Shown piece after piece: positions 1 to 32,000 of a stretch of 32,000 nucleotides of DNA; position 1 is the stretch's first letter; every line of letters begins with the position of its first letter. This DNA comes from Caldivirga maquilingensis IC-167 (GTDB lineage: Archaea; Thermoproteota; Thermoprotei; Thermoproteales; Thermocladiaceae). The stretch lies in the NCBI RefSeq assembly GCF_000018305.1, contig NC_009954.1, positions 2,010,001-2,042,000 of the forward strand. The letters are read 5' to 3'. The notes below the pieces were generated by a model, which was given only the letters and a program-made list of their open reading frames with translations, made no database searches and had not been told where the DNA came from. A program made the translations under genes and the position numbers.

Positions 1-348
1 AACCTTAACATTAGGCGGCATGTAGGACTCCAGTTGAGTAACTTGACTCGGGCTTAACGTCACAGGCCCCACTGGGGTTGATTGAAAGAATTGAACGTAA
101 GGATTAAGTGAAACAGTGGAGGTTGTTGTGCTCGTTGAGGTAACAGTGGTTGTTGAAGTTGTTAAAGTAGTAGTACTCGTAGTAGTGGTTACTGTGGTTG
201 TTGATGTGCTACTGGATACTGTTACTGCAGTTGACTTATGGGGCATGTAGAGGTAAAGCATGGGTATTAGGCCAACTATCACGGCTACAACAGCCACAAG
301 TATAATGTAAACCACGGTCCTACTTACACCAGGCCTGGGATTAAACAT
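1..348 (-). CDS. 5' part of a membrane-anchored protein with a Thr/Ser-rich linker; it runs off the window start. Function unknown; possibly an outward-facing partner of the oxidase.
   Basis: Absent from the ORF track because it has no stop in the window. From the ATG at 348 (minus strand) it reads MFNPRPGVSRTVVYIILVAVVAVIVGLIPMLYLY (one TM helix). About 45 aa of nearly pure T/S/V follow (STAVTVSSSTSTTTVTTTTSTTTLTTSTTTVTSTSTTTS), then SLNPYVQFFQSTPVGPV..., and the frame stays open to position 1. An AGGTGG SD-like motif at 355-360 lies 6 nt before the ATG and overlaps the stop of the upstream subunit II gene. Confidence 0.55.
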   Translation of the reverse strand, partial: MFNPRPGVSRTVVYIILVAVVAVIVGLIPMLYLYMPHKSTAVTVSSSTSTTTVTTTTSTTTLTTSTTTVTSTSTTTSTVSLNPYVQFFQSTPVGPVTLSPSQVTQLESYMPPNVKV

Positions 349-358
349 GATTAACCAC

Positions 359-1108
359 CTATACCACATTCACAGTGAATTGCGAGACCATGGCCCAATG
401 ACCTGGACCACAGTACTCAAGGCACCTAACTATTATAGGTTCAGGAATATTGAACACATACGTGAACACTGACACGTAATCCGGTGACACCTGGTACTGG
501 AAGAGTAGGTTACCGTTCTCATCATAGGCGCCGAAGTCATGATTAACATCAACAGAGGTCATGAGGAACACCACTGGCTTCCCAGCTGGAACAGTTAAAT
601 TACTGGTGAACACTAGGCTACCATTGGGGGCTACTGTGTAGAAATGCCAATACCACTGCCCAGCAATCACCACAACAATCATAATCTTACCCTCATTCTG
701 TAGAGGTAATAATTGCTGAATATCGCTCTGCAATGTGCTTGTACAGGCATTCTGATAATTACCCGGGGGTACTGTGGGGCATGCTGTCTTAAGGGCACTC
801 ATATTAACCCCTAGACCAGCCAGTGTGTTGCCGGTTACCACCTGTGGTGTGTATTGGAAGGTTATTACATTAGGTATTATTAATGCTACTATTACTAAAA
901 CAACCCAAATCTTCTCCAGCCTCTCTATCCTATGCCTATAGGCGGCGTACTCCTCATCACTCATATTCCTCTTAGCATTCCTAGCAACCCACACTATGAA
1001 GAATAGTGAAACTAAGAGTGCCGCAATGAATATACCGGCAATGGTATCTGGACCAAGCCCCACATTACCAGCGTATGTGGGTATAGTCATATCACCGATA
1101 ATCATCAC
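359..1108 (-). CDS. Haem-copper oxidase subunit II with an intact CuA site
   Basis: Two N-terminal TM helices are followed by a cupredoxin-like domain. It carries DVNHDF and the CuA motif CLEYCGPGHWAM (nt 389-424). The gene is divergent from subunit I. Confidence 0.9.
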   Translation of the reverse strand: MMIIGDMTIPTYAGNVGLGPDTIAGIFIAALLVSLFFIVWVARNAKRNMSDEEYAAYRHRIERLEKIWVVLVIVALIIPNVITFQYTPQVVTGNTLAGLGVNMSALKTACPTVPPGNYQNACTSTLQSDIQQLLPLQNEGKIMIVVVIAGQWYWHFYTVAPNGSLVFTSNLTVPAGKPVVFLMTSVDVNHDFGAYDENGNLLFQYQVSPDYVSVFTYVFNIPEPIIVRCLEYCGPGHWAMVSQFTVNVV

Positions 1109-1162
1109 ACTGCTTTAAGCCTTTTCCCGGTTTCCATACTGCAAGTAACAGACGTGTACGTG

Positions 1163-1170
1163 TTTTTAAG
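1163..1170 (+). promoter_or_regulatory. TATA-box-like element for the subunit I operon (leaderless spacing)
   Basis: TTTTTAAG begins 29 nt before the ATG at 1192. No SD-like motif lies in between. Confidence 0.5.
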
Positions 1171-1191
1171 TAGACGCCATTAAATCACGAC

Positions 1192-2781
1192 ATGTCTATG
1201 GGTCAAGAAGTATCCAGCAGTATGGATCCTGAGACTAGGGCAGCTAGAGTATCACTTAAGTACTTATTCACATGGCTCGGTGTATTCCTTGCAGGTGGTT
1301 TACTTGGCTTAACCATGAGGAGTCAGCAAGCTAACTTGGTTAACGTTGGTGACTCAGCCTTCTACACTATGATGACTGTGCATGGTCAATTCATGTTCCT
1401 AGGCCTAGGCACCTTCGGTGCCTTTGGCCTAACCTGGTATGTGTTAGCTAAGGCGCTTAGGAGGGATCTTCACTACAGGTTCATTAACGTTATTTACTGG
1501 CTCCTAGTACTGGGGTTTGCATTAATAGGCATTAGTGGGCTTTACGGGAACTTTGGGGCTGGTTGGTACTTCCTATACCCCCTACCACTCTACTCTGTGC
1601 AAGACCAGTGGACTAATTGGAGTGTTGCAGCCTTCTCACTTGGGGAATTATTACTTGGATTAGCATTAATATTCTACTGTATTGAGGTCATAGCAGTCCT
1701 AGTTCAATGGGGTGGAGGCGGTGTTAGGTCATGGTCCTCCATTAAGAAGGGATTCATGGCTATGGCCAGGGGTATTGGACTTGATGGATTGGGTGTAGTT
1801 AAGGCTAATCCACATAGGCTTGACGCCTCAGTATTCCCATTAATAGCCAACGCCATTGATATGCTGGTTGCCACACCACCATTGGCAGCGCTACTACTGG
1901 TCATGTTCATTGGCTCCACCGTTAACCCTAACTTCGGCATTAACGTGGGGCTTGCCGATAACATGTTTTGGTTCTTCGGCCACCCAATAGTATACCAATT
2001 ACTATTCCCGGCTGTTGCAGCACTGTATCTACTCTTCGAGCTAGGTAGCAATAGGGATTGGCTTGGATACACTGTTACCGGGGCTATTTGGGTACTGGCT
2101 ACAGTCACGAATCTACTCGTATGGGTTCACCACCTATACCTATACCCATTTGAACCACTCCCAGTGAATTTAATGAGCCAGCTGTCAACAATGGGCATAT
2201 CCATAGTGTCTGCTGTTTCAGTTTTCGCGTTATTAGCAATGATGTGGAGGAGTGGTATTAAGATGACTCCCCCATACATGTTCAGTCTAATCGCCATGTT
2301 CGCCTGGCTTGAGGCTGGTTACTCCGGTGTGGCTCAGGCTATTGTGGCATGGAACCTATACCTACATAATACCCTATGGGTCGTGGCTCACTTCCACACA
2401 ATGGCGCTTTTAAACATAGCCATGGTGGCCATAGCCCTCATATACTACCTAGTGCCTAAGGCATACCCATGGGTTAACCTGTACGATAAGTGGAGTAAGG
2501 TTCACTTCTGGATGACCTTGGTGGGTGGGTTTGGGTTCGTTAACACGTGGTTCGCTGAGGGTGTGTTAGGTGTACCTAGGAGGTACGCCTACCACTACAT
2601 GCTTACCGTGTACGGGATACCGGTGACAAACCTTGACTTAATCGGGGTAATCTTCGCAATAATACTTGGCATTGCCCAGGGGATCTTTGCCGTTAAACTA
2701 TTCAATGAACTTGTGATTAAGCGCATTAGAATAATGGCTGAGCAGGAGGCTGAACGCATTGTGGCATCGGGTGGTCAATGA
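1192..2781 (+). CDS. Haem-copper oxidase subunit I, B-family-like
   Basis: Polytopic membrane protein. It carries WFFGHPIVY (H-P-I-V-Y at nt 1981-1995), VHHLY and VAHFH ligand motifs. The Glu of the A1-type GHPEVY motif is replaced by Ile, as I recall for ba3/SoxB-type enzymes. Confidence 0.93.
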   Translation: MSMGQEVSSSMDPETRAARVSLKYLFTWLGVFLAGGLLGLTMRSQQANLVNVGDSAFYTMMTVHGQFMFLGLGTFGAFGLTWYVLAKALRRDLHYRFINVIYWLLVLGFALIGISGLYGNFGAGWYFLYPLPLYSVQDQWTNWSVAAFSLGELLLGLALIFYCIEVIAVLVQWGGGGVRSWSSIKKGFMAMARGIGLDGLGVVKANPHRLDASVFPLIANAIDMLVATPPLAALLLVMFIGSTVNPNFGINVGLADNMFWFFGHPIVYQLLFPAVAALYLLFELGSNRDWLGYTVTGAIWVLATVTNLLVWVHHLYLYPFEPLPVNLMSQLSTMGISIVSAVSVFALLAMMWRSGIKMTPPYMFSLIAMFAWLEAGYSGVAQAIVAWNLYLHNTLWVVAHFHTMALLNIAMVAIALIYYLVPKAYPWVNLYDKWSKVHFWMTLVGGFGFVNTWFAEGVLGVPRRYAYHYMLTVYGIPVTNLDLIGVIFAIILGIAQGIFAVKLFNELVIKRIRIMAEQEAERIVASGGQ

Positions 2782-3560
2782 TGGGGGATAATGTTAACCA
2801 AGGTAGGAGGAATTTCCTAAAAGTCCTAGTAACCCTAGCCGGTGTGGCGATGCTGGCAAGCGCCCTACCACCGGTGGTGGAGCAGATAATACCACCTGAA
2901 ACCGGCCTCACATCATTCCCAAGACTACTGCTGGTGGATGAGAACGGTAACCCTGTTAAGGCCTCCCAAATACCCGTGAATACTCAAGTCATCCTATCAT
3001 TTCCCTACCCCCTTAGTAATGAGCCTAATATGCTGCTTAATCTCGGCGACTCCTCTGGTAGGCCTGTGGAGGTTCCTCCCACTACTGTTGTTGTTCCTCA
3101 GACTGGTGCATCATATGAATTCCCAGGTGGAGTAGGTCCATATAAGTCAATTGTTGCATATAGTGGAATATGTCAGCACTTGGGTTGCCAAATGCCATTA
3201 ATGAGCTTCTACCCAAATGCATCAAACTGTCAACCAGCAGCAACATCAGCCGGTAACCTTAAGGGTGTCATCCACTGCCTATGCCACGGATCCACATACG
3301 ACCCATATAAGGGTGGTGCTGTGGTTACTGGGCCAACAGTAAGGCCTTTACCGGCTGTGGTTCTTGAATGGGATTCAAGCACTGATGAATTATACGCAGT
3401 GAAAATGATAGGACCAGTAATATACGGGCACCCAGGCTTCAACACACCCACAAACAACACAATAAACAACCCAATAGGGGACCTACAGGGTGGTAGTGCG
3501 GCTGGTTCAGTATCAACCATTGTTTCTAATCTAGGTAAGTTAACCCAGTGTTCAGGGTGA
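2778..3560 (+). CDS. Rieske [2Fe-2S] protein with twin-arginine signal
   Basis: The N-terminus has GRRNFLKVLVTLAGVAMLASA, a Tat motif plus hydrophobic region. Rieske boxes CQHLGC and CLCHGS span nt 3171-3293. The ATGA start/stop overlaps subunit I. Confidence 0.9.
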   Translation: MMGDNVNQGRRNFLKVLVTLAGVAMLASALPPVVEQIIPPETGLTSFPRLLLVDENGNPVKASQIPVNTQVILSFPYPLSNEPNMLLNLGDSSGRPVEVPPTTVVVPQTGASYEFPGGVGPYKSIVAYSGICQHLGCQMPLMSFYPNASNCQPAATSAGNLKGVIHCLCHGSTYDPYKGGAVVTGPTVRPLPAVVLEWDSSTDELYAVKMIGPVIYGHPGFNTPTNNTINNPIGDLQGGSAAGSVSTIVSNLGKLTQCSG

Positions 3561-5110
3561 TGGGTATGGGTCTTCGTGATGCAGTGAATAATGCTAGTAA
3601 TAGGATTAGAAGCATTATAAATAGCGTTAGAGGCTTTAGTATTGAGAAGTGGCTTGAGGAGAGAACTAGGTTAAGTGAGTTACCGTTGGTTGGTGTTCCT
3701 GATTACATGCTTAGTTTAAGGTATTGGACCGGTGGCCTAGTGGCCTCAGCCTTCTTCTGGCAGGTGGTAACCGGTTTAATACTACTACTCTACTACCAGC
3801 CCAGTAATCCCTATGACTCAACCATGAGCCTAATAAACAACACGATATGGGGTAAGGTACTGCTGGCCTCTCACCTATACGGAGCCTATGTAATGATATT
3901 CCTAATGCTTGTTCACATGTTTAGGAACTACTTCGAGGGTTCTTATAAGAGGCCTAGGGAGCTTCAATGGTTCATTGGAGTAATAATGGGTGCAGTAACC
4001 TTCGGCATAGCCTTCTTCGGCTACTCACTCATCGGTGACACATTATCTGTCGATGGCGCTGATGTGGCTAAGGGTTTAATCCAAGGATTCCCAGGCGGCA
4101 GCACAATATTAACAATACTCTTCGGGACCGGTAGTGAGATTGAGCAGTATACCAGGGTCTTGGCCTGGCATATAATACTGGCAGCACTCCTAATGCTACT
4201 GCTCCTCCTTCACCTGGGTTTGGCTGAGCAGCATGGTATAATGCCAGACCCCAGGAGACATGGCTACAGGGCGCCGGCGCTTTACGATAAGTCTAAGGTA
4301 CCGCCCTGGTGGCCTAGGAACTTCCTCTACACTGTGGCTATATTATTCTGGACATGGGGCTTCATAATACTGATACCATCAATACTACTAATGCTACCAC
4401 CCAACTCAATACCAATACTCTTCTCACCACTACCTGGCCCACCACCAACAAGCCCACAGGCAGCCTCAATACCACCATACCCACTTTGGTTCTTCCTCTA
4501 CGTCTACAAGATCGTTGACTTCGGAATACCGGCATTCTCAGGTACTCAGGGTGCGGCCGTGGCTGTTACGGTAGGTGGCATTATACCATTACTCTTCCTA
4601 CTCCTACTACCGTTCCTAGACCGTAGTGATAAGCTTCATCCACTTGATAGAATAGGGTTCACCATAGTCATGGTTTGGCTGCTCGTCGTATGGTTAAGCC
4701 TATACTCTGTTCTAGGCGCATTAACACCAGGTGTTATTATACCGCCATCCATTGTGGCTTTAATAACACTACCACCCACAGTGGTGATAATAGGTGGTTT
4801 ACTTGCTGTTAGGAGGATCTGGGTAAACCAGTTGAAGAGGTATAATGGCACGGTCACCGCGGGTACGGTCACTGATCTTAAGTCTAAGGCTAAGGAGATT
4901 GCTTTAAAGAGGGCTTACGCGACACTAGCCTTAATTGTTCTCACAGCCGTTGAGATAGCGATAATGGCTGTATTCTGGCGTATTGCACCATACCTAACCC
5001 CCAAGGATTCCCAGGTGGCTGGGGCATTGGTTGGCGTGGGCTTAATAGTGTTTGGTGAGGTAATTGCCCTCTACCGCTACATAGCTTACCCACCTAAGGT
5101 GACTGAATGA
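3548..5110 (+). CDS. Cytochrome b (bc-complex type, long form with extra C-terminal TM helices)
   Basis: WTGGLVASAFFWQVVTGLILLLYY is present. Two H-x13-H haem-ligand pairs occur: SHLYGAYVMIFLMLVH and WHIILAALLMLLLLLH. A Qo-loop motif variant PPWW lies at nt 4301-4312. The start may be the ATG at 3560 (TGATG overlap with the Rieske stop) rather than the GTG at 3548. Confidence 0.9.
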   Translation: MFRVMGMGLRDAVNNASNRIRSIINSVRGFSIEKWLEERTRLSELPLVGVPDYMLSLRYWTGGLVASAFFWQVVTGLILLLYYQPSNPYDSTMSLINNTIWGKVLLASHLYGAYVMIFLMLVHMFRNYFEGSYKRPRELQWFIGVIMGAVTFGIAFFGYSLIGDTLSVDGADVAKGLIQGFPGGSTILTILFGTGSEIEQYTRVLAWHIILAALLMLLLLLHLGLAEQHGIMPDPRRHGYRAPALYDKSKVPPWWPRNFLYTVAILFWTWGFIILIPSILLMLPPNSIPILFSPLPGPPPTSPQAASIPPYPLWFFLYVYKIVDFGIPAFSGTQGAAVAVTVGGIIPLLFLLLLPFLDRSDKLHPLDRIGFTIVMVWLLVVWLSLYSVLGALTPGVIIPPSIVALITLPPTVVIIGGLLAVRRIWVNQLKRYNGTVTAGTVTDLKSKAKEIALKRAYATLALIVLTAVEIAIMAVFWRIAPYLTPKDSQVAGALVGVGLIVFGEVIALYRYIAYPPKVTE

Positions 5111-7062
5111 ACCTATGGCTAGCCTACTTCACTTACGGTGGGGCAGCTGGAATGGTGTTAACCATAGCCGTAACACTACGCTTCTACAAGAACTTCATAT
5201 TAAAGAATGAATTAAACCTGCATAGGTTACTATGGATCCTATACATATTAGTCTCAATGAGCCTAATGTATGGTTTAGCCCTCTACTACCTGTTGAATAA
5301 ATCCATGTACTCATTGTTCACCGCCATTTTAGTCTCCAACGTGACCATGGTCTCTTGGCTTATTCTAATCACCACGGGCAGTGGTGGTAAACGCAACGTG
5401 TATTCGCCATTTGTTAATGCATTGGTTACTGGGTTGATTCTAATTGCAGAGTACCTAATGAGCCTAACATACGCCTACCTAACTGGGGTTACTAGGATGT
5501 TACCTGTGAATGCGTTGAATTCACCGTGGTTCACAATACCAATGACCATGGAGGCATTGTTAAGCTACACACTAATTAAGCCCAGGAACATAATTGGTAG
5601 GTTAGCCCCAGTCCTAATACTAAACATGGTGTTTAACCCATTATCATTCAACTTCAGTTATTGGCCAGCATTAAGCATATATGCCTCAGCGGTATTAATG
5701 ACGATAGCCGTAGTGGTTATCCTTGATTACATGTATAGGAAAAGCATACTAACCCACTGGGATCTCGTCTTCTCATTGGGTTCAGTAACCATGATGGGCA
5801 TCATGATGCTTATTCAATTCCTTGGACTACTAAACAACACCTACTGGCGGTACTACGGGTTATCACTATTAGTCGATATGGCATTCTACCTATACATGTA
5901 CGTGCACTCTGAGGTTAATCCAAGGCCACTAGCCTGGATAACCAAACCCTATTCATTAACAGCACTACTGCTACTAGTATTCATATCCGAGGCTCTCATG
6001 GGTGGTGTCGTATCTATTCAAGCTGGTTGGTTGAACCCTATTGGTGTTGCTAGACTCCTTAGTATTAATAATTCACTGGGCGCATTAATAATAAACCTAA
6101 TAACCCTAACCTCAGCATTAACACTATCACCAGGCTTTCTAATAATGATGGGTGCGGAGATGGGTTGGCTGGTATTAAGTAGGTTTAGGGAGCTTAAGCA
6201 CCTTGAGAATAAGGTTAGGTTCATGCTCATGTTCCTGGCATACTGGTTATACACAGTCTACGTACCCAGCTTCCTACCAAGCTGGTTAATCAAGTACCCG
6301 TACCTATACTGGAGCATGGGTCTGGGTACAGCTGGCCCACTGTCTCCAATGCTACTTACCGCAATAATAGGCACATACGTTATTAATGCAGTGTTATCGT
6401 TATTATTCGGCTCCAGGCAATTATGCTCCGTAACCTGTTCAGCATCCTACATGTGGCAGGGCACATTCTACAATAAGTTGAAGACTAGCCCCATGAACCC
6501 ATTAAGGGGTAGTAGACGTGGGTTAATTCACAGTGTTAGGATAATTAATGCAGTGTTAATATACGGTGCCTTGGGTGTTTTAGCATACTTGTCATTAATG
6601 GATCAATTAGGCCACTTGAGGTTTTACATTAATGGGGAAGACCCATTAATCTTCCTTTACCTACTCCTCTTCGGCTTCCTATGGTACATTTCCTTCGCAC
6701 TGGCCCCAATACTGGGTACGTATAATTGCGTAACCTACGGCTGGTGCCACTGGGGCTTATTCAACCAGGCTGTGGGTAGGTTGGGGTTGTTTAAACTAGT
6801 GGTTAAGGATCCTGGATTATGCATCGAATGCAAGACTAAGGACTGCGCCAAGGCATGCCCAGTGGGTAACTCCAATATGCCTGGAAGCTTCATTAAGAAG
6901 GGTTACTATAAGTCATCAACATGCATTGGTGTTGGCGACTGCGTTGAGGCATGCCCATACAACAACATAATTTTCTACGATGCAAGAGCATACTTTAAGA
7001 ATAAACTTACCCTAAGGCCCCTAAGGGTATTACTCAAGAAGCCATCGACTGATTACCAGTAA
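5107..7062 (+). CDS. Uncharacterised polytopic membrane protein with a C-terminal NapH/CcoG-like Cys module and a di-cluster ferredoxin domain
   Basis: An AGGTGA SD lies at 5097-5102, and the ATGA overlaps the cytochrome b stop. By eye there are roughly 14-16 hydrophobic helices. The C-terminus has CSVTCS and CVTYGWCHWG, then CIECKTKDCAKACP and CIGVGDCVEACP (nt 6424-6957). Confidence 0.8.
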   Translation: MNLWLAYFTYGGAAGMVLTIAVTLRFYKNFILKNELNLHRLLWILYILVSMSLMYGLALYYLLNKSMYSLFTAILVSNVTMVSWLILITTGSGGKRNVYSPFVNALVTGLILIAEYLMSLTYAYLTGVTRMLPVNALNSPWFTIPMTMEALLSYTLIKPRNIIGRLAPVLILNMVFNPLSFNFSYWPALSIYASAVLMTIAVVVILDYMYRKSILTHWDLVFSLGSVTMMGIMMLIQFLGLLNNTYWRYYGLSLLVDMAFYLYMYVHSEVNPRPLAWITKPYSLTALLLLVFISEALMGGVVSIQAGWLNPIGVARLLSINNSLGALIINLITLTSALTLSPGFLIMMGAEMGWLVLSRFRELKHLENKVRFMLMFLAYWLYTVYVPSFLPSWLIKYPYLYWSMGLGTAGPLSPMLLTAIIGTYVINAVLSLLFGSRQLCSVTCSASYMWQGTFYNKLKTSPMNPLRGSRRGLIHSVRIINAVLIYGALGVLAYLSLMDQLGHLRFYINGEDPLIFLYLLLFGFLWYISFALAPILGTYNCVTYGWCHWGLFNQAVGRLGLFKLVVKDPGLCIECKTKDCAKACPVGNSNMPGSFIKKGYYKSSTCIGVGDCVEACPYNNIIFYDARAYFKNKLTLRPLRVLLKKPSTDYQ

Positions 7063-7397
7063 TTACCCAATGCCGAATAAGGATGAATTTTGAGATATCA
7101 ACCTAAAGGTATTTAATGGATGCTGGATGAGAACCATGGTGTATCACGTTATGGTAATTACATGGGTGAGTACAGTGAAATGATTAATAACTAGGATTAC
7201 TGGGTAATACCCTTGGTGAATCATTAATGGGTAATGCGATAAACCACCTAGGTATTACTATGATGAGGGGTATAGGGAGTTAAGCTGTACGTAAACTGGT
7301 GGTGATGATTCATGGAGGATTATTAACAATGTTAATGAAGCAATATTGGTTGTTTAATGAGGAAATAATAATCCTAAATGAGTAAAGGGTAGTTTAA

Positions 7398-8588
7398 TCA
7401 CAGTCTCTCAACAACTAGTGCAGTGGCTCCCCCAGTGCCGTGGCATAGGGCAGCAACACCGATTCTACCACCAGTGTGCTCAAGGCCGGTTAACAGGGTA
7501 GTCACTATCCTAGCCCCACTGGCGCCTAGGGGGTGGCCGATGGCTATTGCGCCACCGAATATGTTCATCTTATCGTACGGTACACCAAGCCTCTTATTAA
7601 CCAGTACGTTAACCACTGCGAAGGCTTCATTAACCTCAAAGTAGTCAACGGAGTTAATGCTTAGGTTGAGTTTCCTAAGTACCTTATCTATAACGTACGT
7701 CGGCGCCTCGGTGAACCTCCTTGGCTCAATCATGTACCATGCGTAACCAAGTATCTTAGCCACTGGCCTTAACCCCATTTCCTTGGCCTTATCCATTGTT
7801 GTTAATAATAATGCCGCAGCCCCGTCGCTCAACTGCGATGAGTTACCGGCTGTGTGGAATCCATTTGGGGTGAAGGCTGGTTTAAGGGCCTTAAGCTTCT
7901 CTAGGCTTGTATCAGGCCTTATTCCCTCATCGTGATCAAGCTTAACCCTCTCACCCTCTATTGTTGTGTCTATTGGCTCAATCTCCTTGAATAACTTACC
8001 CTCAGTGGCCTTAACAGCCCTCATGTGGCTCATGTAGGCGTAATTATCTAACTCATCCCTAGTTAACTCATTCTCCTTAGCCACTAAGTCAGCCTCCTGC
8101 CCCATAATCATCATTGTTACTGGATCTATTAAACCATCGTAAACCATTAGGTCTATTGGTTGAATAGTCTTAGCTATGAAGTGCTTAACACCCCACCTAT
8201 ACTCGCTGGGTAATGCTATTGGTTGAGTACTCATTGAGTCAACACCCCCAGCAATAATAAGTGATGCATCACCAAGCACTAATTCCCTGTAAGCATCAAT
8301 AATTGCCTGCATACCTGATGAACAAACCCTATTAACCGTATAGGCACTGACTGAATTCGGTAAACCAGCCAGTAATGCTGCGTAGCGGGAAATATTCTGC
8401 CCCATCCCACCCTGTAATGTTGAGCCGAATATAACCTCATCAATCATACTTGAATCAACCTTAGTCCTCCTTAATAATGCCCTTATCGACTCAGCAGCCA
8501 AGTGAGGTGATTTAACACTCTTAAGTGAACCACCGAACTTACCTATGGGGGTCCTCACATACCCCACTATCACAACTTCATTACTCAT
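7398..8588 (-). CDS. Acetyl-CoA C-acetyltransferase (thiolase)
   Basis: NRVCSSGMQA carries the active-site Cys. GGAIAIGHPLGASGARI and the C-terminal ALCHGTGGATALVVE are also present. Confidence 0.92.
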   Translation of the reverse strand: MSNEVVIVGYVRTPIGKFGGSLKSVKSPHLAAESIRALLRRTKVDSSMIDEVIFGSTLQGGMGQNISRYAALLAGLPNSVSAYTVNRVCSSGMQAIIDAYRELVLGDASLIIAGGVDSMSTQPIALPSEYRWGVKHFIAKTIQPIDLMVYDGLIDPVTMMIMGQEADLVAKENELTRDELDNYAYMSHMRAVKATEGKLFKEIEPIDTTIEGERVKLDHDEGIRPDTSLEKLKALKPAFTPNGFHTAGNSSQLSDGAAALLLTTMDKAKEMGLRPVAKILGYAWYMIEPRRFTEAPTYVIDKVLRKLNLSINSVDYFEVNEAFAVVNVLVNKRLGVPYDKMNIFGGAIAIGHPLGASGARIVTTLLTGLEHTGGRIGVAALCHGTGGATALVVERL

Positions 8589-8611
8589 AATGCCTAACGT
8601 TCACGTTAAGT

Positions 8612-8619
8612 GTTTAAAA
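8612..8619 (-). promoter_or_regulatory. TATA-box-like element for thiolase
   Basis: On the minus strand TTTTAAAC begins 31 nt before the ATG at 8588. Confidence 0.45.
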
Positions 8620-8774
8620 ATATTAAGCCTACGTTACTTGGTTTAACATTACCTACGGTTTTTAAATCATTGAACATTAATTGCATATTACCGAGCAAAG
8701 GTTATTAGCCTTAACCCATGCCTAAACATTAAGCCTAGTATTCCAATGAATGAAATACTTTTATACACCTAATA

Positions 8775-9926
8775 GTGGGCGTCTTCGGTGATTCTTATCT
8801 GGGTCAGGAGTATGCTGTCACCCCATGGGAGGTTAAGGGTAAGGTGGATTACTTAAGGTTAGCTAAAGAATTCGGGGTTCAATTATTAACTGAGGATGAC
8901 TTAAACCTACTTAAGGATTTAACAAGTGGCGATGTACATTACTTAATCAGGAGGGGCTTCTTCTATGCGCATAGGGGGTTTAGGGAGATATTGAATAGGG
9001 CTAAGCTGGGTGAGTCATGGGCCCTATACAATGGTAGGGGCCCAAGCGGTGACCTCCACGTTGGTCACCTGGTGCCTTGGATACTTACTAAGTGGTTTGT
9101 GGATAAGTTTAATGTACAGTACTTCTTTGAACTCACTGATGATGAGAAATTCCTGGTTAGGGAGGGTTACACGCTTGAGGAGACTAATAGGTTGGCTTAC
9201 GATAATGCCCTAAGCCTAATAGCCCTCGGCTTCACGCCTGATAAGTTACACATAATCGTGGATTCCGATGATATTAAGTACCTCTATAAGATAGCCGTTA
9301 AGGTTGCTAAGAAGCTCACCTTATCCACTGTTAAGAATACCTTCGGCTTCACTGATTCAAACAACATTGGTGCCGCCTTCTTCCCAGCCATTGAAATAGC
9401 CGTAGCCTTCCTGCCAACTGAATTATTCGGTAAGGAAACCCCAGTATTAATACCAACCGCCATAGACCAGGACCCGTACTTCAGGCTTGCTAGGGATGTT
9501 GCTGAATCCCTCAATTACCCTAAGCCAGCCACATTATACAGTAAATTCCTCCCAGGATTAACCGGTGAGGATAAGATGAGTGCCTCCAACCCAGACTCAG
9601 CACTCTACGTTAATGATGATGAAAGGGAAGTTAGGAGGAAGATAATGAACGCCTTCACCGGTGGTCAACCAACAGTTGAGCTTCAACGTAGATTAGGCGG
9701 TAACCCGGATTCATGCCCAGTCTACAAGTATCACATGCTCATTGATGAAAATGATGAGGCAGTTAAGAAGATTTACGACGACTGCAGGGGTGGTAGGCTC
9801 CTCTGCGGGGAATGTAAGCTAATGCTTTATGATAAGGTTAAGTCATTCCTAAGTAGGCATAGGGAGTTGAGGGAGAGGGCTAGGGATAAGGTTAATGACT
9901 ACAGGGTGTCCGTTAAATTCAAGTGA
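8775..9926 (+). CDS. trpS: Tryptophanyl-tRNA synthetase (archaeal/eukaryotic type) with a C-terminal 4-Cys motif
   Basis: Motifs present: AVTPWEV near the N-terminus, HIGH-type GDLHVGH, and KMSKS-type KMSAS. C314-x22-C337-x6-C344-x2-C347 spans nt 9714-9815. The only upstream in-frame start is the GTG at 8775. Confidence 0.88.
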   Translation: MGVFGDSYLGQEYAVTPWEVKGKVDYLRLAKEFGVQLLTEDDLNLLKDLTSGDVHYLIRRGFFYAHRGFREILNRAKLGESWALYNGRGPSGDLHVGHLVPWILTKWFVDKFNVQYFFELTDDEKFLVREGYTLEETNRLAYDNALSLIALGFTPDKLHIIVDSDDIKYLYKIAVKVAKKLTLSTVKNTFGFTDSNNIGAAFFPAIEIAVAFLPTELFGKETPVLIPTAIDQDPYFRLARDVAESLNYPKPATLYSKFLPGLTGEDKMSASNPDSALYVNDDEREVRRKIMNAFTGGQPTVELQRRLGGNPDSCPVYKYHMLIDENDEAVKKIYDDCRGGRLLCGECKLMLYDKVKSFLSRHRELRERARDKVNDYRVSVKFK

Positions 9927-9934
9927 AGGAATGC

Positions 9935-9942
9935 ATTAAAAT
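9935..9942 (+). promoter_or_regulatory. TATA-box-like element for the GH116 gene
   Basis: ATTAAAAT begins 29 nt before the ATG at 9964. Confidence 0.45.
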
Positions 9943-9963
9943 AACTGCACTGTGCTCTAATCC

Positions 9964-11679
9964 ATGAGGGTTTACGCATCCAAATTCTCCTCAGGTATAC
10001 CGCTTGGTGGCTTAGGCACGGGTTCGATTGAGATTTGGCCTGATGGATCCTTTAAGGAATGGTTAATATTCAATAATAGGAAGTGGAGTAACTACGGTGA
10101 ACCGGAGTTCTACGTTAATGACTCAGACCTAGCCTTCATGATTAGGATAGCCCCAGAGGGTTCTGAACCATTGGTTAGGCTACTTAAAACAGGCTTCTGG
10201 GTTGAGACTGACCAGGACTTAACCTACAGGGGATGTGGGCCAAGCGCCGTGATTCACCCATATCACATGCCTTGGTTTAGGCCAGTTAGGGAAATTGAAT
10301 TCACGGGTAAGCCACCCATGGCTATACTCAAGTTCATAGACCCCTCCCTGGAGGAGCATGGGGTTGGCGTGGAATTGGAGGCCTTTGGATCATTAATACC
10401 GGGTAACGTTAATGACTCAGCGATACCAGCTGCCTTCCTTAAATTCAACCTAGTGAATAAGGGGAGGACCACAGTGGAGTTATCATTAATGGGCGTTATG
10501 AGGAATCCGCATAGGATTAATGAGGGCGCCGGTGTTGTTAATAAGTTAATCGAGGGGGAGGGTTATAGTGGGGTTAGCTTCAATGGGTTAAGTATCCCGA
10601 AGACCCACGGTATGTTTAATGGCGAATTAGCGTTAGTTATAATGGGTGGATTCGACTCAGCTGCGACGCTTAGGTTGAATCAGAGGAATAGGGGTGAGTT
10701 CATTAATGCGTTAAGGCGGTTAATGGTTGATTTCAGGGGTGATGGATTATTAAGCGGTGTTACTAATGATGAGGCGTATGGTGTTGACTTATACTCAGCC
10801 CTAACTAAGAGTATTAGACTTAAGCCCGGTGAATCAGCATCAATAGTATTCATTATTGCATGGTATTACCCTAACCACATTGATAATGATGGTGAATTAA
10901 TCGGCCACTACTACGAGAACCTATTCAGGAACATTAAGGGGGTATTGGATTACTCGGTTAAGAACTTTAATAGGCTTTACAGTGATGTTAAGGATTTCGT
11001 GAACTCACTCTACGATACTAATTACGATGAGTGGATAATTGACTTAGCATCATCTCAATTAACCACGTTACCTAAATCAACCTGGCTAACTAAAGACGGG
11101 TACTTCGCTATTTGGGAGGGTGGACCAGGATGCTGCGGCTTAACAACACTTGACGTTGCATTATGGGGTATTGTTGGTGTTGCCCTACTCTACCCCGATC
11201 TAGCAGTTAAGGTTAGTCGCCAATTCTCAGGGTTCATTCTTAAGCCTGGAATGTCACCATTCTATGAATTGTTTGCATTAGCCTTCCCTGAGAACATGAG
11301 ATTATATAGGGAGGCTTTAGCCAAGGACCCAACTATACAGCATGATGTTGAGAAATTCAGAAGCACAGTAAGGGCAATAGTTGAGAAGACTGGGCTTGAT
11401 CCAACGGGCAGGGTGCCTCATGCCTTCAGGGCCAGTGAAAGCAGTGTTGATGGGTACGATAGGAATGATTTAATGCCTGAATTCATACTACTAAGCCTAC
11501 TCAACTACTACTGGACTGGGGATTCATTATTCCTTAGGGATATTTGGGGAAGCGTAAAGACTGTTATTGAAGCTATGTTAAGGCAGCATAATGAAGCCAA
11601 GTTAAACCTACCATACCATACTCCACCATCTGGTTATGAAGGCTCCTCACAGGTGGCTAATGAGCTTGGGAGGGGTTAG
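9964..11679 (+). CDS. GH116 (GBA2-type) beta-glycosidase, N-terminal 571-aa part ending at an in-frame TAG
   Basis: The N-terminus has GIPLGGLGTGSIEIWPDG, a GBA2 N-domain signature. DGYFAIWEGGPGCCGLTTLDV contains the putative nucleophile Glu at nt 11116-11118. TAG lies at 11677-11679. Confidence 0.82.
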   Translation: MRVYASKFSSGIPLGGLGTGSIEIWPDGSFKEWLIFNNRKWSNYGEPEFYVNDSDLAFMIRIAPEGSEPLVRLLKTGFWVETDQDLTYRGCGPSAVIHPYHMPWFRPVREIEFTGKPPMAILKFIDPSLEEHGVGVELEAFGSLIPGNVNDSAIPAAFLKFNLVNKGRTTVELSLMGVMRNPHRINEGAGVVNKLIEGEGYSGVSFNGLSIPKTHGMFNGELALVIMGGFDSAATLRLNQRNRGEFINALRRLMVDFRGDGLLSGVTNDEAYGVDLYSALTKSIRLKPGESASIVFIIAWYYPNHIDNDGELIGHYYENLFRNIKGVLDYSVKNFNRLYSDVKDFVNSLYDTNYDEWIIDLASSQLTTLPKSTWLTKDGYFAIWEGGPGCCGLTTLDVALWGIVGVALLYPDLAVKVSRQFSGFILKPGMSPFYELFALAFPENMRLYREALAKDPTIQHDVEKFRSTVRAIVEKTGLDPTGRVPHAFRASESSVDGYDRNDLMPEFILLSLLNYYWTGDSLFLRDIWGSVKTVIEAMLRQHNEAKLNLPYHTPPSGYEGSSQVANELGRG

Positions 11680-12717
11680 ATGAGGGATGTAATGAGGCTA
11701 CTTTTCAGTGGACCAATGTACTTCCACACAACCGTTAATACGTTTGATACAATGAGCCTACTGGGTATCGCAACATTCACCTCAGACCTATGGATAGCTG
11801 CATTAAAGGCTACTTTAAGCATAGCCAATGAGGCTGGGGATGAGGCCTACGCCAATAAGTTAAGTGAAGTCTTTAACATCGCCTTAAGTAACTTCATTAA
11901 ATACCTGTGGAATGGCGAGTACTTCGACCTATGGTTCGACCCTGTAAGTGGCCTTAGGGATAATGCAGTAATGACCGCTGGCTTAACCGGAGAATGGTAC
12001 CTCAGGGTTCTCTTAGGCTTAGATTACGCCGTGGATAAGGATAAGGTAGTCTCAATGTTAAGGGCAATATACAGGAATAACTTTAAGAAGGGTGAAGGCT
12101 TAATTAACGCCTCATACCCAGGTAAGCCTAGGCCATCACTGGTCGGTGACTTAAAGTACTTCAACAGTACTGGAATACCGTATAGTGTTGGTGGACAAAT
12201 GGATACACCTTGGACTGGTATAGAGATACCTGTTGCAATACACATGATATGGGAGGGATTGGTTAACGAGGGCTTAGAAATACTGCGTAGTGTTCATGAT
12301 AGGTATATTGATTACGGATTATACTGGAACCACGTTGAGTGTGATGGCCATTACTTTAGGCCATTGGTATCACTTGATATACCCAATGCCCTAGCTGGAT
12401 TCAGGTACATTGGGAGGGATAAGTCAATAACAGTAAACCCAAGAATTAAGACACCCATTAGGGGACCTGTGCTTGCACCTGGGTCAGTTATGACACTGGA
12501 CTACGGTGAACATGAGGTTAAGTTAACCGGTAGGATTGGTGAAGTGGAGGTTAGTAAAATAACGCTTAGTGGTTTCATGGGTAAGTCCATTAGGGTCTTC
12601 TACAATGGCGTTGAGGTTAAGGCAGTAGTGAACATTGAGGACGGCCACGTCTCAGTAATTTTAGATAACCCTGTGAAGCTTAGTAGGGGAGGCACATTAA
12701 CTATAATTGGGTATTAG
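11680..12717 (+). CDS. GH116 beta-glycosidase, C-terminal 345-aa part, same frame as the preceding ORF
   Basis: The ATG directly follows the TAG in the same frame. VNTFDTMSLLGIATFTSDLWIAALKA resembles the TYD...LWLAAL acid/base region, with Asp at nt 11746-11748. GGAGG at 11669-11673 lies 6 nt upstream of the ATG. Confidence 0.78.
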   Translation: MRDVMRLLFSGPMYFHTTVNTFDTMSLLGIATFTSDLWIAALKATLSIANEAGDEAYANKLSEVFNIALSNFIKYLWNGEYFDLWFDPVSGLRDNAVMTAGLTGEWYLRVLLGLDYAVDKDKVVSMLRAIYRNNFKKGEGLINASYPGKPRPSLVGDLKYFNSTGIPYSVGGQMDTPWTGIEIPVAIHMIWEGLVNEGLEILRSVHDRYIDYGLYWNHVECDGHYFRPLVSLDIPNALAGFRYIGRDKSITVNPRIKTPIRGPVLAPGSVMTLDYGEHEVKLTGRIGEVEVSKITLSGFMGKSIRVFYNGVEVKAVVNIEDGHVSVILDNPVKLSRGGTLTIIGY

Positions 12718-13175
12718 TGAATCCTTAAGTGAATCCTAATACCAGCCCTCTTAACCCTAACGTATTCATCAGTCTCCCTAATCCTCCTAACGAATAATTC
12801 AACAATAGGCCTAAGCCTCTTAACCTCACTCACTGGTACAGTACCCCATTGGGGACAGTACTTATCAACCACAACACCGTAATCATCATCGTAGTTAAGT
12901 GGGTAAAGCCTACAACCCACCGGCCTATTCTCATAAATCCTACACTTCTTACTGGCCTCATCGAAGAACACGCAGTGACCATTAATATTCTTAAGCCTCC
13001 ATACCCCATATTCCTCATCAAACTCAGCGAAGTAATTGAGACTATAGCCTAACTGCTCAATCCTCTCAATATCCTCAGGCAGCAGCTCCATCCTAGTGTT
13101 CACGCAGCATAATCCACAGAGCGTGCACTTGAATGAGACCTCAACGTACTTTAAATCCTTGAAGACGTTACTCAT
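12714..13175 (-). CDS. CxxCxxCC-motif protein (YkgJ/UPF0153-like putative Fe-S or Zn protein)
   Basis: CTLCGLCC lies near the N-terminus, with further Cys residues (HCVFF, KCRIY, GCRLYP, YCPQWG). I prefer the ATG at 13175 (MSNVFKD...) because a TATTTAAA box starts 32 nt upstream; the track start is the GTG at 13199. There is a 4-nt convergent overlap with the GH116 3' end. Confidence 0.72.
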   Translation of the reverse strand: MSNVFKDLKYVEVSFKCTLCGLCCVNTRMELLPEDIERIEQLGYSLNYFAEFDEEYGVWRLKNINGHCVFFDEASKKCRIYENRPVGCRLYPLNYDDDYGVVVDKYCPQWGTVPVSEVKRLRPIVELFVRRIRETDEYVRVKRAGIRIHLRIH

Positions 13176-13199
13176 GCAGTTAAGTAAAGCCCACCACAC

Positions 13200-13207
13200 T
13201 TTAAATA
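13200..13207 (-). promoter_or_regulatory. TATA-box-like element for the CxxCxxCC gene
   Basis: On the minus strand TATTTAAA begins 32 nt before the ATG at 13175. The same octamer precedes the paralogue at 28736. Confidence 0.45.
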
Positions 13208-13295
13208 ACTTAACCCGATTTGAATTATGTTTGAGTTAATTAGGGGCTTAACCATTGTTGACTAGGAGACGTTGCAAGGTAAGTTTAAGGAAAGA

Positions 13296-13303
13296 CTTAA
13301 ATA
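13296..13303 (+). promoter_or_regulatory. TATA-box-like element for S26e
   Basis: CTTAAATA begins 31 nt before the GTG at 13327. Confidence 0.5.
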
Positions 13304-13326
13304 CTGGGATCTTAATGGTGATATTC

Positions 13327-13773
13327 GTGCCTAAGAAGAGGAAAAACAGGGGGAGACATAAGGGAGATAAGGGTAAGGAGTCGATAGTTTACTGCGATAA
13401 TTGCGGTAAAATGATACCTAGGTCAAAGGCAGTTAGGGTAACTGTACCCTACTCACCAATACCGACTGACTTAGCTAAGGAGCTTGAGAAACAGGGGGCG
13501 ATAGTGCCAAGGTACTACATTACCAAGACCTACTGCGTCAACTGCGCAATCTACCTTGGGATAATTAAGGTTAGGTCTGAGGATGAGAGGAAGAGTAAGA
13601 AGCCAATACTAAGGGGGCAACAGAGGCCGCAAAGGCAATTACCAGTGGCAGCCTCAGCGGCTGCTGCACCAGCGGCATCAACAGCATCACCAACTCAACC
13701 AACTGAAGGTAATGCGCAGGCTGAGTCAAATAATAAGCCAAGTGAGAATACTAGTCAAAGCACCTCGAAGTAA
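13327..13773 (+). CDS. rps26e: Ribosomal protein S26e with a long low-complexity C-terminal tail
   Basis: The GTG at 13327 gives (M)PKKRKNRGRHKGDKGKESIVYCDNCGKMIPRSKAVRV...YCVNCAIYLGIIKVRS, the typical S26e zinc-ribbon layout. The track start at 13255 adds 24 non-conserved residues and lies upstream of the TATA box. Confidence 0.88.
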   Translation: MPKKRKNRGRHKGDKGKESIVYCDNCGKMIPRSKAVRVTVPYSPIPTDLAKELEKQGAIVPRYYITKTYCVNCAIYLGIIKVRSEDERKSKKPILRGQQRPQRQLPVAASAAAAPAASTASPTQPTEGNAQAESNNKPSENTSQSTSK

Positions 13774-13857
13774 GGGCAGTAAGCTTAAGCAACGTAATCA
13801 CTAGGTATTGTTAATTCATGGAAAAACTTATAAACCATAATGGACTTGGCGTTTAAA

Positions 13858-13948
13858 GGGCCCGTAGTCTAGCTTGGTTAGGATGCCCGCCTGACGATGC
13901 ATGGCATCAGATCGCGGGAGATCCCGGGTTCAAGTCCCGGCGGGCCCA
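13858..13948 (+). tRNA. tRNA-Val(GAC): tRNA-Val (anticodon GAC) with a 16-nt intron at the canonical 37/38 position
   Basis: The acceptor pairs GGGCCCG with CGGGCCC, and the discriminator is A. The anticodon stem pairs CCCGC with GCGGG, in a loop CUGACG[intron 13897-13912]C. The T arm is CCGGG-UUCAAGU-CCCGG. No CCA is encoded. Confidence 0.9.
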
Positions 13949-13968
13949 CTATTTGGTTTAGAATAATG

Positions 13969-13976
13969 CTTAAATA
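13969..13976 (+). promoter_or_regulatory. TATA-box-like element for the heptad-repeat protein gene
   Basis: CTTAAATA begins 32 nt before the ATG at 14001. The track start ATG at 13977 directly abuts the 3' end of this box. Confidence 0.45.
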
Positions 13977-14000
13977 ATGCTTAAGCTTGAAGGCAATATA

Positions 14001-15137
14001 ATGAGAATAAACATGCATTTAATCATAGTGATAGCATTAGCGTTAGTGCTAATAATTGAACTCCTACTAGCCATCGGTAACATTAGTAGGAGCTACGTAG
14101 ACATTAGAAGTAGCTACATTAACCTAAAGATTAATTACACATCCCTTAAGTCAACGTATAATGCATTAAAGCTAAATTACTCAATAATAAGCACTAACTT
14201 CACTTCATTGAGGGGTAGCTTCATGAATTTAACAAGGCAATATAACATACTCCTCACTAAATATAATTTAACAATACGAATATACTATAATGTTAATACT
14301 AAATATAATGAATGCATTAATGCAACAAACATGCTTAATGCTAGGATAATTAATTATACTAATATAATCAATGAATTATATATTAATTTAACTGAATCAA
14401 GTAATAGAATTAAGTCATTAACCAATTCCCTAAACATCTGTAACTCAACCTTAGCAACGCTCACCAGTAACTATATGAATAAGACTAAGGCATTATCGAA
14501 CTATATCGCAAACCTATACAGGAATTACACTGCATTAAGCATGAAGTATGATTCATTGAAGAATAACTACACTAGGTTAATGATTACTCTTGAGGAATAT
14601 AATAATACATTACTTAAACTCAATAATACGGTTAATTACTTAGCATCAGGTGGCTATGTTTATGAGTATGGATCCACGAACCTTGGATCATCATGCAGTA
14701 TGCTAATAATGAATAATGGCGGCGGCTTAGGTACTATTAAGGTGATGATTAATTCATCAGTAAGTGTAGCTGATAAGATATTAAGTTACGGTAATCCGAT
14801 TATGTTAATAATAGATATACCGGTGACTCAAGGCAACCCTATCCTAGCTGTGTTGGGGACTATTAGTATACAGAATGGTGTAATAGTGCTGGCATCTAAT
14901 ATAACTATTAATAATTACGGTAATGGGAGTATTGAGTTAGTGAACCCAATAAACATAATAAGTAGTTTCACGGTCGTCGACACTGTTATTCTCCCCAGTA
15001 AACCATACTACGTGGGTACGCTTACAATAACTTCATATGATTCATCTAAGCCCTTCGCCTTTAACCTACTCTACTCGCTTCAGAATCAGAATGCGGTATC
15101 AACGTTATGCATCATTAAGGTTAAAGGCACTGGTTAA
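14001..15137 (+). CDS. N-terminally anchored surface protein: one TM helix, an Asn/Tyr-rich coiled-coil stalk of about 26 heptads, and a C-terminal beta-rich domain
   Basis: MRINMHLIIVIALALVLIIELLLAIG forms the TM helix. Nt 14091-14636 read as uninterrupted heptads (SYINLKI NYTSLKS TYNALKL NYSIIST NFTSLRG ...). I count about 18 N-x-S/T sequons. Local GC in the heptad-coding part is about 22-30%. Confidence 0.72.
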   Translation: MRINMHLIIVIALALVLIIELLLAIGNISRSYVDIRSSYINLKINYTSLKSTYNALKLNYSIISTNFTSLRGSFMNLTRQYNILLTKYNLTIRIYYNVNTKYNECINATNMLNARIINYTNIINELYINLTESSNRIKSLTNSLNICNSTLATLTSNYMNKTKALSNYIANLYRNYTALSMKYDSLKNNYTRLMITLEEYNNTLLKLNNTVNYLASGGYVYEYGSTNLGSSCSMLIMNNGGGLGTIKVMINSSVSVADKILSYGNPIMLIIDIPVTQGNPILAVLGTISIQNGVIVLASNITINNYGNGSIELVNPINIISSFTVVDTVILPSKPYYVGTLTITSYDSSKPFAFNLLYSLQNQNAVSTLCIIKVKGTG

Positions 15138-15742
15138 GAGGCCTCAGTGACCTCACCGTAATCCATGGGCATAGTATCACTCTCTGTTAACTCTATTTCA
15201 ACCGCTAATTCCGTTAACTCATTGTACTTACCATATGTCTTAACTATGGAGAGTATTGATAATGCTGATAGTAGTAGGAATACTCCACTGAAGGCTATTC
15301 CAATATTTGATACTATTATTACGTAGCCATTATTGAAGTATATACTTATGGGTAATGGAATCACCAGTAGTAGGCCTAAGGCCAGTAGTGAACTTGGGAT
15401 GAGTAACTTGAATAAGGTATTATTACCATTGAATACATTATTAGTTTCCTTACTGTAGATTAACCTAGTTACCGCCAGTATGATCAACCCAACTACCGCA
15501 GATACTACTGATAATTCGAAGAATAAGTGATACAATTTATTAAGGGATAATGTTACGAAGATTACACCATTAGGATTATCATTTATCACTATTGAACTTA
15601 AGGGCAGGGTTAACGTTAATTGTGTTGAGAACCCCTTATCAAAGGCTATGAATGTTGAGAAACCAATGCTGGTGAAGTATATGAAAATAAGCAACGCCAC
15701 TGCAGCAGCATACACTATCATAATAATGTTTAACCTATTCAT
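15134..15742 (-). CDS. Polytopic membrane protein with an acidic C-terminal tail, unknown function
   Basis: 202 aa with about 5 hydrophobic helices. The tail is ELTELAVEIELTESDTMPMDYGEVTEAS. There is a 4-nt convergent overlap with the previous gene. On the minus strand CTTATAAA begins 34 nt upstream of the ATG. Confidence 0.6.
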   Translation of the reverse strand: MNRLNIIMIVYAAAVALLIFIYFTSIGFSTFIAFDKGFSTQLTLTLPLSSIVINDNPNGVIFVTLSLNKLYHLFFELSVVSAVVGLIILAVTRLIYSKETNNVFNGNNTLFKLLIPSSLLALGLLLVIPLPISIYFNNGYVIIVSNIGIAFSGVFLLLSALSILSIVKTYGKYNELTELAVEIELTESDTMPMDYGEVTEAS

Positions 15743-15939
15743 TAATGCTACAAGTTAATTAACTGATTTATAAGTATTCAGCCATTAAGTTCACATCTGA
15801 TCTTCAGAATGAGTATACTTCATAGATTTAAGTTACTTACCTAGTGCTTAAAGCCTCATTGATTGCGACCAGTGATGATATTACCCATTGAACCATTAAA
15901 CATGAATCACAGGTTAACGAGGAATAACCCATATAACCC

Positions 15940-16797
15940 CTAAAGGTGAGGGGAATGCTTAATTAGGAGGGATTCTTGAACAGCCTGGAAGCCTATGCTC
16001 CTATATGCTCTTAAGGCTGGTTCATTATCCTCATCAACGTGAAGCATTGCCATTGCTCCGCTTGCTAAGGCATCCTTAACTATTGCTGACACCACGGACT
16101 TGGCTAACCCCATGTTCCTGTATTCGGGTAAAGTAACAACATCACCAATAACCCATAATTCAGGTAACTTAATGTAAGTACCCCCCAGTGAAACCAGTCT
16201 ATTACCTTTAAATGCTCCGTAGTAATGCCAGTGTGGTGAAGTGAGTCTTGCCTCGGCCTCAGCCTTACTCATCTTAATAATCCCAGTGAACTCATCTACA
16301 TCCCGTAGGTTAAGTCTCCTAACACTATGCCTACTGTACTCCCTAAACGTATCGCTACTGCAAACCATTGTTAGAAGCCTTGAAACCTCAACACCCCCAT
16401 TCATGCTTAGTCCCTTAATAAGATTCATTACAACCTCCTGTTTAGTTAATGCATGTATTACCACGCTTCCAAGGCTTCTAACATCAATTGGTATTTCATC
16501 CACGTTACCAAACACATGCATTGATGACACGTAACCCCTCCAGAGAAGTACGTAACCGGTTATCCTACTTCCACTTAAGTTAAGGTATAGTTCAGTGTAC
16601 TCGGGGTAATATAATATATTATACATTAGATACACGTATTGAATAGGGTTCTCTAGGTAATGCCTCTTCAATACGCTTAATAGGCTCCTATTAAGTGCAT
16701 TAAAGAGACTAAGCATGAATACTTGCATTAATCCAGTGTTCAGCATGTTTAAATAGTTAATCACCTTTAAGGCATCAACACTCATTAAAGTAAACAT
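15940..16797 (-). CDS. GNAT-family N-acetyltransferase with an N-terminal extension of about 170 aa
   Basis: The C-terminal region VVTLPEYRNMGLAKSVVSAIVKDA...EDNEPALRAYRSIGF carries the GNAT motif A pattern. GGAGG (16802-16806, minus strand) lies 4 nt before the ATG. The gene sits 18 nt downstream of the deacetylase gene. Confidence 0.8.
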   Translation of the reverse strand: MFTLMSVDALKVINYLNMLNTGLMQVFMLSLFNALNRSLLSVLKRHYLENPIQYVYLMYNILYYPEYTELYLNLSGSRITGYVLLWRGYVSSMHVFGNVDEIPIDVRSLGSVVIHALTKQEVVMNLIKGLSMNGGVEVSRLLTMVCSSDTFREYSRHSVRRLNLRDVDEFTGIIKMSKAEAEARLTSPHWHYYGAFKGNRLVSLGGTYIKLPELWVIGDVVTLPEYRNMGLAKSVVSAIVKDALASGAMAMLHVDEDNEPALRAYRSIGFQAVQESLLIKHSPHL

Positions 16798-16815
16798 AAA
16801 GCCTCCAGTTAACCC

Positions 16816-17856
16816 CTACCAGTACTGGGTGAATAATGCCTTATGCTGCTCAATCATTTTATTAAAGTACTTAACCACACCTGCATCAGTCCTAGTGGGA
16901 TCCTCAATTCTAATTGAATCCACACCATTACTTACCATGGCTAAGGCCCTTGAACCCTGTTTAATAACATCAGAATTATAACCACCCTCTAGGACATAAA
17001 CTGAACCCCCGGTAACACCCTCATTAATGAGCCTTCTAATCATGAGGAATACCTCAATGTAACTGTTTAGGCTTAGGTTAAGGTTAGTTAATGGATCGAG
17101 ATAATGTGCGTCAAAGCCCAGTGACACCACTACGTAATCTGGCTTATATTCCCTTAATGCATTCTCAATTGGCCTTAAGATAATCTTATATAAATCATCA
17201 CCAGTCATTGGTGGTAATGGTATATTCATGTTAAAGCCCTCCCCATCACCCACCCCAGTCTCATTAACATAACCAGTACCCGGGTAAAGTGTTCTTGGAT
17301 CCTGGTGAGTACTAATGTAGAAGACCCTGGATGTGTTGTAGAATATTTCCTGTGTACCATTACCATGATGCGCATCAATATCCAGTACAGCAACCCTAGA
17401 GGCCCCACCCTTAAGTAGTAGACTACTGATTATTGCGGCGTTATTAAGTATGCAGAATCCCTGCGTTGAAGCCATGAGTGCCCTACCCCTGAATCCAGCA
17501 TGATGACCAGGGGGCCTTAAGGGTAGGTAAACGTACCTTACACCTGACTTAAGTAGATTAACCGCTGTGGCTAAGGCGTTAACACTGGAGTTTAAGGCGT
17601 CGCAAGTACCCTTGGATACATAGGTGTCTTGGTCAAGCCACCCCCCAGTTGCGCAAAGTGATGTAACGTACTCAACGTAATGGTACTCGTGAACAAGCCC
17701 AGCTGTTTCAATTAAATCAACATTAACCATGGGTTTAATCACCTTAGCTAACCCACTTAATCCACTTAACGCGCTCAATACCCTATTAGGGGACTCAGGA
17801 TGATTCGAAGGCGTCTCATGCCTTAAATAACCCTCATCATGCACAGTCACCAGCAT
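16816..17856 (-). CDS. Histone-deacetylase-family Zn-dependent deacetylase (HDAC/AcuC/acetylpolyamine amidohydrolase type)
   Basis: Motifs present: RPPGHHAG, DIDAHHGNGTQEIFY, GFDAH and LEGGYN. Confidence 0.92.
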   Translation of the reverse strand: MLVTVHDEGYLRHETPSNHPESPNRVLSALSGLSGLAKVIKPMVNVDLIETAGLVHEYHYVEYVTSLCATGGWLDQDTYVSKGTCDALNSSVNALATAVNLLKSGVRYVYLPLRPPGHHAGFRGRALMASTQGFCILNNAAIISSLLLKGGASRVAVLDIDAHHGNGTQEIFYNTSRVFYISTHQDPRTLYPGTGYVNETGVGDGEGFNMNIPLPPMTGDDLYKIILRPIENALREYKPDYVVVSLGFDAHYLDPLTNLNLSLNSYIEVFLMIRRLINEGVTGGSVYVLEGGYNSDVIKQGSRALAMVSNGVDSIRIEDPTRTDAGVVKYFNKMIEQHKALFTQYW

Positions 17857-17879
17857 TAGCCTTAAATTAATTAAGTGGA

Positions 17880-17887
17880 TTATAAAT
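17880..17887 (-). promoter_or_regulatory. TATA-box-like element for the deacetylase-GNAT operon
   Basis: On the minus strand ATTTATAA begins 31 nt before the ATG at 17856. Confidence 0.45.
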
Positions 17888-17974
17888 TTTAGTACCTAGA
17901 TTAATCCATAATGCAACCTACTTCCTTTAAACTAATGGGAGATTCAATAAAAATTAACACACCAGTCTTAAATT

Positions 17975-18385
17975 ATGGAGGTGAGTGGCTTGAGGAGCGA
18001 GATTAATAGGCTGCTTCAAAGTGAGTTAGATGATGTCGACGGCATCATTGCAGTAGCCCTAGTGAGTACTAATGGCTTACCCCTTGGTTTCGTACAGAGG
18101 GGGAACTTAAACATAAGTAGTGTTGACTTGTCATTATTTTCAACATTAATGACGAATGTGATTAATCGTATTAGGAGGATTAACCCGGATAGTTGGTTCA
18201 TTAATTTTAAGCATAGGGTAGTCATAATTAATGGTGACCAATACTCAGTAATAATAATTAATAACAATGACTTAAGCATAATCGCTGTCTTCGAGAATTA
18301 CGTAGACATTAACATACTCACATACAGGTTAATTAATGACTTGGACTTACTGAGTAATCTGATTTCAGGACCATTAGGCAAGTGA
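17975..18385 (+). CDS. Roadblock/LC7 (MglB-like) domain protein
   Basis: 136 aa. DGIIAVALVSTNGLPLGF and the overall alpha-beta pattern resemble the Roadblock/LC7 family. The call rests on motif resemblance only. Confidence 0.55.
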   Translation: MEVSGLRSEINRLLQSELDDVDGIIAVALVSTNGLPLGFVQRGNLNISSVDLSLFSTLMTNVINRIRRINPDSWFINFKHRVVIINGDQYSVIIINNNDLSIIAVFENYVDINILTYRLINDLDLLSNLISGPLGK

Positions 18386-18431
18386 GTTAAATTAATGTTA
18401 TTAATTTTAATAGGCCTACGGATTTAACACT

Positions 18432-19211
18432 ATGGTTGAGTCCTATAGGGGTATACTGGAGGAGATGATTAATGATAAAGTTCACGGCGCCTCATGGTAC
18501 TTCCTTAAGTTAGCTGATTTAATTGAAGCTGGATATAGGGAGGGGGTTAATGTTGAGTCAATGATTCATGATATTAGCATGATTAGGCCAGGCATGGCTC
18601 CGCTTGAAAACATTGCTGAACTACTTAACCAGGTTAATCCAGTAAAGTTAGCTAGGGCTATTAAGGCTTACTGGAGGGAGGCTGGGGAGGGTATTAGGGT
18701 TAATTCACTTGCCCTTAAGGGTAAGGTTAAGGCAATGGTCACCATTAGTTACTCATCTAACGCCAGACTACTAGCAGAGTCAGTGGGGGCTAGGGTGATT
18801 GCCCTTGAGTCTAATCCAGGTGGGGAGGGTAGGATGTGGGGTAGTCATGGTGGTTTAATAATACCTGACTTAGCGATGTCTCACTTCATTACTAATGCTG
18901 ATGCCCTAGTGATGGGTGGTGATGGGTTGTATGAGGGTTTCATCGTTAATAAAATAGGTTCATTACCCTTAGTGTTAACAGCAAGGTACTTCGGTAAACC
19001 CGTAATCATTGTACTTGAGTCCTTTAAGGCACGTAAGTCTAAGCCAGTGACTATGCATCGAATTAACGTAAATGGTATTGAAGTACCCTTGTTTGATGAA
19101 ATACCACTGAACCTAGTGGATACCCTGGTGACTGATGTGGGTGTATTCACAAGCATTAATGTGGATTATATTGCCGGTAAGTTTAAGGAGAAATTACTGA
19201 AGTACATTTAA
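18432..19211 (+). CDS. eIF-2B alpha/beta/delta-family protein (short form)
   Basis: NADALVMGGDGLYEGFIVNKIGSLPLVLTARYFGKPVIIVLESFK matches the family core GAD..G..vNKiG...lAl.A...PvyV. Confidence 0.78.
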   Translation: MVESYRGILEEMINDKVHGASWYFLKLADLIEAGYREGVNVESMIHDISMIRPGMAPLENIAELLNQVNPVKLARAIKAYWREAGEGIRVNSLALKGKVKAMVTISYSSNARLLAESVGARVIALESNPGGEGRMWGSHGGLIIPDLAMSHFITNADALVMGGDGLYEGFIVNKIGSLPLVLTARYFGKPVIIVLESFKARKSKPVTMHRINVNGIEVPLFDEIPLNLVDTLVTDVGVFTSINVDYIAGKFKEKLLKYI

Positions 19212-19239
19212 TCCACTATACGCAGCCTCAACAATGCAA

Positions 19240-20622
19240 TCACGCCTTTGCAGTGGGTCTACCCACAGCCAGGTAAACAACACCCGGGGGTGGGTTTCTC
19301 CAATCCTTAATCATGTGCCTTGAATCCACTACGGCAATACTGCTTAAGCCTGTTAATTGAATAATCCTACTTAACGTTAACCCACCGTAATCACTGTGAT
19401 CTGTTGCTATCACCACTATGTTAGCCCCCTTTAACGCATCCTCAATACTGTTAGTTAACCTAATCCCCCATTCCTCAAGGGTTTTATCGAATTTAACGTA
19501 TGGATCATGAACAATAATATCCATTGAACCCCTTAGGTAATTAATTATGTCGTATGATGGACTAAGCCTAGTGTCATCAACATTACCCCTAAAGGCTAAA
19601 CCCAACACAGCCACCCTAGGCCTACTAACCCCTAATTCACCCGCAGCAGTCTTAATCAACTCAGCCACATAAGCGGGCGCATACTCATTAATACCCCTGG
19701 CTGTTTGAACAAGCTTCATGTTGAAGCCAGCCCTCTCAGCAGCATACATTAGGAAGTAGGGGTACACTGGTATGCATGATCCACCAACCCCTGGGCCAGG
19801 CTTATGAATATTAGAGTAGGGTTGACTATTAGCCGCCTCCCTTATCTCATCGAAATCTAATCCAAGTAACCTAGCTAATTGGGCAAGCTCATTAGCCAAC
19901 GCTATGTTCACGTCCCTATAAGCACCCTCCGCAAGCTTCTCAAACTCAGCGGCTGTTGGATTGGATAAAATTAAGGTACCCTTCCTAGCTATGGCACCGT
20001 ATAATGTGGACGCAACCCTGCTACTAATGGGTCCAACACCACCAATAACCTTAGGATAACGCTCCTCAATATCAGCAATAGCCCTACCAACGTAGATGCG
20101 TTCAGGCGAGTAGGCTAATGCATAATCCCTCTCAACCCTTAATCCACTAATCCTCTCCAGGATGGGTAAGGCAACATCCATTGTTGTGCCAGGGGGAACA
20201 GAGGACTCTATTATGACTAAGTCACCGACCTTAAGCCCCCTGGCAATATTCTCTATTGAAGCCTTAAAGGAATCGAAGATTGGTCTCTTATCCTTACCTA
20301 AGTAAACTGGGACAGTAACAATCTTCACATTACTTAACCTCGATGCCTCAACACCATCAGTGGTGTAGCTTATCCTATCCTTAAGCCTCCTCAACTCCTC
20401 CTCAACCTGCCTATCACTTAACTTAAGTTCACAGGCATCCAGTTTCTTAATCTTCTCAGCATCAACATCAACACCAATAACCCTGGCACCAGCCCTAAGC
20501 CATACGGCAGCAATGGCAGTACCTACGTAACCCATGCCGTAAACGGATACGGTTAATGAACCACTCCTCAAGGCATTAACTAAATCCTCATTACTCATCA
20601 ACAATAGATTAAGATTACCCAT
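19240..20622 (-). CDS. Nucleotide-sugar dehydrogenase (UDP-glucose/GDP-mannose dehydrogenase family; UDP-ManNAc dehydrogenase-like)
   Basis: The N-terminal Rossmann motif is VYGMGYVGTAIAA. The catalytic Cys context is GPGVGGSCIPVYPY. The three-domain length is 460 aa. Confidence 0.88.
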   Translation of the reverse strand: MGNLNLLLMSNEDLVNALRSGSLTVSVYGMGYVGTAIAAVWLRAGARVIGVDVDAEKIKKLDACELKLSDRQVEEELRRLKDRISYTTDGVEASRLSNVKIVTVPVYLGKDKRPIFDSFKASIENIARGLKVGDLVIIESSVPPGTTMDVALPILERISGLRVERDYALAYSPERIYVGRAIADIEERYPKVIGGVGPISSRVASTLYGAIARKGTLILSNPTAAEFEKLAEGAYRDVNIALANELAQLARLLGLDFDEIREAANSQPYSNIHKPGPGVGGSCIPVYPYFLMYAAERAGFNMKLVQTARGINEYAPAYVAELIKTAAGELGVSRPRVAVLGLAFRGNVDDTRLSPSYDIINYLRGSMDIIVHDPYVKFDKTLEEWGIRLTNSIEDALKGANIVVIATDHSDYGGLTLSRIIQLTGLSSIAVVDSRHMIKDWRNPPPGVVYLAVGRPTAKA

Positions 20623-20736
20623 AATTCACCACTAACCCCAGGGCCTTATTAATTTTGGGTTCCTGGAAAGAAGCAGGCATCATTAAGGAATTGCTTCAGT
20701 AAAGCATAAAAACAACACCATGCTGAACATTAACAA

Positions 20737-20826
20737 GCCCCGGTAGCTCAGCCTGGTCGGAGCGCCCGCCTCGTAAGCAAACACTGAGTAAGCGGGAGGT
20801 CCCGGGTTCGAATCCCGGCCGGGGCT
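20737..20826 (+). tRNA. tRNA-Thr(CGU): tRNA-Thr (anticodon CGU) with a 15-nt intron at the canonical 37/38 position
   Basis: The acceptor pairs GCCCCGG with CCGGGGC, and the discriminator is U. The D arm is GCUC...GAGC. The anticodon stem pairs CCCGC with GCGGG, in a loop CUCGUA[intron 20776-20790]A. The T arm is CCGGG-UUCGAAU-CCCGG. The intron boundary is ambiguous by 1-2 nt because GUAAGC is repeated. Confidence 0.88.
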
Positions 20827-21002
20827 TCAGCGTCTTTTCATTAATCCATGGAAACTTGAAACTACTATGAATGATTCACGGCTTAGTTACTTCACTCTAA
20901 TTCTTAAGTAATTAGGCTGAGTGCACTATTATTGATTTAATATGATCCTACTAGGGTTATTTTCATCTTTATGGATTTCAATACTGATTCAGCGTAAAAA
21001 TG

Positions 21003-21010
21003 TATTTAAA
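21003..21010 (+). promoter_or_regulatory. TATA-box-like element for the THUMP gene
   Basis: TATTTAAA begins 28 nt before the ATG at 21031. Confidence 0.45.
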
Positions 21011-21030
21011 CTAAGTTATTGGGGTTAAGT

Positions 21031-21567
21031 ATGGTAGTAATGTCGTTTAACCTGGTGATATCCACGGGTAGGGGTGTTGAGGGTAAGTGTATAGCTGAGT
21101 TGAGGAGGGTGGGTGAGTTGCTTTCCGTTAATGTTAGGACATTCTTCACGGGCTTTGATGGATTACTAACGGGTAGGGTGGATATGGATCCAGTGGGGTT
21201 TAGTAATAGTTTAAGGGAGTTGGTTACCAGTAATGCCTTTGTACCAAGGTTCATACTTAAGGTTGTGCCCATTCAGGAGGTGGTTAAGACTAATGTGGAT
21301 GAGATTGTTAGTAAGGCTGTCCAAATGGGTAATTCCATGATTGCTGAGGGGGAAACTTATAAGATAGAGGTTAGGAGGAGGGGTGTACTCTTTGATAGAA
21401 TGGCTATTATAGATAAGGCGGCACCGCAGATATTAAGGAAGGTTAAGTTGGAAAATCCTGATAAGGTGATTCAAATAGAGGTGTTCCCATCGAAAACTGG
21501 TATAGCTGTGATAAGGGAGAGTGATATTTTCAGTCTACTTAAAGTAACAATAAGTGGTCAACATTAA
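21031..21567 (+). CDS. THUMP-domain protein (putative RNA-binding)
   Basis: FNLVISTGRGVEGKCIAELRRV...YKIEVRRRG...VKLENPDKVIQIEVFPSKTGIAVI resembles stand-alone archaeal THUMP proteins. The start is moved from the TTG at 21019 to the ATG at 21031 on promoter spacing. Confidence 0.65.
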   Translation: MVVMSFNLVISTGRGVEGKCIAELRRVGELLSVNVRTFFTGFDGLLTGRVDMDPVGFSNSLRELVTSNAFVPRFILKVVPIQEVVKTNVDEIVSKAVQMGNSMIAEGETYKIEVRRRGVLFDRMAIIDKAAPQILRKVKLENPDKVIQIEVFPSKTGIAVIRESDIFSLLKVTISGQH

Positions 21568-21923
21568 TTAGCCTCACTTTGAATAATGGGTTTACCCAAC
21601 ACCCTCTCCTTAAGGAACTCCTCAAGGTTAAGTGGCTTAACATGCTCAGGTGTTGTTATTATAATTCTCCTCTCACCCATGAAGTTAACCTCCAGTACAA
21701 GGGCCCTCCCCCTCCAGCCAATTAATGTTCCAACCCTACCCTGATACCTCTTATGCGGTGCCGTACTTACGTAGACTGGGTCAATGTCTATAGCCAACTT
21801 ATCACCAACCCTATAATACCTTGCGAGAAGCCACTTAAATAATCCAGGCCTACCCTTCTCCCTAGGGGTCTTTGAGAGCAGTTTCCTCGACTTGAACCTA
21901 TAGCCATGCGTCCTAGCAACCAT
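21564..21923 (-). CDS. rpl21e: Ribosomal protein L21e
   Basis: MVARTHGYRFKSRKLLSKTPREKG...YRVGDKLAIDIDP...PHKRYQGRVGTLIGWRGRALVLEV. Confidence 0.92.
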   Translation of the reverse strand: MVARTHGYRFKSRKLLSKTPREKGRPGLFKWLLARYYRVGDKLAIDIDPVYVSTAPHKRYQGRVGTLIGWRGRALVLEVNFMGERRIIITTPEHVKPLNLEEFLKERVLGKPIIQSEAN

Positions 21924-21945
21924 TGCTGCAATGCCTACTGAAGGT

Positions 21946-21953
21946 TTTTAAAC
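21946..21953 (-). promoter_or_regulatory. TATA-box-like element for L21e
   Basis: On the minus strand GTTTAAAA begins 30 nt before the ATG at 21923. Confidence 0.45.
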
Positions 21954-21978
21954 TTATAGTGAGGTGAGGCAAGTTAGG

Positions 21979-22398
21979 TTAAATGGCTGTTGGAGGACCC
22001 TTCTGCTGCGTCTGCTGGGGCTGAGCCATGGCTGGTAATGGTATCGTTGGAGGAATACCCAACTCCCTGGCAACTAAACCCGCCTCAAAGACCGCGTACT
22101 GCGTTATTATGGCTTGAATCTCAGGTGGAACATTACCGCTCTTTAATTGCCCACTTATCCTCTTAACATCATCGCTAGTGGCTTGAATCGTTAATAAACC
22201 CCTTATGGTTATGCCTATTGATGGCGGCATTGAGGACACCGTTATTGTGAATGGCACATTAACTAGCTCCTCCATAACCTCAGGTGGCCCATTAACCTGA
22301 ATATTCATTGCCATTTGAAGCTGAGCACCAGGCGGTGGCGGTGCTGTAACTTCTCCATGTATGTAAAGGAACCTTACCCCAATACCCTTGTAAACCAC
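21979..22398 (-). CDS. Hypothetical protein, Pro-rich at both ends
   Basis: 139-aa ORF with a GTG start. A CTTAAATA box begins 29 nt upstream (22420-22427). I recognise no family motif. Confidence 0.55.
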   Translation of the reverse strand: MVYKGIGVRFLYIHGEVTAPPPPGAQLQMAMNIQVNGPPEVMEELVNVPFTITVSSMPPSIGITIRGLLTIQATSDDVKRISGQLKSGNVPPEIQAIITQYAVFEAGLVARELGIPPTIPLPAMAQPQQTQQKGPPTAI

Positions 22399-22516
22399 TA
22401 TTAAGTCTATTGAGGCATATATTTAAGTATTCCGTAACCAGTTAATAACCATTGATTAATTCATTATTAGTGATTAAGCTAAGGCATTACCATCCCGTCA
22501 TTTTAATGAACCTACT

Positions 22517-22723
22517 TCACCTACCACTCATTAGCATTCCACTACCTTGCTCAACCCCCCTAGCACTCTCCCTGAGGAGGAGGTCTCTTATGGCTACTCT
22601 AATGGCTTCACTCCTTGAAGGGAATACTCCCCTCCTAACTAATTCATCAAGTTCCTCAAGCATCTGTCGCGGTATGTGGACTGATATTAGTATCATCTTC
22701 TCCTCCGACTTAGTTTTAGGCAT
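22517..22723 (-). CDS. Ribbon-helix-helix (CopG/NikR-N-like) DNA-binding protein
   Basis: KMILISVHIPRQMLEELDELVRRGVFPSRSEAIRVAIRDLLLRE follows the beta-alpha-alpha RHH pattern. On the minus strand TATTTAAA (22747-22754) begins 31 nt before the ATG. Confidence 0.8.
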   Translation of the reverse strand: MPKTKSEEKMILISVHIPRQMLEELDELVRRGVFPSRSEAIRVAIRDLLLRESARGVEQGSGMLMSGR

Positions 22724-23126
22724 AATTTTATTTTGAACGAGCCCTTTTTAAATATCTCCCTCGTATCCAGCCTTGTAATTCACATGTATAACAGGTGAGG
22801 TGTTATTAGACGTTAGGTTTATGATCCAGGTAATTATTGGATTAATGCTTAGACTTTAAGTAAATGCGGAATACGTATGAAGACGCATAATCCAGTTGAA
22901 AGTATGGCTACTGAGAAATCATTACCCTCTCCAAGGTGGCTTGAAGTGAAGGAGATATGGATAGGAGTAGGCATAAATCAGAGTGGAGTAGCTTACATGA
23001 TTAATGTGGTGCAATCAGTATTGCGTATTATAGGGCATTAAGGTGTAATGTGGATTCGCGTAAAATAGGGGCATGATAGTGATGTTAAACGTGGTTTGCC
23101 TCATCTTAATCCAAAGCGGGAGAGGC

Positions 23127-23558
23127 TTAACTAATGGTGCTTCTTCTCCTTATAAGTACCCTAATGTTATTATCGTACTTGAGGGTATAATCCACTAGGC
23201 CACTTGCCTTAAGGATCTCAAGTATCTTAATAACTTGATCAGGGGATGCGTTAAGCTTCTTCACTAAATCATCCAAGTACTCATCATTACCATCATCCAT
23301 TATTATCTTCAATAGGCCTGACTCAACGTTAACACTTGTTGTGAGGTAACGTGCAAGTAACCTCTGGGATTCGGTGAAGGTCCTTGAAATGAAGTCCAGC
23401 ATAATGCCAACTTCATTAGCTATACTCCTTAATTCATCAACTGCCTTATTAACCTCAACACATGAACCACTGCACTTACTCCTATAAGTCTCAAGTAGCC
23501 TGATCACATTACTAATATCATCAATGATACCCACAATGATTATTACCCTAACATTCAT
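23127..23558 (-). CDS. Hypothetical protein with a possible C-terminal winged-helix domain
   Basis: 143 aa. LDDLVKKLNASPDQVIKILEILKASGLVDY looks wHTH-like. There is no other recognisable motif. Confidence 0.55.
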   Translation of the reverse strand: MNVRVIIIVGIIDDISNVIRLLETYRSKCSGSCVEVNKAVDELRSIANEVGIMLDFISRTFTESQRLLARYLTTSVNVESGLLKIIMDDGNDEYLDDLVKKLNASPDQVIKILEILKASGLVDYTLKYDNNIRVLIRRRSTIS

Positions 23559-23638
23559 TTAAACGTGTCGTTTAATAAATCTACGCAATTTCAGCGGTAA
23601 GTAAGGTTATTAAGCAGAACCCACGCACCCGTTTAAGT

Positions 23639-24187
23639 ATGAGTGATAAGTGGGTTATCAGTAATGTGGGTGATTTCCTAAGTAAGGTGGATAAGTACGC
23701 GCTTAAGATTAAGGCTAATGGTAATGCTAAGGGGTTCGTAGCACTATTCTATGACTTACACTGCCCTGGATGCGCATTACTGGATGTGGATTTAATGGAT
23801 TACTTAATTCAACTGAATCAAAAAGGTATCATTGATATAATATTCGTAGACTACCCAGTGCACAGGGTTGAGAAGCTTCACGCTAAGGTAAGGGTACTGT
23901 TTAAGAAAAACCCAAGTCAATTCCTTAGTACACTTAATAGGATCTACAGTAATATGATTGAGAAGGGTGAACTCGTCAAGGATATCCAGGAGGTAAGTGA
24001 TGAGGAGGCTGCTGGTGAACTTCAGGCGGTTAATGAATGTAAGAAGCTGGCTAAGTTGGTTAAGGTCCCTGGCACACCAACAATCATGGCTGGTAGATAT
24101 GATAGGAATACTGGAGTAGCCTTATTTGGTTACGATGGACCAGACTCAGTAATGAACCTGATAAGGGAAGTAATCTTTGAATTTTAA
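23639..24187 (+). CDS. Thioredoxin-fold thiol:disulfide oxidoreductase (DsbA-like)
   Basis: The CPGC active site lies in FYDLHCPGCALLD, and a cis-Pro loop lies in VPGTPTI. I see no obvious signal peptide or TM helix. Confidence 0.78.
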   Translation: MSDKWVISNVGDFLSKVDKYALKIKANGNAKGFVALFYDLHCPGCALLDVDLMDYLIQLNQKGIIDIIFVDYPVHRVEKLHAKVRVLFKKNPSQFLSTLNRIYSNMIEKGELVKDIQEVSDEEAAGELQAVNECKKLAKLVKVPGTPTIMAGRYDRNTGVALFGYDGPDSVMNLIREVIFEF

Positions 24188-24301
24188 TTACCAACCCCCA
24201 CCTAGGGGTAAGGGTTTCCTGAAGCCTTAAGTGAACATTTCTTCCAACCACCCTGTGGGTAATCAAGCAAGTAATAATTGGGTTTCTCCCCCTATACGTC
24301 A

Positions 24302-24322
24302 ACTTGTTTTCAAATAACAAGT
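24302..24322. terminator. Hairpin between convergent genes (possible terminator)
   Basis: ACTTGTT (24302-24308) pairs with AACAAGT (24316-24322) across the 7-nt loop TTCAAAT. T-rich runs occur on both strands. The site lies between the DsbA-like stop (24187) and the 172-aa ORF stop (24337). Confidence 0.3.
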
Positions 24323-24336
24323 AGCTCCACTGGGAT

Positions 24337-24855
24337 TTAATCTAGGAGTAACTGAATCTCATTTAGGAGCACTTTTAACCTAGAATACTCATCCTCAAGA
24401 CCATACTTTAACGCTAACGCAATTGCCTCGGCTAAATCCCTCCTAATCTTCCTAGCATAATTATTATTACCAGTTACCCTAATTATGCCTTTCTTATATT
24501 TCTCAATGAATTCATAAGCCTCCTCAACCTTATCATCAATCTTAATCTTAGCTAACTCACGCTCAGCATTATTAATTCCCTTAACGGTCTTATTAATATT
24601 AATGTTAACGTACATTGGTGGGGTAAGCAGCTTCGGTTCAGGTTTAACTACGTTAAGTTTACTGAGGAGGAATGATGCAATTATATGCCTAACAAGCTCA
24701 GATACACCATCAAGCCCCTCCTCCCTGGCTATGCGTGTTAATACATCCTTAACCAGTTTATGCACCCTTATTGAAACCACAGCCCCATCCTTATCCGGTG
24801 CACTGAATAAGAGCTCATAGTTCAGTTCCTGTAAATCCCCAGTCTCCTCCTTCAC
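24337..24855 (-). CDS. Hypothetical protein with a possible N-terminal RHH-like segment and a helical C-terminus
   Basis: 172 aa with a GTG start. VVSIRVHKLVKDVLTRIAREEGLDGVSELVRHIIASFL has a strand-helix-helix pattern. On the minus strand GATTTAAA begins 27 nt upstream. Confidence 0.55.
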   Translation of the reverse strand: MKEETGDLQELNYELLFSAPDKDGAVVSIRVHKLVKDVLTRIAREEGLDGVSELVRHIIASFLLSKLNVVKPEPKLLTPPMYVNININKTVKGINNAERELAKIKIDDKVEEAYEFIEKYKKGIIRVTGNNNYARKIRRDLAEAIALALKYGLEDEYSRLKVLLNEIQLLLD

Positions 24856-24901
24856 GGGTTAACTCTTTAACCTGTTTAAATCACCTTATTAGGTAATTTA
24901 A

Positions 24902-27900
24902 TTAATATATATTAGTGTATGTGGGTTCAATGTAAATAGCGGGTCTACCTGGTAGCGATAACCTAGCCCTATTGGCTGGGTCATTAATGGGCGCCACTGC
25001 ATCCTGTATGGTTACCTTAATGCCAAGCCTCCTCTCAATGTACGATTTGAAACTATGCATTACACTCATCTCCATATCCCTTGATAACTTAAACCTAGGT
25101 AACTTACCGTCAGCAATATCGTTAACAATCCTAGCAACCACCTCACCCTTACCCTTATACTTACTGGCCAGGTTCCTTATCACATCCTTAACAGCAATGC
25201 CCCTGTCCATCATTTCAATGGCTTCATTGAAAATATCGTAAACGTAATCAGGGGGGCCGACGTAAATGTTCACAGCCCCAACCTGACCCCTAACCCTAAT
25301 GACTTCCCTAATATCATCTATAAGCCTCTCAACCACCTTGAAGGCGTTCTCCACATCATCATTAATGTATTGCTGCTCCACCGTAGGCCACCTCTCAGTG
25401 GATACGTATGTTGACTTACCCATACTGTGCCAAATCTCCTCAGCCATATGCGGTGTAATCGGTTGCATCATCCTAACCCAAGCATCCAGAACCTTCCATA
25501 GCGTGTACCTCACCTCATCCTTAGGTAACTCATCCATCAACGTCATGTATACCCTCACTGCATCATATAGGTTGAAGAATACCATTAATGCAAATTGCCT
25601 AATCCTCATCTCCTCAAGGGCCTTAGCACCCTCAGTAATAGTCCTATTTAGGATGCTTAACAGCCATTTAGTGGGTATTGTTGGGTTACTGGGTTCCTTA
25701 GTTTCCTCACCCATGCTTACTATGACTTGAGCCGTATTCCAAATATCCATTAACCTACTAAGCACTGTATCAACCTCGTCACTCCTCCAATCCATTACAT
25801 TATCCAAGTCCGCCGAGTAGGAGACGTATAGTCTCACTAAGTCTGGTGAATACTGTTCAACAGCCTCCTTAAGGTAAATGACGTTGCCTAGGGACTTACT
25901 CATCCTCCTCCCCTCCCTAATTACGTAGTTGTTCACGGATATTGCCCTGGGCCAGTGCCTTTCAGGGAATATTGCGGCGTGATGGGCTATGAAGAAGCTT
26001 AGGTGATTTGATATTAAATCTATACCACTATGCCTTTGATCAACAGGGTACCAGTACTCGAATTCAGCCCTAATACCCTCAATAATGCTTTTATCAACAC
26101 CCAGTGATTTAGCGATGGTCTCAGGGTCTCCTTGACCTAGGAATACGTAATCATAGAAGCTCACTAATTTATTTAAGGCAATTGAATCCTCAGCCTTAGT
26201 TTCAATAACCCTCTTAGCCAACTCACCCAACTTAACGGCTAACCCGGTTTCATTAAGTTTATGGGCTATTGTGTAGAAGGCCATGTAGATTGTTGAGTCG
26301 CTTAACGATTCAATAACCCAATCAGGATCCCACGGCATCCTGGTGCCTAATCCCCTCTTCCTGGCGCAGGGCCTCATGTTTAACCAATCTAGGGTCGCCT
26401 TGAAGTTTTGCCTATACTCCTCAGGTATTATCTTCATGTTATCAAGGGCCTTAAGCATTAGGCTTTTCCAAGTTGGGTCACCGAAGTTAAGGAACCATTG
26501 ATCCTTAATCACCGCCACAATAACCCTTGAACCACCCCTAGTGTACACTCTCCTAGGCTCAATCTCATACATAACGTCTAATAATCCCCTACCCCTCAAC
26601 TCCTCCGTTACCTTAACCCTAGCATCATTAACCTTAACACCGTTGAATGGGGTATTATCACCCATGACTCCATTATAGTACTCCTCCCTGTACACTATGC
26701 TGGTTGCCTCATCTAACCTCTCCCTATCATTCTGGTTCTTAACATTCAGCTTCTCAATAACATCCCTAGCCGGGTACTTGCTGAATCCAGGTAATTTAAT
26801 TATGCTTATTGGCTCAATTGCCTTAACAATACTCTCAATACCGTACCTCCTGAGTAATTCATCATTACTCTTCAAGTCCATTAACGCTGCGTAATCATAG
26901 GGTGCATGTGCAGGAACACTGTACACAACCCCAGTGGCTGTGTCATCGTCAACGAAGGAAGCTGGCAGTATGGGTAACTTAACCCCTATTGGGCTTTCAA
27001 CAAACTTACCCACAAGTTCACTACCCTTAAACTCCCTCAGAACCTTAACATCCTTATCCTGGTACTGAAGCTTCCATGCAGCGGCCTTTGAAATAATCCA
27101 CCTCTCCCCATTAACAATAGCCTCAACGTAAATTGAATCTGGGTTAACCCAAACATTGGTTGCCCCATATATTGTCTCAGGCCTTAGGGTTGCGGCTACT
27201 AGGTATGAGTCATTTAACTTAAACTTCAGTAGATTAAACTGCAGTATGTCTATTTTTAACTCATCCCCACCCCTAATGTCATGTTCACCCACTGCCTGAT
27301 TCTCATCAGGTGCGTAGAGGACTTGATGACGCCCCCTCACTAAGTAGCCCTTTGAGGCTAATTTAACGTACTGCCAGATTATGAAGGAGCTGTAATGTGG
27401 GTCACCTGTCATGAATATTCTCCTGAAATCCATTGAGTAGCCTATTGACTTAAAGTCATTAATGTACGTACCCTTGAAGAAGTTAACAATGTTCCAAGGA
27501 TCCTTAAAGCCATTGACTATTTCACTTGCCTTAACAGGATCCTTAACATACATGTTAACCTCCCTTCTCAACCTATTCTCATACTCCACATCCCCCTTAC
27601 TTAACCTATCCGCAACGGCCTGAATGGGTGTACCAGTTATGTGGAATGCTATTGGGAATAACACGTTGTAACCCATCATTCTCTTAAACCTGGCCACGAC
27701 ATCACCCACGGTGAATGTTCTACCGTGACCCATGTGGGGTGGACCCTCTATGTACGGGTAAGGCACAGTTATGAAGAATTTAGGCCTTGAATTACTTGGA
27801 TTAGCATTGAATACCCCATTACTATACCATTCCTCCTGCCACTTCTCAGCTATTTTAGTAAGCTCCTTAACGAACTCTTCTTTACTTGAGAAGAAACCGC

Positions 27901-27912
27901 ATCAGGGCCCAT
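24902..27912 (-). CDS. leuS: Leucyl-tRNA synthetase with an irregular 5' end: the conserved N-terminal 45 codons have no in-frame start
   Basis: Motifs present: HIGH-type PHMGH, KMSKS-type RMSKS, and editing-domain TLRPETIYGATNVWVNP. The track ORF starts at the GTG at 27766 (VPYPY...), but the frame is open up to 27901 and encodes FFSSKEEFVKELTKIAEKWQEEWYSNGVFNANPSNSRPKFFIT. The upstream ATGs at 27912 and 27902 are in the other two frames. Confidence 0.88.
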
Positions 27913-27924
27913 AATTTAAGTGAG

Positions 27925-27932
27925 TATTTAAG
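27925..27932 (-). promoter_or_regulatory. TATA-box-like element for leuS
   Basis: On the minus strand CTTAAATA begins 30 nt before the ATG at 27902 and 20 nt before the ATG at 27912. A second AT-rich box, AATTAAAG, begins 28 nt before 27912. Confidence 0.45.
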
Positions 27933-28049
27933 CTTTAATTCAGCATTAAGCCGGCGTATAACTTATTCTTAGCGTTGAATTCCCATGCAGTGTTCGAGGA
28001 TGTGGTTTAAATCCATGGGACTCTCATAATGTTTACGTAATTCAAATGC

Positions 28050-28736
28050 CTAGGCACCTATGTTTATGCTACTTCTCTTACCCATCTTACTCATATTAAC
28101 TATGTCATTAACCGTGAGGTTTGGGTAATATCTCCTTATGAACCAGAAGGAGTTCACTATGGGGTAATTGTAGGTTCCATCATCCTCCCTTAAATCCACT
28201 TCACCAATCCTCCATAGGTATGATAAGTAGTTTGAGTATATTTTCCTAGCCTCCACCATCTCTAATGCCGCTGGGAATTCATTAACAAACACTTGACCGG
28301 CTAGGTTTAAGTCCGTGCTTAACTTAATTAATATACCATTACTTAAGCCCTGCTTAACCACTGGGCATACTGTTGAGGCTGCGTACTTAACCTCGAAGTC
28401 TATCACCTTATTTAACCTATCAATGGAGTACCTTATTATCCTTGGTAAATATGGGTAGGCGCGGCAGGTTAAGGGCTTATACTTATTGTGGACTAGGCAC
28501 TTATTGTTACTTAGGAAGGGGCACTTATTATCATCGTCAAGGAGCATTAAGTACGATAGGGCTAAAATAACCTTGTTATTTAAATCAACCACAGTGTAAC
28601 CTGTCCTAAACTTAACTTCAACACCCAATTCCTCAGCCTCATCCTGTATTAAGTAGACTTCGTGGGGTAAAACTGTTACTGGACTTAGCCTACAGCATAG
28701 GCCGCAATTAGGCATGCATTTAAACACAAACGACAC
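28050..28736 (-). CDS. CxxxCxxCC-motif protein, paralogue-like to 12714-13175 (YkgJ/UPF0153-like)
   Basis: The N-terminus has KCMPNCGLCC, with later KCPF, KCLVH, TCRAYP and VCPV. It starts at a GTG. On the minus strand TATTTAAA (28759-28766) begins 30 nt upstream. Confidence 0.7.
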   Translation of the reverse strand: MSFVFKCMPNCGLCCRLSPVTVLPHEVYLIQDEAEELGVEVKFRTGYTVVDLNNKVILALSYLMLLDDDNKCPFLSNNKCLVHNKYKPLTCRAYPYLPRIIRYSIDRLNKVIDFEVKYAASTVCPVVKQGLSNGILIKLSTDLNLAGQVFVNEFPAALEMVEARKIYSNYLSYLWRIGEVDLREDDGTYNYPIVNSFWFIRRYYPNLTVNDIVNMSKMGKRSSINIGA

Positions 28737-28778
28737 TATGGATCACTTTTAAAGGGAGTTTAAATAGGGTTTTTAACC

Positions 28779-29414
28779 CTACTCCCTAGTGTAATGAATA
28801 ACAACCTCCCTACCGCACTCGCATAAGTACCATTTAACTGGCTTAAACCTTGGGGATTGATCAATCTTAAGTGAATCACCCTCTATGAGGCTTGTACCCT
28901 TACCCATCATGAAGGGGGCTATTGTTAACCTAACCTCATCAATTAGGTTCCTGGAGAAGAATTGCCAGAAAACAGCACCACCACCCTCCACTAAGACCTT
29001 CTTAATACCCCTCTCAGTAAGCTTACTTAATAATACTTCAACATCAACCTGCTTATCAAACTCCATAACCTCTATCCCAGCCTTCCTGGCAAGCTCAATC
29101 TTAGCCCTTGGAGCCCTCTCAGTAACGGCAACTAGGGCTGGTGCAGGTGAGTTGAAGAACTTTGACTCTAAGGGAACCCTGAAGGCCCCATCTATAAGCA
29201 CCCTGAGTATCTGCTTACCTGTCTTGGGTGTGTACGTTCCATCAACATCAATTACAGTCTGAGCCCCCACTATGGTGGCGTCTACCTCATCCCTAGCCTT
29301 AAACAACCTCTCTAAATCATATCTGCACGTGAACCTATTTCTAATGTAGGGGTTAGCTATTTTTCCATCCATAGTTATTGACGCTATTGCAATTACGTAG
29401 GGTTTCACATTCAT
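28779..29414 (-). CDS. RibD C-terminal-domain reductase (archaeal 2,5-diamino-6-ribosylamino-4(3H)-pyrimidinone 5'-phosphate reductase type)
   Basis: Motifs present: KPYVIAIASITMDGKIA, DATIVGAQTV, VLVEGGGAVFWQF and DEVRLTIAPFMMGKG. Confidence 0.85.
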   Translation of the reverse strand: MNVKPYVIAIASITMDGKIANPYIRNRFTCRYDLERLFKARDEVDATIVGAQTVIDVDGTYTPKTGKQILRVLIDGAFRVPLESKFFNSPAPALVAVTERAPRAKIELARKAGIEVMEFDKQVDVEVLLSKLTERGIKKVLVEGGGAVFWQFFSRNLIDEVRLTIAPFMMGKGTSLIEGDSLKIDQSPRFKPVKWYLCECGREVVIHYTRE

Positions 29415-29955
29415 CTCGATCTAGTAGGGTTAACAGCTTAAGCATTAAAATCTTATATTCATTTACCGCAGGTATTAGTACCAGGTAACCTGTATAAAGC
29501 CCATATAATATACCAGTATTACCAGGGGCCTCAAGTACAGCTGGTATGGCTAATAAATCCTCCTCACCATCAACAATAATAGTCACCCTATTACCTGAAA
29601 GCACATTAGCATAAGCACTCCTCATGATGTTGAATGATTCGTAACTCAACGTACTCCTCTCATTCCTAACCCTATAAACCACACCATCCATGTCACTATG
29701 CTGAATAACAGTACCCCTCCTGGTGTTTAGATCAATAACCCTTAAGTCAGGCCTCCTCCAGTAGGTGGCTACATTAAGGGATACAACATCACCAACAGTC
29801 GCTATTATGCTTAATTTAAAGTCATTGAACAATTCCCTAGCAATCATTATTGAGTCAGGGGGATCCCTAGGTATTGATATTGCGAAGGGCAATGCCATTA
29901 ACGCCCTTGCGCGTTTACTTCTGAGAATTAACCTAGGGTGATTGGTCTCACTCAT
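29353..29955 (-). CDS. DUF359-family protein (GTP-dependent dephospho-CoA kinase type)
   Basis: Motifs present: ATVGDVVS, RVIDLNTRRG, VDGEEDLLAIPAVLEAP and ILYGLYTGYLVLIP. The start is uncertain between the ATG at 29955 (MSETNHP...) and the GTG at 29982. The 3' end overlaps the riboflavin reductase gene by 62 nt. Confidence 0.72.
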   Translation of the reverse strand: MSETNHPRLILRSKRARALMALPFAISIPRDPPDSIMIARELFNDFKLSIIATVGDVVSLNVATYWRRPDLRVIDLNTRRGTVIQHSDMDGVVYRVRNERSTLSYESFNIMRSAYANVLSGNRVTIIVDGEEDLLAIPAVLEAPGNTGILYGLYTGYLVLIPAVNEYKILMLKLLTLLDRDECETLRNCNSVNNYGWKNS

Positions 29956-30068
29956 ATTAATGACTTCACGTACCTTAAACACCCTATAAAGCTTTTCCCA
30001 CGCATAAGTTTACGATTCAATCACCTGCACCTAGATCCATTACTGTAAGGAGCCCTTAGTGGGAAACA

Positions 30069-30076
30069 CTTATATG
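30069..30076 (+). promoter_or_regulatory. TATA-box-like element for the aminotransferase gene
   Basis: CTTATATG begins 29 nt before the ATG at 30098. Confidence 0.45.
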
Positions 30077-30097
30077 TTTAGTTGCGTGAGTATGCAT

Positions 30098-31303
30098 ATG
30101 AATGTGAAGGATTTACTCTCAGAGCGGACTAACTACATGAAGGCCAGTGACATAAGGGAGCTCCTCAAATGGGCCACGGCTGACGTAATATCCTTCGGAG
30201 GGGGTTTACCGGATTTATCCCAATTACCACTTAATGAGTACTCTGAGGTAGCTAAATTCGTTGTAAGTAACTATGGTTTAAAGGCGCTTCAATATGGTAA
30301 AACAGAGGGGGTTGATGAGCTTAAGGAGGAGTTGGCTAAGTTCATGGCTAAGCAGGGCATTAGGACTGATGCATCATTAATACTACCCACTGTGGGTAGC
30401 CAGGAGGCGCTTGAACTCATGGCAAGGGTCTTCATTGACCCAGGTGACGTAATAATTACTGAGAAACCAACCTACTTTGCTGCATTACAGGCCTTTAGGG
30501 TTTATAGGGCTAGGATAATTGGTGTCGATATGGATAATGATGGATTAATCATTGATAAGCTTGAGGACACGATTAAGAGGCTTAGGAGTGAGGGCGCTAG
30601 AGTAAAGTTCATATACACCATACCCATTTGCCAAAACCCCACTGGGGTAATGATGAGTATTGATAGGAGGAAGGCGCTGCTTGAGTTAGCCAGTAGGTAT
30701 GATTTAATGATTCTTGAGGATAATCCATACAGTTACTTCACCTTTGACCCAGTGGATACAACACCCCTAAAGGCCCTTGATAATGAGGATAGGGTCGTGT
30801 ACACGTCAACGTTCAGTAAGATAATAGCCCCAGGCATTAGATTGGGTTGGGTTGTGGCTAATCAGGATATAGTGAATTGGTTAGCCATAGCTAAGCAGGC
30901 AATGAATCTACATACCCCAACCCTAAGCCAATACATAGCCTACGAATTACTGAGAAGAGGTATAGTGGATAGGTATATTTCTAAGATTAAGGAAACCTAT
31001 AAGGTTAAGAGGGATGCAATGCTTGACGCATTATCCAGGTACATGCCGAGTGGGGTTTCATGGACTAAGCCAAGTGGGGGAATGTTCATATGGGTTACCG
31101 TCCCCGGCAACGTGAGGACTGAGGATATGCTTAACTTAGCTATAAGAAAGTATAAGGTTGCCTACGTACCGGGTAAATCATTCTACCCAGATGAGGATGT
31201 TCATAATGATATGAGACTGAACTTCACCTACCCATCAGTGGACCAGATATATGATGGTGTTAGGAGACTGGCACTGGCCATAGAGGAATATAAAGGCAAG
31301 TAA
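30098..31303 (+). CDS. Class-I PLP-dependent aminotransferase (2-aminoadipate/aromatic aminotransferase subgroup)
   Basis: Motifs present: KASDIRELLK...ISFGGGLPD, QNPTG, STFSKIIAPGIRLGW (PLP Lys) and RLNF. The start is set at 30098 (MNVKDLL...) by promoter spacing; the track start is the GTG at 30059. Confidence 0.88.
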   Translation: MNVKDLLSERTNYMKASDIRELLKWATADVISFGGGLPDLSQLPLNEYSEVAKFVVSNYGLKALQYGKTEGVDELKEELAKFMAKQGIRTDASLILPTVGSQEALELMARVFIDPGDVIITEKPTYFAALQAFRVYRARIIGVDMDNDGLIIDKLEDTIKRLRSEGARVKFIYTIPICQNPTGVMMSIDRRKALLELASRYDLMILEDNPYSYFTFDPVDTTPLKALDNEDRVVYTSTFSKIIAPGIRLGWVVANQDIVNWLAIAKQAMNLHTPTLSQYIAYELLRRGIVDRYISKIKETYKVKRDAMLDALSRYMPSGVSWTKPSGGMFIWVTVPGNVRTEDMLNLAIRKYKVAYVPGKSFYPDEDVHNDMRLNFTYPSVDQIYDGVRRLALAIEEYKGK

Positions 31304-31358
31304 ATTAACTATGTTGCGGTAAAAAATTAAAAGAACACTACCCTAAAGGTTTGAGGAA

Positions 31359-31450
31359 GGGCCCGTAGTCTAGCTTGGTTAGGATGCCCGCCTCACGGGT
31401 GCTGCATCTGGGATCGCGGGAGATCCCGGGTTCGAGTCCCGGCGGGCCCA
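31359..31450 (+). tRNA. tRNA-Val(CAC): tRNA-Val (anticodon CAC) with a 17-nt intron at the canonical 37/38 position
   Basis: The exons are identical to the tRNA at 13858 except for anticodon base 34 (C vs G) and one T-loop base (G vs A). The loop is CUCACG[intron 31398-31414]C. Confidence 0.9.
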
Positions 31451-31553
31451 CTCATCATAGTGTTCTCAATAATGTTTTTAAGTTACTTAACCTTACCTTA
31501 CTGTGCCTCACGGTGTTTTATCAAGGTTACTTAACCCATTCATTAGGGGTGAG

Positions 31554-32000
31554 GTGGAGTTGTTTAATGAGCTTAGTGAACACGCTAAGCTAACCCTTAA
31601 GGCCCTGGATATTATTGAGGGTGCGTTAAGGAGTGGTGACCTTATTAAGGTTAAGGAGGCTGAGGTTGAGGTTAGTGTACTTGAGAATCAGGGTGACGAA
31701 ATCAGTAGGATGCTTTCCCAGGAGGTTTCCACTGGTGCTATAGCAACCCCTATAATGGGTGATGTGGAGATTCTCATAGGTAAGGTTGATGATATCCTGG
31801 ATAGGGTTCACATATTGGCTAGGGAGGTTAGGAGGGCTATGAGTATTTGCGTGAGCCCTGAGGTTAAGAGGGTTCTTTCAGAGGATGTTGTTGAACTCCT
31901 AATGGTTGATAAGAGGGGTGTGGAGGAGTTCATTAACCTAGCGTCCACTATAGCTAATGGTGGTGATTGGAATAAGATTAGGAGTTACGTTTTAATAATA
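31554..32000 (+). CDS. DUF47 (PhoU-like, TIGR00153-type) protein, 5' part; it runs off the window end
   Basis: Absent from the track because it has no stop in the window. The frame is open from 31491. It reads ...LFNELSEHAKLTLKALDIIEGALRSGD...VSVLENQGDEISRMLSQEV...PIMGDVEILIGKVDDILDRV, the DUF47 pattern lE.eaD.i.r...D...L....DdI.D. The start is the GTG at 31554 or the TTG at 31560. A TGAGGTG SD-like motif lies at 31550-31556. Confidence 0.68.
   Translation, partial: MELFNELSEHAKLTLKALDIIEGALRSGDLIKVKEAEVEVSVLENQGDEISRMLSQEVSTGAIATPIMGDVEILIGKVDDILDRVHILAREVRRAMSICVSPEVKRVLSEDVVELLMVDKRGVEEFINLASTIANGGDWNKIRSYVLII

Follow-up and report, generated by a model that had tools for sequence, protein, structure and literature searches.

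In Caldivirga maquilingensis IC-167, the gene for a GH116 glycosidase is interrupted by one in-frame TAG, and this split is real, derived, and specific to that lineage. We tentatively interpret the resulting pair of open reading frames (ORFs) as a translationally coupled two-chain GH116 enzyme, the product of a derived fission of a putative retaining glycosidase gene, a reading to which we give close to an even chance; a two-chain enzyme and a very young pseudogene are nearly equally likely. The window, that is, the whole stretch of DNA analysed, comprises 32,000 nucleotides of contig NC_009954.1, and the features discussed are collected in Table 1.

ORF 9964-11679 opens with ATG and encodes 571 aa before its TAG at 11677-11679, and ORF 11680-12717 (345 aa, ATG at 11680-11682) lies in the same frame and terminates with a TAG followed by a TGA. 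Upstream of the first ORF, the AT-rich box TTAAAATA is a possible archaeal TATA box, in which case the mRNA may be leaderless or carry a short leader; similar boxes, without a GGAGG-like motif, are found upstream of other first-in-operon ORFs in the 32-kb window. A scan for sigma-70 promoters and terminators gave background levels, these models being irrelevant to archaea. The RefSeq entry for C. maquilingensis already annotates the pieces as separate proteins, and the papers searched yielded nothing tying this organism to GH116, nor any transcriptome or proteome data.

Table 1. Features of the divided GH116 gene and its surroundings (window coordinates).
Feature	Position	Strand	Description
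TTAAAATA AT-rich box	9936..9943	+	21-28 nt 5' of the first ATG; upstream sequence
Piece 1	9964..11676	+	571 aa, WP_048062818.1; N-terminal beta-sandwich and initial part of the (alpha/alpha)6 catalytic barrel (Pfam and orthologue secondary structure)
GIPLGGLGTGSIEI	9994..10035	+	Residues 11-24; PF12215 match begins at residue 11
GAG, Glu385	11116..11118	+	Catalytic nucleophile by homology; in AIWEGG of piece 1; invariant in alignment A2
GGGAGGGG purine run	11668..11675	+	Shine-Dalgarno-like; ends 4 nt before the ATG; encodes Gly-Arg-Gly in piece 1
In-frame TAG	11677..11679	+	From TGG (Trp572 of orthologues); codon alignment with four intact Caldivirga orthologues
New ATG	11680..11682	+	AGG (Arg) in orthologues; abuts the stop; codon alignment
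Piece 2	11680..12717	+	345 aa, WP_048062819.1; acid/base loop, remaining barrel helices, C-terminal beta-sandwich
GAT, Asp23 of piece 2	11746..11748	+	Catalytic acid/base by homology; in NTFD; Asp595 in fused numbering
C-terminal beta-sandwich domain	12400..12714	+	About residues 814-917 of the orthologue; all-strand secondary structure in the model

A preliminary description of this DNA had recognized two ORFs in one frame, separated only by a TAG with an ATG directly after it, and had assigned them GH116 identity and domain order, an N-domain signature, a nucleophile Glu in AIWEGG, and an acid/base Asp in NTFD. All of these points were borne out by the sequence, the ORF list, and the homologues. 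The GH116 N-terminal domain, PF12215, matches residues 11-337 of piece 1 (E=2.3e-35; 123 bits, the cutoff being 30.2), so that the signature GIPLGGLGTGSIEI stands where this match begins, and its G15, G16, G18, and G20 are invariant among the 40 homologues of alignment A2. The match to the GH116 catalytic family, PF04685, runs across both: profile positions 1-138 lie in piece 1 (E=1e-6, 28.7 bits) and positions 154-336 in piece 2 (E=1.1e-31, 110.8 bits), and the domain is complete solely after the two pieces are joined. Since the orthologues are single proteins of 918 aa, 571 residues, a stop, and 345 residues amount to one enzyme; judged by homology, the joined pieces are a complete GH116 glycosidase, and a chance resemblance is excluded.

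Both catalytic residues were placed by profile alignment; for the nucleophile, this supersedes a pairwise comparison with the E441G mutant of TxGH116 that was off by 4 residues. Glu385 falls on the proven nucleophiles E441 of TxGH116 (FGLLE) and E431 of ExoMA2 (FAAWEG), and the acid/base Asp, which is also invariant in A2 (D596 of P0001), falls on the proven D593 and D557 of the same two enzymes; the roles of these residues are described in PMC10167657 and PMC10509167. For structure, a model of a 91%-identical intact orthologue was used in place of the window protein (pLDDT 93.4, pTM 0.92). Every top Foldseek match to it was a GH116 protein (E=1e-48 to 1e-31, TMt 0.76-0.79), and the modelled overall fold is that of GH116.

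The stop itself is not in doubt. Logan assemblies of SRR253096, SRR9435970, and SRR9435971 each contain the identical 2754-nt gene and match the window at 100% identity along their entire 4-7 kb. The preliminary description had proposed resequencing the junction, and 3 of 3 independent read-set assemblies carry the TAG and no sense codon there; we found nothing in favour of an error made in sequencing or assembling the reference, and this exact match of three separate runs excludes one, leaving it a negligible probability. Since all three runs come from one strain, the mutation may have been acquired early in culture. The syntenic orthologues are each one ORF of 909-918 aa, and TGG (Trp) occupies the position of the stop in 4/4 codon-aligned intact Caldivirga sequences. 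The stop is therefore derived, and the comparison with relatives that had been suggested returned a sense codon and single intact ORFs. As to origin, the "recent nonsense mutation" listed among the early explanations was right: TGG became TAG.

Three changes make the split: the Trp codon became TAG within a surface insertion, the next codon became ATG, and one codon (GAG, Glu) was lost in frame directly 3' of the new ATG. This loss is the sole indel of the gene; among the five Caldivirga sequences there are 3 gap columns between the window gene and each orthologue and 0 among the orthologues. The break lies inside a poorly conserved, clade-specific insertion of about 35 aa, 23 residues ahead of the catalytic Asp, at the junction of two short helices in the orthologue model, and profile alignment shows that the insertion is missing from both solved GH116 structures. 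The break also falls in the protein's least conserved stretch, with a conservation of 0-0.17 at residues 566-576, where just 18 of 38 distant homologues have residues, and a conserved RxL-SGPMY block starts shortly after the new start.

Signals for coupled translation of the second chain are present, by resemblance to the consensus, in the TAG abutting the new ATG and in GGGAGGGG 4 nt upstream. The preliminary description had pointed to a GGAGG motif, and its placement was correct (11669-11673, ending 6 nt ahead of the ATG); the motif did not arise for reinitiation, because it is Gly-Arg coding sequence in every intact orthologue. The GGGAGG part of GGGAGGGG is identical in all of them and thus pre-dates the split. 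GGAGG and GGTGA motifs at comparable spacing also precede operon-internal ORFs of the window. Predicted RNA accessibility was no better at the new start than in the orthologous sequence. At the junction, 5 changes fall within 24 nt; we considered this cluster as something special and rejected it, since equal or denser clusters occur elsewhere in the gene and in intact lineages. Templated mutation was likewise set aside, as the surrounding DNA contains no second copy of the new junction that could have served as donor.

If the gene is functional, a single mRNA from a promoter upstream of 9964 would carry both ORFs. Ribosomes would stop at the TAG and reinitiate at the abutting ATG, aided by the older GGGAGGGG run, much as at other tightly coupled gene junctions of this genome. 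The 571-aa chain would bring the beta-sandwich, the first barrel helices, and the nucleophile, and the 345-aa chain the acid/base Asp, the other barrel helices, and the C-terminal beta-sandwich; the two would fold together as a single barrel whose active site is composite. That an active GH116 glycosidase arises in this way from two separately translated chains, with the Glu of one and the Asp of the other, as a recent state stabilized by the new ATG, has in our estimate slightly less than an even chance. Such an enzyme would probably be less efficient.

The substitution pattern bears on function in two ways. Unique nonsynonymous and synonymous changes number 27/48 in the C. maquilingensis lineage versus 41/166 in the pooled relatives (odds ratio 2.3, p=0.007). 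Piece 2 shows the largest rise (13/14), and the tRNA synthetase gene next to it, at 2/14, shows none of this kind. The amino-acid changes unique to the lineage fall at positions whose conservation averages 0.21 and never exceeds 0.55, whereas randomly drawn positions average 0.39 (P=0.0007). Their mean BLOSUM62 score is 1.0 versus 1.15 in intact lineages, with a neutral expectation of about -0.4, and the scores reject a mixture in which 13-15 changes are neutral (P=0.005-0.03). One should keep in mind that a very recent loss of function would leave no substitution signal. The 2.75-kb gene holds one stop, zero frameshifts, and one in-frame indel; multiple disabling lesions, as in locus L006 with its stop and frameshift, are not present.

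At least 9 Caldivirga and about 11 Thermocladium orthologue sequences are intact, as are 79 of the 80 loci taken from reference genomes. The split is not conserved in related species and, in these sequences, was seen only in C. maquilingensis, which is not itself among the 80 GH116 loci returned by the scan of genome contigs. The clusters of 10 further archaeal matches contained no C. maquilingensis member, a weak negative as regards paralogues in this genome. Among at least 120 metagenome matches to the degenerate pattern CTTGGGAGGGRTTRGAKG, none resembles the gene as a wild junction allele would, this pattern being short and its matches due to chance. In L006, TGG became TGA 17-20 codons upstream, and in L210 a TGA lies 11 residues past the Asp. 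We had considered recurrent stops in the same loop as a sign of a permissive site, and dropped the argument because L006 is also frameshifted and decaying and other fragmented GH116 genes, in MAGs, are broken at quite different positions. The homologue P0022 ends at PPSGYE because its contig ends there.

The two-chain enzyme is favoured because the stop is real and the lesion single, with the only indel in frame beside it; because a new ATG follows the stop and a GGAGG-type motif precedes it at operon-internal spacing; because the break falls in the least conserved stretch, within an insertion and ahead of the RxL-SGPMY block; and because the lineage changes are conservative and outside conserved columns. 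It is weakened because the split is conserved nowhere and constraint is relaxed in exactly the C. maquilingensis lineage, because the break divides one catalytic barrel between its two catalytic residues, because the junction cluster is unexceptional and the new start no more accessible, and because disrupted genes are common in crenarchaeal genomes. The main rival, to which we assign a little less than an even chance, is a very young pseudogene: selection had already weakened in the lineage, TGG to TAG then knocked the gene out, and the fragments are inactive and too recent for more decay, the ATG after the stop being a coincidence. The change could have been one complex mutation, ATTGGAGGGAG to GTTAGATG, or a plain transition in an already drifted loop. 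The orthologues are all intact, the catalytic residues sit on separate pieces, and the nonsynonymous rise is confined, as compared, to this lineage and this gene; GH116 genes are interrupted elsewhere at varied positions, with L006 clearly decaying. Gene decay is common in Crenarchaeota (PMC8211752), where, in a figure cited within that paper, disrupted genes make up as much as 8.6% of annotated coding sequences. By a rough estimate from the counts, if about 5% of the terminal branch had been neutral, this would roughly explain the excess of about 15 nonsynonymous changes, along with about 1 stop and 1-2 indels. Against such a pseudogene, the excess substitutions do not look neutral, a second lesion is absent from the 2.75 kb, and both the in-frame indel at the junction and the position of the stop, where the protein is most permissive, fit poorly; an in-frame start exactly beside the stop would arise by chance in only about 2-5% of cases, again a rough estimate.

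Readthrough of the TAG, by programmed recoding or a suppressor tRNA, would yield some level of a full-length enzyme of about 104 kDa, and we consider it improbable. Low-level near-cognate readthrough is possible in principle at any stop codon. The stop is not conserved, however, with TGG in 4/4 aligned Caldivirga orthologues and distant orthologues uninterrupted, and TAG is an ordinary terminator here, closing 7 of 29 window ORFs including the GH116 gene itself. No significant RNA structure lies at or after it (11640-11760 folds at -33.4 kcal/mol versus -30.0 +/- 3.6 kcal/mol for shuffles, z=-0.97), and a CUA anticodon is absent from all three tRNA genes of the window (GAC and CGU are apparent, and ARAGORN gives CAC for the third). 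Recoding is documented in one crenarchaeal glycosidase, though as a -1 frameshift, and archaeal recoding of UAG is known solely for pyrrolysine, in methylamine-using lineages (PMC8211752). Stop-codon readthrough, another of the early suggestions, is thus unsupported.

Should the two chains assemble, a hyperthermophile would provide a natural fission within one (alpha/alpha)6 barrel, the active site being composite, and a gene fission through a single catalytic domain would have been caught in the act. The intact ancestral form in sister lineages would allow direct comparison, which would help in studying the fixation of gene fissions and in designing split thermostable glycosidases. If the gene is a pseudogene, this is ordinary gene decay with a consequence for annotation, namely, that CAZyme inventories of this organism should not list the two RefSeq proteins named "GH116 family glycosyl hydrolase" as separate enzymes.

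Among solved proteins, the best match in sequence and structure is the exo-beta-D-arabinofuranosidase ExoMA2 of Microbacterium arabinogalactanolyticum (PDB 8IC6; GH116 subfamily 4), with a profile E=5e-137 and a TMq of 0.73. It shares the FAxWEG nucleophile motif and the NTYD/NTFD acid/base motif, and carries an extra small C-terminal beta-sandwich (PMC10509167) that TxGH116 is without. It differs in being bacterial and single-chain, at 19% identity, with a short GEMH-NTYD loop lacking the insertion, and its specificity is not transferable. TxGH116, the beta-glucosidase of Thermoanaerobacterium xylanolyticum (PDB 5BVU), belongs with human GBA2 to subfamily 1. It has the same N-terminal beta-sandwich and (alpha/alpha)6 domain (target-normalized Foldseek TM-score 0.78, TMq 0.66, profile E=7e-100) and its E441 and D593 align; it is a single chain with 18-19% identity, to which the Caldivirga clade adds the insertion of about 35 aa and the C-terminal beta-sandwich. 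Saccharolobus solfataricus SSO1353 and SSO3039, crenarchaeal GH116 proteins of different archaeal subfamilies (PMC10509167), have uninterrupted genes, and a Sulfolobus/Saccharolobus homologue of 803 aa (P0028) aligns over the full length at 33-37% identity.

With regard to the division itself, the Caldivirga split, a candidate two-chain arrangement, is limited to a single species or strain, unlike those of the established two-polypeptide enzymes. The heterodimeric LacLM GH2 beta-galactosidases of lactobacilli and the split genes of Nanoarchaeum equitans each provide one enzyme from two polypeptides, and these splits are conserved across species and experimentally proven. Such genes are adjacent or separate, and adjacent or overlapping stop/start junctions permit coupled translation. 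The preliminary description had also invoked the alpha-L-fucosidase gene fucA1 of S. solfataricus, which is annotated as two ORFs and yields an active enzyme; this precedent holds as an interrupted crenarchaeal glycosidase and fails in its mechanism, since a slippery heptamer and a programmed -1 frameshift produce one full-length chain (PMC8211752). The Caldivirga ORFs, by contrast, share one frame with a stop between them and no recoding signal, and a plausible route for this gene leads to two chains, not to one as in fucA1.

The otherwise ordinary GH116 gene of C. maquilingensis is split in two, and the split is real, derived, and lineage-specific. The preliminary description had the coordinates, motifs, and codon positions right, as checked against the sequence, the ORF list, and Pfam. 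The GH116 N-terminal domain (PF12215, E=2.3e-35) lies in piece 1, and the catalytic domain (PF04685) is shared out between piece 1 (profile positions 1-138) and piece 2 (154-336). The split gene is already in the public annotation as two proteins, with exact RefSeq matches to piece 1 (WP_048062818.1) and piece 2 (WP_048062819.1), both from C. maquilingensis and both named GH116 family glycosyl hydrolase. The same two ORFs are found in assemblies of three separate sequencing runs of the same strain as the reference (SRR253096, SRR9435970, and SRR9435971), which match the window with 100% identity throughout their 4-7 kb; sequencing or assembly error, which had been proposed as a cause of the TAG, is therefore ruled out.

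Coordinates of the split gene and of other features in the window
Feature	Position	Remarks
Piece 1, 571 aa	9964-11679	ATG start; TAG at 11677-11679 closes the ORF
Piece 2, 345 aa	11680-12717	ATG start; same frame as piece 1, zero gap after TAG
Purine run GGGAGGGG	11668-11675	upstream of the piece 2 ATG
Insertion of ~35 aa (PPSGYEG...SGPMY)	11560-11745	residues ~545-595, just before the acid/base Asp
Additional C-terminal beta-sandwich	12400-12714	
Operon-internal starts with comparable motif spacing (examples)	5107; 16797 (-); 20622 (-)	
Respiratory gene cluster	1192-7062	stop/start overlaps of 4-13 nt
Ribosomal protein S26e ORF	13255-13773	172 residues
Long tRNA genes (90-93 nt), apparently intron-containing	13858-13949; 20737-20826; 31359-31451	

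The joined protein, searched against the database, retrieved single 918-aa ORFs at 91% and 88% identity and, further down, a long run of archaeal homologues of 894-933 aa. The closest homologues share the neighborhood of the window, with a class-I Trp/Tyr tRNA synthetase upstream of the gene and a convergent CxxCxxCC gene and ribosomal protein S26e downstream; this marks them as true orthologues that belong to other lineages of Caldivirga. (The S26e of the window has its Pfam match at residues 25-127, followed by a long Ala/Ser/Thr/Gln-rich low-complexity C-terminal tail.) To these the cluster listings add at least nine Caldivirga sequences of full length and ~11 from Thermocladium, the latter of 909-913 aa, and among the 80 GH116 loci that reference genomes yielded, only one is interrupted.

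At the junction, the codon alignment gives GGG AGG GAT TGG AGG GAG AGG GAA TTA for the orthologues and GGG AGG GGT TAG ATG (one-codon gap) AGG GAT GTA for the window. The TGG (Trp) has become TAG, the ATG of piece 2 has newly arisen where the orthologues have AGG (Arg), and the in-frame loss of one codon is the sole indel in the whole gene among five Caldivirga sequences. The orthologue comparison that the preliminary description proposed thus places a sense codon at the stop site in relatives and, as their genes are intact, the stop is derived. The GGAGG Shine-Dalgarno-like motif reported before the ATG is present, but it belongs to a GGGAGG that is normal Gly-Arg coding sequence common to all intact genes.

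The protein genuinely belongs to GH116, within an archaeal clade. The confident model predicted for the intact orthologue with 91% identity (pLDDT 93.4, pTM 0.92) has GH116 enzymes for all its top structure matches, these being the exo-beta-D-arabinofuranosidase ExoMA2 (8IC6) and the beta-glucosidase TxGH116 (5BVU and others), with TM-scores of ~0.78 normalized by target. Nearest in structure is the subfamily-4 enzyme ExoMA2; nearest in sequence are homologues from Thermocladium, Bathyarchaeia, and Acidilobus. When mapped by a profile alignment from 40 homologues, with the offsets in chain numbering derived from the alignments, Glu385 (AIWEGG) aligns with the nucleophiles E441 of TxGH116 (FGLLE) and E431 of ExoMA2 (FAAWEG), and the Asp of NTFD with the acid/base residues D593 and D557, respectively, roles that are documented (PMC10167657, PMC10509167) and also backed by the PDB titles of the matched structures. 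Both residues are invariant in the 40 sequences, and the stop therefore does separate the catalytic pair, as first described. Neither piece should be active alone, because TxGH116 D593 mutants lose up to ~30,000-fold in kcat/Km (PMC10167657).

The stop precedes the catalytic Asp by 23 residues and lies in a ~35-residue stretch that is missing from both solved GH116 enzymes in the profile alignment, where their loops read GLLDGEMH-NTYD and GIPDNEGIP-DQTYD. The orthologue model folds this insertion into two short helices (563-568 and 572-582), with the break where one joins the other; both belong to a long excursion that leads from barrel helix 521-541 to barrel helix 605-625. Residues 566-576 show the lowest conservation in the protein, and among distant homologues 0-17% have the Caldivirga residue and roughly half lack any residue there; the conserved RxL-SGPMY block starts shortly after the new ATG. 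The insertion is carried by the GH116 clade of Caldivirga, Thermocladium, Bathyarchaeia, and Acidilobus, as is the additional C-terminal beta-sandwich, whereas TxGH116 has neither.

Counting lineage-unique codon changes in four Caldivirga lineages, the nonsynonymous/synonymous ratio (N/S) of the window lineage is 27/48 for the whole gene (14/34 in piece 1, 13/14 in piece 2), versus 7/49, 13/48, and 21/69 at the related loci L001, L008, and L002 (odds ratio 2.3 against the pooled relatives, p=0.007). The neighboring tRNA synthetase gene has no such rise (2/14 vs 3/20, 4/27, and 9/30); constraint has thus been relaxed on the GH116 gene, and specifically so in C. maquilingensis. The substitutions do not look neutral: they shun conserved columns (mean conservation 0.21 vs 0.39 at random positions, P=0.0007; none above 0.55), they are as conservative as in the intact lineages (mean BLOSUM62 score 1.0 vs 1.15, with ~-0.4 expected for random nonsynonymous changes), and a mixture with 13-15 of the 26 changes neutral is rejected (P=0.005-0.03). 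No second stop or frameshift was found in the split gene. This leaves a very recent stop or continuing selection on the split gene.

Readthrough of the TAG into a full-length chain, also put forward in the preliminary description, is very improbable, given that the orthologues have a sense codon in place of a conserved stop, that the RNA around the site has no more stable a fold than shuffled sequence does (z=-0.97), and that TAG is an ordinary terminator here (it closes 7 of 29 ORFs checked across the window, the gene's own end included). The tRNA genes of the window lack a CUA anticodon, and pyrrolysine is the only documented case of UAG recoding in Archaea (PMC8211752). For the three long tRNA genes, with apparent anticodons GAC, CGU, and CAC, ARAGORN and Rfam each report two and agree on one; ARAGORN gives the gene at 13858-13949 a four-base 'gacg' anticodon.

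We narrowly prefer a functional two-chain enzyme, at a little short of even chances, to a young pseudogene, which is only slightly less likely. Counted for two chains are a single lesion located in the most permissive loop, the start codon adjoining the stop, the sole indel being in frame and at the junction, and the selection-filtered character of the substitutions. The spacing of the GGAGG-type motif matches that before operon-internal ORFs of the window, and genes in this genome are usually tightly coupled in translation, as shown by the overlaps in the respiratory cluster (cytochrome oxidase subunit I, Rieske protein, cytochrome b, and a 651-aa protein with a C-terminal 4Fe-4S dicluster domain). 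A pseudogene would agree with a split found in C. maquilingensis alone, the measurable relaxation of constraint, a single barrel severed between its catalytic residues, and the frequency of disrupted genes in crenarchaeal genomes (PMC8211752). By our own rough estimate, a start codon arising in frame next to the stop, together with an indel that keeps the frame, would have a chance of ~1% under that model; set against the low prior for functional fission of a single domain, this makes the two readings about equal. Substitution density at the junction was dropped as evidence, not being exceptional. The case is of modest interest unless the two chains are proven to assemble.

It is not unusual for GH116 genes to be called in fragments in metagenome data. 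L006 (= L013), a 52%-identical orthologue from the Guaymas Thermoprotei MAG B45_G16, has TGG changed to TGA at 2070-2072, 17-20 codons before the site of the Caldivirga stop, and a frameshift near residue 791 (position about 2771); its intact counterpart (L009, 3001-5790) is 97% identical, as are the population variants P0105 and P0108, which are intact too, and L006 looks like true gene decay. Its nearby stop was dropped as support because the gene is also frameshifted. L210, a distant GH116 (29% identical, cluster n=7) from a microbial-mat metagenome, has an in-frame TGA at 2028-2030, 11 residues after the acid/base Asp and at a Gly of TxGH116 (SAYCG vs NSYK*), and its second ORF restarts at ATG 2034, two codons after the stop; it may be a pseudogene, contain a sequencing error, or use an alternative genetic code. 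Pairs of adjacent fragments occur on a 30,341-nt contig of a Bathyarchaeia MAG (P0153 and P0155) and an 11,630-nt contig of Acidilobus (P0139 and P0148). These breaks are not at the Caldivirga site, and the argument for a permissive site from broken MAG genes was dropped for that reason.

The S. solfataricus fucosidase, cited earlier as a precedent, serves as one in a loose sense only: this crenarchaeal glycosidase has an interrupted gene and is nonetheless expressed, but by a -1 frameshift that yields one chain, which differs from the Caldivirga case. In glycosidases proven to be encoded by two genes (LacLM) and in split genes of archaea (Nanoarchaeum), the split is conserved across species, whereas the Caldivirga split is confined to one organism.

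Follow-up and report, generated by a model that had tools for sequence, protein, structure and literature searches.

Programmed +1 frameshifting as the probable route to leucyl-tRNA synthetase in Caldivirga maquilingensis and its relatives

The pheST (pheM) and leu operons of Escherichia coli are preceded by very short leader ORFs with codons for the cognate amino acid, and the speed of the ribosome on these codons is thought to set expression. Bacterial prfB (RF2, CUU_UGA_C) opens with a short ORF, ORF0, and its main ORF lies further 3' in the +1 frame. The tetranucleotide UUU_Ynn is documented as prone to +1 shifts, and influenza A PA-X, E. coli argI and Yersinia YopN-TyeA are among the members of this class (PMC5009743). 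Among cellular archaeal genes, Saccharolobus solfataricus fucA1 is the only one for which a programmed frameshift has been established experimentally (PMC1616953, PMC8211752); a 2021 review lists it as the single case, a -1 shift (PMC8211752). The gene described here, leuS of Caldivirga maquilingensis, encodes leucyl-tRNA synthetase (LeuRS) and shares the frame layout of prfB. Comparison of its 5' end among relatives indicates that in this organism and in the related lineages it is probably expressed by programmed +1 ribosomal frameshifting at the start of a leaderless mRNA.

The window analyzed is a stretch of 32,000 nucleotides of the C. maquilingensis genome, in which leuS occupies positions 24902-27901 on the minus strand. 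The LeuRS frame is shut on its 5' side by a TGA (27904-27902) and continues on the minus strand as TGC GGT TTC TTC TCA AGT AAA GAA GAG TTC. It contains no ATG, GTG or TTG over 45 codons, up to the GTG at 27766-27764 (minus strand), which lies inside FFITVPYPY. Everything that the initial annotation stated about the sequence of this break, namely closure by the TGA and the lack of a start for 45 codons, was confirmed. The number of start-less codons after the upstream stop is 45 in leuS and 0-20 in the other long ORFs of the window (26 ORFs in all). None of the other 25 lacks starts over a long stretch at its 5' end; leuS is an outlier, and the frame break is more than a product of chance.

The gene product is a full-length LeuRS of the archaeal type that scores above the curated cut-offs. 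The archaeal LeuRS profile NF008957 is matched by residues 13-992 of the conceptual protein with 1224 bits (cut-off 677), TIGR00395 with 959 bits (cut-off 648.5), and the closest solved relative is the LeuRS of P. horikoshii (1wkb/1wz2). The start-less stretch of 45 codons belongs to LeuRS proper: alignment of the conceptual protein to the NCBIfam archaeal LeuRS profiles sets in at residue 13-16, and homology to the human cytoplasmic LeuRS extends to residue 6. A protein begun at GTG 27766 would be without 45 conserved residues. The profile alignment and the homology of the start-less stretch thus support the earlier proposal that translation begins upstream of this GTG.

In the public gene model P0071 (983 aa) an M is followed directly by codon 18 and the rest of the conceptual protein, which places the start of the model at a non-canonical ATA (27853-27851, minus strand). 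LeuRS proteins beginning at the GTG or with MRFF had no exact match in the protein collection, where the ATA-start model is present instead. At the position of this ATA the Caldivirga relatives have ATA, ATG or GTG. The current leuS gene models in these genomes, with ATA starts or truncated GTG, TTG or ATG starts, are probably wrong at the N-terminus.

The 5' region was compared in 13 sequences of 7 lineages, the window and 12 others from independent isolate, MAG, JGI, ENA and Logan assemblies. The Caldivirga set comprised the window, L001, L076, L157 and L002/L006/L077-080. The other sequences were L156 (68% amino acid identity), Thermocladium L158, L159/L160 and L164/L165, L166, L169 (the complete genome of V. 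moutnovskia) and L161, a deep singleton represented by a single contig; a sister lineage of V. moutnovskia is included in the set. A search for closer relatives of L161 yielded none above 59% identity, and a search for homologues with 300 aa as the query gave nothing but short, partial proteins and was uninformative. Common to all 13 sequences is a layout of a TATA box, Y-G-AUG NNN UUU CUN, a near stop, and LeuRS in the +1 frame. The comparison of leuS orthologues at their 5' ends, proposed in the initial annotation, thus produced 12 other sequences with the arrangement seen in the window.

The BRE/TATA element of the leuS promoter, AAAGCTTAAATA (27925-27936, minus strand), is identical in all Caldivirga-clade sequences and in Vulcanisaeta moutnovskia. 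Its TATA box, CTTAAATA, starts at 27932, 30 nt before ATG 27902. It was confirmed that TATA box and ATG are equally far apart in the other leaderless genes of the window, and the distance from the start of the TATA box to the leader ATG is 29-30 nt in every lineage. The T-G dinucleotide in front of the ATG (27903-27904, minus strand), with a pyrimidine at -2 and G at -1 in 13 of 13 sequences, is a probable initiator element, and transcription is predicted to start at G-1. Leaderless initiation at AUG 27902 is the reading suggested by this arrangement. A second ATG upstream (27910-27912, minus strand), about 20 nt from the start of the TATA box, opens 20 codons to a TAG in another frame; it probably lies 5' of the transcription start and outside the mechanism. 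The initial annotation had considered this ATG together with a -1 shift. That reading found no support, since the frame of the ATG relative to the leader differs among the window, L001, L076 and L002 and the ATG is missing in other relatives.

The leader ORF occupies the 0 frame at 27882-27902 (minus strand, as are all features of the leader), reads ATG CGG TTT CTT CTC AAG TAA and encodes MRFLLK*. LeuRS lies in the +1 frame of its ATG (27902-27900). The proposed shift site, U_UUC (27893-27896), is where a tRNA on UUU (27896-27894) would re-pair with UUC (27895-27893). The 0-frame A-site codon, and proposed sensor, is the Leu codon CTT (27891-27893); it is followed by a second Leu codon, CTC (27888-27890), and the leader ends at TAA (27882-27884), a 0-frame stop that is conserved. 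In the +1 frame the LeuRS CDS extends over 24902-27895, from TTC 27895-27893 to TAA 24904-24902. The predicted trans-frame product, M-R-F-FSSKEEFVKELTKIAEKWQ..., has a length of 999 aa.

With the 13 sequences aligned at the ATG, only AUG and UUUCU are invariant from the leader AUG onward, and UUUC is always made up of codon 3 and the first base of codon 4. Codon 2 of the leader is CGG, CAG, AAG, AGC, AAU, GAU or GUC, depending on the lineage, and the overlapping codon 2 of the +1 frame (GGU, AGU, GCU, AUU, UCU) ends in U throughout. The bases 3' of UUUCU are variable. Codon 4 is CUU, CUA or CUC; all three specify Leu in the leader, but in the LeuRS frame the change produces Phe, Tyr or Ser. 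The 0-frame stop (TAA, TAG or TGA) follows the Leu codon after 0-3 codons in all lineages, and leader length is 4-7 sense codons. UUC makes up 76% of the Phe codons of the window; the 0-frame Phe codon of the leader is nonetheless always the minor UUU. In Thermocladium and L166 UUUC is the sole leader position at which a P-site tRNA could re-pair in the +1 frame.

In the alignment of the four Caldivirga lineages the first 20 nt of the leader (ATG..GTA) are invariant and form, with the TG before the ATG, an invariant run of 22 nt (27883-27904). The 19 nt of this run that lie inside the aligned gene are the longest invariant run in its first 1977 nt, and the leader is the only 6-codon window with all third positions invariant (1 of 654). 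As judged from these alignments, the shift site is conserved beyond protein-coding needs. The frame architecture, its conservation and a single conserved slippery site are established at the level of sequence. The invariant UUUCU singles out, in 13 sequences, the very site at which the initial annotation had suggested that tRNA-Phe slips from UUU to UUC (CGG-UUU-C, from ATG 27902, giving MRFFSSKEEF). Of its three explanations for the break, it is programmed frameshifting that the comparison favors.

Over about 1000 codons the dN/dS of leuS is 0.06-0.09, with dS up to 1.4-1.8, and no additional stop or frameshift is present in any lineage. The codons that lie 3' of the leader stop and 5' of any possible canonical start are homologous to the N-termini of LeuRS proteins with ordinary starts, and they evolve as coding sequence of the LeuRS frame. 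In this stretch the variable sites by codon position are 2, 5 and 7 of 10 in Caldivirga and 1, 2 and 5 of 7 in Thermocladium, and the synonymous fraction is 0.44-0.50 in the LeuRS frame versus 0-0.22 in the other frames. The gene as a whole is under strong purifying selection, and selection of this kind is shown for both parts, the leader and the LeuRS frame.

Breaks of other design occur at the 5' end of other crenarchaeal leuS genes: GGG_G in L162/L163, a U6 run in L167/L168 and AAA_UGA in L153. Their presence suggests that selection may have arrived at such a solution more than once.

In the proposed mechanism, transcription from the AAAGCTTAAATA promoter would begin at AUG 27902 or 1 nt before it, and the ribosome would start on the 5'-terminal AUG and decode CGG and then UUU. 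With Met-Arg-Phe-tRNA-Phe on UUU in the P site and the A site awaiting Leu-tRNA on CUU, tRNA-Phe (anticodon GAA) would move one base forward, from UUU to UUC, its Watson-Crick cognate, with which it pairs better. The LeuRS frame would then be read as M-R-F-F-S-S-K-E-E-F..., and ribosomes that do not slip would add Leu-Leu-Lys and terminate after six codons. A +1 slip at UUU_C is consistent with the presence of this P-site re-pairing site and with a functional ORF that has no start of its own in the window and in L161; a downstream start is found in some relatives.

All tRNA-Leu is charged by LeuRS. The codon that would compete with the slip is Leu codon 4 in 13 of 13 sequences, so that its decoding depends on the product of the gene itself, and for this reason a negative feedback loop is proposed. 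Low LeuRS activity would lead to less Leu-tRNA, a longer pause, more frameshifting and more LeuRS. Provided that frameshifting occurs, a loop of this kind, governed by the supply of Leu-tRNA and drawn by analogy with prfB, is marginally favored. A weakness of the proposal is that leucine sensing is argued mainly from one invariant nucleotide (U11) and the identity of the gene. The usage of CUU in the window is 21 per 1000; as the codon is not rare, an efficient shift would require that Leu-tRNA be limiting or that the nearby 5' end assist. A more tentative proposal, somewhat doubtful on present evidence, is that UUU_CUN might be a natural 'hungry codon' sensor with which a synthetase tunes its own synthesis by the time the ribosome waits for its tRNA, the slip being sensor and effector at once.

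Stimulating or regulatory elements other than the shift site were sought as well. No conserved downstream RNA structure that could serve as a stimulator was found. The hairpin drawn by RNAalifold at mRNA nt 3-33 has U opposite purines, lacks true compensatory changes and does not reach significance (single-sequence z-scores -0.3 to -1.9). A scan for bacterial promoters and terminators gave nothing; its models are bacterial and irrelevant to archaea.

The layout could also be read without frameshifting, the short ORF (M-X-F-L...) being an independent regulatory uORF and LeuRS being initiated downstream, at ATA 27853 or, in relatives, at GTG, ATG or TTG. P0071 starts at this ATA, and the equivalent codon (codon 17) is ATG in L076 and GTG in L002, L006, L157 and L156; Vulcanisaeta has an in-frame ATG 1 nt past the leader stop, after an SD-like AGGAAGUGA / AGGAAGTGA, and Thermocladium an ATG or TTG 17-20 nt past it. 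In lineages with such a canonical in-frame start, LeuRS may be initiated separately from a uORF. However, the main ORF has no conserved canonical start of its own downstream. The codon is ATA in the window and in L001, L161 like the window is without a canonical LeuRS start before VPYPY, the Thermocladium ATG is replaced by ATC in L164, and the candidates vary between lineages in identity and in distance from the leader stop. In other LeuRS genes, with a start further 5', the position of the ATA is moreover taken by a conserved Ile/Val of the ...IExKWQ motif, and the codons 5' of the candidate starts carry the LeuRS-frame coding signature and N-terminal homology. Downstream initiation would also leave unexplained the invariant UUU (never UUC) followed by C, and the placement of LeuRS, without exception, in a +1 frame that is open from the UUUC site on. 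It is accordingly considered unlikely. A +1 shift at another place in the leader is very unlikely. It would occur either directly after initiation, in a Ty3-like manner with a rare CGG and Gly-tRNA on GGU, or at the leader stop, as in antizyme or Euplotes. CGG is the second rarest codon of the window (4 of 9235) and GGU the commonest Gly codon, a 0-frame stop is kept near the site in all lineages, and the outgroup L083 starts with MGSISS..., compatible with M-G-F-F-S-S. Against this, codon 2 is CAG in L157, AAG in L156, AGC in Thermocladium, AAU in L166, GAU in Vulcanisaeta and GUC in L161, and on account of this variability the rare CGG was dropped as a trigger. The codon before the stop varies likewise (AAG, GGA, CUA, CUC), with none able to re-pair in the +1 frame, and the invariant UUUCU is left unexplained by both variants.

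A tRNA with an enlarged anticodon loop that reads four bases (e.g. UUUC), or removal of a base at the RNA level by editing, transcriptional slippage or a mini-intron, would restore the frame as well, and unusual tRNA genes are found in this archaeal group. ARAGORN called a tRNA with a four-base anticodon in the window, at 13858-13949. Its 'gacg' would read CGUC, for which the leader has no match, and this tRNA of 92 nt resembles an ordinary intron-containing tRNA-Val(GAC); it was rejected as a decoder of the leader. The T run of 3 nt is too short for slippage of the polymerase, the homology to other LeuRS N-termini leaves no room for a mini-intron, and Rfam has no match in 27600-28100. Explanations of this type are extremely unlikely. 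The two remaining explanations of the initial annotation were a sequencing error or 1-nt indel and a decaying second leuS copy; the probability that the break is due to these, to an assembly error or to a strain-specific indel is practically nil. The break recurs in the 12 other sequences, which come from independent projects and platforms, and this excludes an error. Decay is excluded by the intact ORF of about 1000 codons with its low dN/dS. A second copy is also weakly opposed by the lack of any other protein of the 2,077,567-bp genome among the best 120 LeuRS matches.

To our knowledge no +1 case has been established in cellular archaeal genes, and we know of no synthetase gene in any domain that requires a frameshift. 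A literature search for frameshifting in leuS or leucyl-tRNA synthetase of Caldivirga or archaea found no prior description. If the hungry-codon reading is true, leuS would be without precedent in three respects: as a programmed +1 frameshift in a cellular archaeal gene, as an autoregulatory frameshift that acts on a sense codon, and as a known mechanism that regulates an archaeal synthetase. In a whole family of hyperthermophiles (Caldivirga, Thermocladium, Vulcanisaeta and relatives) an essential housekeeping enzyme appears to rely on a +1 slip at codon 3, and the site of this slip has been kept through saturating synonymous divergence. Should the Leu codon in the A site be the sensor, the gene would be a sense-codon counterpart of RF2 autoregulation and a compact way of matching a synthetase to the demand for charged tRNA. 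If a shift can work so close (6 nt) to the 5' end of a leaderless mRNA, this would also bear on how the frame is kept before there is upstream mRNA or E-site context.

As proposed, leuS works like prfB and is not a member of the prfB family. Both have one P-site tRNA that slips one base forward, a shift site conserved over many genera and a competing A-site codon that is decoded with the help of the gene's own product, the feedback being known in prfB and inferred for leuS. Unlike in prfB, where tRNA-Leu slips on CUU_U at codon 26 in competition with a stop, the slip in the archaeal leuS would be that of tRNA-Phe on UUU_C at codon 3, and the A site would present a sense codon (Leu CUN). There is no room for a Shine-Dalgarno stimulator in leuS, because the shift site lies only 6 nt from the predicted 5' end of the leaderless mRNA (ATG at TATA +30). 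With influenza A PA-X (UCC_UUU_CGU) and the UUU_Ynn class leuS has in common the tetranucleotide, the re-pairing of tRNA-Phe from UUU to UUC, and competition of the slip with decoding of the next 0-frame sense codon (PMC5009743). In PA-X, however, the A-site codon is a rare Arg codon and the shift yields a low-level second product, whereas in leuS it is a common Leu codon and the shifted product would be the only functional one, an essential enzyme. The leuS leader resembles the E. coli pheST/pheM and leu leaders in being very short and having codons for the cognate amino acid. Those leaders act by transcription attenuation through alternative hairpins, and their main ORF is initiated separately; leuS has no terminator/antiterminator structure, and its main ORF overlaps the leader in the +1 frame. 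Like fucA1, it is a cellular crenarchaeal gene in two frames, and it appears to need frameshifting for a full-length enzyme. The shift of fucA1 occurs in a single species, midway through a non-essential gene, at an A_AAA_AAT-type heptamer; the +1 shift proposed for leuS lies at codon 3, affects an essential gene and would be conserved in several genera.

The window carries on its reverse strand an archaeal-type leucyl-tRNA synthetase (LeuRS) gene, leuS, whose frame runs from 27901 to a TAA stop codon at 24904-24902 (-). In profile searches the product matched NF008957 with 1224 bits (cut-off 677) and TIGR00395 with 959 bits. A TGA at 27904-27902 (-) closes the frame on its upstream side, and its first canonical start codon is the GTG at 27766, within FFITVPYPY, with no ATG, GTG or TTG before it. 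The window has 26 long ORFs, and leuS stands apart with 45 start-less codons past the upstream stop, compared with 0-20 in the rest. The ATG at 27902 (-) opens a short leader, ATG CGG TTT CTT CTC AAG TAA, and LeuRS occupies its +1 frame; a further upstream ATG at 27912 (-) opens 20 codons in the third frame. The initial annotation had described the start-less frame and the two out-of-frame ATGs, and every detail was borne out by the window sequence. The public LeuRS gene model (P0071) consists of a methionine followed by the conceptual protein, read from 27901, from codon 18 onward, and thus begins at a non-canonical ATA at 27853-27851. The G+C content of the window is 43%.

Three close relatives were found by scanning species-representative genomes: Caldivirga sp. 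UBA161 (L001, 94% amino acid identity to the window LeuRS), 'Thermoproteus sp. CP80' (L002, 81%) and Caldivirga RSNS23 (L006, 85%). All three contain the identical frame break and the identical 22 nt TGATGCGGTTTCTTCTCAAGTA. L076 (90%) and L077-L080 (83%) came from a scan of metagenomes. The gene is intact across about 1000 codons in all full-length copies, with a dN/dS of 0.06-0.09 and a dS of up to 1.4-1.8 for the window or L001 versus L002. Among the options listed initially were a sequencing error or indel and a decaying gene copy; the recurrence of the break in relatives rules out the former, a private indel included, and the intact ORFs and low dN/dS rule out pseudogene decay. When four lineages are aligned, no invariant run in the first 1977 nt of leuS is longer than the leader, which is also the sole six-codon stretch with all third positions invariant (1/654).

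Further contigs were retrieved through protein-database gene calls and the sequences were aligned at the leader ATG. In Caldivirga the leader reads ATG CGG TTT CTT CTC AAG, followed by TAA in the window, L001 and L076 and by TAG in L002, L006 and L077-L080. The other leaders are ATG CAG TTT CTT CTC AAG TAA in L157 (Logan, 81%), ATG AAG TTT CTT CTC GGA TAA in L156 (ENA, 68%), ATG AGC TTT CTA TAA in three Thermocladium lineages (L158, L159/L160, L164/L165), ATG AAT TTT CTC TAG in L166 (sister of Vulcanisaeta), ATG GAT TTT CTC AGG AAG TGA in the complete genome of Vulcanisaeta moutnovskia (L169), which is the one DNA sequence representing Vulcanisaeta, and ATG GTC TTT CTC GAG CAG GGA TGA in L161 (53%), a singleton lineage known from a single contig. 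The plan is the same in 13/13 sequences: AUG, one free codon, UUU, CUN, and a stop after 0-3 more codons, with LeuRS in the +1 frame, which stays open from UUUC onward. Invariance in the aligned set (13 sequences, 7 lineages) is confined to AUG and UUUCU; all positions between and after them vary. A quick, crude neighbour-joining tree grouped Caldivirga and L156 together as the sister of Thermocladium, put Vulcanisaeta and L166 close by, and placed L161 elsewhere. More distant Thermoproteota, e.g. L003-L005, L049, L081-L083 and L093, have ordinary in-frame leuS starts. In L003 (1110-1115) and L049 (3000-3005) the ordinary leuS ATG (MSEFLK...) is preceded, at a distance of 4 nt, by a minimal start-stop ATG TAG (reading ATG TAG actg ATG), which may be due to chance. 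In Thermocladium (L158, L159 and L164, ~1300-1470) leuS and a prolyl-tRNA synthetase gene are divergent, with ~95-165 nt between the 5' end of the latter and the leuS leader.

A TATA-type box, CTTAAATA, begins 30 nt before ATG 27902 (-). Most other genes of the window have a TATA-like box 27-32 nt ahead of the start codon, and are therefore leaderless or nearly so. The box begins 29-30 nt upstream of the leader ATG in all 13 sequences of the 7 lineages, reads exactly AAAGCTTAAATA in Caldivirga, L156 and Vulcanisaeta, and a pyrimidine-G directly precedes the leader ATG in 13/13 sequences. From these positions we infer a leuS transcription start near the leader ATG. A second TATA-like box, CTTAAATT, is found 12 nt downstream of the conserved one at 27913-27920 (-), adjoining the non-conserved ATG 27912 (27910-27912), and V. 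moutnovskia has an additional A/T box, TTATTAAAAA, between TATA box and leader; a second, more downstream leuS transcription start is possible.

Several features point to translation of the start-less LeuRS codons. Across the ten codons from the leader stop to codon 17 in the Caldivirga clade, 2, 5 and 7 sites (of 10) vary at positions 1, 2 and 3, and synonymous changes make up a fraction of 0.44 in the LeuRS frame versus 0.22 and 0.15 in the other frames; in the corresponding codons of Thermocladium, 1, 2 and 5 of 7 sites vary and the fraction is 0.50 versus 0 and 0. The residues SKEEFVKELTKI of this stretch align to LeuRS N-termini with normal starts (MGSISSAEEEFLKELRAI in L083, MSKERFLELLREI in L005), and homology of human cytoplasmic LeuRS with the stretch begins at residue 6. 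Codon 17 (ATA, ATG or GTG) is aligned to the conserved Ile/Val of the IExKWQ motif and thus behaves as an ordinary hydrophobic residue, not a start. Annotators start leuS at an ATG in two Thermocladium genomes; the third has ATC there.

In Thermocladium and L166 a UGA overlapping the AUG (AUGA) closes the +1 frame, and the Leu codon is directly followed by the 0-frame stop, so that the shift must occur with codon 2, 3 or 4 in the P site. Judged from the aligned leaders, re-pairing of tRNA-Phe from UUU to UUC is the only P-site re-pairing in the +1 frame available in all lineages. The event proposed from sequence comparison is a one-base slip of tRNA-Phe from UUU to UUC at leader codon 3, with a predicted product M-R-F-F-S-S-K-E-E-F...; the same slip and product had been put forward in the initial annotation, which would agree with this sole common site. 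The leader Phe codon is always the minor UUU, whereas UUC accounts for 76% of Phe codons in the window. The +1 codon overlapping leader codons 2 and 3 always ends in U, whether it specifies Gly, Ser, Ala or Ile in a given lineage. UUU_Ynn is unusually prone to +1 shifting and is used by influenza A PA-X (UCC_UUU_CGU) and Yersinia YopN-TyeA (PMC5009743). UUU invariably occupies codon 3, just 6-7 nt from where the mRNA is inferred to begin, and the absence of upstream mRNA contacts is suggested to be part of the shift signal. In Caldivirga, CUU_C with CUC in the A site would offer an extra opportunity to shift. CUU is a common codon in the window and no conserved 3' structure was found at the leader, which disfavours a high shift efficiency. 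A hairpin predicted by RNAalifold at mRNA nt 3-33 (window 27870-27900, -), in which the pyrimidine-rich leader GCGG UUUCUUCU pairs with the purine-rich following codons and the stop codon lies in the loop, was rejected as a feature; its variation consists solely of U opposite A or G and its z-scores are weak.

The main rival explanation is a regulatory uORF followed by separate downstream initiation of LeuRS, as implied by the public ATA-start model. It is conceivable for Vulcanisaeta and Thermocladium: in V. moutnovskia (CP002529, 980-1005) an annotated in-frame ATG follows the leader stop TGA by 1 nt and is preceded by the Shine-Dalgarno (SD)-like AGGAAGTGA, which resembles the crenarchaeal consensus GGAGGTGA. 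However, the uORF explanation falls short on four counts: it would need ATA initiation in the window and L001, and finds no start at all in L161; the candidate downstream starts differ among lineages; the coding signature upstream of them is left unexplained; and so are the invariant UUUC and the constant +1 frame relation. A mixed mode, with both routes used in some lineages, is possible, and Vulcanisaeta may combine frameshifting with coupled re-initiation or may have been freed from the need for a shift.

A shift triggered by the rare CGG at codon 2 carries low weight, as this codon is CAG, AAG, AGC, AAU, GAU or GUC in other lineages. Low weight is likewise given to a shift at the leader stop codon, to quadruplet decoding by a special tRNA and to RNA-level correction of the leuS frame. 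ARAGORN reported a 92-nt 'tRNA-???' at 13858-13949 (+) whose anticodon has four bases (gacg), and a 93-nt tRNA-Val(CAC) at 31359-31451 (+). The former is unrelated to the leader sequence and, by eye, resembles a tRNA-Val(GAC) interrupted next to the anticodon by an intron of ~16 nt.

For frameshifting at UUU_C, the fifth invariant base, U11, makes the 0-frame A-site codon CUN, leucine in all lineages, and the slip itself has no need of it. Leader codon 4 is CUU, CUA or CUC; these differences are silent in the leader frame and switch the LeuRS residue between Phe, Tyr and Ser. Chance conservation of U11 over ~5 deep lineages with saturated neighbours has P ~0.01, an estimate and not a computed test. 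Feedback is suggested because this A-site Leu codon sits in the gene for leucyl-tRNA synthetase. When Leu-tRNA is scarce, ribosomes would wait longer with tRNA-Phe on UUU, giving more slipping and more LeuRS, and abundant Leu-tRNA would direct ribosomes to the adjacent leader stop. Given frameshifting, autoregulation of leuS through the leucine codon is slightly favoured; overall the proposal is tentative, at somewhat under even odds.

Other leuS frame breaks were observed. A separate crenarchaeal lineage of leuS with 46-48% identity to the window LeuRS (L162, 1260-1300, and L163, 1180-1220; ENA ERZ27248328 and ERZ27227320; P0102/P0108) has no canonical start before TVPYPY. It contains an SD-like GAGG, then ATG GGG GAT (CGC or TAT) ATT CTA TAC ... 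stop, with LeuRS in +1 (G ATC GCA TTC TAT ACT). The slip site is likely GGG_G, or possibly AUU_C with the Leu codon CUA in the A site; the design differs from that of the window and the outcome is the same. In L167 and L168 (~1000-1200; JGI 3300010332 and 3300022552; P0123) the LeuRS frame lacks ATG, GTG and TTG until past the HIGH motif. Candidate routes are a start-stop GGAGGG ATG TGA with LeuRS in the +1 frame, and GTG ATA TTG TTG ... GGC GTT TTT TAG, where a -1 slip on the U6 run could lead into CGT TTT TTA GAG TTT CTC. The single contig L153 (OGCG01003862.1, 1487-1513, 44% identity) also has leuS without a canonical in-frame start; a TTTATAAT box is followed at 27 nt by a leaderless ATG GTG ACG AGT TAT CTC ATC AAA TGA, relative to which LeuRS is in the +1 frame, and AAA_UGA is a possible slip site.

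No account of frameshifting in leuS, or in any archaeal synthetase gene, turned up in full-text literature searches. For archaeal cellular genes, only the -1 frameshifting in fucA1 was regarded as established in a 2021 recoding review (PMC8211752), and in a large GeneTack survey the sole mention was of a bacterial 'tRNA synthetase' cluster, assigned to phase variation. The case proposed here, +1 frameshifting of a regulatory type at the third codon of a leaderless mRNA in archaea, with an essential synthetase as the product and the cognate sense codon as putative sensor, is therefore likely to be new. The leuS site belongs to the known UUU_Y class of +1 sites and resembles prfB in its logic, but it falls outside the prfB family, having no SD stimulator, CUU_U site or A-site stop codon. 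The CUU_C slip with CUC in the A site proposed for Caldivirga would be of the prfB type, and the feedback suggested for leuS would work like that of prfB/RF2, except that UGA is replaced by a sense codon.
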